From the human T2T-CHM13v2.0 reference genome, Homo sapiens: a DNA stretch of 64,000 nucleotides. Positions 1-64,000 of this stretch are shown here, one piece after another; within the stretch, counting starts at the first letter, position 1, and the number at the start of each line of letters is the position of its first letter. The notes under the pieces are model-generated. The model did no database searches, was not told where the DNA came from, and worked only from the letters and a program-made list of their open reading frames with translations. Position numbers and translations under genes: made by a program. The stretch is taken from assembly GCF_009914755.1 (NCBI RefSeq), contig NC_060938.1; one strand, 5' to 3'.

Positions 1-256
1 TAATCATTTGTAAGGTAGCTATCAGAATATATTTGTGGCCATGAAATAGTTTTGCTTCATAGGAAACTATTTTTTCTATCCAAAAGTAAAACTTATTTTT
101 CATTATAACCTTACCTTTTTTAAAATGTTTCATTCCTTCCTTTCCTGTTTCTGCCTAAAGGGGTTTTATGGGCTACCGGCTGCTAGGTGATAACTCACTG
201 GGGCCTTCAAGAGGAAAAAGTGCATACTTTTTTCTCAATTTTTTTTTCTCTTCTAA

Positions 257-570
<314 letters not shown>

Positions 571-634
571 TAATGGCCCAAGACAGTAAGAGGTGCTTTG
601 GGTTTGTAATTTACAAAATAAGAGAAGTCTGTGA

Positions 635-930
<296 letters not shown>

Positions 931-2187
931 TGAAGTAGGTTTTTTTATTGGCGAAGTAGCTAATTACTGTATAATTTGGGGTGAGTCTTGAGTGGGAAGA
1001 AGCCTCGTGGCACATAAAAAGGTGCTTAATTGATATTGAAAACACACGCACGCACACACATGCATGCACACACAACCCTACCTGCTGATGTGCCAGAGAA
1101 TTACAATACTCCTCCTTTGAGACATTGCTTTTAGTTAATTTGTTATATATCCAAAGGTCCTTGTGTTAACATGCAAATAGTTTAACCAAGGACCGGTATC
1201 AATCCAATAGCACCACAGTATGTTAATTTCTTCAATTAAGTTATTCCACAATGTATGCATATCTCAAAACATCATGGTATACACCATGCATATATAAAAT
1301 TTTTGCCAATTAAAAATAAATTTTAAATAAAATGTTTATACTATAGGTCTATAAAAAAGTACAAATTATTTTTCCGGTGAGGTAATCACTTTATGACAAA
1401 GACTTTATAAATATTCAGTGGCTTAGAGAAGTAAAATGACAGCAGAAAGCACTGCTTTACTTTTTGCTTCCCAATTTTGGACTTTGTTTGAAAGATTTGC
1501 CATTCATTAAATACCCCAAGTATTTACTGAGTATCTACTATAAGTGTAAGGAAGGCACTATTCTAAAAGTGACAGAGAATACAAAGATTAATAAGACATA
1601 GGCTCTGTCTTCAATGAGTTTACCATCTACTAGCAGAGGTAAGGCAAATATTTAAATATCTATAGCATAAGATGGAGAGTGATAGATACCAGAAGACAAA
1701 TATAAACAAGGTATAACATTACTTTAGTGATGGAAGAGATTATTCCTGCCAGTAGATAACCATACTGCAATTTCCAAACAACAAGAAAAAAAAACAAGGA
1801 GGGGCCAAGATGACCAACTAAAAACAGCTACGGTTGGAGGCTCCCACGTAGAAGAATGAAAACAGCGAGTAAATCCTATGCCAGCAACTTGAGGTATCCA
1901 GGTTCTCTCACTAGGACTGACCAGGCAGTTGGTGCAACCCATGGTAAGTGAGGAAAAGCAGAGTGGAGTGACAGCCAACCCAGGATCCACACAGGGGAAG
2001 GGGAACTCCCACTCCCAGCCAAGGGAGGTAGTGAGTGATTGTGCTACCCCGCCTGGGGAACCATGCTTTTTCCATGGATCTGTGCAACCCACAGATCAGG
2101 AGATTCCCCTCATAAGTCCACACCACCCAGGCCTTGGTTCCCAAGCACAGAACTGTGCAGATTCTTGGCAGCCGCTCAGGTGGAGAC

Positions 2188-2367
2188 TGCCTAAGACAAC
2201 CAAGTTCCTAGGGGAGGGGGCGGCTGCCATCACTGCAGCTGCCTGCTGCCAGAGATGACTGAGCTCCCAGTGGGAGGAGTGGCTGCCATCACTGCAACTG
2301 CCTGCTGCCAAGACAACTGAGCTCCTGCGGGGAGAGACGGCTGCCATCACTGCAGCTCCAGTCTGCC
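2188..2367 (+). repeat. About 3 copies of a ~58-bp unit (ggctgccatcactgcagctgcctgctgcca...) in the L1 5' UTR
   Basis: Unit core recurs at 2222, 2281 and 2339. Confidence 0.8.
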
Positions 2368-4160
2368 AGTTTAGAGAGGAAAATAAATAACCTGATGGAG
2401 CTGAAAAACACAACACAAGAACTTCATAATACAACCACAAGTATCAATAGCTGGATAGACCAAGGGAAGGAAGGAATTTCGGAGCTTGAAGACTATCTTG
2501 CTGAAATAAGACAGGCAGACAAGATTAGAGAAAAAAGAATGAAAAGGAATGAACAAAACCTCTGAGAACTATGGGATTATGTAAAAAGACCAAACCTACA
2601 ACTGATTGGGGTACCTGAAAGAGATGGGAGAATGGAACCAAGTTGGAAAACGTACATCAGGATATCATCCAGAACTTCCCCAACCTAGCAAGATAGGCCA
2701 ACATTCAAATTCAGGAAATCCAGAGAACCACAGTAAGATACTCCATGAGAAGAAAGGTCATCCCCAAGACACATAATCATCAGATTCTCCAAAGTAAAAA
2801 TGAAGGGAAAGTATTAAGGGCAGCCAGAGAAAAAGGCCAGGTTACCTATAAAGGGAAGCCCATCAGACTAACAGTGGACCTCTCAGCAGAAACCCTACAA
2901 GCCAGAAGAGATTGGGGGCCAATATTCAGTATCCTTAAAAGAAAGAATTTCCAACCCAGAATTTCATAACCAGCCAAACTAAACTTCGTAAAGTGAAGGA
3001 AAAATAAAATCCTTTTCAGAAAAACAAATACTGAGGGAATTTGTCACCACCAGGCCTGCCTTGCAGGAGCTCCTGAGAGAAGCACTAAATATGGAAAGAA
3101 AAAACCAATACCTGCCACTACAAACACACACTAAAGTACACAGACCAATGACGCTTCGAAGCAACTACATCAACAAGTCTGCAAAATAACCAGCTAGCAT
3201 CATGATGACAGGATCAAATTCACAAATATATTAACCTTAAATGTAAATGAGCTAAATGCCTCCAGTTGAAAGACACAGAATGGCAAGCTGGATAAAGAGT
3301 CAAGACCCATCAATGTGCTGTATTAAAGAGACCCATCTCATGTGCAAAGACACACATAGGCTCAAAATAAAGAGATGGAGGAAATTTTACCAAGCAAATA
3401 GCAGAGAAAACCAGGGGTTGCAATCCTAGTGTTAAAGTCTTACAAAACAGACATTAAACCAAAAAAAAAAAAAGATCAAAAAAGACAAGGGCATTACATA
3501 ACGGTAAAGGGCTCAATTCAACAAGAAGTGCTAACTATCCTAAATATACAGGAGGACCTAGATTCATAAAACAAGTTCTTAGAGACCTACAAAGAGACTT
3601 AGACTCCCACACAATAATAGTGGGAGGCTTTAATACTGCACTGTCAATATTAGATCACTGAGACAAAAAATTAACAAAGATATTCAGGACCCAAACTCAA
3701 CTCTGGATCAAGTGGACCTGACAGATATCTACAGAACTCTCCACCCAAAAACAACAGAATATATATTCTTCTTTGTGCCATATGGCACTTACTCCTAAAA
3801 AGATTGCATAATTGGAAGTAAAACACTCCTAACAAATGCCAAACAACTGAAATCAGAAGAAACAGTCTCTCAGACCACAGTGCAATAAAATTAGAACTCA
3901 AGGTTAAGAAACTCACTCAAAACCACACAACTACATGGAAATTAAGCAACCTGCCCCTGAATGACTCCTGGATAAATAACGAAATCAAGGCAGAAATCAA
4001 GAAGTTCTTTGAAACCAATGAGAATAAAGAGACATCATGCCAGAACCTCTGGGACGCAGCCAAAGCAGCGTTAAGAGGGCAAGTTATAGCACTAAATGCC
4101 CACATCAGAAAGTTAAAAGATCTCAAATTGACGTCCTAATATCAAAATTAAAAGAACTAG

Positions 4161-4322
<162 letters not shown>

Positions 4323-4429
4323 TAATAAAATAGACTACTAGCTAGACTAATAAGGAAAGAGAGAAGAATCAAATAGACACAATAAAAAATGATAAAGGGG
4401 ATATCACCACTGACCCCACAGAAATATGA

Positions 4430-4692
<263 letters not shown>

Positions 4693-4695
4693 TAA

Positions 4696-4941
<246 letters not shown>

Positions 4942-6819
4942 TAAACGAGATTTATCACATAAACAGAACTAAACACAAAAACCGCATGATTATCTCAATA
5001 GACACAGAAAAGGCCTTTGATAAAATTCAACTTCCCTTCATGTTAAAAACTTTCAATAAACTAGGTATTGTTGGAACATACCTCAAAATATAAGAGCAAT
5101 TTATGACAAACCCACAGCCAATATCATACTGAATGGGAAAAAGCTCAAAGCATTCCCCTTGAAAATCAGCACAAGACAAGGATGCCTTCTCTCACCACTC
5201 CTATTCAACATAGAATTGGAAATTCTGGCCAGGGCAATCAGGCAAGAGAAAGAAATAAAGCATATTCAGATAGGAAGAGAGGAAGTCAAGCCATCTGTTT
5301 GCAGATGACATACTCCTATATCTGAAAACCCCATCATCTCAGCCCCAAAGCTTCTTAAGCTGATAAGCACCTTCAGCAAAGTACAAAATCAATGTGCAAA
5401 AATCACAAGCATTCCTATACACCAGCAGTAGACAAGCAGGAAGCCAAATCATGAATGAATTCCCTTTCACAGTTGCTAAAAAGAGAAAAAATACCTAGGA
5501 ATACAGCTAACAAGGGAAGTGAAGGACCTCTTCAAGGAGAACTACAAACTGCTGCTCAAGGAAATCAGAGAGCACACAAACAAATGGAAAAACATTCCAC
5601 GCTCATGGATGGGAAGAATCAATATCATGAAAATGGCCATACTGCCCAGAGTAATTTATAGATTCAATGCTGTTCCCATTAAACTACCCTTGACATTTTT
5701 CACAGAATTAGAAAAAAACTACTTTAAAGTTCATATGGAACCAAAAAAGAGCCTATATAATGAAGACAATCCTAAGCAAAAAGAACAAAGCTGAAGGCAT
5801 CACATATCTGACTTCAAACTCAACTACAAGGCTATAGTAACCAAAATAGATGGTAGTAGTACAAAAACAGACACATAGACCAGTGGAACAGAATATAGAA
5901 GTCAAAACTAAGACTGCACATCTACAGCCATGTGATCTTCAACAAACCTGACAAAAGCAATGGGGAAAGGATTTGCTATTTAATAAATGGTGCTGGGAGA
6001 ACTGGCTAGCCATATGCAGAAAATTGAAACCGGACCCTTTCCTTATACCTTATACAAAAGTTAAGTCAAGATGGATTAAATATTTAAATGTAAAACCCAA
6101 AACTGTAAAAATCCTAGAAGAAAATCTAGGCAATACCATTCAGGACATAGATACGGACAAAGATTTCGTGACAAAAACGTCAAAAGCAATTGCAACAAAA
6201 GCAAAAATTGACAAATGAGATCTAATTAAAGAGCTTCTGCACAGCAAAAGAAACTGTCATCAGAGTGAAGAGACAAACTACAGAATGGGAGAAAATTATT
6301 GCAATCTATCCCTCAGACAAAGGTCTAATATCCAGAATCTACAAGAAAAAAATAACCCCATTTAAAAGTGGGCAAAGGATATGTACAGACACTTCTCAAG
6401 AGAAGATATACATGCAGCCAACAAACATGGAAAAAAGCTCAACATCACTGATCATTAGAGAAATGCAAATCAAAAACACAATGAGATACCATCTCAGGCC
6501 AGTCAGAATGGCAATTATTAAAAAGTCAAGAAACAACAGATGCTGGCAAGGCTGTGGAGAAATGGGAACTCTTTTACACTGTTGGTAGTTCAACCATTGT
6601 GGAAGACAGTGTGGTGATTCCTCAAAGACCTAGAACTAGATATACCATTTGATCCAGCAATCCCATTACTGGGTATATACCCAAAGGAATATAAATCATT
6701 CCTTTGTAAAGATACATGCATGCGTATGCTCATTGCAGCATTTATTCACAATAGCAAAGACGTGGAATCAACCCAAACGCCTATCAATGATAGACTGGAT
6801 AAAGAAAATGTGGTACCTA

Positions 6820-8352
6820 TGTGTCCAGAATTGGTGAGTTCTTGGTCTCGCTGACTTCAAGAATGAAGCCGCGGACCCTCGCAGTGAGTGTTACAGTTCT
6901 TAAAGATGGTGTGTCCGGAGTTTGTTCCTTCAGATGTTCAGATGTGTCCAGAATTTCTTCCTTCTGGTGGGTTCGTGATCTCACTGACTTCAGGAGTGAA
7001 GCTGCAGACCTTCACAGTGAGTGTCACAGCTCTTAAAGGTGGCACGGCTGGAGTTGTTCATTCCTTCCAGTGGGTTCGTGGTCTTGCTGGCTTCAGGAGT
7101 GAAGCTGCAGACCTTCACCGTGAGTGTTACAGCTCTTAAAGGCAGCACGGACCCAAAGAGTGAGCAGCAGCAAGATTTATTGTGAAGAGTGAAAGAACAA
7201 AGCTTCCACAGCATGGAGGGGGACCCCAGCAGGTTGCTGCTGCTGGCTTGGGCAGCCTGCTTTTATTCCCTTATCTGACCTCACCCACATCCTGCCAATT
7301 GGCCCATTTTACAGAGAGCTGATTGGTCCGTTTTCACAGGTTGCTGATTGGTGCGTTTACAAACCTTGAGCTAGACACAGAGTGCTGATTGGTGCATTTA
7401 CAATCCTTTAGCTAGACACAAAAGTTCTCCAAGTCCCCACTAGATTAGCTAGACACAGAGCACTGATTGGTGCATTTACAAACCTTGAGCAAGACGCAGA
7501 GCACTGATTGGTGCATTTATAAACCTTGAGCTAGACACAGAGTGCTGATTGGTGTGTTTATAATCCTTTAGCTAGACACAGAGTGCTGATTGGTGGATGT
7601 ACAATCCGCTAGCTAGACATAAAAGTTCTCTAAGTCCCCACCAGATTAGCTAGATACAGAGCGCTGATTGGTGCATCCACAAACCCGAGCTAGACACAGA
7701 GTGCTGATTGGTGCATATACAATCCTCCAGCTAGACATAAAAGTTCTCCAAGTCCCCACCAGACTCAGGAGCCCAGCTGGCTTCACCTAGTGGATCACAC
7801 GCCAGGGCCGTGGGTGGAGCTGCCCACCAGACCCACACCACGTGCCCACACTCAGCCCTTGGGCAGTCCATGGGACTGGGCGCTGTGGAGCAGGGGGTGG
7901 CACCTGTCGTGGCAGGAGCCCACAGTGGGGGTGGGGGGGGGTCACTCAGGCATGGCGGGCTGCAGGTCCTGAGCCCTGCCCCGCAAGGAGGCGGCTGAGG
8001 CCCAGCGAGAATTCGAGCGGGCGCTCGCGGGTCGGCAATGCTGGGAGACCCAGCACACCCTCCGCAGCTGCTGGCCTGGGGGCTAAGCCCCTCACTGCAG
8101 GGCCCGCCGTACCCACGCCCACCCAGAACTCGTGCTGGCCCGCAAGTGCCACCCACAGCCCCAGTTCCCACCCACGCCTCTCCCTCCACACCTCCCTGCA
8201 AGCAGAGGGAGCCGGCTCTGGCCTCGGCCAGCCCAGAGAGGGGTTCCCACAGTGCAGCGGCAGGCTGAAGGGCTTAAGTGCAGCCAGAGTGGACGTGAGG
8301 CCAAGGAGGTGCCAAGAGTGAGTGGGGGCTGCTAGCATATTGTCACCTCTCA
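6820..8352 (-). mobile_element. LTR12 (ERV9) solo LTR, about 1.5 kb, antisense to GPHN
   Basis: Termini TGAGAGGTGACA...GGACACA on the minus strand; 4-bp TSD CCTA at 6816-6819 and 8353-8356; ~41-bp repeats containing ATTGG/CCAAT at about 7320-7760. Confidence 0.95.
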
Positions 8353-9753
8353 CCTATACACCATGGAATGCTATGCAGCCGTAAAAAGGAATGAGATCAT
8401 GTCCTTTGCAGGGACAGGGAGGGAGCTGGAAGCCATTATCCTCAGTAAACTAACACAGGAACAGAAAACCAAACACTGCATGTTCTCACTTAAAGTGGGA
8501 GTTGAACAACAAGAACACATGGGCACATGGGTGGGGGGGGCAACAGCACACACTGGGTCCTGTCAGAGGGTTGCAGGGAAGGAGAGCATCAGAAAGAATA
8601 GCTGGGCCTAATACCTAGGTAATGGATTGATCCGTGCAGCAAACCACCATGGCACAAGTTTACCTATGTAACAAACCTGCACATCCTGCACATGTATCCT
8701 GGAACAGTAAATAAAATAAGTAAAATAAAAAAATAAAACTTAACAGAACCATCAGGTGGTTTACTACCCTCTTTTTCTTTCTCCTTCTTTTCTTGCTTCC
8801 TTCCTTCCTTCCTCTTTCTCTTTCTTGTTCTCTTTCTCTTTCTTTCATTTTCTTACCTTTCTGCTGGACTGTTACATTCTTCATGGCAGGATATATTTTA
8901 CTGTCAGTATCCCAAGTCCCTAACTGTTTCTGGTTCATAAAATGCAGTCAGTAAATATTTGTTGAATGGGTATGTGTATCACTGATCATCAAACTTGCTG
9001 TTTAATAAGAAAATGCCTATTACAAAGCATATTCAACAGATAAAACCTATGTAACTAAAAAGTAGAATTTTCTTCTCAGAAACTAAACATATTTTTAAAA
9101 GAAACTTTTGTAAGATTATATCCAGTTTGCACCATAAAGTGCAGCCTATCACAAAAAAAAACTGTCTGATCTGAGACCTATAAAGCTGAATAAGAAGCAG
9201 AAGCAGCAATATCATTCTGCCTAGTTACACTGGTTGTGAATGATTTTTTTATATTTGAATGAGTAGGTCAAGACCTCAATGAAAATGAGTTATAAATAAG
9301 TTTATATTTCAATCCTTTTTTAAGTGTTCACCCACAATTTGAATAGAAAATTCTGTCTAGCAATAAATAATCTCTAAGGTTTTTCAAACTTTGAAAATTT
9401 TGCGATTTTGATTGACCATGAGAAGAAATCACATATTAATAGTATAAGCAACTTTGTATATATTTTTCTTAGGTGCCTATGACAATGTCATTAGTCTTAG
9501 AATGAAAACCCTTTGGGGTAGTGCCTTTAAGTCAGTTCATTGAACATGTCTGGAGCAGCCACTGGGTTTTGACACATGATGTAACATTGCTAACTTGATT
9601 TAATGTTCCACCAGAGCAGGCTGTATTTTGGAGGCAGGAGAAACAGTTTCTTACCTGCTAATCTTCATCTGGGGACATTTGAAATTGGGAGTTGTGATAT
9701 TATAAGTCATTGCCACTTTTTAATCAGTGTTACAGCATCATATTCTTAGTTAA

Positions 9754-9957
<204 letters not shown>

Positions 9958-12154
9958 TAAGATTCATGTAACATTAATGCACAGTTTTCCTGAAAAAGAA
10001 AGATTATTAACCATTATTACAGTTATCATCATTCTTTTTTTTTCTTATTTCTACTCAATAAGAAAAAGGCTAAGGGTTCAGCCTTAACAGTATACAGAGT
10101 AAAATCCATGAAACTGCCTTTTCATTAAAAAAAGGAAAAAAAAAAAAAAAGGAAGAAAATCAGCTGTGTTTCTGCTGTCCATGAAAATACCAATACTGCA
10201 AACTAAAGAAAGGGTTCTCAGCACTGAGTGAGGAAAGTAGTTAACTCTGAGTCTGTATGATGTCCTTTCTGTCAGAAATGGGAGACAACTAATATGTCTT
10301 GTAATCATCTTTTTCTGTTTGGAAAACCTGTATTTAAATGTAAAAATGTAAAAAAAAATATTAATTTATCCATGGATACTAAGACAACGGAAAGGTAGCA
10401 TTCCCCAGTATTTTGTTTTTAATTAACAACTTCCATTTCTAAAAATTCAGCATAGGAGTTGTATTTAGGCATCCAGTTCCAGGAGACCAGGCTCCTGAGG
10501 AGAACTTCCAGCCAATAAAGCTTGTGGTTTCTCCCCAACACCAAAAAGAGAAGTTGTATTTAGTGCAATTTGAATAAAATATAGTTTCTTAATTTGTTAT
10601 GCAGAAACAACACAACAGAATTAATTTTATAAATAAAAAACTTTATAGAATCATAAAATATTCAAACTACAATGAACAGTAGAGAGCACAAACACCCTAA
10701 TTTTTTTGTCAAGGAAACTCAAACTCAGAATAGCAGAAAATGAATAGGATTAAGGTCTCAAGATTTACATTCTTCCTTTTACTACATAATTGTGCTCTTC
10801 TTCAACCATTAAATTATAAAAAATAATGGCAGCTAACTTACTGGTGCCAGATTTTAGCTCTTTCGTCTGTGTCCCCACTTAGACAAGGATTGTTATTATA
10901 CAGTTTGCCCTTATCCTACGTCTTTGGTTCACATTCTTTTAGATATGCATATCATTAGGCTTAAATCGTTTGTTTTTCTTTTACTCCTCAATAAAGGAAA
11001 GATTAGAAAACTCACTAGAGTAGGGGATTAGTCAGGAATTAACTATGTGATTTCAGAACAATTTTAATGGAATAGTTTTGTTTATTATTAAAGGTAGAAT
11101 GTTGAGATATTTATTGGTATCAGTAGAAACCAAGACATTTTCAGAAAATATGAATGTAAACTTAAGTTATAAAAAAATTAATAATACTTTACCTGTTATA
11201 AAAATAAATAAACCATCCCTGGTTTTTTCTTTTTTATAATTTCAGAGGAGTTTCCCTTAACATCAGTCCTTAGAAAAATCTCACCATGTATTCCAGGTCA
11301 CATTTAAAGAGACATTCTAATTTAAAAAAAAAAAAAAAAGAGTTGGAAATTGCCATTTCATTTTTCCTCCAGAGAAAAATGCTGTCATATGTATTCTCTT
11401 TTCCCTTCATGTGCTTGTTTCCCATTCATTTGTTCATCAAATCAGTTGTCACTTGTACTTGAGCAGACTCTTCATAGATGGATAACTTTTTGTCAAGTGT
11501 TTCCACCTATGATGATGAAAAATAATAATGAGGTTCACATTAAACCTTTGAATTGGATCAAACTCAATTTTTTGTGCAAATGGGTATTGTAATTAGACCC
11601 CCTAGGCACTTTGATTAGGTGTTTAGAAACCATCATACATAGAAACTTAATTTACTTTGTTCAACAAATATTTAATAAACATCAAGTAAATGTCAGATAC
11701 TATGTTAAGTCCTGTATTTGCAAAGATGAATAAAAATAAAACTCCTGCCCCATGGATTTCATAGGCTAGTGCAGAAGAGATGGGTAAATTAATGTGGTAC
11801 TTGTCTCCTTTAATTGGCTCCTTTACAGGCTTGCCTTCCTTTGTCAATTCCTTGAAAAGCTTTCTTTACAGTTTTTTTTCTTTGGCTCTTTTCACATCTT
11901 GTCCATTGACTTCAGATGGCCTCATGCAGGCTAGTAGTTTCAGATACCATTTATAAAGTGAATTGTAAGTCTATACCATTGCCCAGAGCTTGTCCAAGCT
12001 CCAAACTCATATTCTAAATGTATTATGTATCTGCTGCCAGTAAATATAACATGACAAATACTAAACTTATTTTGTCGACAATACTTGTTTTTCTACATCC
12101 TCTTAAAACTGTCCCTTGTTCTACATTCCCTCTGTTACTGTTTTAGTTTAGGTG

Positions 12155-12456
<302 letters not shown>

Positions 12457-12805
12457 CAGTTTAGGTCTTTATTATTAACTTCCTGGACAATTGTTATAGG
12501 CTCCCCTCCCCCCAGTTAACATCTTCCCAATCCGTTCTCCAATTTGATGCCAAAGTAATCTGTTCAAATTTGCTAATTCGTTATTAACACTCCCTACACG
12601 CAACTCTTCAGCAGTTTTTTCATAACCTCAAGATAAAATTCAAACTCCTTAACATGTCATGAAAGGCCCTTTATAATCTGATTTCTTCTAATATTTTTGT
12701 TTCTTCTCTTACCTCCTTATCATCAGACCTTGCTTCTCCCTAAACCTGACATGATGATTCTTACTTCTTATTCTCTCTTACCTCTAAGGCTTTATTTATA
12801 TATCC

Positions 12806-12932
12806 TTTTTTTTTAAGAGACTAGGTCTCACTATGTTTCCCAGGCTGGCCCTCAACTCTCAGCCTCAAGCGATCCTCTCGCCTTAGCCTCCCAAAGTACT
12901 AGTATTACAGGCATAAGCCACCATGCCTGGCC
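12806..12932 (-). mobile_element. Free left Alu monomer (FLAM-like)
   Basis: Poly-T followed by a single ~125-bp left-arm-like monomer. Confidence 0.75.
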
Positions 12933-13796
12933 CCTTTGCTTATATAGTTTTTGCTTGGAAAAACTTTATCTTACTTCTCTACATATTAACTACTGCCTAA
13001 CTACCACATATTCTTTAAGATCAAGCTTAAGATGCTTCTCCTTTATGAAGAAGTCTTTCCTGATGTCTGCTTCCCCCTTTCCCTAGCTGAGTTAAACACT
13101 CTTCATTCGTGTTCCCATAGCACCTTCTTCATATGTTTTGTAAGACAACTGACTGAAATATTTGTTCACTATTAATTTTAAATGCCCTAATAAATAACAT
13201 GGATATAAAAAAAAAGCAGAGTTCTGTAAGTGTGAATCACTGTAAATTGAATTGTCATAAGTAAAATAAAGCCTAGAAAAAAAGGTAGAAGTTCATTCTC
13301 ACTACACTTTAGAATATTTTCTTTACCAAGTGTATTTGCGTTTTAATGAGCAAACCTTTATAGTTTGTTTTGATTTCAGCTAGATGTACCTCTAAACTAT
13401 TTAATATCATTCATTAATCACTGAGTAGGAAAAAGTATTTGGGGGAACCAAAAGGCCTTCACATTCTATGAAATTACAAATACTTTGCCTCTGCAAACAC
13501 TCTAACACCTGCAATCACAGAAGCCCTTAGAGGAAAGCCAGTGTTTTGTAAGGAAAATCTAGGACCAACTGAATCCATGCATTTGAAGCTGTGACATCTC
13601 TAAAATGATTTTTATATGTCTAAGAAGGTTCAATAATAATCCCAGAAAACTAAGGACTTAACATGTAGAGAAAATGCTGAAAGTGATTGTTGTGAAGGTC
13701 ATAGACACAGGGAACTCTATGAAGGAATTTCAGAGTGTATAGTACATGAAACACTTTAGATATAATAGTAAGACTAAGAGGGTAACTTGAGATCAA

Positions 13797-16700
13797 ATGA
13801 GCATTTTTTCTTGTGTCTGTTGGCTGCATAAATGTCTTCTTTTGAGAAGTGTCTGTTCATATCCTTTGCCCACTTTTTGATGGGTTGTTTGGTTTTTTTC
13901 TTGTAAATTTGTTTAAGTTCTTTTAGTAGATTCTGGATATTAGCCCTTTGTCAGATGGGCAGATTGCAAAAATTTTCTCCCATTCTGTAGGTTGCCTATT
14001 CACTCTGATGGTAGTTTCTTTTACCGTGCAGAAAGTTCTTTAGTTTAATTAGATCCCATTCATCAATTTTGCTTTTGTTGCCATTGCTTTTTGTGCTTTA
14101 GTCATGAAGTCCTTGCCCATGCCTATGTCCTGAATGGTATTGCCTAGGTTTTCTTCTAGGATTTTTATGGTTTTAGGTCTAACATTTAAGTCTTTAATCC
14201 ATCTTGAATTAATTTTTGTATAAGGTATAAGGAAGATCCAGTTTCAGCTTTCCAGTTTCAGCTTTCTACATATGCCTAGCCAGTTTTCCCAGCACCATTT
14301 ATTAAATAGGGAATCCTTTCCCATTTCTTGTTTTTGTCAGGATTGTCAAAGATCAGATGGTTGTAGATGGGTGGTGTTATTTCTGAGGCCTCTGTTCTGT
14401 TCCATTGGTCTATATATCTGTTTTGGTACTAGTACCATGCTGTTTTGGTTACTGTAGCCTTGTAGTGTAGTTTGAAGTCTGGTAGTGTGATGCTTCCAGC
14501 TTTGTTATTTTTGCTTAGGATTGTCTTGGCAATGAGAGCTCTTTTTTGGTTCCATGTGAGCTTTAAAGTAGCCTTTTCCAATTCTGTGAAGAAAGTCATT
14601 GGTAGCTTGATGGGGTTGGCATTGAATCTATAAATTACCTTGGGCAGTATGGCCATTTTCATGATATTGATTCTTCTATCCATGAGCATGGAATGTTCTT
14701 CCATTTGTTTGTGTCCTCTTTTATTTCATTGAGCAGTAATTTGTAGTTCTCCTTGAAGAGGTCCTTCACATCCCTTGTAAATTGGATTCCTAGGTATTTT
14801 ATTCTCTTTGTATCAATTGTGAATGGGAGTTCACTCGTGATTTGGCTCTCCATGTGTCTGTTATTGGTGTATAGGAATGCTTGTGATTTTTGCAGGTTGA
14901 TTTTGTATCTTGAGACTTTGCTGAAGTTGCTTATCAGCTTAAGGAGATTTTGGGCTGAGACGATGGAGTTTTCTAAATAGACAATCATGTCATCTGCAAA
15001 CAGAGACAATTTGACTTCCTCTTTTCCTAATTGAATACCTTTTATTTCTTTCTTTTGCCTGATTGTCCCTGGCCAGAACTTCCAACACCATGTTGAATAG
15101 GAGTGGTGAGAGAAGACATCCTTGTGTTGTGCTGGTTTTCAAAGGGAATGCTTCCAGTTTTTGCCCATTCAGTATGATATTGGCTGTGGGTTTGTCATAA
15201 ATAGCTCTTATTATTTTGAGATGCATTCCATCAATACCTAGTTTATTGAGAGTTTTTAGCATGAAGGGCTGTTGAGTTTTGTCGAAGGCCTTTTCTGCAT
15301 CTATTGAGATAATCATGTGGTTTTTGTCATTGGTTTGGTTTATGTGATGGATTACGTTTATTGATTTGCATTTTTTGAACCAGCCTTTCATCTCAGGGAT
15401 GAAGCCGACTTGATCGTGGTGGATAAGCTTTTCGATGGGCTGCCGGATTCGGTTTGCCAGTATTTTATTGAGGATTTTTGCATCGATGTTCTTCAGGGAT
15501 ATTGGTCTAAAATTCTCTTTTTTTGTTGTGTCTCTGCCAGGTTTTGGTATCAAGATGATGCTAGCCTCATAAAATGAGTTAGGGAGGATTCCCTCTTTTT
15601 CTATTGATTGGAATAGTTTCAGAAGGAATGATACCAACTCCTCTTTGTACCTCTCGTAGAATTTGGCTGTGAATCCATCTGGTCCTGGACTTTTTTTGGT
15701 TGGTAGGCTATTAATTATTGCCTCAATTTCAGAGCCCATTATTGGTCTATTCAGAGATTCAACTTCTTCCTGCTTTAGTCTTGGGAGGGTGTATGTGTCC
15801 AGGAATTTATCCATTTCTTCTAGATTTTTTAGTTTATTTGCATAGAGGTGTTTATGGTATTCTCTGATGGTAATTTGTATTTCTGTGGGATCAGTGGTGA
15901 TATCCCCTTTATCATTTTTTATTGCATCTATTTGGTTCTTATCTCTTTTCTTCTTTATTAGTCATGCTAGCGGTCTATCAATTTTGTCGATCCTTTCAAA
16001 AACCAGCTCCTGGATTCATTGATTTTTTGAAGGGTTTTTCGTGTCTCTGTCTCCTTCAGTTCTGCTCTGATCTTAGTTATTTCTTGCCTTCTGCTAGCTT
16101 TTGAATGTGTTTGCTCTTGCTTCTCTAGTTCTTTTAATTATGATGTTAGGGTGTCAATTTTAGATCTTTCCTGCTTTCTCTTGTGGGCATTTAGTGCTAT
16201 AAGTTTCCCTCTACACACTGCTTTAAATGTGTCCCAGAGATTCTGGTACATCATGTCTTCGTTCTCATTGGTTTCAAAGAACATCTTTATTTCTGCCTTC
16301 ATTTCATTATGTACCCAGTAGTCATTCAGGAGCAGGTTGTTCAGTTTCCATGTGCTTGTGCGGTTTTGAGTGAGTTTCTTAATCCTGAGTTCTAATTTGA
16401 TTGCACTGTGGTCTGAGAGACAGTATGTTGTGATTTCTGTTCTTTTACATTTGCTGAGGAGTGCTTTACTTCCAATTATGTTGTCAATTTTAGAATACGT
16501 GCAATGTGGTGCTGAGAAGACTGTATATTCTGTTGATTTGGGGTGGAGAACTCTGTAGATGTCTATTAGGTCTGCTTGGTCCAGAGCTGAGTTTGAGTCC
16601 TGGATATCCTTGTTAACCTTCTGTCTCGTTGATCTAATATTGACAGTGGGGTGTTAAAGTCTCCCATTATTATTGTGTGGGAGTCGAAGTCTCTTTGTAG

Positions 16701-19220
16701 GTCTCTAAGGACTTGCTTTACGAATCTGGGTGCTCCTGTCTTGGGTGCATATATATTTAGAATAGTTAGCTCTTCCTGCTGCATTGATCCCTTTACCATT
16801 ATATAATGGCCTTCTTTGTCTCTTTTGATCTTTGTTGGTTTAAAGTCTGTTTTATGAGAGATTAGGATGGCAACCCCTGCTTTTTTTTTTTTTTTTGCTT
16901 TCCATTTGATTGTTAGATCTTCCTCCATCCCTTTATTTTGAGCCTATGTGTGTCTTTGCACAGAGATGGGTCTCCTGAATACAGCACATTGATGGGGCTT
17001 GACTCTTTATCCAATTTGCCAGTCTGTGTCTTTTAATTGGGGCATTTAGCCTATTTACATTTAAGGTCCATATTGTTAGGTGTAGATTTGATCCTGTCAT
17101 TATGATGTTACCTGGTTATTTTACCTGTTAATTGATGCAGTTTCTTCATAGCATTGATGTTCTTTACAATTTGGCAGGTTTTTGCAGTGGCTGGTACCAG
17201 TTGTTCCTTTCCATGTTTAGTGCTTCCTTTAGGAACTCTTGTAACACAGGCCTGGTGGTGACAAAATCTCTGAGCATTTGCTTGTCTGTAAAGGACTTTA
17301 TTTCTCCTTCATTTATGTTGGCTGGATATGAAATTCTGGGTTGAAAATTCTTTTCTTTAAGAATGTTGAATATTGGCCCCCACTCTCTTCTGGATTGCAG
17401 GGTTTCTGCAGAGAGATCCGCAGTTAGTCTGATGGGCTTCCCTTTGTGGGTAACCTGACCTTTCTCTCTGGCTGCCCTTAACATTTTTTCCTTCATTTCA
17501 ACCTTGGTGAAATTGACAATTATGTGTCTTGGGGTTGTTTTTCTCGAGGAGTATCTTTGTGGTGTTCTCTGTATTCCCTGAAATTGAATGCTGGCCTGCC
17601 TTGCTAAGTTGGGAAAGTTCTCCTTGATAATGTCCTAAAGAGTGTTTTTCAACCTGGTTCCATTCTCCCTATCACTTTGAAGTACAACAATCAAATGTAG
17701 AATTTGTCTTTTCACATAGTCCCATATTTCTTGGAGGCTTTGTTCGTTTCTTTTTACTCTTTTTTTTCTAAACTTGCCTTCTCACTTTATTTCATTAATT
17801 TGATCTTCAATCACTGATATCCTTTCTTCCATTTGATCAAATTTGCTATTGAAGCTAGTGCATGCCTCCCGAAGTTCTCGTGCCTTGGTTTTCAGCTACA
17901 TCAGGTCACTTAAGGTCTTCTCTACACTGTTTATTCTCATTAGCCATTCGTCTAACCTTTTTTCAAGGTTTTTAGCTTCCTTGTGATGGGTTAGAACATG
18001 CTCCTTTAGCTCGGAGAAGTTTGTTATTACGGACCTTCTGAAGCCTACTTCTGTCAACTTGTCAAAGACATTCTCCATCTAGCTTTGTTCCATTGCTGGT
18101 GAGGAGCTGCGATCCTTTGGAGGAGAAAAGGCGCTCTGGTTTTTAGAATTTTCAGCTTTTCTGCTCTGGATTCTCACCATCTTTGTGGTTTTATCTACCT
18201 TTGGTCTTTGACGTTGGTGACCTACAGATGGGGTTTTGGTGTGGATGTCCTTTTTGTTGATGGTGATGCTATTCCTTTCTGTTTGTTAGTTTTCCTTCCA
18301 GGAGTCAGGTCGCTCAGCTGCAGATCTGTTGGAGTTTGCTGGAGGTCCACTCCAGACACTGTTTCCTTGGGTATCACCAGCAGAGGCTGCAGAACAGCAA
18401 ATATTGCATAACAGCAAATATTGCTGCCTGATGCTTCCTCTGGAAGCTTCATCCCAGAGGGACACCTGCCTGTATGAGGTGTCTGCTGGCCCCTACTAGG
18501 AGATGTCTTTCAGTTAGGCTACACAGGGGTCAGGGACTCACTTGATGATGCAGTCTGTCCATTCTCAGAGCTCAAACGACGTGCTGGTAGAACCACTGCT
18601 CTCTTCAGAGCTGTCAGACAGGGACGTTTAAGTCTGCAGAATTTTCTCCTGCCTTTTGTTCAGCTATGCCCTGCCCACAAAGGTGGAGTCTGTAGAGGCA
18701 GTAGGCCTTGCTGAGCTGTGGTGAGCTCCGCCCAGTTCAAGCTTCCTGGCCACTTTGTTTACCTACTCAAGCCTCAGCAATGGTGGATGCCCCTCCCCCC
18801 GCCAGGCTGCAGCCTGGCAGGTTGATCTCAGACTGCTGTGCTAGCAGTGAGCAAGGCTCCATGGGTTTGGGACCTGCCAAGCCAGGCATGGGAGAGAATC
18901 TCCTGGTCTGCCAGTTGCTAAGACTGTGGGAAAAGCACAGGATTTGGGCAGGAATGCCCCGTTTTTCGAGGTACAATCTGTCACGGCTTCCCTTGGCTAG
19001 GAAAGGGAAATCCCCCAACCCCTTGCACTTCCTGGGTGAGGTGACGCCCCGCCCTGCTTCGACTCGCCCTCCATGGGCTGCACCCACTGTCCAACCCATC
19101 CCAATGAGATGAACTGGGTACCTCAGTTGGAAATGCAGAAATCACCTGTCTTCTGCGTCGGTCATGCTGGGAGCTGCAGAATGGAGCTGTTCCTATTCGG
19201 CCATCTTGGAACAGAGTCCC
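13797..19220 (-). mobile_element. L1PA (about L1PA6-7) with an intact 5' UTR, broken ORF1/ORF2 and no 3' end
   Basis: 5' ttccaagatggccgaataggaacagctcc including the YY1 site; ORF1 pieces at 17164-18078; ORF2 EN and RT pieces at 14429-16928 including the FADD motif. Ends abruptly at 13797 with no 3' UTR or poly-A. Confidence 0.93.
18780..19112 (+). other. L1 ORF0-like antisense ORF, 110 codons, open
   Basis: MVDAPPPARLQPGRLISDCCASSEQGSMGLGPAKPG resembles the L1HS ORF0 N-terminus as recalled (MAGAPPPASLPPCSLISDCCAS); Kozak gcaATGG; expression unknown. Confidence 0.75.
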
Positions 19221-19736
19221 AGTGATATTCTTAAAGTTAGACAAATAGTTATGGTTACAACAACTGGAACCCGGGATCCTTAACTCCCAGTCTGGTGTTC
19301 ATTTCACTATAGCATACTGCATCTCAAATCAATGTAAACATTATTCTTATAAAGCAAGTGCCTAGACGTGTTTGCATGTATAAAGTGTTTTCTGTTTTTC
19401 TATTTTGACTACCGATGAATTTTCTATTTTCTCTGGTCTGTCTTTTAGCCTATTACTATTTTCAGCTCCTATCTGCAAGTGAGGATTTTAAGGAACAAGT
19501 ATTCCACTGATAGGCATTCCTGGCATAACTATGGATGATAACATTTGTAAGACTAACATTTATGATTCATTTTCTTTATTTGTAAAATGCATGACATGAA
19601 TAAATTACAACTTCACACTTGGTACAGTATCAACTTCTGTAAGGCAGATTAAAATATTCTGGCACCATTCCCTGAAATTCCCAATCTTTTTCTATATACA
19701 ATGGAAAAACTATGAGCTTTTTTTTAATAGAAAGGA

Positions 19737-20816
19737 TTTTGCTTTCTTGGGAATTTTATGTTAGATTATAAGCTGTAAGCTTTTTTATTTAAGATTACAT
19801 GATTAAAGACTTCAGTGTCTCTGACCTAGGTTCTCTGCTTTTCCACTTTAGCAGTTCTAGTCAAGGAAACTTTAAGTTTTGCTGTTGGAAGTAAGTTTGG
19901 AGCAGTGAAATATCTCTTTTAGAATACTGACCACAGCACAAAGGCACATGTTCCCGTCTCTGACTTCTAGCTAGTTAGCTGCCTGAGCATAGGCAGTTAT
20001 CTTAAGCTGAGATTGGCTTCCCTTTAGAAGAAATTCTGAAGCTCTTGATTCCAAGCAGTAGGAAGTCCTCACCAAGGTCATACTGGGAGTTCATTAACTC
20101 TTCCTGATGGTTCAGGGGCTGTTAGAGAATAAGGGAAAAGGAAATAAGGTATACTTAGAAGTAGCTTTGTCAAGACACTCTTTGGCTCTTTTACTTGCTC
20201 TACCTTTTACTAGCCAAATGACCCTGGACAAGCTACTTAACCTTTCTAGGTCTTATCTCCCTCCTATGCAAAATGGAAATAATGTCTACCCAATGTAGGG
20301 TTATTGTAGGATACTATTAAAGGAGATAATATTGTGTAAATAATTTTATTTTCGCTAACATGCTCTATTTGGAATTCAGCAACTGCTTCCCTTTCCTCTA
20401 CTCTCCTAACATGGGGATTCTAAGATCATAACCCTGAGATAAGCACTTGTAAATTACAGAGTATTTACAGTATGACCTTGGTGAGGACTTCCTACTGCTT
20501 GGAATCAAGAGCTTCAGAATTTCTTCTAAAGGGAAGCCAATCTCAGCTTAAGATAACTGCCTATGCTCAGGCAGCTAACTAGCTGGAAGTCAGAGACGGG
20601 AACATGTGCCTATGTGCCGTGGTCAGTATTCTAAAAGAGATACTTCACTGCTACAAACTTAGTTCCAACAGCAAAACTTAAAGGTTCCTTGACTAGAACT
20701 GCTAAAGTGGAAAAACAAAGAACCTAGGTCAAAGACACTGAAGTCTTTAATCATGTAATCTTAAATAAAAAAGCTTACAGCTTATAATCTAAAATAAAAT
20801 TCCCAAGACAGCAAAA
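19737..20816. repeat. Long inverted repeat: arms 19737-20085 and 20468-20816 (349 bp each), spacer 382 bp
   Basis: Manual alignment gives 12 mismatches and no indels; inner 117 bp are perfect. Confidence 0.97.
20190..20340 (+). mobile_element. MIR fragment inside the inverted-repeat spacer
   Basis: MIR core-like tgaccctggacaagctacttaacctttct...tgcaaaatggaaataat. Confidence 0.6.
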
Positions 20817-21389
20817 GCTAAAATTGGCTCAACTCCATTTGTTGGCCTGCATCTGGATCCTGTATGCATTTTGATGTAATCAAATTTTAATTCCACCCAC
20901 CCAGGTCATTCAGGAATATATCTCTGTCTCATTAGAAAATTTAATTAAGCAGCAGTTTTTATTTTATTTTTTATTTTTGCTCTTCTCTGATTGAGCTGTA
21001 CAAAATTGAAGCAAAGAATTGAGATACCTATTCAAATATTTCAAGTGAAAGCATATATTTTTATTATCCAAATCACTGCCTTAAGTTTCTACCTTCAGTC
21101 TAGTAAGGTCTTCACTTAGAATGATTCTACTTGCAAAGGGATGTTGGTCTGTGCTGGCATTTGCTGTCTATTTTTTAATTTTTCCATGAATGTGGCCTCT
21201 TAAACTCATTCATAATTCCCTTCAGGTATTCATATCTCTTTAGACTCATCATTCCATGAACTTCATTACACTGCTAAAATATGCACATCTCATTATATCC
21301 TTCTACTTCTGCATCTTATTATATCATTACCTTTATACTCCCTGCATTCTTCAAAATGTATATCTTAATCCCTCAATATATTTTTGTGA

Positions 21390-21484
21390 CATATATGTGT
21401 GTATATATATGTTTGTGTGTGTGTGTATATATATATACATTTTAAATATTTTTATATATATATATATACACACATATATATATA
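21390..21484. repeat. Mixed (TA)n/(TG)n/(CA)n low-complexity tract
   Basis: Seen directly. Confidence 0.85.
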
Positions 21485-21538
21485 AAATCACAACTTGTAA
21501 CTAATCATGGTATCTTCATATTCAAAAATTATATTACC

Positions 21539-21856
<318 letters not shown>

Positions 21857-22021
21857 TCAGCATTCTGTATATGTGCTTTCAGGTGCTTTTTCCCCCAGTA
21901 CTGTGGGTCCCACTTGTGTGCTTTTACCACCGTACTTATTAAGCCTTCTTGTTTAGGGGGGTTATTTTTATAGCTATGTAATTGAATAAAATTACCTATT
22001 CACACAGAAATCAGGCCTATA

Positions 22022-22785
22022 CCATCAGAGAAATGCAAATCAAAACTACAATGAGACACCATCTCACACCAGTTAGAATGCCAGTCATTAAAAAGTCAGG
22101 AAACAACAGGTGCTGGAGAGGATGTGAAGAAATAGGAACACTTTTACACTGTTGGTGGGACTGTAAACTAGTTCAACCATTGTGGAAGATAGTGTGGCAA
22201 TTCCTCAAGGATCTAGAACTAGAAATACCATTTGACCCAGCCATCCCATTACTGGGCATATACCCAAAGGATTATAAATGATGCTGCTATAAAGACTCAT
22301 GCACACGTATGTTGATTGCAGCACTATTCACAATAGCAAAGACTTGGAACCAACCCAAATGTCCATCAATGATAGACTGGATTAAGAAAATGTGACACAT
22401 ATACACCATGAAATACTATGCAGCCATAAAAAATGATGAGTTCATGTTCTTTGTAGGGACATGAATGAAGCTGGAAACCATCATTCTGAGCAAACTATCG
22501 CAAGGACAGAAAACCAAACACCGCATGTTCTCACTCATAGGTGGGAATTGAACAATGAGAACACTTGGACACAGGAAGGGGAATATCACACACTGGGGCC
22601 TGTTATGGGGTGGGGGGAGTGGGGAGGGATAACATTAGGAGATATACCTAATGTAAATGACGAGTTAATGGGTGCAGCACACCAACATGGCACATGTATA
22701 CATACATACCAAACCTGCACGTGGTGCACATGTACCCTGGAACTTAAAGTATAATAATAAAAAATTTAAATTTAAATTTAAAAAA
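22022..22785 (+). mobile_element. 5'-truncated L1PA 3' end
   Basis: ORF2 C-terminal cysteine-rich region plus 3' UTR; TSD aaatcaggcctata at 22008-22021 and 22786-22799. Confidence 0.92.
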
Positions 22786-25272
22786 AAATCAGGCCTATAA
22801 CCTTGGCCTAAATTGCCCTATGTCGCAATCAGGTAGACTGATCTTCCTTTTTCACACTTCCTTCTATGCATACCATTATATATGTTCCTATACATATTCA
22901 CTCTTAAAAAAAATAAAGTATATTATAAATAAAAAGTAAAGTAGGAAAATGAAATAGAAAATTGAAAAAAGCACATTACAAATATATCTCTTTAAGCAAT
23001 TTTAGTAGAAAACAATACTTAATCCAAAAAGGAAGGGGGGGTTAATTTTTCAATAGGATTTTTAAAGTTAATTTACACAGCTTTTATTGACTATACTTGT
23101 GGTTAAAATAAGGTACAGTCTTTAGATATGATTCTTAATATTTCCATTATTTATAGGTACCTCATTATGTTTTCACATTTTCTATATACATGTCTTATTT
23201 GCTGTAGTTTATCTTGCAATTTTTAAATTCTGTATCTATTTTGAAGTTCCTTAGTCTATAGAATTACATGAGGATTCAGAATGTATGCAGTGGAAAAAAA
23301 TGTTTTAAGTTAAAATGGAAAAAAATAGAAATTTTCTCAGAAGTAATGGCATAAAAATACCTTATTCCAGTAAAGAAGGATCTCCAATATTTTTAGAAAT
23401 TACAACTCATCCCTGTCTATTCCTAATGTTTTATTGGTGGAATTATGAAAATTAGTGAAAATTAAAAGAGAAAACCTTAGGTGACAGTAAAGGATTTGCC
23501 AGTACCAGCAGGGTTATTTTTTTAAGTTTGAGTGATTCACTTTCTCATTAGAGCACCTAGTGCTGCAAGAATTACCTTTTTGACTGTTTTCTCAAGTAAA
23601 GACTTTGCAACTCCTAGGAGACCATTAGCTCATCCCAAGCAGCAGAGGGTAAGTATCAGGGAAACCCAGTTCTTCCTTTTATTTAATTGTGAGACAAAAG
23701 CATAAGAAGAAAATCAGAGACACAAAGATTCTAATCAACAATACTCTTTCTTATGTGTCTGAATGTGTATAAGAATGTAACTTAGTTGCAATAATCTTTA
23801 ATACTTTAACTCAATTTTCCAAAAATGGAATTTATTGACTATTTTCTAAAATCTCGTTTTCAGTTTCTATAAACTCCTCTTCTGCAGAATCCCAGTCTCC
23901 TTGGTTAACTTCCTAAAAAAAAAAAAAATACAAACCATTAATGTCTTATCATTTGGATATAACAGTGAATGATTTGGTAATACTGTTGCAACCCTGTGAC
24001 TATAATGCCTTGCTAATTTCCTTACTTTCATTCTAGCAATATGGAAATAAGCCACCAGTATTTCTTCAAAGTCAGTATCATAGTTGGCATATTGGTATGT
24101 ATTTCTTCTTACATCCCATCTAGGAGCTTTGTTTCATCATGCATTTTATTTTATTTTTTATTTTATAAAATATTTCCTGCATATAAACTTTGTTTTTTTA
24201 ATTAATGGCCACAGTAATATTCTAACACAGGACCACTCTTTGTGGGAAAAAACTTAACAGTTATTTTTAGAATACTAAGATCCAGGGTTCAAAAAGAAAA
24301 GTACATGGTTCAAAATTATAGGACAGTGACTGAGAAATTACCATTAAAGAAGAATTTAAATTATTCAGACTACAGAGTGAACATTTTCTTTCTTTCTTTG
24401 CACAAAATCCTGACCAACAAATTCACCCATTGGACGTAAGTGCTACCCATTTATCAGTGATATCCTACTCATTTGACCAGGGTGTGGCAAGGTTTTCATC
24501 ATTAAGTACTGAAAAAAGTAGGCATTTGCTCTCAATTGAAGCATTTTCTGTGACCTCAAGGACATTTTAGATATTTTTAAAAATTATTCTTCCTAAAAAC
24601 GTACCCCTTTCATGTTAATTAAGTTAAATGCTTTTTATATTTACACAGTTATTTTAAAAGTTTAATGTTTTATACATAGAAATGAATATATGTAACACAG
24701 ATGGAAGTTGTAGTGATAAAATAAACATGAAACACCAACCCAACTTAATAACTAATTCATTACCAATTCTGTTGCATCTTTTTGTACCACTAAATCATGG
24801 CTTAATCATTTCTGGTAATCATAACATTTGTATTTATTCCAAACTCTATAACCTTACATAAAGCTTATTTTATTTTATGACATAAGAACTGTAATTGCCA
24901 GATAATGAGCATCTTTAGATGGAAAAAAGTGCACAACACAATAGCACTTTGAGAAAGCTATGTATTTTATAAGCATAGGAATTTTATTATTCCATTAACA
25001 CAACTTCTGGAGTAACTAGATTAATGAATGTACTGGTTTTCAACAAAGGAGATCTTAACCCTAAATGATTCAATCTTTTTCACTCTACGAATATATAAAG
25101 CCTGTAATACATAAGCAAGACCTGCAGTACACCAAAGTTTTGTCTAGTTGGTCTTTCAAATAAAGAGGTGAGGAATAAATTATACTGGAATAGACTTGAG
25201 GGCATCCACCATGTTAAATGTTTATTTTAGTATCTCATAAATAGCCGTGAAACTTTCCTTATGAATGTTATA

Positions 25273-27569
25273 CATGCATACCTCACTTTATTGACTTTGC
25301 AGATATTCCTTTTTTTTTTTTTTAACAAATTGAAGGTTTGTGGCAGTCCTACATTGAGCAAGTCTCTTGGCACCATTTTTCCAACAGCATGTGTTCCTTT
25401 ATGTCTCTGTGTCACATTATGGTAATTCTCACAATAATTCATACTTTGTTATTTTTATATCTCTTACAGTGATCTGTAGTCAGTGATCTTTGTTTTTACT
25501 ACTGTTATTATTTGGGGGCACCACAAATTGCACCCATTATAAGATGGCAGACTTAATCGATAAACCTGTGAATTCTGACTGTTTTGCCAATTGGCTGTTC
25601 CCTTTTCTCCCTCTCCTTGGGCCTCCCTATTCTCTGAGACACAGCAAGATTGAAAGTAGGCCATTTAATAACTCTACAATGGCCTCTAAGTATTCAAGTG
25701 AAAGGAAAAATTACATGTCTCTCATTTTAAATCAAAAGCTGGAAATGATTAAGCTTAGTGAGGAAGGCATGTCAAAAGCCAAGAGAGCCAGAAACCTAGG
25801 CCGCTGGTGCTACAGCCAAGTTGTGAATGCAAAGGAAAAGTTCTTTAAGGAAATTAAAAGTGCAGTAGACCAACATTCCCTTAAGCCAAAGCGTAATCCA
25901 GAGCAAGGCCCTAACTCTTTTCAATTCTGTGAAGGTTGAGAGAGGTGAAAAAGGTATAGAAGAAAAGTTTGAAGCCAGCAGAGGTTGGCTTATGAGCTTT
26001 AAGGACAGAATACATCTCCATAATATAACAATGCAAGGTGAAGCAGCAAATACTGATGTAGAAGCAACAGCAAGTTATCCAGAAGATCTATCTAAGATCA
26101 TTGATGAAGGTGACTATGCTAAGCAACAGGTTTTCAATGTAGATGAAACAGTCTTATATATAGGAAGAAGATGCCTTCTAGGACTTTCATTGCTATAGAG
26201 GAAAAATTAATTCCTGTCTTCAAAGCTTTATAGGACAGGCTGATTCTCCTGATAGGGGCTAAAGTAGCTGGTGACTTTAAGTTGAAGCCAATACTCATTG
26301 GCCATTCTAAAAATCCTAGTAGCTTTAAGAATTATGCTAAATCTTCCCTCCCTGTGCTCTATAAATGACAAAGCTTGGATGATAGTACATCTTTTTGCAG
26401 GTTGGTTTACTGATTATGTTAAGTCTTTTCTTGAGACCTCTTATTCAGACAAAAAGATTTCTTTCAAAATATAACTATTATTGATATTGCATCTAGTCAT
26501 CCAAGAGCTCTGATTGGGATGTACAAGATTAATGTTGTTTTCATGCATGCTAATACAACATCCCCTCTGTAGTCCATAGATCAAGGAGTAATTTCAATAT
26601 TCAAGTGTTATTATTTAAGACATACATTTTATAAGGCTATACTTGCCATAGATAGTGATTCCTATAGTGGATCTGAGCAAAGTAAATTGAAAACTTTCTG
26701 GAAAGGATTCACCATTCTAGATGTCATTAAGAGCATTTATGATTCACGGGAGGAGGTCAAATATCAACATTGACAGGAGTTGAAAAGAAGTTGATTCCAA
26801 CCTTCATGGATGACTTTAAGTAGTTCACTGCTTCAGTGGAAGAAGTAACTACGATGTCGTCAAAATAGCAAGGGGACTAGAATTAGAGATGAAACCTGAA
26901 GATGTGACTGAATTGCTGCAATCTCATGATGAAACTTGAACAGATAAGGAGTTACTTCCTATGGATGAGTAAAGAAAGGGGCTTCTTAAGATGGAATCTA
27001 CTGATAAAAATGCTGTAGACATTGTTGAAATGATGACAACCAAGGATTTAGAATATTACATAAACTTAGTTGGTAAAGTAGTGACAGGATTTAAGAGGAT
27101 TGACTCCAATTTTCAAAGAAGTTCTACTGTGGATTAAATGCTGTCCAACAGCATTGCATGCTACAGAGATATCTTTCATGAAGGAAAGAGTCAATCAGTA
27201 TAGCAAACTTCATTATTGTCTTATTTTAAGAAATTGCCACAGCCACCCCAGCCACAAGCAACTACCACCCAGATCAGTCAGCAGCCATCAACATGGAGGC
27301 AAGACCCTCCACCAGCAAAAACGTTACAACTCGCTGAAGACTCAGATAATTGTTAGCATTTTTTAGCAATAAAGTATTTTTTAAATTAAGGTATGTACAT
27401 TGTTATTTTCACATAATACTATTTCACACTTAATAGACTACAGAATAGCGTAAACATAACTCTTACATGCACTGGCTAACCAGAAAATTGGTGTAAATCA
27501 CTGTACTGCAATACTCAGTTTATTGCGGTAGTCTTGAACTAACCCTGCAATATCTCTAAAGTATCCCTG
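25273..27569 (+). mobile_element. Near full-length Tigger1 (TcMar-pogo) DNA transposon with a dead transposase
   Basis: Degenerate TIRs catgcatacct...agtatccctg flanked by TA; transposase remnants MASKYSSERK...LEMIKLSEEGMSKA and FEASRGWL...FNVDET. Confidence 0.92.
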
Positions 27570-28222
27570 TAATTCACTTTAAAGTTTTTTTAATGATGTA
27601 GAGACTCAAATCTGTACATGCTTCACCTTTCATAGTAACCCTCTTAATCCTTAGCCTTAGTTAATATTGTTCCTACTGATGGTCATTTTAGCAGAGTAAA
27701 TATATGTTTTGACATTGCCTTTTCAGCTCTTTTGGTAAGCGCAGTGAATAGTTGTTATGTGAAAAAAGATCTTACAGTAACCTCTCACATAGATTATGTA
27801 TAATGGTGGCTTTTAAATGTTGCAGCATCAATGCCGTTACAATGGGCATGAGTAAACTTTTGAAGAATTTATAATCAATAGCAGATGGATTTATGTCCAC
27901 ATTTTATATTTGAAAGGCTTAGGTAGTATGTTTTCCTTTCAGCATTCTATTACCTACCACACTCTTTCTCCACTCTCGATTCATATAAATGATAAATCTT
28001 GGTTAGCCAAAGTGATGACAAGGAATCAATTTCCTGGACCACTGAACTTAGAGCTCTCCCTTAACTTTCTAAAAAGCCTCTTAGAGCTAACTACACAGGG
28101 AACTTTATAACTGTGGGATTATTTTGATAAGTGACTTTGAGAAATTAGAATGCTTTTCACTCTTATATCCAAAAGCCTTTCAGTTCTTCTAACATCTTAA
28201 CTTGGACAGCAAGAAGAAAGTA

Positions 28223-28259
28223 TAGACAGTCACTGACTTGTGATAATTTGACTTGTGGG

Positions 28260-28291
<32 letters not shown>

Positions 28292-28598
28292 CTTACAATT
28301 ATGTAAAACCATCACAATTTCAACATACTTCAAATTTTGCATTTTGATATTTTTGTGGTCTGTTGATATGTAGTACCTGAGATATTCAACACTTTGTTAT
28401 AAAATAGGCTTTGTGTTAGATGATTCTGCCCAACTGTATGTTAATGTAAGCATCCCGAGCACATGTAAGGTTAGGCAAGGCTAGGCTCTGATGTTCACTC
28501 TCTTAGCTCTATTTGAATGCATTTTTGACTTGCCACATGTTTTCAACTTAAAATGCGTTTATCAGGATGTAACCTCATTGTAAATCAAGAAACATCTG
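28223..28598 (-). mobile_element. MER47-like TcMar-Tigger MITE containing a (GTTTT)n tract
   Basis: TA-flanked ends; internal caacactttgttataaaataggctttgtgttagatgat resembles MER47. Confidence 0.7.
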
Positions 28599-30319
28599 TA
28601 TTATCTGTGTCAGAATAAATGCCCAACCAAACAAATTAACTATTAATTTTCCCCTTTAGAGAATATATTTGAGCTCAATGCTCACAAATCATACTTAATT
28701 TTAGACATAGTTCCCTGTCTTTATTTTTCTTGTGTGTATGTCCATTGTCAGCCATTTGAATCGATAAAGACTTTTTCTAAAGATACCTTAGGCCAGTCAT
28801 CTCAGTTTTAAAAAGCCAGTACTCCAGCTAGTGGGGAATTCATTAATCACTGTTATCATATGGAAAACTGAATTTTATATGTGTACTACTAACAACATAA
28901 AAAGACTACCCTTTTTGATCCAACCAGACTGCCACTGTTATCTTGCAGCACAAGTAAGCATGGCACACAAAACAATGTATCAGCCAGTCTTTTTCCACTC
29001 TTTCTTCTTGTCTACCGCCTGAGATCACTTAATTGTATATGTGGCCCAGGGTGCCCAGTGTTACATAGCCTTGCCTTTAAGATTTCTGACACTCTGTAGA
29101 ATCCGTAAATATGCATGTGTGTTTATGGTCTTCATCTTCATCAAATTGAAGACATTATTTTACAGAATTTATGCAATACAATATGTGGAAGAAAGTAGAA
29201 CAGAATAAACATTGTCTAGTCAGACCATGAAAGCAGGACCATAGCTTCTTGGCACACAGCCTAACCTTCAGCAAAATGAAATGCTCACAGCAGTCTGTGA
29301 AAAGCTGCAAATTCCCGACATCAAATGTTCCTAAGCAAGCATATTAGTTATATTAATCGCCTATTGGGAAAGCCATCTTTTGCTTATTATAAATGGGGCT
29401 CTTCCTGGAATGGGGCAACTGGTAAAAGGAAATTTTGCTTATGTTTTTCTGAAATTACATTTTTCAGTAAGCCCTTTGGCTCCCACTGCTTCAGCTGCTC
29501 ACTGCTGTTTCTCTACCAAATGCTAAACTTAAAACAGTCATAATATCCAGGTGAGAAGTTACTGCTCCCCGGTTCCCATTTAAGTTTGAAGCCTTAGGAT
29601 ACCTTTCTAAAATCACAAGCACAAGTTTTATCCAACACTACTGCTTAGCTTCTACCTATGGGCAAAGGGAAGGGATGGTTTCACATCTGTGTAAGTATCT
29701 GTACGAATGCAAGAGAGACAGTCCCATGTGGTTAAGTAATTTGCAGTACTATTATATTCTCTTTACATTCCAAATGGATCATTTGGCTTGACATTGAATG
29801 AAGTCTAATACTGACTGGTTGGAAAAGCTAGAAAATTGTTTAGTCCTAAACTTTAATGAGAGATACGGATATAGCAGCTTGCAGAGAGGTATATCTGGCA
29901 TTTATTCCTTCAAGATTCCTTTTGTATCTGCTGCCGACTGGGAGCCCTTACCATTTTCCACTTGATTGCCTATTTCTCTCCATATTTTTTTCCCTTCCCT
30001 TAAGCTCTCAGACCAAAACTTGAGGTCATGCATGCTTTTCTCTTTGAGGAGACTTAAATCTTTGCTGACAAGTTGACTTTATACCAACTCCAAAATCAGG
30101 ACTAATCCACTAGGGATCTAATTTACCTTAAATATAGCAACCACTATATATAGCGTGAGTTCAAAATAAAAAGCTGGTTGGTTATATATATTGTAAATTT
30201 TATATTAATAATATTAACAAAAGACCAGATGGTATATGTGTGCTATAAATATGACTTTCCTAAATATCACATATAGAAATGAAATATGCTTCTTTAAAAC
30301 AACTCTTGTACTTGCCTTT

Positions 30320-33300
30320 AAAAAAAATTATCAAGATAAAATTCAAAGTATTCAGTGTTTTTAGTATATTCAGACATGTGTAGCCATCACCACAATTTTA
30401 GAAGATATAATTCATATGCTATACAATTCAAAGTATTCAGTGTTTTTAGTATACTCAGACGTGTAGCCATCACCACAATTTTAGAACATTTTCATTAATT
30501 CAAAAAGAATGCCTGTCCCTTTTAGCAATCATCCTCCTATCCCCTCATCTTCACATCTAGCCCTAAATAAACCACTAGTCTACTTCCTGTTTCTATAAAT
30601 TTGCCTATTTGGGACATTTCATATAAGTAGGATCATATAATACATGGTCTTTTGTAACTGGCTTTTTCCACTTAGCTTAATATTTTCAAGATTCATCCAT
30701 GTTACAGCATGTATCAGTAATTCATTCCTTTGTTGTGGTGGTAAAAACACAACACAAAATTTATCATCTTAACCATTTTTAAGTTCAGCAGTGTTAAGTA
30801 TATTCATATTTTTGTGAGACAGATCTTCAGAATTGTTTCAATTCGCAAATTCAAAACTCTCTATCCATTAAATAACTCTTACACCTCCCTCTAGCGTCTG
30901 ATAACTATCATTCTACTTTTTTCTATTAATTTGACTACTTTAATTGTTTATTCATTCACCTATTAATGAACATTTGAGTTGCTTCCACCTCTTGACTATT
31001 GTGAATATAGTTTCTATGACCATATTCAAGACCTTGCTTTTAATTCTTTTGAATACATACCCAGAAGTGGGGTTGTTGGATCATATGATAGTTCTATTTT
31101 TAATTTTTTGAGGAACTTCCATACTATTTTACAAGTGGTTACACCATTTTATAACCCCACCAGCTGTGCACAAGGGTTTCAGTTTCCTTATTCATGCCAA
31201 AACTTTTCTGGGTTTTTTGATGGTAGCTATCCTAATAAGTAAGGTGATGTTCTCATTGTGATTTTGACTTTCATTTTTCTGACAATTACTGATAATGAGC
31301 ATCTTTTTATATTCTCATTGGCTATTTGTATAGCATCTTTGGGAAAATGTGTATTCAAGTCTTTTTTTCATTTTAAATTCATGTGATTTTTTGTTGTTGA
31401 GTTGTAAGAGCTCTTTATGTATTCTGGATATTAACTCTTACTAGATATATGATTTGCAATTATTTTCTCTCATTTCATAGGTTGCCTTTTTACTCTGTTG
31501 ATTGCATTCTTTGATGCACAAAATATTTCTGTTAGATGTAGTCCCATTTGTCTATTTTGCTTTAGTTGCCTATGTTTTTGGTGTCATATCCCAAAAAAAA
31601 ATCATTGCCACATTGAATGTCATGAACTACTTCCTGTTTTCTTCTAGTTTTATAGTTTTAGGTCTTACATTTAGGTCTTTAATGCAGGTTGAGTTAATTT
31701 TCTTTGTTGTTGTTTTTTTCACTGTCTTCTTCTTATTATTAATTTCCATAGGTTATTAGGGAACAGGTGGTGTTTGTTTACATGAGTAAGTTCTTTAGTG
31801 GTGATTTGTGAGATTCTGGTGCACCCATCACCCAAGCTGTATACACTGTACCCAATTTGTATTCTTTTATCCCTCACCTGCCTCCGACCCTTTCCCCCAA
31901 GTCCCCAAAGTCCGCTGTATCATTCTTATGCCTTTGCATCTTCATGGCTTAGCTCCCACTTATAAGTGAGAACATACAATGTTTGGTTTTTCATTCCTGA
32001 ATTACTTCACTTGGAATAATGGTCTCCAGTTCCATCCAGTTTGCTGCAAATGCCATTATTTCATTCCTTTTTTGGCTGAATAGTAGTATTCTGTGGTATA
32101 CATATACCACAATTTCTTTATCCACTCATGGATTGGTGGGCATTTGGGCTGGTTCCATATTTTTGCAATTGCAAATTGTGCTGCTATAAACATGCATGTG
32201 CAAGTGTCTTTCATGTATAATTACTTCTTTTCCTCTGGGTAGATACCCAGTAGTGGGATTGCTGGATCAAGTGGTAGTTCTACTTTCAGTTCTTTAAGGA
32301 ATCTCCACACTGTTTGCCATAGTGGTTGTACAAGTTTACATTTCTACCAGCAGTGTAAAAGTATTCCCTTTTCACCACATCCCCACCAACATCTATTATT
32401 CTTTTATTTTTTCATTATGGCCATTCTTGCAAGAGTAAGGTGGTATCACATTGTGGTTTTGATTTGCATTTTCCTGATCATTGGCGATTTTTTTTATATA
32501 TTTGTTGACCATTTGTATATCTTCTTTTGAGAATTGTCTATTCATGTCCTTAGCCCATTTTTTGACAGGATAGTTTTTTCATGCTAATTTGCTTAAGTTC
32601 CTCGTAGATTCTAGATATTAGTCCTTTGTCAGATGTGTAAATTGTGAAGATTTTCTCCCACTCTGTGGGTTGTCTGTTTACTTTGCTGATTGTTTCTTTT
32701 GCTGTGCAGAAACTTTTTAGATTAATTAAGTCCCACCTATTTATCATTGTTTTTCTTGCATTTGCTTTTGGATTCTTGGTCATGAAGTCTTTGCCTAAGC
32801 CAATGTCTAGAAGGGTTTTTCTGATGTTATCTTCTAGAATTTTTATAGTTTCAGTTCTTAGGCTTAAGTCCTTGATCCAACTTAGTTGATTTTTGCATAA
32901 GGTGAGAGAGGAGGATCCAGTTTCATTCTTCTACATGTGACTTGCCAATTATCCCAGCACCATTTGTTGAATAGGGTGTCCTTTCCCCACTTTTATGTTT
33001 TTGTTTGCTTTGTCAACGATCAGTTGGCTGTAAGTATTGGATTTATTTCTGGGTTCTCTATTCTCTTTCATTGGTCTATGTGCCTATTTTTATACCAGTA
33101 CCATGTTGTTTTAGTGACTATGGCCTTACGGTATAGTTTGAAGTCACGTAGTGTGATGTCTCCAGATTTGTTCTTTTTGCTTAGTCTTGCTTTGGCTGTG
33201 TGGGCTCCTTTTTTGGTTTTATATGAATTTTAGGATTGTCTTTTCTAGTTCTGTGAAGAATGGTGGTGGTATTTTGATGCAAATTACATTGAATTTGTAC

Positions 33301-34100
33301 ATTGCTTTTGGCAGTGTGGTCATTTTCACAATATTGATTCTACCCACCCATGAGCATGGGATGTGTTTCCATTTGTTTGTGTCATCTGTGATTTCTTTCA
33401 GCAGTGTTTTGTAGTTTTCCTTGTAGAGGTATATAGTATAATTGTAAGAGTCCAATTTTATTCTTTTGCATTTGGGTATCTGATTTTACTAGCACCATTT
33501 GTTGAAGAGACTGTCCTTTCCCCATTGAGTGGTCTTGACACCCTTATCAGAGATCATTTGACTATACACATGAAGGTTTATTTCTAAGTTCTCTATTCTA
33601 TTCCATTGATCTATATGTCTGTTTATGCCAGTACCATACTGTTTTGATTACTGTGGCTTCATAATATGTTTTGAAATCAGGAAACATGACTCCTCCAACT
33701 TTGTTCTTTTTCACAATTGTTTTGGCTATTTGGAGTCCCTTGAGATTCCATATAAATTTTAGGATGAGTTTTTCTGTTTTTATAAAAAATGTCCTTGGGA
33801 TTTTGATAGGATTGCACTTAATTTGTAGATTGCTTTGGGTAGTATGAACATTAACAATATGAACACAGGCTGTCTTTCCATTTACTTGTCTCTGTTACTT
33901 CTTTCAGCAATGTTTAGTAGTTTTCCAAAAATACATCATTTCTTTTTATGGCTATGTAATGTTTCATTGTATAGATGTACCACAGATATACCACAGTTTG
34001 TTCATTCATCAGTTGATGGATATTTAGGTTTCCATCTTTTGGCTATTATGAAAAATGATGTTAAAAATAATTATGCTCAAGTTTTTGTGTGGCATTTGTT
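30320..34100 (-). mobile_element. Cluster of old L1M fragments with a nested L1PB-like 3' segment at about 31700-33430
   Basis: L1 3' UTR-like and ORF2 C-terminal remnants (ORFs 32550-32783, 33219-33455); the host L1 sequence resumes after 33430. Confidence 0.75.
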
Positions 34101-34332
34101 TTCACTTATTTTCAGTTTGCCCTTGGTTTTTAAGAATAATTGAACTTAAATAAAAGTAAAGACTGTTCTGGAAGTCCAGGATAGAAAAAGACATTTTGAG
34201 TAAGACCTATATTTGTTGCTTTGAGTAGACACAAAGGAAATAAAAATTGCAATTCTTTCAAAAGCTTGAGGAACCACACACACCAACGTGAGACCTCTTA
34301 CATGTCAATTTTGCAAATAGTTGCTAACTGAT

Positions 34333-34712
34333 TGATAGTATTTGGATCTATGCCCCCCCCCCTCCAAATCTCACGTTGAAATGTAACTCCCAGTGCTGTG
34401 CTGGAAGTGGGGCCTAGTGGGAGGTTACTGGAGCTGTGCTGTCATCATGATAGTGAGTTCTCTTGAGATCTGGTTGTTTAAAAGTGTGTGGCACCTGCCC
34501 CCTCTCTCTCTTGCTCCTTCTCTGGCCATGTGAGGTGCCACTCTCCCTTTGTCTTCTGCCATGATTGTAAGTTTCCTGAGGCCTCCCCAGAAGAAAAAAG
34601 CCACTATGCTTCTTGTACAGCCTACAGAACTGTGAGCCAATTAAACCTCTTATCTTTATAAATTACCCAGTCTCAGTATTTCTTTATAGCAGTGCAAGAA
34701 CAGACTAATACA
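34333..34712 (+). mobile_element. MST-type MaLR solo LTR
   Basis: TG...CA termini; 5-bp TSD ctgat at 34328-34332 and 34713-34717; typical ctgccatgattgtaagtttcctgaggcctcccc core. Confidence 0.9.
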
Positions 34713-36789
34713 CTGATATATTACAAATTGAATATATAGTTGACAAAAAATATATACATGAGTAGTATTCAGAGTGGCAATGATCAAGGAGAACTTACTA
34801 TCTTGAATGAAGTCTTGATATAGATAACGGATGTAGACTGGCAGCAAAAAGGAAAATAACAGTCTGGGTTTAGGGAAGCCTTGACCATATGCATGGAGGT
34901 GAGCAAGTATATACAGAAACATGACTTGGCTAGAGAGGGGGTACAGCTTCAAAGAAATGAGATTAGAGATTAGCAAAATATCCTTCTCTATTTTATATCC
35001 TCTTTGATCGAAGCTGGTTGTATTTGATTGATATGACCTTTTTCTCTACTTATCTGATATTTTCTTGTAGTCATAATCATTAATGCACTCATTCATTGAC
35101 TCAGTCATTCAAACAGTGACTGAGTGCCTTTTACATACCAAACACTGTGCTTGATACTAGGGTTACAAAGATGAATGATATATACTGTGACAACAAAGAA
35201 TTCAAAGCCTGATGCAGAAGTCAAGACAATTTCACAAACAGCCACAATACAATATGAAAAGTGTGCAAAAATAGATGGTTACAAATCTTATGCAAATATT
35301 AAGAGTAAATGTAGTCCTTCCAACCAATTCTCTGTTTTATCACCAAAGAAGTTCCAAAAAGACAAATCTCATTACCTTTCAAGAGACTTAAATTATGCTA
35401 GTAAATTAACTTGAAGTCATTAGTCTGCTTAAAAATCCCTTATTGGATTCCCATTTTTACAAAATTAGGTTTAAACTCCCTTGATCCTGTTTCATTTGTC
35501 TAAAACGCCCCCCTCTCCTACCTGGTTTTGAGTTACTCTTTAAAACTCAGCTCAGGTGTTTATCTCTTCTAGGAAGATTTTCTAGATGTTCCACAAGTTT
35601 TTGGTTAGGTGATTTTCTGTATGTCTCCCATATCACCCTGTACATTTTCCTGCCACTGTCTATGTCATACTATCTTGTAATCATCTCTATTTCTCTGTCT
35701 TTCTCTTTCTCTCATGCACTGTGCTTGTGAATTCCTTGAGGACATCAGCCAGGCCCTACGGGTATTTTTGTCTCCAGTGTCTAGCATATATTATGTTCCC
35801 AGTGTTTGATGAATGGATGAGCAAATCAGTCAGTGAACTTGTTGGCCTTGGTAAGAGACAGAAGATCAAAGAGGTAACATCTGAGCTGAACCTTGAAGAA
35901 TGCATGATACTTACTAGGAGGAGAAAAAGGAAAGAAAAAAGGCCTTCCTGTCCAATGCAACATGATCTGCAAAAGCACAGACTAGAAAAAGCCCAGAATG
36001 TTTAAGATGTGACAAATCATACTTTGTATCAGAAACTGGACATTTGTCAGAAATAAAGGTCAATCGCAGTGTAAATATTTCCCACATTGTGCTAAACGAT
36101 TCTTAAACTAGCACTGCAGAATTATTATAATAGGATATGTTTATTAATTTTTAGCCTACTAAAGTTTTGGTGGGTTGTAGCATTTAAATAACTACATTAT
36201 TCCTTGTCATACATACATTTTTCTCATTTGAGCCTCCTCAGAAACTTGAGGGTTATTTTTTAGTATTTATGTGTATGTTAGAATGGGGAGTAAATATTAT
36301 TGCAAACTACCAGAACAAAGTTTTTAGATTCCAGAATCAAATGTTATCAAATTATTATTGAGTAGATTCTATACCATAGGAACCTTCCAGAATGGAATTG
36401 CACAATAAGATATATGAACAACTCAGGCATTCAAGACAGAAATCAAGTGAGCTGATATTCTTTTATCCAAATTGTCAGTGAGACCTTACTCCACTTTCTT
36501 CTACTTCCACGTATCTAAATCTTGCAAAAGCAGAAGATAATCATTATTTCTCTCCTCAGAGTGGTCAAATAATTCATTCATGTGCATTTCAAGACACTGT
36601 GAGATCTATAATACAGCTGTCAGTATCAACTGTCTTTCAAACTTAGCATATTAAATATAAAGCCCCTGTCTTAGAATATAGGAAGAAAGAGAGCCATGCT
36701 GAGCCTGTTTCTTTGGGGCTACTGGCAAGAACTTAGGGTGTAAAAGTGACTATACTAACTGTTGATTCTTATGGCAAACAGATTTGTAG

Positions 36790-37390
36790 TTTTTTGTTGT
36801 TGATGATGGTGTATGTAGTGATAACATATACATAACATAAAACTTAACTATTTTAACCATTTTTAAGTGTATGGTTCAATAGCATTAAGTACATTCACAT
36901 TGTTCTGTAACCATCACCACCAGCCATGTCTAGAACTTTTTGGTCTTCCCAAACTGAAACTCTATACCCATTAAACACTAACTCTTCTTTCCCTCCTCAT
37001 CCCAGCACCTGCCACCACCATTCTACTTTCTATCTCTGTGATTTGACTACTCTATGTACCTCATGTAAGTGGAATCATAAAATATTTGTCTTTTTATGGT
37101 CAGCTTATTTCACTTAGCAGAATGTCCTCAAGATTCATCCATGTTGTAGCATAGTCAGAATTTCCTTCCTTTTTAAGGCTAAATAATATTTCTGTATGTA
37201 TATACCATACTTTGCTTATCCATTCATCTGTCAATGGATACTTGAGTTGCTTCCACCATTGATTATTGTGGATAATGTTGTGAATATGGGTGTACAGATA
37301 CGTGTTCAATTCCCAGCTTTTAATGTTTTGGATGTATACCTGGAAATGGAATTGCTGGTTTATATGGTAATTATGTTTAATTTTTTAACT
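36790..37390 (-). mobile_element. L1MB-like 3' fragment
   Basis: L1M 3' UTR motifs (ccatttttaagtgta, cccaaactgaaactcta). Confidence 0.7.
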
Positions 37391-37492
37391 TGCAACTTTT
37401 TAAATGTGAGAGATATAAAGGAAGAGCAGTGGGTAGAGGGAACATGAGTGGTAGTAGTTATTACTATGGTGGTAGTATGGCTGAAAAGTTCT

Positions 37493-37790
37493 GGTCGGGC
37501 GCGGTGGCTCACGCCTGTAATCCCAGCACTTTGGAAGGCCGAGGCGGGCAGATCACGAGGTCAGGAGATCGAGACCATCCTGGCTAACACGGTGAAACCC
37601 CGTCTCTACTAAAAATACAAAAAATTAGCCGGGCGAGGTGGCGGGCGCCTGTAGTCCCAGCTACTCGGGAGGCTAAGGCAGGAGAATGGCGTGAACCCCA
37701 GGGGGCGGAGCCTGCAGTGAGCCGAGATTGCGCCACTGCACTCCAGCCTGGGCGACAGCGAGACTCTGTCTCAAAAAAAAAAAAAAAAAA
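37493..37790 (+). mobile_element. AluY, AluYe-like
   Basis: gggcgaggtgg, gggggcggagcctgcag and gacagcgagac diagnostics; TSD aaaagttct. Confidence 0.9.
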
Positions 37791-37880
37791 GTTCTAAAAT
37801 CTAGTTTTTCCATCTTACTTTAGCCACCTATGAAATATATTGCTGTGGGTAAGTACTTACTGTATTTAAACGTCTCTTCC

Positions 37881-38217
<337 letters not shown>

Positions 38218-40047
38218 CTACTAGATTTTCATGGGATTAAGTGAGATTATATATGTGATTCATACAGTGTTAATAAACATTTACTGTATCATTGGGGCTA
38301 GCCACCAGAAAAACTCAGCCCTTGTGCTATCTCTGATAATTAACCACTATTAGTGCACTATTCAAAATCCCAGCAAAGTCATTCATGTAGATTCTGAGCT
38401 GATGTATAGCTTACATTTTGATCTACACCCCCCAGTGCCAGGACAAACTACTTCCAGATAAGGAACCATCCCATGAGGTTTACTGTGATCCTGGACAAGC
38501 ACCACTGGGCCCACTGCTAGGGACTATATAGCTTCAGGTTCATGTGAGAGTTAATGTTATATATGTGAATACAAACTAGACCCTATGGTCCCACCACTTT
38601 GCTTGTCTGACATAGTATGGCCCAAACCTCCAGTATAGCTCCAGAATAGCTTCAACATCCTAGGAGTATCTGAAGGTAGAATCTGCTAAGTTCTCCCTTC
38701 CAATTCAGGTGCCAAAAGGGAAGAGTCAATATCACTATAGGATATAGTGATATTCAGAATAGAAATTTGAACATCAGATGGTCCGAATATAAATTTAAAA
38801 ATCTCTCTACACTTACTTCTAGGTCCTAGGATCTGGAAATCAGAGACCCTAGGTGGCTAAGAAGGTCAAAGATAAAAAACACAGACTCACTTATCCAGCT
38901 CCGGAAACAATGAAATTTTATAAATTATACAAATACTTCATGTAAATCAAGTCCTATATTACTTGTCTTGGTTTCTTTTCTTCCTTCCTCTTCCTCTTTT
39001 TTTAACCTCATTTATTTTTGCTTTCCTTTTTTTAAATTAGCAATAAAGACAGTTTCTGACTAGAGGATTTCAGGAATTGGTTATGACTCCTGAAACTTTT
39101 ATTCTTATTGGCACTAGTTCAAATTTCTGAGCCAAAAGTGATTTTCATCCAGAGTAGTCTGAATACTTACTTCACACAAAAGGTTACTAGTGCTCTTCTT
39201 ATAGGCACTAAATTATTTCAATTAATGAAGCCAAAATCAAAGGCTAAAACTCAAATGGAATGACTGGGATATTCCTTCCTTTTTTTTTAAGCTTTCTCTT
39301 CTTAAGAAAAAAACAACTTTAGGATTAAAAAATGATGCATTCATTGTAGAAAACGTGGAAATTTTGGGAAAAGTAGAGCAAAGGGAATAAAAAACATAAA
39401 TCTAACATTCTGAAGTAATAAATGCTTTATATTTTCATGTATGTTCTTTCCTTTTCTACTGATATATACACATATATCTTAATACAGTTAAGACTATATG
39501 CTGCAGATTTGACTTTGCATGTTGTAAAAATATGTATCATAGGAATTTTCCTATGTCAATGAATATTCTTCATAAATATTACTTTAGCCTCCATAATATT
39601 TTACCTTAAGAATCTATCATTTCTTATTTAAGTACCTATATTGTTGATAGTTTGGTTTCTTTCCATTTTTTCTATTGTAAGCAACTGTGAAATAAACATA
39701 TACAGAAACATTTATCCATTTTCCTACGATAGATTTCTAGAAGTGAAACTACTAGGTCAATGGGTATGAAAACGTTTAAAGTTGGCTTTCCTTTTAAAGA
39801 AAATCATATTTGGGTTGTTAAAGGATTACTGACACATCAACTGAGCACATCTTTGATTACTGTATAGCACCTCATATTCAGATAATCTCTGCAAACATTG
39901 CCATGAATTGACTGAGTATAATCTTTTATTTCAGGCACCAGAATGCATCTCTTCTATCTCCTGTTTCTTGGGACAGAAATCAGGAGTTCTGACTGAGCCC
40001 ATTTACAAGCTGTGTCAGACAAGCACTCATGCCCATCTTGTTTATGA

Positions 40048-40317
<270 letters not shown>

Positions 40318-41399
40318 TAGGTTTGTTTCCCCATGACTGTCAAAATAACTTCATTCACAGATAACCATGTTAATCTGCACCTGTAAATTTTCTGGCACAA
40401 TCTTGATTAAAACTTTTGAGGTAAAGAAAAGTTACATGAAAATTCTCGTTTTAAATTTTTTATTTTTAATATTTGTGGATACATGGTAGGTATACATATT
40501 TATGGGGTACATGAGATATTTAGATACAGGCATACAATGCATAATAATCACATCAGGGTAAATGTGGTATCTGTCACATCAAGTGTTTATCCTTTGTGTT
40601 ACTGAAATTCTTGGCTACAAATAAATATATAGGAATAAAATTAAAACACTGTACTTCAATTTATTCTTTCCGTTCCTACACATGCCAGACAGCATACATT
40701 CTTAGTGTGAAAGTTTTCCAGATGTTTTCTAGTTGAAAACATCTGATGGTCTAAGAAAAAAGAGCAGATTCCCAACACAAGGATAAAGTTGAGGTGGTCT
40801 GTTCTGCTTTCAACTCAAACATCAGTAAAGGGCTTCATGAAAAGCGGACATGAGGGAAACCTCTAATTCTCTAGAAGACATCATATTTCAAAATTCTGGC
40901 GCCCCAGCAGCTCACACAAAGTTGCCTGAGATTGCATAAAGCTTAAAAGCAAATACTAAATAGCATTTTTCTGCCTAAATTCCAATCTAAGAACCCCAAA
41001 TGTAAATTCTGAATTGCTTAGAAACTGTTGTTGATTTTTTTGGTTTTGTTTTTGTTTTTCCATGTACAACATGATATTTTAAAATATGTAGTACACATTG
41101 TAGAATGGCTTAGTTGAGCTAATTAACACATGCATTACCTCACATACTTATCATTTTTGTAGTGAGACTTAAAATCTACTCTCTTAGTGATTTTCAAACT
41201 ATGATACATTGTTATTATGTTATTGGTTATTAATTCAAGGTTGATATCATTGAAGAAACATGTTTAAAAAGTTTTTCAGTTTATCAGAGCTGTTAAGCAT
41301 GCCAATTCCTTTTTAATGGGGTACATGAGATATGGAGTTATGGAGTCTCTTACTTGGTTTTGGTTTTGGTTTTTTTAGCTACATTTAGCCATGAAAATA

Positions 41400-41760
41400 C
41401 AGGTTGGGCATCCCTAATTCAAAAATCCAGAATTTGAAGTACTCCAAAATCTGAAATTTTTTGCGTGTTGACATGGCACCACAAGAAGAAAATTTGATAC
41501 CTGACCTCATGTGAAGGGTCACCATAAAAACACACTCAAAACTTTGTTTAGAAAAATTATTTGAAACATTGTTTAAAATTACCTACCTTTTGGCTATGTG
41601 TATAGGATATATATGAAACATAAATTAATTTTGTGTTTAGACTTGGGTCCCATCCACAAGATATCTCATTATGTATATGCAGATATTCCAAAATCTGAAA
41701 AACATCAAAATCCAAAATACTTCTGGTCCCAAGCATTTCATATAAAGGATGGTCAACCTG
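41400..41760. mobile_element. Tigger4/MER46-type MITE
   Basis: TIRs caggttg...caacctg with TA on both sides, 361 bp. Confidence 0.85.
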
Positions 41761-41844
41761 TAATTTCCTTTTTCCTGTAATTAAATACTTCATTAATCTC
41801 CTCTGTATTCCATCATCTCTTAGTAGTTATCTTTTTATGTTGGA

Positions 41845-42090
41845 GATAGCATAGCAAATGATTAAGGCTACAGGCATTGAGCAAAGCTCAAGTGATCTGG
41901 GTTTTAGTACCAGTTCCATCTGTGTAACTTTGAGCAGCTCACTTAAATTTTTTAGCTTCAGTTTTCTTATCTCTAAAATTATGATAATTACAACAATACT
42001 TACCCCAGCAGGTTGTTGTAAGAATTATATTAAAAATTAATTGTAGAAATTAATTAGTTGTAGAAAGCCTTAGTAAACTACCTGGCACAC
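41845..42090 (+). mobile_element. MIR
   Basis: tgtgtaactttgagcagctcacttaa...cttcagttttcttatctctaaaat...cctggcaca. Confidence 0.65.
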
Positions 42091-45000
42091 ATTTAAAAAA
42101 AAAAACACTTGATAATTGTTTTTTAAAATATTTAATGATAGTAACCATTATTATCATATTATAAATACATTTTCTTAAACTATCTCTGAAAAATGGCTAA
42201 CATTTGAATTGCTACTCTCATTTTCTGTGTAAATAAAATGGTAGAGAGATTGAGCTTATGTTTTTTCATTTCCACTAATGTATTCTTTCTCAGGAAGATT
42301 ATCTTGGATTCACTTCATTCAGCTTGATCTCACTAGATTAGAATACTTCTGAAATTGGCAAAGCCAAAACTTAAATACCAAATTCCCAATGGCTCCTATG
42401 TTTTTTTCTTTCAAATTGATTCCTTCTACAGTGTTGATTAGAATAAATATTATCCAGACAGAAAATTATTTTATTCTTGTGATAGCTTCACTGGCTCTTC
42501 TAGTTTCTTTTTTTTTTCCCAATGTCATTGTTGGCTTGAAATAGTTTCTTATTGCCCATCTAAAAAGTAAATTCTGTGTTGATCTTACAATTTGTAGCCA
42601 TACAGGATTACTATAAAATGACAAAGAATTCTTACTTCCAGAGTAGAGCAAACAGCTACAGTAGATGAAACACCAGAGACAAAGAAGTCTGTTTTTTATA
42701 GTCTTTGTAACATAATGTGGGAGAGAGTGAGAAAATAAATTATTTGAGGCAGAATTATTCCCAAACAGAATATTGTTCTGTGATTTTTACATGAGCTAGC
42801 AGCAGCTCAATTAAAAAAAAAAATGGTTGCTGTTAGCTTTTCTTGTTGCCAAAGGGAGCCATTAGCCCTTATGAGCTTTTCTGACACTGTACAACTCATC
42901 AAAAAATTTTTATGTAAAATTACCATTTAGTATCCTATTTATGCTTTTGTTTGAGAGGTTTTTTTTTTTGTTATTTCACCAAAAAAAATCTAAAATGGTA
43001 TCTCACATTATAAACAGTCCAAGAGATTATCTACCGTGAAGCTGATTCACATTGTTTCTTTCTTGCAAAGGGTTGGTACTTCTCCAAGATATGTAACATA
43101 TAAGAGCGACATAAGTGATAATCATTGCATAAATGGTTAAATCTCAAAGTAGGAATGGTTAGTATGTCTGTGTATACAATATGAACATCATAATTAAAGA
43201 AGCAAAAGTCTTCTGTAGACAAGTGGCATGGTCTTAGAACTATGCTGAATTTTCCAGTTTATACCTCCTCACTTTTTTGTCTGTAATTCAGGAAGATAAA
43301 CTCTATGAATCCTAAAAGTGATTTTTACTGTATTTAGTAATAAAGATGATTTTCATTTCTTTAAAGGTAAATGTATTCATTAGCCTCTTTTCTGTTATAA
43401 ATACCACCCCCAGGCAGTGTTTTGGTAAAGAATATCCTTGAGGCCAATTATTGTGGCTAAGACCCTCCTTTGAGTACCTCCTTCTCTCTACCCCTGTCTT
43501 CCTTTACTCTGGTTCCTTTCTCCCTGCTCCCTTGATTCTCCCTATTTTCTTCTCCTCTGCCTTTACCTTAGGCCTTCCAGTAATAACCAGTGGCACTCGT
43601 GGGCATTGCTAACCCTCTAGGTGTAAAGATGTTGCTAACTTGCTCTGGATCACTAAGCATTAGCCAGTATCCTTCAGAAACATGTGGGATAAAACTCCAA
43701 ACCAGTTGGAGGATCACTTGCTTTAAGGTATGTGAGTTCAAAAATCAAGACAGTAATAAAATGACTAAGGAAATAAGTAGAAACAGCTCAAAATAAAACA
43801 TTAAGAAAGAATAGAATGTAAAGAAGGCAGGAATAAAGTAATGATAATATAAAATAATAGGAAGACCTGTAAACCTAAAACTGCATTCACGTGGGAGTGA
43901 ATTTGAAAGATAAAAGTAGATAAAATAAAAATGAAAGTGGCATATTTACAATTTGAATCAATACAGTATTTTTATTCTTCACATTTTTCGATTTTGTTTC
44001 TCCCTTCACACTGATGAAGCTAATCATCCTCTTGATGCATTCACATCCTCCTATATAGATGTAGGTGACTATTTTATCACACTTTCTTTGTGGATATTAA
44101 TAAGGGCAAAAATATGTTAGAACTCCAAGTTCAGCTTTCTTGAAAAAGTTCAATTTGAAAGGTTTATCCCTTCAGAGCTTATTTTGGGATCATTTGGAAA
44201 AAAGGAATATTTTGAACAAACCAGGAATTATTTTCAGAGTCATAGGTAACATACAGTTCTGAAAAGATATATTAAGAGAAAGTTTTGCCATTTGGGTAGA
44301 GAGAATTTAAAAATTTTTTTTTCTTGTTTACATTCTGATTGAAATTACTTATGAAAAATGCAAAAATAATGAAAAAGAACATTTTAAAATTACCCATTAA
44401 CTTACCCCCTGGCCACTATTAGCATTTTGTGCATTTACCTCACATACAGTGGGTTAGAATACACCAAAATTCAATATAGACAATCCACAGCCATTGTGAC
44501 TTAGACCTAGTTCTTATTCTTTCAACAGTAATCATATTTCAGGGCTTTTGTTGTATCCATTTGAATCCTCTTTCGCTACAACTGGTTCTGCAATTCATTT
44601 GACAGCCTATTTTGCCCTCTACTATAGGATACTTTCAGTGAAAAAGAGGGCCTTATGATATGGGAGTAATACTCATGTGAATAGATAAATAATTTGGAAT
44701 AATTTAGTTTAGTTAATTCCAAAAAGAAAATATTTCTGAAAATAATGCCTTCTTTCCCAATACTAACAATTAATAGGCATTTTCCCTGGAAGATAATGGT
44801 AAAGAATACACGATGCCTTCTTACTCATGTATCCTATGCCCACCTCCCTGCGTTCCATAGGAAAAGGTAGCCAGTTTAAAATTCCAAACAATTTACCTAA
44901 TGTAATACTTGAGTGTAATTGCAGCAAGTATGAATCCTCTTATTCCAGCTTTGTCACCTTCTCTTGTTACCTTTCCCTACCAACCCCTCCTATAATCTTA

Positions 45001-45819
45001 ACTTTAGTATGCATATAAATACTATTACCCTGTGCCCTTCTTGCAGTCTCAGACAGTGTAGTTCTATAAGCAGAGCAGACAAATTACTATTCCTTCTGCC
45101 TTATTTCTCTATCAACTATTTCCTAGGACCTCTGAAAGTTATGCCATCTCTATGTGCTCTAATTTGTTCAGCCTTAAAGTGGAAATGATGAGACTCTTTA
45201 GTATTGAAAATAAATGACTAGCTATACAGTATTTCAAGAGACTTAAAGAAAGATCACTATGGCTGGAAAATGAAAATGAAGGATAATTCCATGGCAGATG
45301 ATTTGAAGATCATCGTTTTCTGTGTACACAATGAGTAGTTATCTAGTGTTATCAATTTCATATCAAATAATATAACCAGAAATCTTCAAATAAATGGGTG
45401 AACAGAACTAAAAGTGTTTTCTGGATATTAGAAAAAGGAGGAATAAGAAGGAACAGCTTCAGGGTCTTGCATTAAACATTAATTGTTTACATAATGCATA
45501 TGCCATTAGGGTTTGGTTTATATTGCTTTTATCACTTCTTTCAAATTAAATTCTACAGTTGCAAAGCAGAAAAGAAATTCATTAGCAGATATGTCAGAAT
45601 TACAAGGGAAACAATTCTAAATCTGCAGAAGTCCTTCAAATCTATTCATCTTTTCTAATGACGTACTGTGGTTTACTTTCTTTTTTTCTTTCCAAGCTCT
45701 AGGTTCATGTGCTATCATGCCTCCGCTTCTGCCCTCTCCTACCTAAACTTGTAGAATTCATCTTGAAAAACTGCAACTTTTTAAAACCTGTTTCTTTCAT
45801 AGATATTTTTAAATAAATA

Positions 45820-46215
45820 TAGCCATGCACCACATTAGCATTTGAGTCAAAAACAGACTCTTACATGATGGTGGTCCCATGAGATTACAATGGAGCTGAA
45901 AAATTCCTATTGCCAAGTGAGATTGTAGCCATTGTAAGGTCACATAGTGCAACACATTACCTTTCCTATGGTTAGATATGTTTAGATACACAAATACTTA
46001 ACATTGTGTTACAGTTGCCTATAGTATTTAGTATTGTAACATGCTGTACAAGTTTGTAACCCAAGAGCAATAGGCTATACCATGTAGCCTAGTTGTATAA
46101 TAGGCTATACCATCTAGGTTTGTGTTAGTACACTCTGTGATGATGTTCACACAACAAAATTGCCTAACAATGCATTTCTCAGAATATATCCCCATTGTTA
46201 AGTGACTCATGACTG
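45820..46215 (+). mobile_element. Tigger3-family MITE
   Basis: TA-flanked agccatg...catgactg ends; ggtggtcccatgagatta core. Confidence 0.8.
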
Positions 46216-46444
46216 TATCAGGAAGTTAGATAGATTGATACTTATTTTTCTGTCTTCATAAGACAAACCTTGGTGTTAATGTAAAATTTGGACTCCTGTA
46301 GTTCACTAATTTTTTTATTCCTTAAATTTTCTCTTAGTCTGAATTTGTCTATATTCAGTTTGATCTTATAGTGCTCTGCTCCTCAAAAAGGGTAATCCAT
46401 GGACCAGCAGCCTCAGCATCAGCTTGTTAGAATTTAGAATCTCA

Positions 46445-47108
46445 CTGTTGGTGGGACTGTAAACTAGTTCAACCACTGTGGAAGTCAGTGTGGCGATTCC
46501 TCAGGGATCTAGAACTAGAAATACCATTTGGCCCAGCCATCCCATTACTGGGTATATACCCAAAGGACTATAAATCATGCTGCTATAAAGACACATGCAC
46601 ACGTATGTTTATTGTGGCACTATTCACAATAGCAAAGACTTGGAACCAAGCCAAATGTCCAACAATGATAGACTGGATTAAGAAAATGTGGCACATATAC
46701 ACCATGGAATACTATGCAGCCATAAAAAACGATGAGTTCATGTCCTTTGTAGGGACATGGATGAAATTGGAAATCATCATTCTCAGTAAACTATCGCAAG
46801 GACAAAAAACCAAACACCGCATGTTCTCACTCATAGATGGGAATTGAACAGTGAGAACCCATGGACACAGGAAGGGGAACATCACACTCTGGGGACTGTT
46901 GTGGGGTGGGGGGAGCAGGGAGGGATAGCATTAGGAGATATACCTAATGCTAAATGACAAGTTAATGGGTGCAGCACACCAGCATGGCACATGTATACAT
47001 ATGTAACTAACCGGCACATTGTGCACATGTACCCTAAAACTTAAAGTATAATAATAATAAAAAAACAAAAAAAAAGAAAAGAAAAAGGCAAAAAAAAAAA
47101 AAAAAAAA
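46445..47108 (+). mobile_element. Young 5'-truncated L1PA (about L1PA2-3) inserted into a MER5A-like hAT element (~46370-47207)
   Basis: Open ORF2 C-terminus (ORF 46488-46847), long poly-A, perfect 16-bp TSD agaatttagaatctca at 46429-46444 and 47109-47124. Confidence 0.92.
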
Positions 47109-47739
47109 AGAATTTAGAATCTCAGACCTTGTCCCAGCCCTACTAAATTAGAATCTGTATATTCACAAGATCTCGAGATGATTTGCATGCACATTAACTG
47201 TTGAGAAATAAGAGAAATAAGAAAAATGACTCCTCTCTTGGTACCAAGAAACTTCTATGTAGTTGTTTGACTGATTCTTCCTTAGCTAGCAATATAGAGA
47301 CACATTTACCAACTGGAAAGGTTCAGAGTAAGGTTGAGAACATAGTGCAAGTGAGCACATATTCTCTCCACAATTGGTATACTTTCCCTGATAACAAAGA
47401 CCTTGCTCCTTAGAATCGCTTCAGAGTACTTTCACATATGGACCTCCCTGGAACTCCATACTAGGCTTGCCCCAGATGACCTCCCCAGATGACCTCCAGC
47501 TACTCATTATTCAGTTTATTTAGAGGATTATGCAGAATATTGATATGAGCATTTTGAGTTTATGTGCATGTGTGGGGGAACAGGAGAAAAGAGAAATACT
47601 TCCCACCAAAAACTTTTTGAGAATGCCAACTTCATTTCTTTATTCTTTTAACAAATATTTATTATCAGCGATGACTTAGGCACTATGCTAGACAGAATAA
47701 TGACATAATCTAAGTTATACAGAATTAATCAAAGCAGTC

Positions 47740-47998
47740 TTTTTTTTTTTTTTTTTGAGACAGGATCTCGCTATGTTGCTCTGGCTGGAGTGTAGTGGTA
47801 CAATCCCAGCTCACTAAAACCTCCACTCCCCACCCCCCACCCGGTTCTCAAGCCATCTTTGTGCCTCAGCCTCCCAAGTAGCTAGACTACAGGCACACAC
47901 CACCACACCTGGCTATTTTTTGTATTTTTGTAGAGGTGGGGTTTTGCCATGTTGCCCAGCTTTGTCTCAAACTCCTGAGCTGAAGTGATTTGCCCAGC
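47740..47998 (-). mobile_element. AluJ-like element, 5' shortened
   Basis: TSD caaagcagtcttt at 47730-47742 and 47999-48011. Confidence 0.85.
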
Positions 47999-49188
47999 CA
48001 AAGCAGTCTTTCTAAACATTCTTAAGATGTTGACTCAAATTTTGAAGGAAACAATATATATGGATCAGCAAAAAGTATATATAACAAATATAAAACTTTG
48101 TGTTAGAAAATATTACTTATTTGGTCATTCGTGCATGAATCTTCTAAGAACGTTTTTGTAGCCACATTCATTCGTCTGCCAACCATTTTTGAATACTTAA
48201 CATATTGAACATTTATTTAACACCTATTGTACAGCAAGTGCCAGGGATTAGCAAATACTGTAAATATATTTAGAAGCCATAATTGATTTCAGGCTACACT
48301 GGGGAAACAAAAGAGGATGCACGCAACTCTTGAGGGGAGAGGAGTCAGATATGACTTCACAGAGAAGATGACACTTGAGCTGAGTCTTAACAGCTAAAAA
48401 ATCTTTAATCAGAAGGCAAGAATAAGAAAAGGACGCTTTAAGTAGTGGAAGTAGCACATGTCACGGAGCCAACATATGAGTTATCTTGGTATTCTCAGGG
48501 ATAGTACTAGCAGTTGATAATAGCTAGAGTATAAGATATAAGGAAGACATGAACCAAGGCCTTTGCACATATGTTCTCTTTGCACACAATGATGGAGCAC
48601 TTCCACTTCATGTCTATCTTTTCCTCTCTCTCCCTCTCCTTCTTTCCCTCCCTATTTCCCTCCCTTTGTCTCTCCCCACCTACATACCTGCACACACACA
48701 CCCCTACTTAGCTCTTACTCATTCTTCATATTCAAATCAGAAATCCTTTTATCATGCTTTTCATGACTCTCCAGTGTAGCTCAGGTACTTTAATTATATA
48801 CTCTCATAAAATCATGTTTCTTTGCTTTGGAGTGGTTTTCTTAATTTGTATTTATATATTCATTAATGTGATTATTTGATTAATATCTGCCTCTCCTGAT
48901 GCATCAGTGGCTTTAAGAGTTTTATTTTAACCACACCCATGGGAAGAAATACATTAAATATATTATACATCAAAAGCCAATGATATACACACACATATAT
49001 AACATATACAGTACATATAAATATACATACATACACGTATATAAACAAAAATAAGTTTTATGAAACAAGAGTCATCCTTACCATGTGTGTTGAAATATAT
49101 TTTTATCCTTTTCATTAGAAAATTGTTCACAAGTTGATTTTACAGCCTATCTCCATTTGTCATCCAGAGTTTGAAAAACCTTGTAACA

Positions 49189-49307
49189 CACACCATCATG
49201 GCACATGTATACATATGTAACAAACCTGCACGTTGTGCACATGTACCCTAAAACTTAAAGTATAATAATAATAAAAAAAAAGATAAACCTAACCTGGAAA
49301 AAAAAAA
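49189..49307 (+). mobile_element. Very short L1PA 3' terminus with two A-tracts
   Basis: Last ~85 nt of the L1 3' UTR; TSD ga(a/c)aaaccttgtaaca at 49173-49188 and 49308-49323. Confidence 0.9.
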
Positions 49308-49650
49308 GACAAACCTTGTAACAGGTTGGCACTGCACTAAAATAGAAGCAGCGTCTAGGTTTACCCCCTACTCTCTCTCCAGCCCTTAGTTTAACACTTG
49401 GGGCATAAAAGACACTCAGTAGACATTTACTGAATGAATAAAAGGAATAAAGAGCTTCAAAGGTATTGTTTTAAAAGTGTGATTATCCCCATTTTTACCA
49501 ACAAGAAAACTGAAGGTGAGAGAGGTTTAGTAATTTTGCTGAGAGTCCCTGAAGCTAACAATAAACAGAACCAGGATTCAGATTCAGGTTTTTTTACTCT
49601 AAAACAATGCTAATTTCCCCCTTGTGCAGGAAGTAAAAAAAAAGAAAATG

Positions 49651-49989
<339 letters not shown>

Positions 49990-50171
49990 CTATAGGAGGT
50001 AGCAAGCTGATAATTATTTATCTAGTAGAGAAACAATTTTAAATAAGTTTATTCACGTTTGAGATGCAGTTGGTGTGGAACTCTGAAAGATAATTGATGT
50101 TTTAATTTTCTACAGTAAGAAAATTATCATTTGCTCTGAAAGATGGCAAAAATAAGTGGGGGGATAGATGA

Positions 50172-50543
<372 letters not shown>

Positions 50544-51978
50544 TGTTGTAAAAACTTCTTAAACTTTAAAAAAAAAATAACCCATGAAAATGGCTTAATA
50601 AAATAACATTACAATAAAACTCTTCTATAATACTTTTTACAAGTAAAAACTGAACAATGTAACAGGATTCAAAAAAAAAAACACAAGAAAGGCAAGAGTT
50701 TATTAACTGAGATAATATCTGTAAAGCATAAAATACAACATCCTGTGACAGAAGGGACCCAGTGTTAATTTTTGTCCCTCTTCACATCAGGCTAACCAAA
50801 GCCATTTATGCAAAAAAGGGATGACTTCATTATAAACGGTGTTTTATATAAGCCTTTAGAAAAAAATAACACTTTATAGCTACATAAACGAGCAATTAAT
50901 CTAATGTCCTTTTAAAAAGAGAAAATATCATTATTAGTATGATTATAAATGTAATCTAAATATTCATATATAATGTATATATTTTTTGTAGATATGCTCC
51001 CAAAACTCTGCTGTTTGCAGATAACATGAAGGTAATGGTCATGATTTTAAAACTTACTAGATAGGCACTTTTGCCCAGTCGTATTGGTCTGAAAGCCACA
51101 TCATATGTCAAGAAAACTCTTTGAATCTCCAAGAATGTTTCTTCATCTAGCCATTGTTATACTGTACATATTTTTTAATAAATTTTTTATCCCAATTATG
51201 GAATTTTTTTTTTCAATTTAAAAATAAATAGCCAATGGAAAATGTGATGCAGTACTGCCTATGTATTCTAACTCATAAATAGAATTTTGATACATTATTT
51301 TAAAAAACTGTGCTACAATTACAAGACTGGATTTTAGTCCTAGCTCTACCATTAACCAGAAATTGTTCAGAGTACTTTACCTTTTCTTTCCACCTGAATT
51401 CTTTCATTCTATAATTCATTTCCTTCAGCTGTCAAATGAAGAAAGGAATGTTCTTCCTATTTCACATCAGGAAGCCCAGACTGGGAGACAAATAAGAAAA
51501 CAGTATGAAGTTGTTAAAATGTTATAGAAAAATGGAGACATATGGATATGTATACAAATAGTGATAAATCCATTTATATATATATATATGTCCATGAGTG
51601 TACACACACACATCACACATACATACACATGGATAAGGTGGCATTTATTTAGGAAGATTGGCTAGAATAACTTATTAGAAAAGCACAAGTGTGGAAATTA
51701 CGAGGTGACAGGAAGACCACCTCCAGTGACACCATGGCACAATTAGGCACCAGTGGTACAATTAGGACCACTTCTATCAGTGCATGTGAGTTGCGGATAC
51801 CAAACATTAAATCAGTCGTAACAAAGCCATTGTCAAGTCTAGGAGATCAGAAAAATATTCCACTTCTCTAAGCCTTATCAAATAATTTGAGTCAAATTTT
51901 AGAATTCCAATTTTAGGTTCTTGTTCCATGCTGTAGGTCCATACTGATGTTTGTTCTTGGCTCTGTTCCATCTCACAG

Positions 51979-52034
51979 CTGCTGATGGCCCAGGAGATCG
52001 TTTCATCATTGGGGAATCCCAAGCTGGTGAACAG
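51979..52034 (+). CDS. GPHN: Gephyrin coding exon, 56 nt, phase 1-0: (A)ADGPGDRFIIGESQAGEQ
   Basis: Acceptor ctcacag, donor CAG|gtgaga; in frame with both neighbouring exons. Confidence 0.96.
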
Positions 52035-52824
52035 GTGAGATTGATAGGCCTGAAAGGCACTGAAGATTTCAGCTTCATGGACTTTGGGCATCTAATTCTA
52101 AATTTCTCCTATCAGTTTAGTGGAAATTAGAGAGAGATTAGTCAGAAGATTATCAAAGGGATGAAAGTATAGTTCCCAGGAGAACCAAAAGAATTATTTC
52201 TTAATTGAAAGTATCTACATCTATTAATATATGTCATAGTATTATTAGTATGTCTCACAGACATGCCTTACAAGCATTTTCCAGACCTGTGATTGGGTGA
52301 TTCTTTTTTTCCTGAAAAAAAAAATGTTCTGAATAGAACAATTTCTAGGTAGTCTTCTCAGACTTTTCCCCAACTTGTGTTACAAATGGGGAAACTTAGA
52401 AGTAGATTATTTAAACTTTTTAGCTAATTATTTAATTTAATTTTTCTCACTTGGGATCTAGCCAGGGAACAGGTTTACATATATTTTTATTAAGAAATGA
52501 AGCAATAATAGGCCACATTGGAAATACAAGTCCATTTGACACTTTGAGACCAGTAATTGGCCACTTAATTGAAAAATCAGTTAAAGTGGGAAATTATTTT
52601 ATATATTTAAAATAAATATAAATTTAACTTAAATATTTATTAGTCAATAATTTGATGAAGAACCAAGGTCTTCCTTTTAAATAAGTATGCTGTTTTAATT
52701 TCTATCAGGTCTTTCTTACGTAAACCACACAAAAGGCAATGTCTCTGATTTCCATTTTGATTTCTTCAAAGTAGAAAAAAACTGAAGGATACTTGCAATA
52801 CATAGAAGAGCAGAATCCTTTTAG

Positions 52825-53294
<470 letters not shown>

Positions 53295-53503
53295 TGGCCA
53301 TTGTTATGTTTAAGAGGAAATAGCATCTGTCAATCCGGTGAGTTACGAAGGTTGATCAACAGAGCTCCTACCTTATTAAATGGAACTAGAAGGAAACCAA
53401 AGAACTTTTTTCCTTTCCCTGCTGCTTCCCTTCAAAGTTTCCTCTTCCTGAGATGGAATACCCAACTGCTACTACCAAGCAATATATAAAAATAAAAGTG
53501 GCA

Positions 53504-53810
<307 letters not shown>

Positions 53811-54310
53811 AGTGGCAAGAAATAAATAAATAATAATTTTTAAAATGAAGGCAGCAGTTTGGCAAACGCTATGTTCCATGCCTTTCTTCCTTGGCTTAGC
53901 ATGGACTAACACTAGAAACGAGTTGAGATATATAGGAGAAGGATGATGCCAATGGTGTTGACACTAGCTTCTTCATTTTAGCATCCAAAAATTGAGGAGA
54001 TTCGCATGCAACTCTCTGAAGCTAAGTTGGCACTATAGTGATACATATTCTCATCCATACTGCACCAAGCTGGATTTCATTACCATGACCATTTTTCTGA
54101 CAAAAAGAACAGCTAGGCTTGATTCTTTTTTATAAATGACTTGTCTTGTTTGTTTGTTTGTTTGGGTTTTTTTGAGGGGAGGGAGGTTGTTCTTGGTTTT
54201 GGGTTTCTGGGTTTTTTCTTGAGACAGAGTCTTGCTCTGTTGCCCAGCATGATCTCAGCTCACTGCAACCTTCACCCCAGTATGGACTCTGTGTGGGGGC
54301 TCCAACCACG

Positions 54311-54628
54311 CTGGGTTCTCTATTCTGATCCATTGGTCAATGTATCTGTTTTGCTGTCCAAACCATGCTATTTCAGTTACTATAGCTTTGTAGTATATTT
54401 TGATTTCTGACAGTGGGAAGCCTCCAGTTTTCTTCTTTTTATTCAGGATAGCTTTGGCTATTTGGAGTCTCTTGTGGTTTCATACAAATTGTAGGATTTT
54501 CTATTTCTGTGAAGATTGTCATTGGTATTTTTATAGGAATTGCAATGAATCTGTAGATCGCTTTTTTCGTAGTATGGTCATTTTCACAGTATTAATTCTT
54601 CCAACCCAACGACATGGGATGCTGTTTC

Positions 54629-54660
<32 letters not shown>

Positions 54661-57600
54661 GTGGCCTCTTCAGTCTTTTTCATCAGTATTTTATAGTTTT
54701 CCTTATACAGATTTTTTACCTCTTTGGCTAAATTTATTCCTAAATTTTTTTTGTAGTTATTATACATGGGATTGCTTTCTCATTTTCTTTCTCTGCTAGT
54801 TTGTTCTTGGTGTGTAGAAATGCTATTCATTTTTGTGTGTTGATTATGTATCCTGCAGCTGTACTATATTTATCAGTTGTAAGAGTTTTTGGTGGAGCTT
54901 TTAGGGTTTTCTATATATAAGATCATGTTATCTGCAAACAGGGACAATCTGACTTCCTCTTTTCCCCTTTGGATACCCTTTATTTCTTTCTCTTGCCTAA
55001 TTGTTCTGGCTGGGACTTCCAGTACTAGGTTGAATAAAAGTGTTGAAAGTGGGCATCCTTGTCTTGGTCCAGATCTCAGAGGAAAAGCTTTCAACTCTTC
55101 CACATTCAGTATGATGTTGGCTGTGGGTTTGTCATCTAGGGCCTTCACTGTGTACACTCATTCTTTCTATACCTAAGTTGTTGAGAGTTTTAACCATGAA
55201 GGATTGTTGAATTTTATCAGATGTTTTCCTAAGTCTGTTGAGATGATCATATGGTTTTTGTCCTTCATTCTGTTGGTGTGATGTATCACATTTATTGATG
55301 GGCATATGTTGAGCCACCCTTGCATCCCCACAGTAAATCCCACTTGATCATGGTAAATGATCTTTTTAACGTGCTGCTGGATTCAGTTGCAAGTGTTTTA
55401 TTAAGCATTTTTGCACCAAGGATATTGGCCTATAGTTTTCCTTTTTTGTGTTGTATCCTTTTATGGTTTGAGTAGCAGAATAATGCTGACCTCATAGATT
55501 GAGTTTGGAAGAATTCCTTCCTCTTCAGTTTTCCAGAAGAGTTTGAGAAGAATTAGTATGAGTTCTTCTTTAAATGTTTGGTAGGATTAAGCAGTGAAGT
55601 CATCAGATCTTGGGCTTTTCTTCAGTGGGAGACTTTATTACAGATTCAGTCTCATTACTCATGATTGATCTGTTCAGGTTTTCTATTCTTTTTGGCTCAA
55701 GCTTGGTAGATTGTATGTATTGAGGAATTTACTCACTTCTGCTAGGTTTTCTAATTTTTTGGCATGTAGTTCTTCATAGTAGTCTCTAATGACCCTTTGT
55801 ATTTCTGTAGTATCAGTTGTAATGCCTCCTTTTCCATTTCTGATTTTGCTTATTTGGGTCTTTTTTTATTAGTCTAGCTAATGCTTTGTCAATTTTGTTT
55901 ATATTTGCATAAAGTCAACTTTAATTTCATTCATCTTTTGTGGTTTTTTAGTCTCAATTTCATTTGTTTCTCTTATCTGTATTCTTTCTTTCCTTCTTCT
56001 GATTTTGGATCTGGTTTGTTCTTGCTTTTCTAATCCCTTGAGATATATCACTATGTTGTTTCATTGAAATCTTTCTACTGTTTTGATGTAGGTGTTTATT
56101 GCTATAAACTTCCCTCTTAATGCTGTTTTTGCTGTATCCCATAGGTTTTTGTCTGCTGTGTTTCTATTTTCATTTGTTTTGGGAAATCTATTTATCTCTT
56201 AATATATTTATTGATCCATTGGTTGCTCGGGAGCATATTTTGTAATTTCTACATGTTTGTACAATTTTGAATGTTCCTCTTGTATTGATTTATAGTTTCA
56301 GTCCATTGTGGTTGGAAAAAAATTCGATATAATTTTAGTTCTTTTAAATTTGTTGAGACTTCTTTTGTGGCCTAATATGGTCTATCTGGAGAATGTTCCA
56401 TGTGCAAGTGAAAAAAAAATGTGTATTTTATAGCTCTTGGATGAAATGTACTTTAAATATCTGTTAGGTCCATTTGATCTAAAATGCAGTTTAAATCCAG
56501 CGTTCCTATGTTGATTTTCTATCTATATGACTTGTCCAATGCTGAGAGTAGGGTGTCAAACTCCCCAAATATTATTGTATTGGAATCTGTCTCTCCTTTT
56601 AGATAAATAATACCTGCTTTATAGTGGGTGATCCCATGTTCAATGCATATATGTTTGCGATTATTGTATCCTTGTGATAAATTGATCCCTTTATAATTAT
56701 AGAATGACCTCTCATATTTCTTTTTACAGTTTCTGACTTAAAGTCTATTTTATCTGGTATAAATGTGGCTACTTTTACCTGATTTTGGTTTCCATTTGCA
56801 TCAAATATCTTGATTCATTTCTTCACTTTCAGTCTATATCTGTATAGGTGAAGTGAGTCTCATGTAGGCAGCAAATAGTTGGGTTCTTTTTTTTTAAATC
56901 CATTCAGCTTGTCTGTATCTTTTAACTACGGAATTTAATCTATTTACATTTAAGGTTATTACTGATAGATGAGGACTCCTGTCATTTCATTGTTTCCTGG
57001 TTTTGCTTACCCCTTGCTCCTTCTCTTATTGTTTATCATTGCAGTTGGGTGGTTTTCTACATTGATACTGTTTTATTCTTTTCTCTTTCTCCTTTATTAA
57101 TCTGGTCTACCAGTGAGTTTTATGCTTGTGTGTGTTTTTATGATAGTGATTATTGTCTTTTTTGCTTCCAGATATATGACTCCCTTGAGAATTTATGGTA
57201 AGGCCAGTGTAGTAGTAATGAATTCTCTCCATTTTTGCTTGTCTGGGAAAGACTATTTCTCCCTCATTTCCAAAGGATAGCTTTGCTGCATATAGTATTC
57301 ATAGTTAGAAATTTTTTTATTTCAGCACTTTGAAGATGTTATCTCCTTTCTTCCTGTCCTGTAAGGTTTCTGCAGAGAAATCTACTGTTAGTCTAATGTG
57401 GATTTCATTATATATGACTTGATTTGGAGACCTTTGGAATTCCTGGACCTGGATATCCATACCTTTCCCCAGACTTGGGAAGTTTTCAGCTATTATTTTA
57501 TTAAATAAGTTTCTTATGCCTTTTCCTTTCTTTTTTTCTGAAACTCCAATAATATGAATATTTGTTCTTGTATGGTGTCCCATAAGTCTTACAAGCTTTC

Positions 57601-59100
57601 TTCACTCTTTTTCATTCTTCTGTTTCTCTCTGTCTCTCTCTCTTGCTGGGTATTTCAAACAACCTATCTTCCAGTTCAAAGATTCTTTCTTCTGCTTTAT
57701 CAAGACTGCTATTGAAGCTCTCTATTGTAATTTTTTATTTCATTTTTTGAATTATTCAGCTGTAGGATTTCTGTTTGGTTCTTTTTTATGATTTCTCTAT
57801 CTTTGTTGAATTTATCATTCTTATGAATTGTTTTGCTGATTTTGTTGAATTATCGCTAGGTTTTGTTTTTGTTTTTGTTTTTGTTTTATCTAATTGAGTT
57901 TCCTTAAGATCATTATTTTGCAATTTCTTTTCCAGGAGTTCATTGATTTCCTTTTCATTGGAGTCTGTTACTAGAGATGTATTCCTTTAGTGGTGTCATA
58001 TTTCCTTGCTTTTTTGTGTTTCTTGTGTCCCCATGTTGATCTGTGTGCCTAGTGGAACTTTTGCTTCTTTCAGACTTTCTGGGTGGTTTTGTAGAGACGC
58101 CTGTAGTTGGGCTTTAGTGTGTTGGTTGCAAAGGGTATGGTGACTTTCTGGACAGGTGCAATGGTGTAGTCTCCTTGCAGCTTTTTCAGTTGCATTCAAT
58201 GTCAGTAATAACTGTGAGTACCTCAGTGGCCTAATCCATAGAAGTTTGTGTCAGTGGTAGTAGTGGCATAGGCTGTTAATATCCTTGGTGTCAAGGGCTT
58301 TTAGAGTCCTCCTCTTCTTGTTTTCCACACAATAGGGAGAATCAGCTGAAGGGATCCCTCTTGGTGTTAGGTCTGACATGCCCTCCAAGCAGCTACAGTG
58401 GCACTGGGCTCAAAATATGGTGCTTGGAGTGACTGTGGAGCCAGGATCCAAGGCTCAGGGTCTTGTGAATCCATTGTGGCACCTGGTTCTTGGGGTTCAG
58501 GTTCACTCTCTGTGGCAGAGTTGGGTGTAGGTTATCCAAAGAACCAAGGTTTATGACTGAGGCACCCCCTAGCAGCTTGGACCCAGGTGCCCTGGTTGTA
58601 CCTGTGATTTTATACCTCATGGGTAGGGTGTAGTACTGACCAAACTCCAAAGAAAAAGGTTTTGGCCAGGGGAGCAGGGTATGGCCGCAGCTCAGGAACC
58701 AGAGCCAGTAGGGCTCAGCAGCAGCTCTGGTCACAGTGGATAAGGTACTGTGTAGTAGTGACCCTAGACCCCTGGATGGTGGGGCTACGCAGGTCCTCAC
58801 TTCAGACTCTGAGGCCAGGTGCAGAAGCAGCAGATACCTTAGAATGGCAGAGCGCAGCTGTGGTTTGATCCCCGGGGGGGCCAAGGATCAACACAGAAAT
58901 GACTCAACTCCCCAGAGAGGGGGGTATCTCAGCAGCTCAGACTCTAAGGGGCTATAGTCTAGCTCCAGAGAAGCAGGGTACTAGAGTTATTTGGCCTGTA
59001 GGTCAGGATATCTTGGCTCAATCAGCACTCTGTTTCCCTAGGACATGAGTGACTACATCAGCTCAGCCTGGGATGCGTAGGTGCTCAGCTTGGCAAAGTG
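54311..59100 (-). mobile_element. Old L1 (L1M/L1PB age), 5' region through the ORF2 RT domain
   Basis: RT remnant RQGCPLS...LFADNMILY (54873-55157), ORF1 remnant (57317-57583), GC-richer 5' UTR-like region at 58200-59100. Confidence 0.8.
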
Positions 59101-59129
59101 TGTGCAACATACTTTCTAAGCCTTGCCAT

Positions 59130-59610
59130 AACAGAGCAATATGTCTGGAAAAAGGATGATTAAAGAAGATTAGAAACTATCTCCAATGTCTGGATGGAGT
59201 TAAGGGAAACCAATAAAGGAATCTGCAGCACCCAGGAGCTAGCAACAGTGAGATTTCCTTACCACATCTTAGTCTGAAGGAGCAAAGAAAGACAATGGTA
59301 CCTGAACCTGGGAAGATTCATATCTGTGGGAGAGGACTGCCCAACAGCAGCTCTTGCTCTCAGTAGGAGAGATGCCCTAACCATCACCAAACTGCAGCCC
59401 AGGAGGAAAAGAGCAAGGGGAATGAAAACTCTACTTTTCTGTCTCTCTCCTACCCTCTACATCTCTTACTGACCCCTCCCTTTGGCTGAGTCTCACCAGA
59501 CGCCAAAGTGGTGGGAAACTGGTTAAAATAGTCCATAGAGGTCAGCTTCTGGACCACAGCACAGAGTAGAGAATGATGATGTGATCTGGAGAGGCAAACA
59601 GAAAATGAAA
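59130..59610 (-). mobile_element. Old ERVL-class LTR remnant (LTR33/LTR41-like)
   Basis: Motifs gctagcaacag...taccac and gtccatagaggtcagc...gatctggagaggcaaacagaa recalled from this class. Confidence 0.45.
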
Positions 59611-59833
59611 CAAATCTTTGTCTTTGTAAGGCTTATATTCTGTAATATATAATGCACTTAACATTGTACCTAGCATAGATTGTGGGTTCAATAAATATTA
59701 GTTATTGGTAGTATTGCTTACAGTAATAATATTATGGAGAGAAGATTTTTAAGACTTTTGTAATAAATTTCCTGTTTTACTTTGATTGTACTTTCAGTAG
59801 TAAGGTATTTTTTTTTCTTAACCATTCCCTAAG

Positions 59834-59835
<2 letters not shown>

Positions 59836-59874
<39 letters not shown>
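59836..59874. repeat. (GT)n microsatellite, about 19 units
   Basis: Seen directly. Confidence 0.95.
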
Positions 59875-59875
<1 letters not shown>

Positions 59876-60029
59876 TTTATTTTACTTTGTCTTATTTTGG
59901 TGGTTAAAATAACAACAATGACAAAACATACACACACATAACATTAAATATACCATCTTGACAGTTTTTAAGCTTATAGTTCAGTAGTGGTAAATATATT
60001 CACATTGTAGGGACTTAAGATTTTAAATA

Positions 60030-60348
60030 GAGTCATGAGTTACTTAATGAAGATATATTCTGAGAAATATGTTGTTGGGCAATTTTCTTGTTGTCCGACC
60101 ATCATAGAGTGTACTTACACAAACCTGCATGAGTAGCCCACTACACACCTAGCCTACATGGTGTGACCTGTAGCTCCGAGGCTACAAACCTGCACAGCAT
60201 ATTACAGTATTACTGAATACGTAAGCAATTATAATGGTATTTGTTTATCAAAACAAAAAGTACAGTAGAAAATATGGTAATCTTATAGGACCACCATCAT
60301 ATATGCAGTCCAACATTGAGCAAACTATCCTTATGCAGCACGTGACTA
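60030..60348 (-). mobile_element. Tigger3a-like MITE
   Basis: TA-flanked; reverse-complement similarity to 45820-46215. Confidence 0.78.
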
Positions 60349-61113
60349 TACTTATGAGGCAGACATCTTTAGAAAGGAATCTTTTGGCAGGGGGGATTAA
60401 TATTGTCTCAGGATTTTTTCTTAGGGAGAATTTGAAGCATTCATTTTCCAAACTCCAGTCTAAATCATTGCCCCTGACAAGTGACTTTCAGATCACTTCT
60501 CTATCAGATCAAATCTATCAGATGAATCTTACAGAAAAATGCTTTTCCTCATGTTGTAAGAAGTTAGCAGGGAAGGTTCTGTCTCTTATACCATCAATAT
60601 GAGAGCACAAACAATGAAAATCTTGTTTTTCATTTTCAAAAGTAATGTTTAACCTAGGTCATTACAGACACTGGAATCATTTTTAAATGATTTAATTATA
60701 TTTGCTCAACCTCTATTATTAATTGATAGGTGAGCTAATGTGTTTTAGAATATTTTCAAAGGCAATAATTAAAATATTTCTGGCTTGCCTTTATTTAACC
60801 AAAAAGTTTAGTTAATAAAGTACTGCATTTCTCAAACATTAGAACTTCAATAAGTTATGAAGATTTTTTTTTGTAATTGTTATTCACAATGTATGTCCTA
60901 GCAATTTTTTTACTTACAGACTCTCAAATCACTTTACATATATTAGGAAAATGTACATTATTTGAGAGGCAAAAGTGGCAAATGTAAATGGCAGTTCTTC
61001 AAAAGTAAAGCAGAGCACCAAGACACCGAATAGTCATTACCTTAAAGTACACATAAAATCAGCTTAAATGAACCTAAAGCCCCTTTAGTGTGAGTGCACC
61101 TGTTTGTGGATAG

Positions 61114-61560
<447 letters not shown>

Positions 61561-61688
61561 TAATCTTGAAAATCTGTTGTTACAGGAGGGGTTTCTATGA
61601 TCATTGCTGTTATAGCAGAATTTGAATCATATTTGACCCAAGCAGTTTCACATGCAAACAACGAAAGAAAGTACCTCAAGAAAGAAAT

Positions 61689-61753
61689 GCAGAGATATTA
61701 ATGGTTGACATACCTTCCAGAGCAGAGATATTAATGGTTGACATACCTTCCAG
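61689..61753 (+). repeat. Perfect 32-bp tandem duplication with period 33
   Basis: gcagagatattaatggttgacataccttccag at 61689-61720 and 61722-61753. Confidence 0.97.
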
Positions 61754-62981
61754 CTGAGAAATTTGCCATTGAGACTAGCTTCTGATAAAATGTCAAGGAG
61801 TTCATGAAATCAGAATTTACTAGAGAAGAATTTAACAAAGAGCACTTGGGCAAGTTCTTGAATATTACACTAAGCCAAGCATTTGAACCAAATGACCCTT
61901 TCACCTCTGGTTTTCTGTAAGTCTGGAAAAAGCTGTGCCACCAAATGACAGCCTGGAAATATTAAGTGTATGTCAGTTCTCCCTCCATTGCCTCAAGTAA
62001 AAGATGCTGGAATCTTTTTGGACCTAAGCAAGCCTTTATCTCACTGAAAATAGTGGCAGGTTATTGAAACCAGAGTATAAGCCAGTAATAAAAGTAGAAT
62101 AGATTCAACTGAGGTTTTAATAATCAGCTCTCTTACTTGTTTTATGAAGAAAGTAAAGATATATTTTAAAGCTGAGGTGAAAAATAAACATATATTCTCC
62201 CAAGCCGAGTAGATAGTAAAATTGGCCATGCCAAGAGACAGACACTTTCCCTGATCTGGAGATTTTCTTTTTAATCACCTTTCCATATGTAAGGCTTATA
62301 AAATTCAACCCTTGGCAAACAGATCACATTGCCTGCTGTTAAAACTGCCTAAGCAGATTTATTGGCATCAGGGAAGCCAGCAAAGCACTGAATTCCAGAA
62401 CACATACATCCACAGACTCTGCCAGATGACAAGACACAGTTCCAATGTCACAATATTATTCACAGCCCATAAATGTAAAATTGATTACTGCAATTAATGG
62501 ACAGAAATCTACTACCAGGCAAACTATAAGTCCTTTACTGAAATTTCTGCAAGTATTTGGTAACCTTGGCATGGTATTGAACCCATGATTCATGGGAAAA
62601 GAAGGAAGATATTACCTCCACACACGTTCACTTTATTAGGGTAGCCACCTACATATGTATATAAAAATATATAAACAAATTCTATATAATGTATTAGTTC
62701 AAATATTAAATCTTATAAACAAGATTTAATATTTGAATTGGTACATTTTTTAAAAGCATAAAAATTGGAGAAAAAAATTTTTTATTTATTGGCACCAAAC
62801 CTTCTAATTTTTCAGGAACCTGTGTTAGAAATTCAGTGTTTTCAAAGGGTGTAGCAAATAGTTTTCTTTTTGTCTATATTTGTATATATCCTGGGCCTAT
62901 CTGATGGTAAAAGTATCGGAGTAACTAAATTCTACTGCTCAGAAATTCTGTTTGAAATTACATGACCGGCTGTTATTATAG

Positions 62982-63040
62982 GGCACTGAAGAACTTGAAG
63001 TGCGAATTCTGGTGCAAGCTCGGCCAGGCCAAGATATCAG
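62982..63040 (+). CDS. GPHN: Gephyrin coding exon, 59 nt, phase 0-2: GTEELEVRILVQARPGQDI(R)
   Basis: Acceptor ttatag, donor CAG|gtaact; continues the gephyrin frame. Confidence 0.95.
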
Positions 63041-64000
63041 GTAACTTCAAAACACATAGAATATATAGCCTACTTTTGTTTCTACATGATCATTTACTCA
63101 GGAAACCCTGGCTACTATAAATCTGCAGCCATGTCAGTTAGCCATTAATTTTCAGGGCTTTAACAAAAAGCAAAATGAATGTTATGAATTCTGTATCACA
63201 TATCTGCCCTGCCTACTTTTTAATGAAGATGGTAAAGGCGAGTTAGTCAAAAGCAAGATGAGAAAGAGGTAAAGTCATGAGCCTACATATTCTACAGTTA
63301 ATTCTACTTCTAGATAATCCAGAATTACCCAATCCCATCCCTAAATAATCTGGAATTTGGTATCAACTCAGATAATACCAGAATTGGGTATTTACACAAT
63401 TAACTAATAGCATATGCTCTAGTGACTACCAATAATAATGGAATAATCTGTTCCTTGTTATATACAAAGATGAGGCTATTTGCTATGATAAATAGTGCAT
63501 ATACCTTAAATTATTTTTCTTAAAATGGAATATGTTTACCCTGATTCCATTAATACTAATTTGCTGAACATCCCTTTGTAACGAAGCTACACTTCTCCCA
63601 TCCCTATGGCAGCACACCAAGGTTAATGTACCTCAGTAGCCACAGATCAGGACCAACCTAAGTGGTCCATATGGAAATTACCTCTATGACTGTAGCCTCA
63701 TTAGCATTATTCTCCTTGACAAAGCTAGCCAGCTGTGGACCTCTTATCATTAATGCCGCTAGATATTGCCATACAAATTCTTGCCTTATCAAAGAAAGTT
63801 TACAATTGGTATTTTTACTATAATGTAACATAAAACAATTTGTAAAGTAATTTTATTCACAGGTACTCATGAAAAAAAATTTCAAATATGAAGTAACATG
63901 TTTTTCTTTAGCAGTAATACATTCAAATCCTATTTCTGTTTTCTGTTGTGTGATTTAACTTTTAAAATTAAAAAAGCATAGGATTTTTAGAATCCCTTCA

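What the first reader, a model, noticed from the sequence alone, without database searches (positions are those of the whole stretch)
19737..20816. Non-transposon 349-bp inverted repeat with an identity gradient: candidate flip-flop inversion cassette
Seen: arms 19737-20085 and 20468-20816 are reverse complements with 12 mismatches and no indels (96.6%). All mismatches lie in the outer 232 bp, and the 117 bp next to the spacer are perfect. The arms resemble no repeat family I recognise, there is no TSD, and the 382-bp spacer holds a much older MIR remnant. Inference: a local inverted duplication kept homogeneous by arm-to-arm gene conversion or recurrent inversion of the spacer, so spacer orientation may be polymorphic. 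GPHN is known for deeply divergent yin-yang haplotypes, and orientation could be tested against them.
Basis: partly seen in the sequence, partly recalled or inferred. Interest (0 to 1): 0.8.

Follow-up and report, generated by a model that had tools for sequence, protein, structure and literature searches.

The report
Old small inverted duplication in GPHN intron
A 349-base stretch of a gephyrin intron was copied in reverse 382 bases away millions of years ago, an ordinary kind of small rearrangement with no sign so far that its middle piece flips between people.

Summary
Arms 19737-20085 and 20468-20816 are reverse complements with 12 of 349 mismatches, no indels and sharp edges. The 117 bases next to the spacer are perfect.

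In the whole T2T-CHM13 assembly each arm matches only itself and the other arm. The spacer's core does find scattered old copies, which serves as a positive control. There is no target-site duplication and no junction homology of 4 nt or more. So this is a locus-specific inverted duplication, not a transposon and not an assembly artefact.

The "gradient" is really a step, and its support is modest: P = 0.007 as posed, 0.013 for either end, 0.026 by change-point permutation, 0.13 for a trend.

At 96.6% identity the arms are not being kept homogeneous, whereas palindromes under concerted evolution stay above 99%. A T2T-coordinate inversion call set from 41 genomes has no call here. It does contain a common 866-bp flip of an inverted Alu pair of the same geometry 1.7 Mb away.

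Best reading: an old, neutrally decaying replicative inverted duplication, with perhaps one later arm-to-arm copying event. Small inverted duplications are the commonest inversion-type variant in 1,019 long-read genomes. Interest is low.

The parts
19737..20085 (.). Left arm of the inverted repeat (349 nt)
   Evidence: reverse complement of 20468-20816 with 12 mismatches and no indels; its only other match in the assembly is the right arm.
19969..20085 (.). Inner 117 nt of the left arm, identical to its partner 20468-20584
   Evidence: innermost mismatch at 19968/20585; 117 nt is the longest perfect run; the next longest is 60.
20086..20467 (.). Unique 382-nt spacer
   Evidence: no similarity to the arms or to the rest of the window; one 63-aa ATG ORF at 20107-20298, taken as chance.
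20197..20348 (.). Old interspersed-repeat core inside the spacer (MIR-like; the name is recalled)
   Evidence: 7 scattered genomic matches at 75-90% identity; with 300-nt flanks added, 7 of 7 copies align only within 20197-20348 and none reaches an arm.
20468..20816 (.). [quoted passage not shown]
20468..20584 (.). Inner 117 nt of the right arm, identical to its partner 19969-20085

Best explanation
This is a locus-specific small inverted duplication in a GPHN intron. A 349-bp stretch of unique sequence was copied once, in reverse orientation, 382 bp from its source. The most likely cause is a replication error in which the growing strand switched to the opposite strand and back (fold-back, template switching or MMBIR). 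This happened in an ape or Old World primate ancestor, and the two copies have since drifted apart neutrally to 3.4% divergence. The perfect inner 117 bp is either chance or the trace of one later arm-to-arm copying event, such as a short conversion tract or a second template switch. The element has no shown function. Two consequences can be inferred. The GPHN pre-mRNA must carry a 349-bp near-perfect hairpin, a probable ADAR substrate. The arms could also occasionally mediate a flip of the spacer, but nothing shows that they do. Shown here: the structure, its uniqueness, the lack of transposon hallmarks, the divergence, and absence from one inversion call set. Inferred: the mechanism, the date, neutrality, and the RNA consequences.
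For: Structure and sharp edges. Each arm matches only itself and the other arm in the 3.1-Gb assembly even at E <= 10, while the same search finds 7 diverged copies of the spacer's repeat, which is a positive control. No TSD and no junction homology of 4 nt or more. PMC12350158 (passages read) reports that inverted duplications are the commonest class among 733 non-MEI inversion-type SVs (277 events, median 284 bp), that they rarely show breakpoint homology, and that the authors propose a replicative origin. JC distance is 0.035, and the 95% CI of mismatches (6.2-21) gives 1.8-6.0%, so no homogenising force is needed. The 12 differences show no strong/weak bias between the arms (5 against 5), and arm GC (38.7%) is close to spacer GC (36.9%), so there is no sign of GC-biased conversion. 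No inversion is called at the locus in 44 sample columns. The 12 mismatches rule out a read-chimera artefact, which would give identical arms (inference). The RNA fold gives one long hairpin at -709.7 kcal/mol with 337 Watson-Crick pairs, 1 G-U pair and 11 mismatches on the GPHN strand.
Against: The perfect inner 117 nt is unlikely under uniform decay: P = 0.0068 for the inner end, 0.013 for either end and 0.026 by change-point permutation. So at least one later copying event may have occurred, and the element may not be wholly inert. No outgroup or population sequence was available, so the date, which arm is the copy, and fixation are all untested. No microhomology was seen at the junctions, whereas most polymorphic inverted duplications show 1-15 bp; homology of 1-3 nt was not assessed here and could have decayed. 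Absence from one call set does not exclude a rare or missed flip.
Confidence: 0.62

Rival explanations
1. Active flip-flop cassette. The arms recombine repeatedly, which inverts the spacer and homogenises the arms, so orientation is polymorphic in humans or differs among apes.
For: The geometry allows it. A common 866-bp inversion at chr14:59,580,587-59,581,452 sits exactly on an inverted Alu pair with arms of about 300 bp, a spacer of about 300 bp and only 80-92% identity. By my count, 26 of 44 sample columns carry it, 12 of those flagged low confidence. The inner 117 nt are perfect. Large X palindromes show spacer inversion in about 50% of species comparisons (PMC8327919). Template switching between IR arms both homogenises arms and inverts spacers (PMC8604942).
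Against: There is no call at this locus among 18 chr14 rows in the same call set. Arm identity of 96.6% is far below the >99% of palindromes under concerted evolution. The longest perfect tract is 117 nt and the next is 60, which is short for homologous exchange (recalled: mammalian minimal processing segments are about 130-450 bp). The step is only modestly significant after correction.
Confidence: 0.13
2. Two-age palindrome that grew inward. An older inverted repeat with 232-bp arms was later lengthened by 117 bp into the spacer by one template-switch event, giving an old outer part and a young inner part.
For: The best change-point falls exactly at 232/117 with permutation P = 0.026. The outer part is at 5.2% divergence, against an upper 95% bound of 2.5% for the inner part. 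Template switching is reported to homogenise IR arms and expand their size in yeast (PMC13100816, abstract only).
Against: A single haplotype cannot tell this apart from a conversion tract or from chance. Published cases involve arms of tens of bases, not hundreds (PMC8604942). It would need an exact replacement of equal length, since there is no indel between the arms.
Confidence: 0.1
3. Selected hairpin RNA. The inverted repeat is kept because the 349-bp intronic duplex does something, such as recruiting ADAR, yielding small RNAs or influencing GPHN splicing.
For: It lies in a GPHN intron on the sense strand and folds into one long hairpin. Long inverted repeats can yield hairpin RNAs and siRNAs in other eukaryotes (PMC8728187).
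Against: No Rfam family matches the element at E <= 1. The arms have accumulated 11 pair-breaking differences and only 1 wobble on the sense strand, so there is no sign of compensatory maintenance. No expression or editing data were available.
Confidence: 0.05
4. Remnant of a DNA transposon or foldback element with long terminal inverted repeats.
For: It has inverted arms around an internal segment.
Against: The arms have no other copy in the genome, even at E <= 10, although the search does recover 75-90% copies of the spacer repeat. There is no TSD. 96.6% arm identity is too high for human DNA transposons, which I recall became extinct more than 35 Myr ago. The internal segment is unrelated sequence holding an older repeat.
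Confidence: 0.02
5. Assembly artefact of T2T-CHM13.
For: None found.
Against: The arms differ at 12 sites spread over 232 nt and are separated by 382 nt of unique sequence. A fold-back read chimera would give identical, abutting arms (inference). The region is ordinary euchromatin with no N.
Confidence: 0.01

Closest known systems
Small inverted duplications found as polymorphic structural variants in human long-read data (PMC12350158; passages read)
   Same: An inverted copy a few hundred bp long (median 284 bp there, 349 bp here) lies close to its source. There is no long breakpoint homology and no transposon hallmarks. The origin proposed there is replicative.
   Different: Those variants are segregating insertions. 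This one sits in the reference haplotype with 3.4% arm divergence, so it is probably millions of years old. Its population state was not tested. No microhomology of 4 nt or more is visible at its junctions.
Inversions bordered by inverted repeats, for example the 866-bp PAV inversion at T2T chr14:59,580,587-59,581,452 (PMC10150506 Table S1)
   Same: The geometry is almost identical, with arms of about 300 bp and a spacer of about 300 bp. That shows a cassette of this size can flip and that such a flip gets called.
   Different: The comparator's arms are Alu elements at 80-92% identity and both orientations are common. Here the arms are unique sequence at 96.6% and no second orientation is recorded.
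Large sex-chromosome palindromes under arm-to-arm gene conversion (PMC8327919, PMC3723533, PMC8600007)
   Same: Inverted arms surround a unique spacer.
   Different: Those arms are at least 8 kb long and 99-99.98% identical, often carry genes, and have conversion tracts up to kilobases. Here the arms are 349 bp, 96.6% identical, non-coding and autosomal.
Template-switch mutations that create, homogenise or extend inverted repeats (PMC8604942 passages; PMC5453318, PMC8794818 and PMC13100816 abstracts only)
   Same: The logic is the same for both the origin of the repeat and a later perfect inner tract: one arm is used as the template for the other.
   Different: The documented events involve arms of a few to some tens of bases and short spacers. 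This would be an unusually long event, 349 bp copied across a 382-bp gap.

Membership tests
DNA transposon / MITE / foldback element | Multiple related copies in the genome | tested here: not met
   2 of 2 matches are the two arms themselves, at E <= 10. The positive control recovered 7 diverged copies of the spacer repeat.
DNA transposon / MITE / foldback element | Target-site duplication flanking the element | tested here: not met
   no direct repeat of 4 nt or more at either arm, and only a chance 4-mer, offset from the edges, around the whole unit.
Palindrome under concerted evolution (sex-chromosome type) | Arm-to-arm identity of 99% or more, with arms of kilobases | tested here: not met
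   96.56% identity over 349 nt. The criteria come from PMC8327919.
Palindrome under concerted evolution (sex-chromosome type) | Arms cluster by species rather than by arm in orthologue trees | not testable with these tools
   No primate genomes are available; the genome search states that G000 has no relatives here.
Inverted-repeat-mediated polymorphic inversion (flip-flop) | Inverted repeats bracket the segment | tested here: met
Inverted-repeat-mediated polymorphic inversion (flip-flop) | Both orientations observed among haplotypes or species | tested here: inconclusive
   0 of 18 chr14 rows of PMC10150506 Table S1 fall at the locus (44 sample columns). The coordinate frame was checked against G000 with the 866-bp call. 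One call set cannot exclude rare or missed flips. The other catalogues were not readable.
Small inverted duplication (replicative structural variant class) | An inverted copy of adjacent unique sequence, hundreds of bp long, without long breakpoint homology | tested here: met
   The class is described in PMC12350158.
Small inverted duplication (replicative structural variant class) | An ancestral state lacking one arm, in an outgroup or other haplotypes | not testable with these tools
   No outgroup or pangenome sequence is on hand.
Long-inverted-repeat hairpin-RNA locus (LIRBase definition) | Both arms longer than 400 nt | tested here: not met
   The arms are 349 nt. The threshold comes from PMC8728187.
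Long-inverted-repeat hairpin-RNA locus (LIRBase definition) | Transcribed hairpin that yields small RNAs or edited RNA | not testable with these tools
   Only the fold is available. No expression data were available.

The most novel reading that the evidence does not exclude
The sharp 232/117 step marks a recent arm-to-arm copying event. On that reading this 1.08-kb autosomal mini-palindrome is still exchanging sequence between its arms, by a short conversion tract or by template switching that also extends the arms inward. Its spacer would then have flipped at least once among apes, or would flip at low frequency in humans. It would be a tractable, unique-sequence model of how small palindromes are maintained and grow outside the sex chromosomes.
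Probability: 0.13. Interest if true: 0.45.

Novelty: new member of a known kind. Interest (0 to 1): 0.2.

Why it matters
As it stands it matters little. It is one more old small inverted duplication in a very long intron, with no shown effect on GPHN. It has some use as a clean example, because its arms are unique sequence rather than Alu or L1. That makes orientation, arm phylogeny and conversion tracts easy to read in ape and pangenome assemblies. It also predicts a 349-bp near-perfect intronic dsRNA in a gene expressed in neurons, which should show up as an A-to-I editing cluster. Nothing found here links it to the GPHN yin-yang haplotypes.

Tried and rejected

2. An Rfam scan of 18000-23000 at E <= 1 gave 9 matches, none inside 19737-20816. 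They were Alu/SRP hits and sub-threshold miRNA hits in a TG/TA microsatellite.

3. ORFs: there is only one 63-aa ATG ORF, in the spacer. I did not pursue it.

4. Which arm is the copy could not be resolved. No old repeat crosses any junction and there is no junction homology.

5. Base rate. In those 200 kb plus the 64-kb window (264 kb), this was the only local inverted pair of at least 100 nt, at least 90% identity and a spacer of 5 kb or less (1 of 1). That bounds the rate only weakly, at roughly fewer than 11 others per Mb.

6. Larger inversion catalogues. The HGSVC3 supplement (PMC12350169, cut when stored) gave no coordinate hit. The held supplement of PMC12350158 gave no chr14 hit, but its index of 31 tables lists no inversion table. 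Neither result says anything about the locus.

7. PMC11794170 lists GPHN as 'flanked', not 'overlapped', by repeat pairs. Its per-pair list is not in the held supplements.

8. Warburton 2004 (PMC524409) is not held. The dsRNAome preprint PMC11838218 does not mention GPHN in its main text.

9. Searches for this element in print gave 5, 8 and 5 papers: 'GPHN' + 'inverted repeat', 'GPHN' + 'palindrom', 'GPHN' + 'inverted duplication'. Judged from titles and abstract starts only, none concerns this structure.

Full report
**What is there.** The window holds an inverted repeat exactly as described. The arms are 19737-20085 and 20468-20816, each 349 nt, with 12 mismatches and no indels (96.56% identity). 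They are separated by 382 nt. The 60 nt outside the outer edges and the 60 nt inside the inner edges show no similarity, so all four boundaries are sharp. The 12 differences are 6 transitions and 6 transversions, one of them at a CpG. All lie in the outer 232 nt. The inner 117 nt (19969-20085 paired with 20468-20584) are identical, and the next longest perfect run is 60 nt.

**Not a repeat family and not an artefact.**
- Searched against the whole 3.1-Gb assembly that holds the window, the arm finds only itself and the other arm, at E <= 0.001 and again at E <= 10.
- The same search with the spacer recovers 7 scattered matches at 75-90% identity to spacer positions 112-198. The method can therefore see old interspersed repeats, and the arms are not one.
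- With 300-nt flanks added, 7 of 7 of those copies align only to window 20197-20348 and never reach an arm. I recall this core as MIR; no tool named it.
- There is no target-site duplication around either arm, and around the whole unit only a chance 4-mer offset from the edges. No junction homology of 4 nt or more was found.
- A read-chimera artefact would give identical, abutting arms. Twelve differences and a unique 382-nt spacer argue against that (inference).
- No Rfam family matches inside the element. The only ATG ORF of 40 aa or more is a 63-aa one in the spacer.

**The "identity gradient".** This is a step rather than a gradient, and its weight depends on the question asked.
- All 12 mismatches in the outer 232 nt: P = 0.0068.
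- A perfect run of 117 nt or more at either end: P = 0.013.
- A perfect run of 117 nt or more anywhere: P = 0.088.
- Best change-point over all splits, by permutation: P = 0.026, with the split at 232.
- A trend in mean position: P = 0.065 one-sided, 0.13 two-sided.

Because the pattern was noticed after the fact, I treat it as suggestive only. Outer divergence is 5.2% (JC 0.054), and the inner rate has a 95% upper bound of 2.5%.

**Age.** Arm-to-arm JC distance is 0.035, and the 95% interval of mismatches (6.2-21) corresponds to 1.8-6.0%. With recalled neutral rates of 0.5-1.0e-9 per site per year, and both arms diverging, this gives roughly 9-60 Myr, centred on 18-35 Myr. That points to a catarrhine or hominoid ancestor. 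The date is an inference and would be too young if conversion has occurred.

**Is it kept homogeneous?** No. Palindromes under arm-to-arm conversion are annotated at 99% identity or more on the X chromosome (PMC8327919) and exceed 99.9% on the Y (PMC3723533). Here the outer two thirds differ by 5.2%. The differences show no strong/weak asymmetry between the arms (5 against 5), and arm GC (38.7%) is close to spacer GC (36.9%). So there is no footprint of GC-biased conversion, although 12 sites carry little power.

**Does the spacer flip?** I could not look at other haplotypes directly.
- The one readable catalogue in T2T coordinates is Table S1 of PMC10150506. It covers 41 genomes (abstract) in 44 sample columns and combines PAV, Strand-seq and optical mapping. 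It lists 18 chr14 rows, none between 59.58 and 80.09 Mb.
- To check both the coordinate frame and the sensitivity, I fetched its 866-bp PAV call at chr14:59,580,587-59,581,452 from the same assembly.
- That call lands exactly on an inverted Alu pair at locus positions 2579-2881 and 3179-3480. The spacer is about 300 bp and the IR pieces are 124 nt at 92% and 179 nt at 80%.
- By my count, 26 of 44 sample columns carry the inverted allele, 12 of those flagged low confidence.
- So flip cassettes of this geometry exist, are known and get called, and this locus was not called. That lowers the odds of a common polymorphism but does not exclude a rare one.
- The HGSVC3 supplement and the 1,019-genome supplement held no usable inversion table.

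**Origin.**
- In 1,019 long-read genomes, inverted duplications were the commonest class among 733 non-MEI inversion-type variants: 277 events with a median length of 284 bp. They rarely showed breakpoint homology, and the authors propose a replicative origin (PMC12350158).
- The present element fits that class, old enough to have diverged by 3.4%.
- Template switching between the arms of an inverted repeat is also the documented route to arm homogenisation, spacer inversion and arm extension, but at a much smaller scale (PMC8604942 passages; abstracts of PMC13100816, PMC8794818 and PMC5453318). It is therefore the natural candidate for a later event over the inner 117 nt, if that step is real.

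**Consequences.** GPHN is transcribed from the + strand, so its pre-mRNA contains both arms. The 1,151-nt stretch folds into one long hairpin at -709.7 kcal/mol, with 337 Watson-Crick pairs, 1 G-U pair and 11 mismatches. From established knowledge of ADAR, such a duplex should be edited. As intronic RNA it should normally stay in the nucleus. None of this was tested. The 11 pair-breaking differences argue against selection for pairing.

**Yin-yang haplotypes.** The GPHN yin-yang pair is real: 284 variants over about 1 Mb (Climer 2015, as cited in PMC11153572). A 382-bp flip could not suppress recombination over that distance (inference). The call set shows no inversion of any size across the gene.

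**How common.**
- PMC11794170 counts 627,791 intrachromosomal inverted pairs of at least 200 bp and at least 80% identity in T2T-CHM13, 73% of them overlapping SINEs. It gives no figure for local pairs of unique sequence.
- In the 264 kb I could scan, this was the only local inverted pair of at least 100 nt, at least 90% identity and a spacer of 5 kb or less.
- Such elements are therefore not dense, but the sample is too small for a rate.
- Three full-text searches found no paper on this structure, judged from titles and abstract starts only.

**Verdict.** This is a real, locus-specific, old inverted duplication of a well-known kind. There is weak evidence for one later arm-to-arm copying event and no evidence of flipping. 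The decisive tests, ape orthologues and pangenome orientation, could not be run here.

Noticed in passing
L003:2579-3480 (G000 C14:59,580,578-59,581,479): The common 866-bp PAV inversion in PMC10150506 Table S1 coincides with an inverted Alu pair (arms of about 300 bp, a spacer of about 300 bp, 80-92% identity). It is a ready-made positive control for small flip cassettes.
   Followed up: partly
T2T chr14 59.58-80.09 Mb (includes the whole window): The 41-genome multi-platform call set lists no inversion of any size across GPHN and its surroundings. The 1-Mb yin-yang haplotypes are therefore not explained by any inversion called there.
   Followed up: partly
window 21376-21492: A TG/TA microsatellite gives many low-complexity palindromic pairs and sub-threshold Rfam hits to mir-297 and mir-466 (37.5 and 27.3 bits against gathering scores of 90 and 85). 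These are most likely a composition artefact.
   Followed up: no
window 21540-21819: Two adjacent sub-threshold Metazoa_SRP hits plus a mir-1268 hit match the two monomers of an Alu. This agrees with the masked stretch 21516-21871 in the hub's annotation.
   Followed up: no
L004 (G000 C14:5,527,000-5,533,000): The other sub-kilobase chr14 inversion call (874 bp, short arm) lies in a dense array of repeats of about 260 nt, which gives 853 inverted pairs in 6 kb. It is a very different context from the GPHN locus.
   Followed up: no
window 18736-19736 versus 20817-21816: The 1 kb to the left of the element, next to the RefSeq enhancers at 18383-19442, has 44% GC and 14 CpGs. The arms have 39% GC and the spacer 37%, with 1 CpG each. 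The element sits at the edge of a more GC-rich regulatory patch.
   Followed up: no
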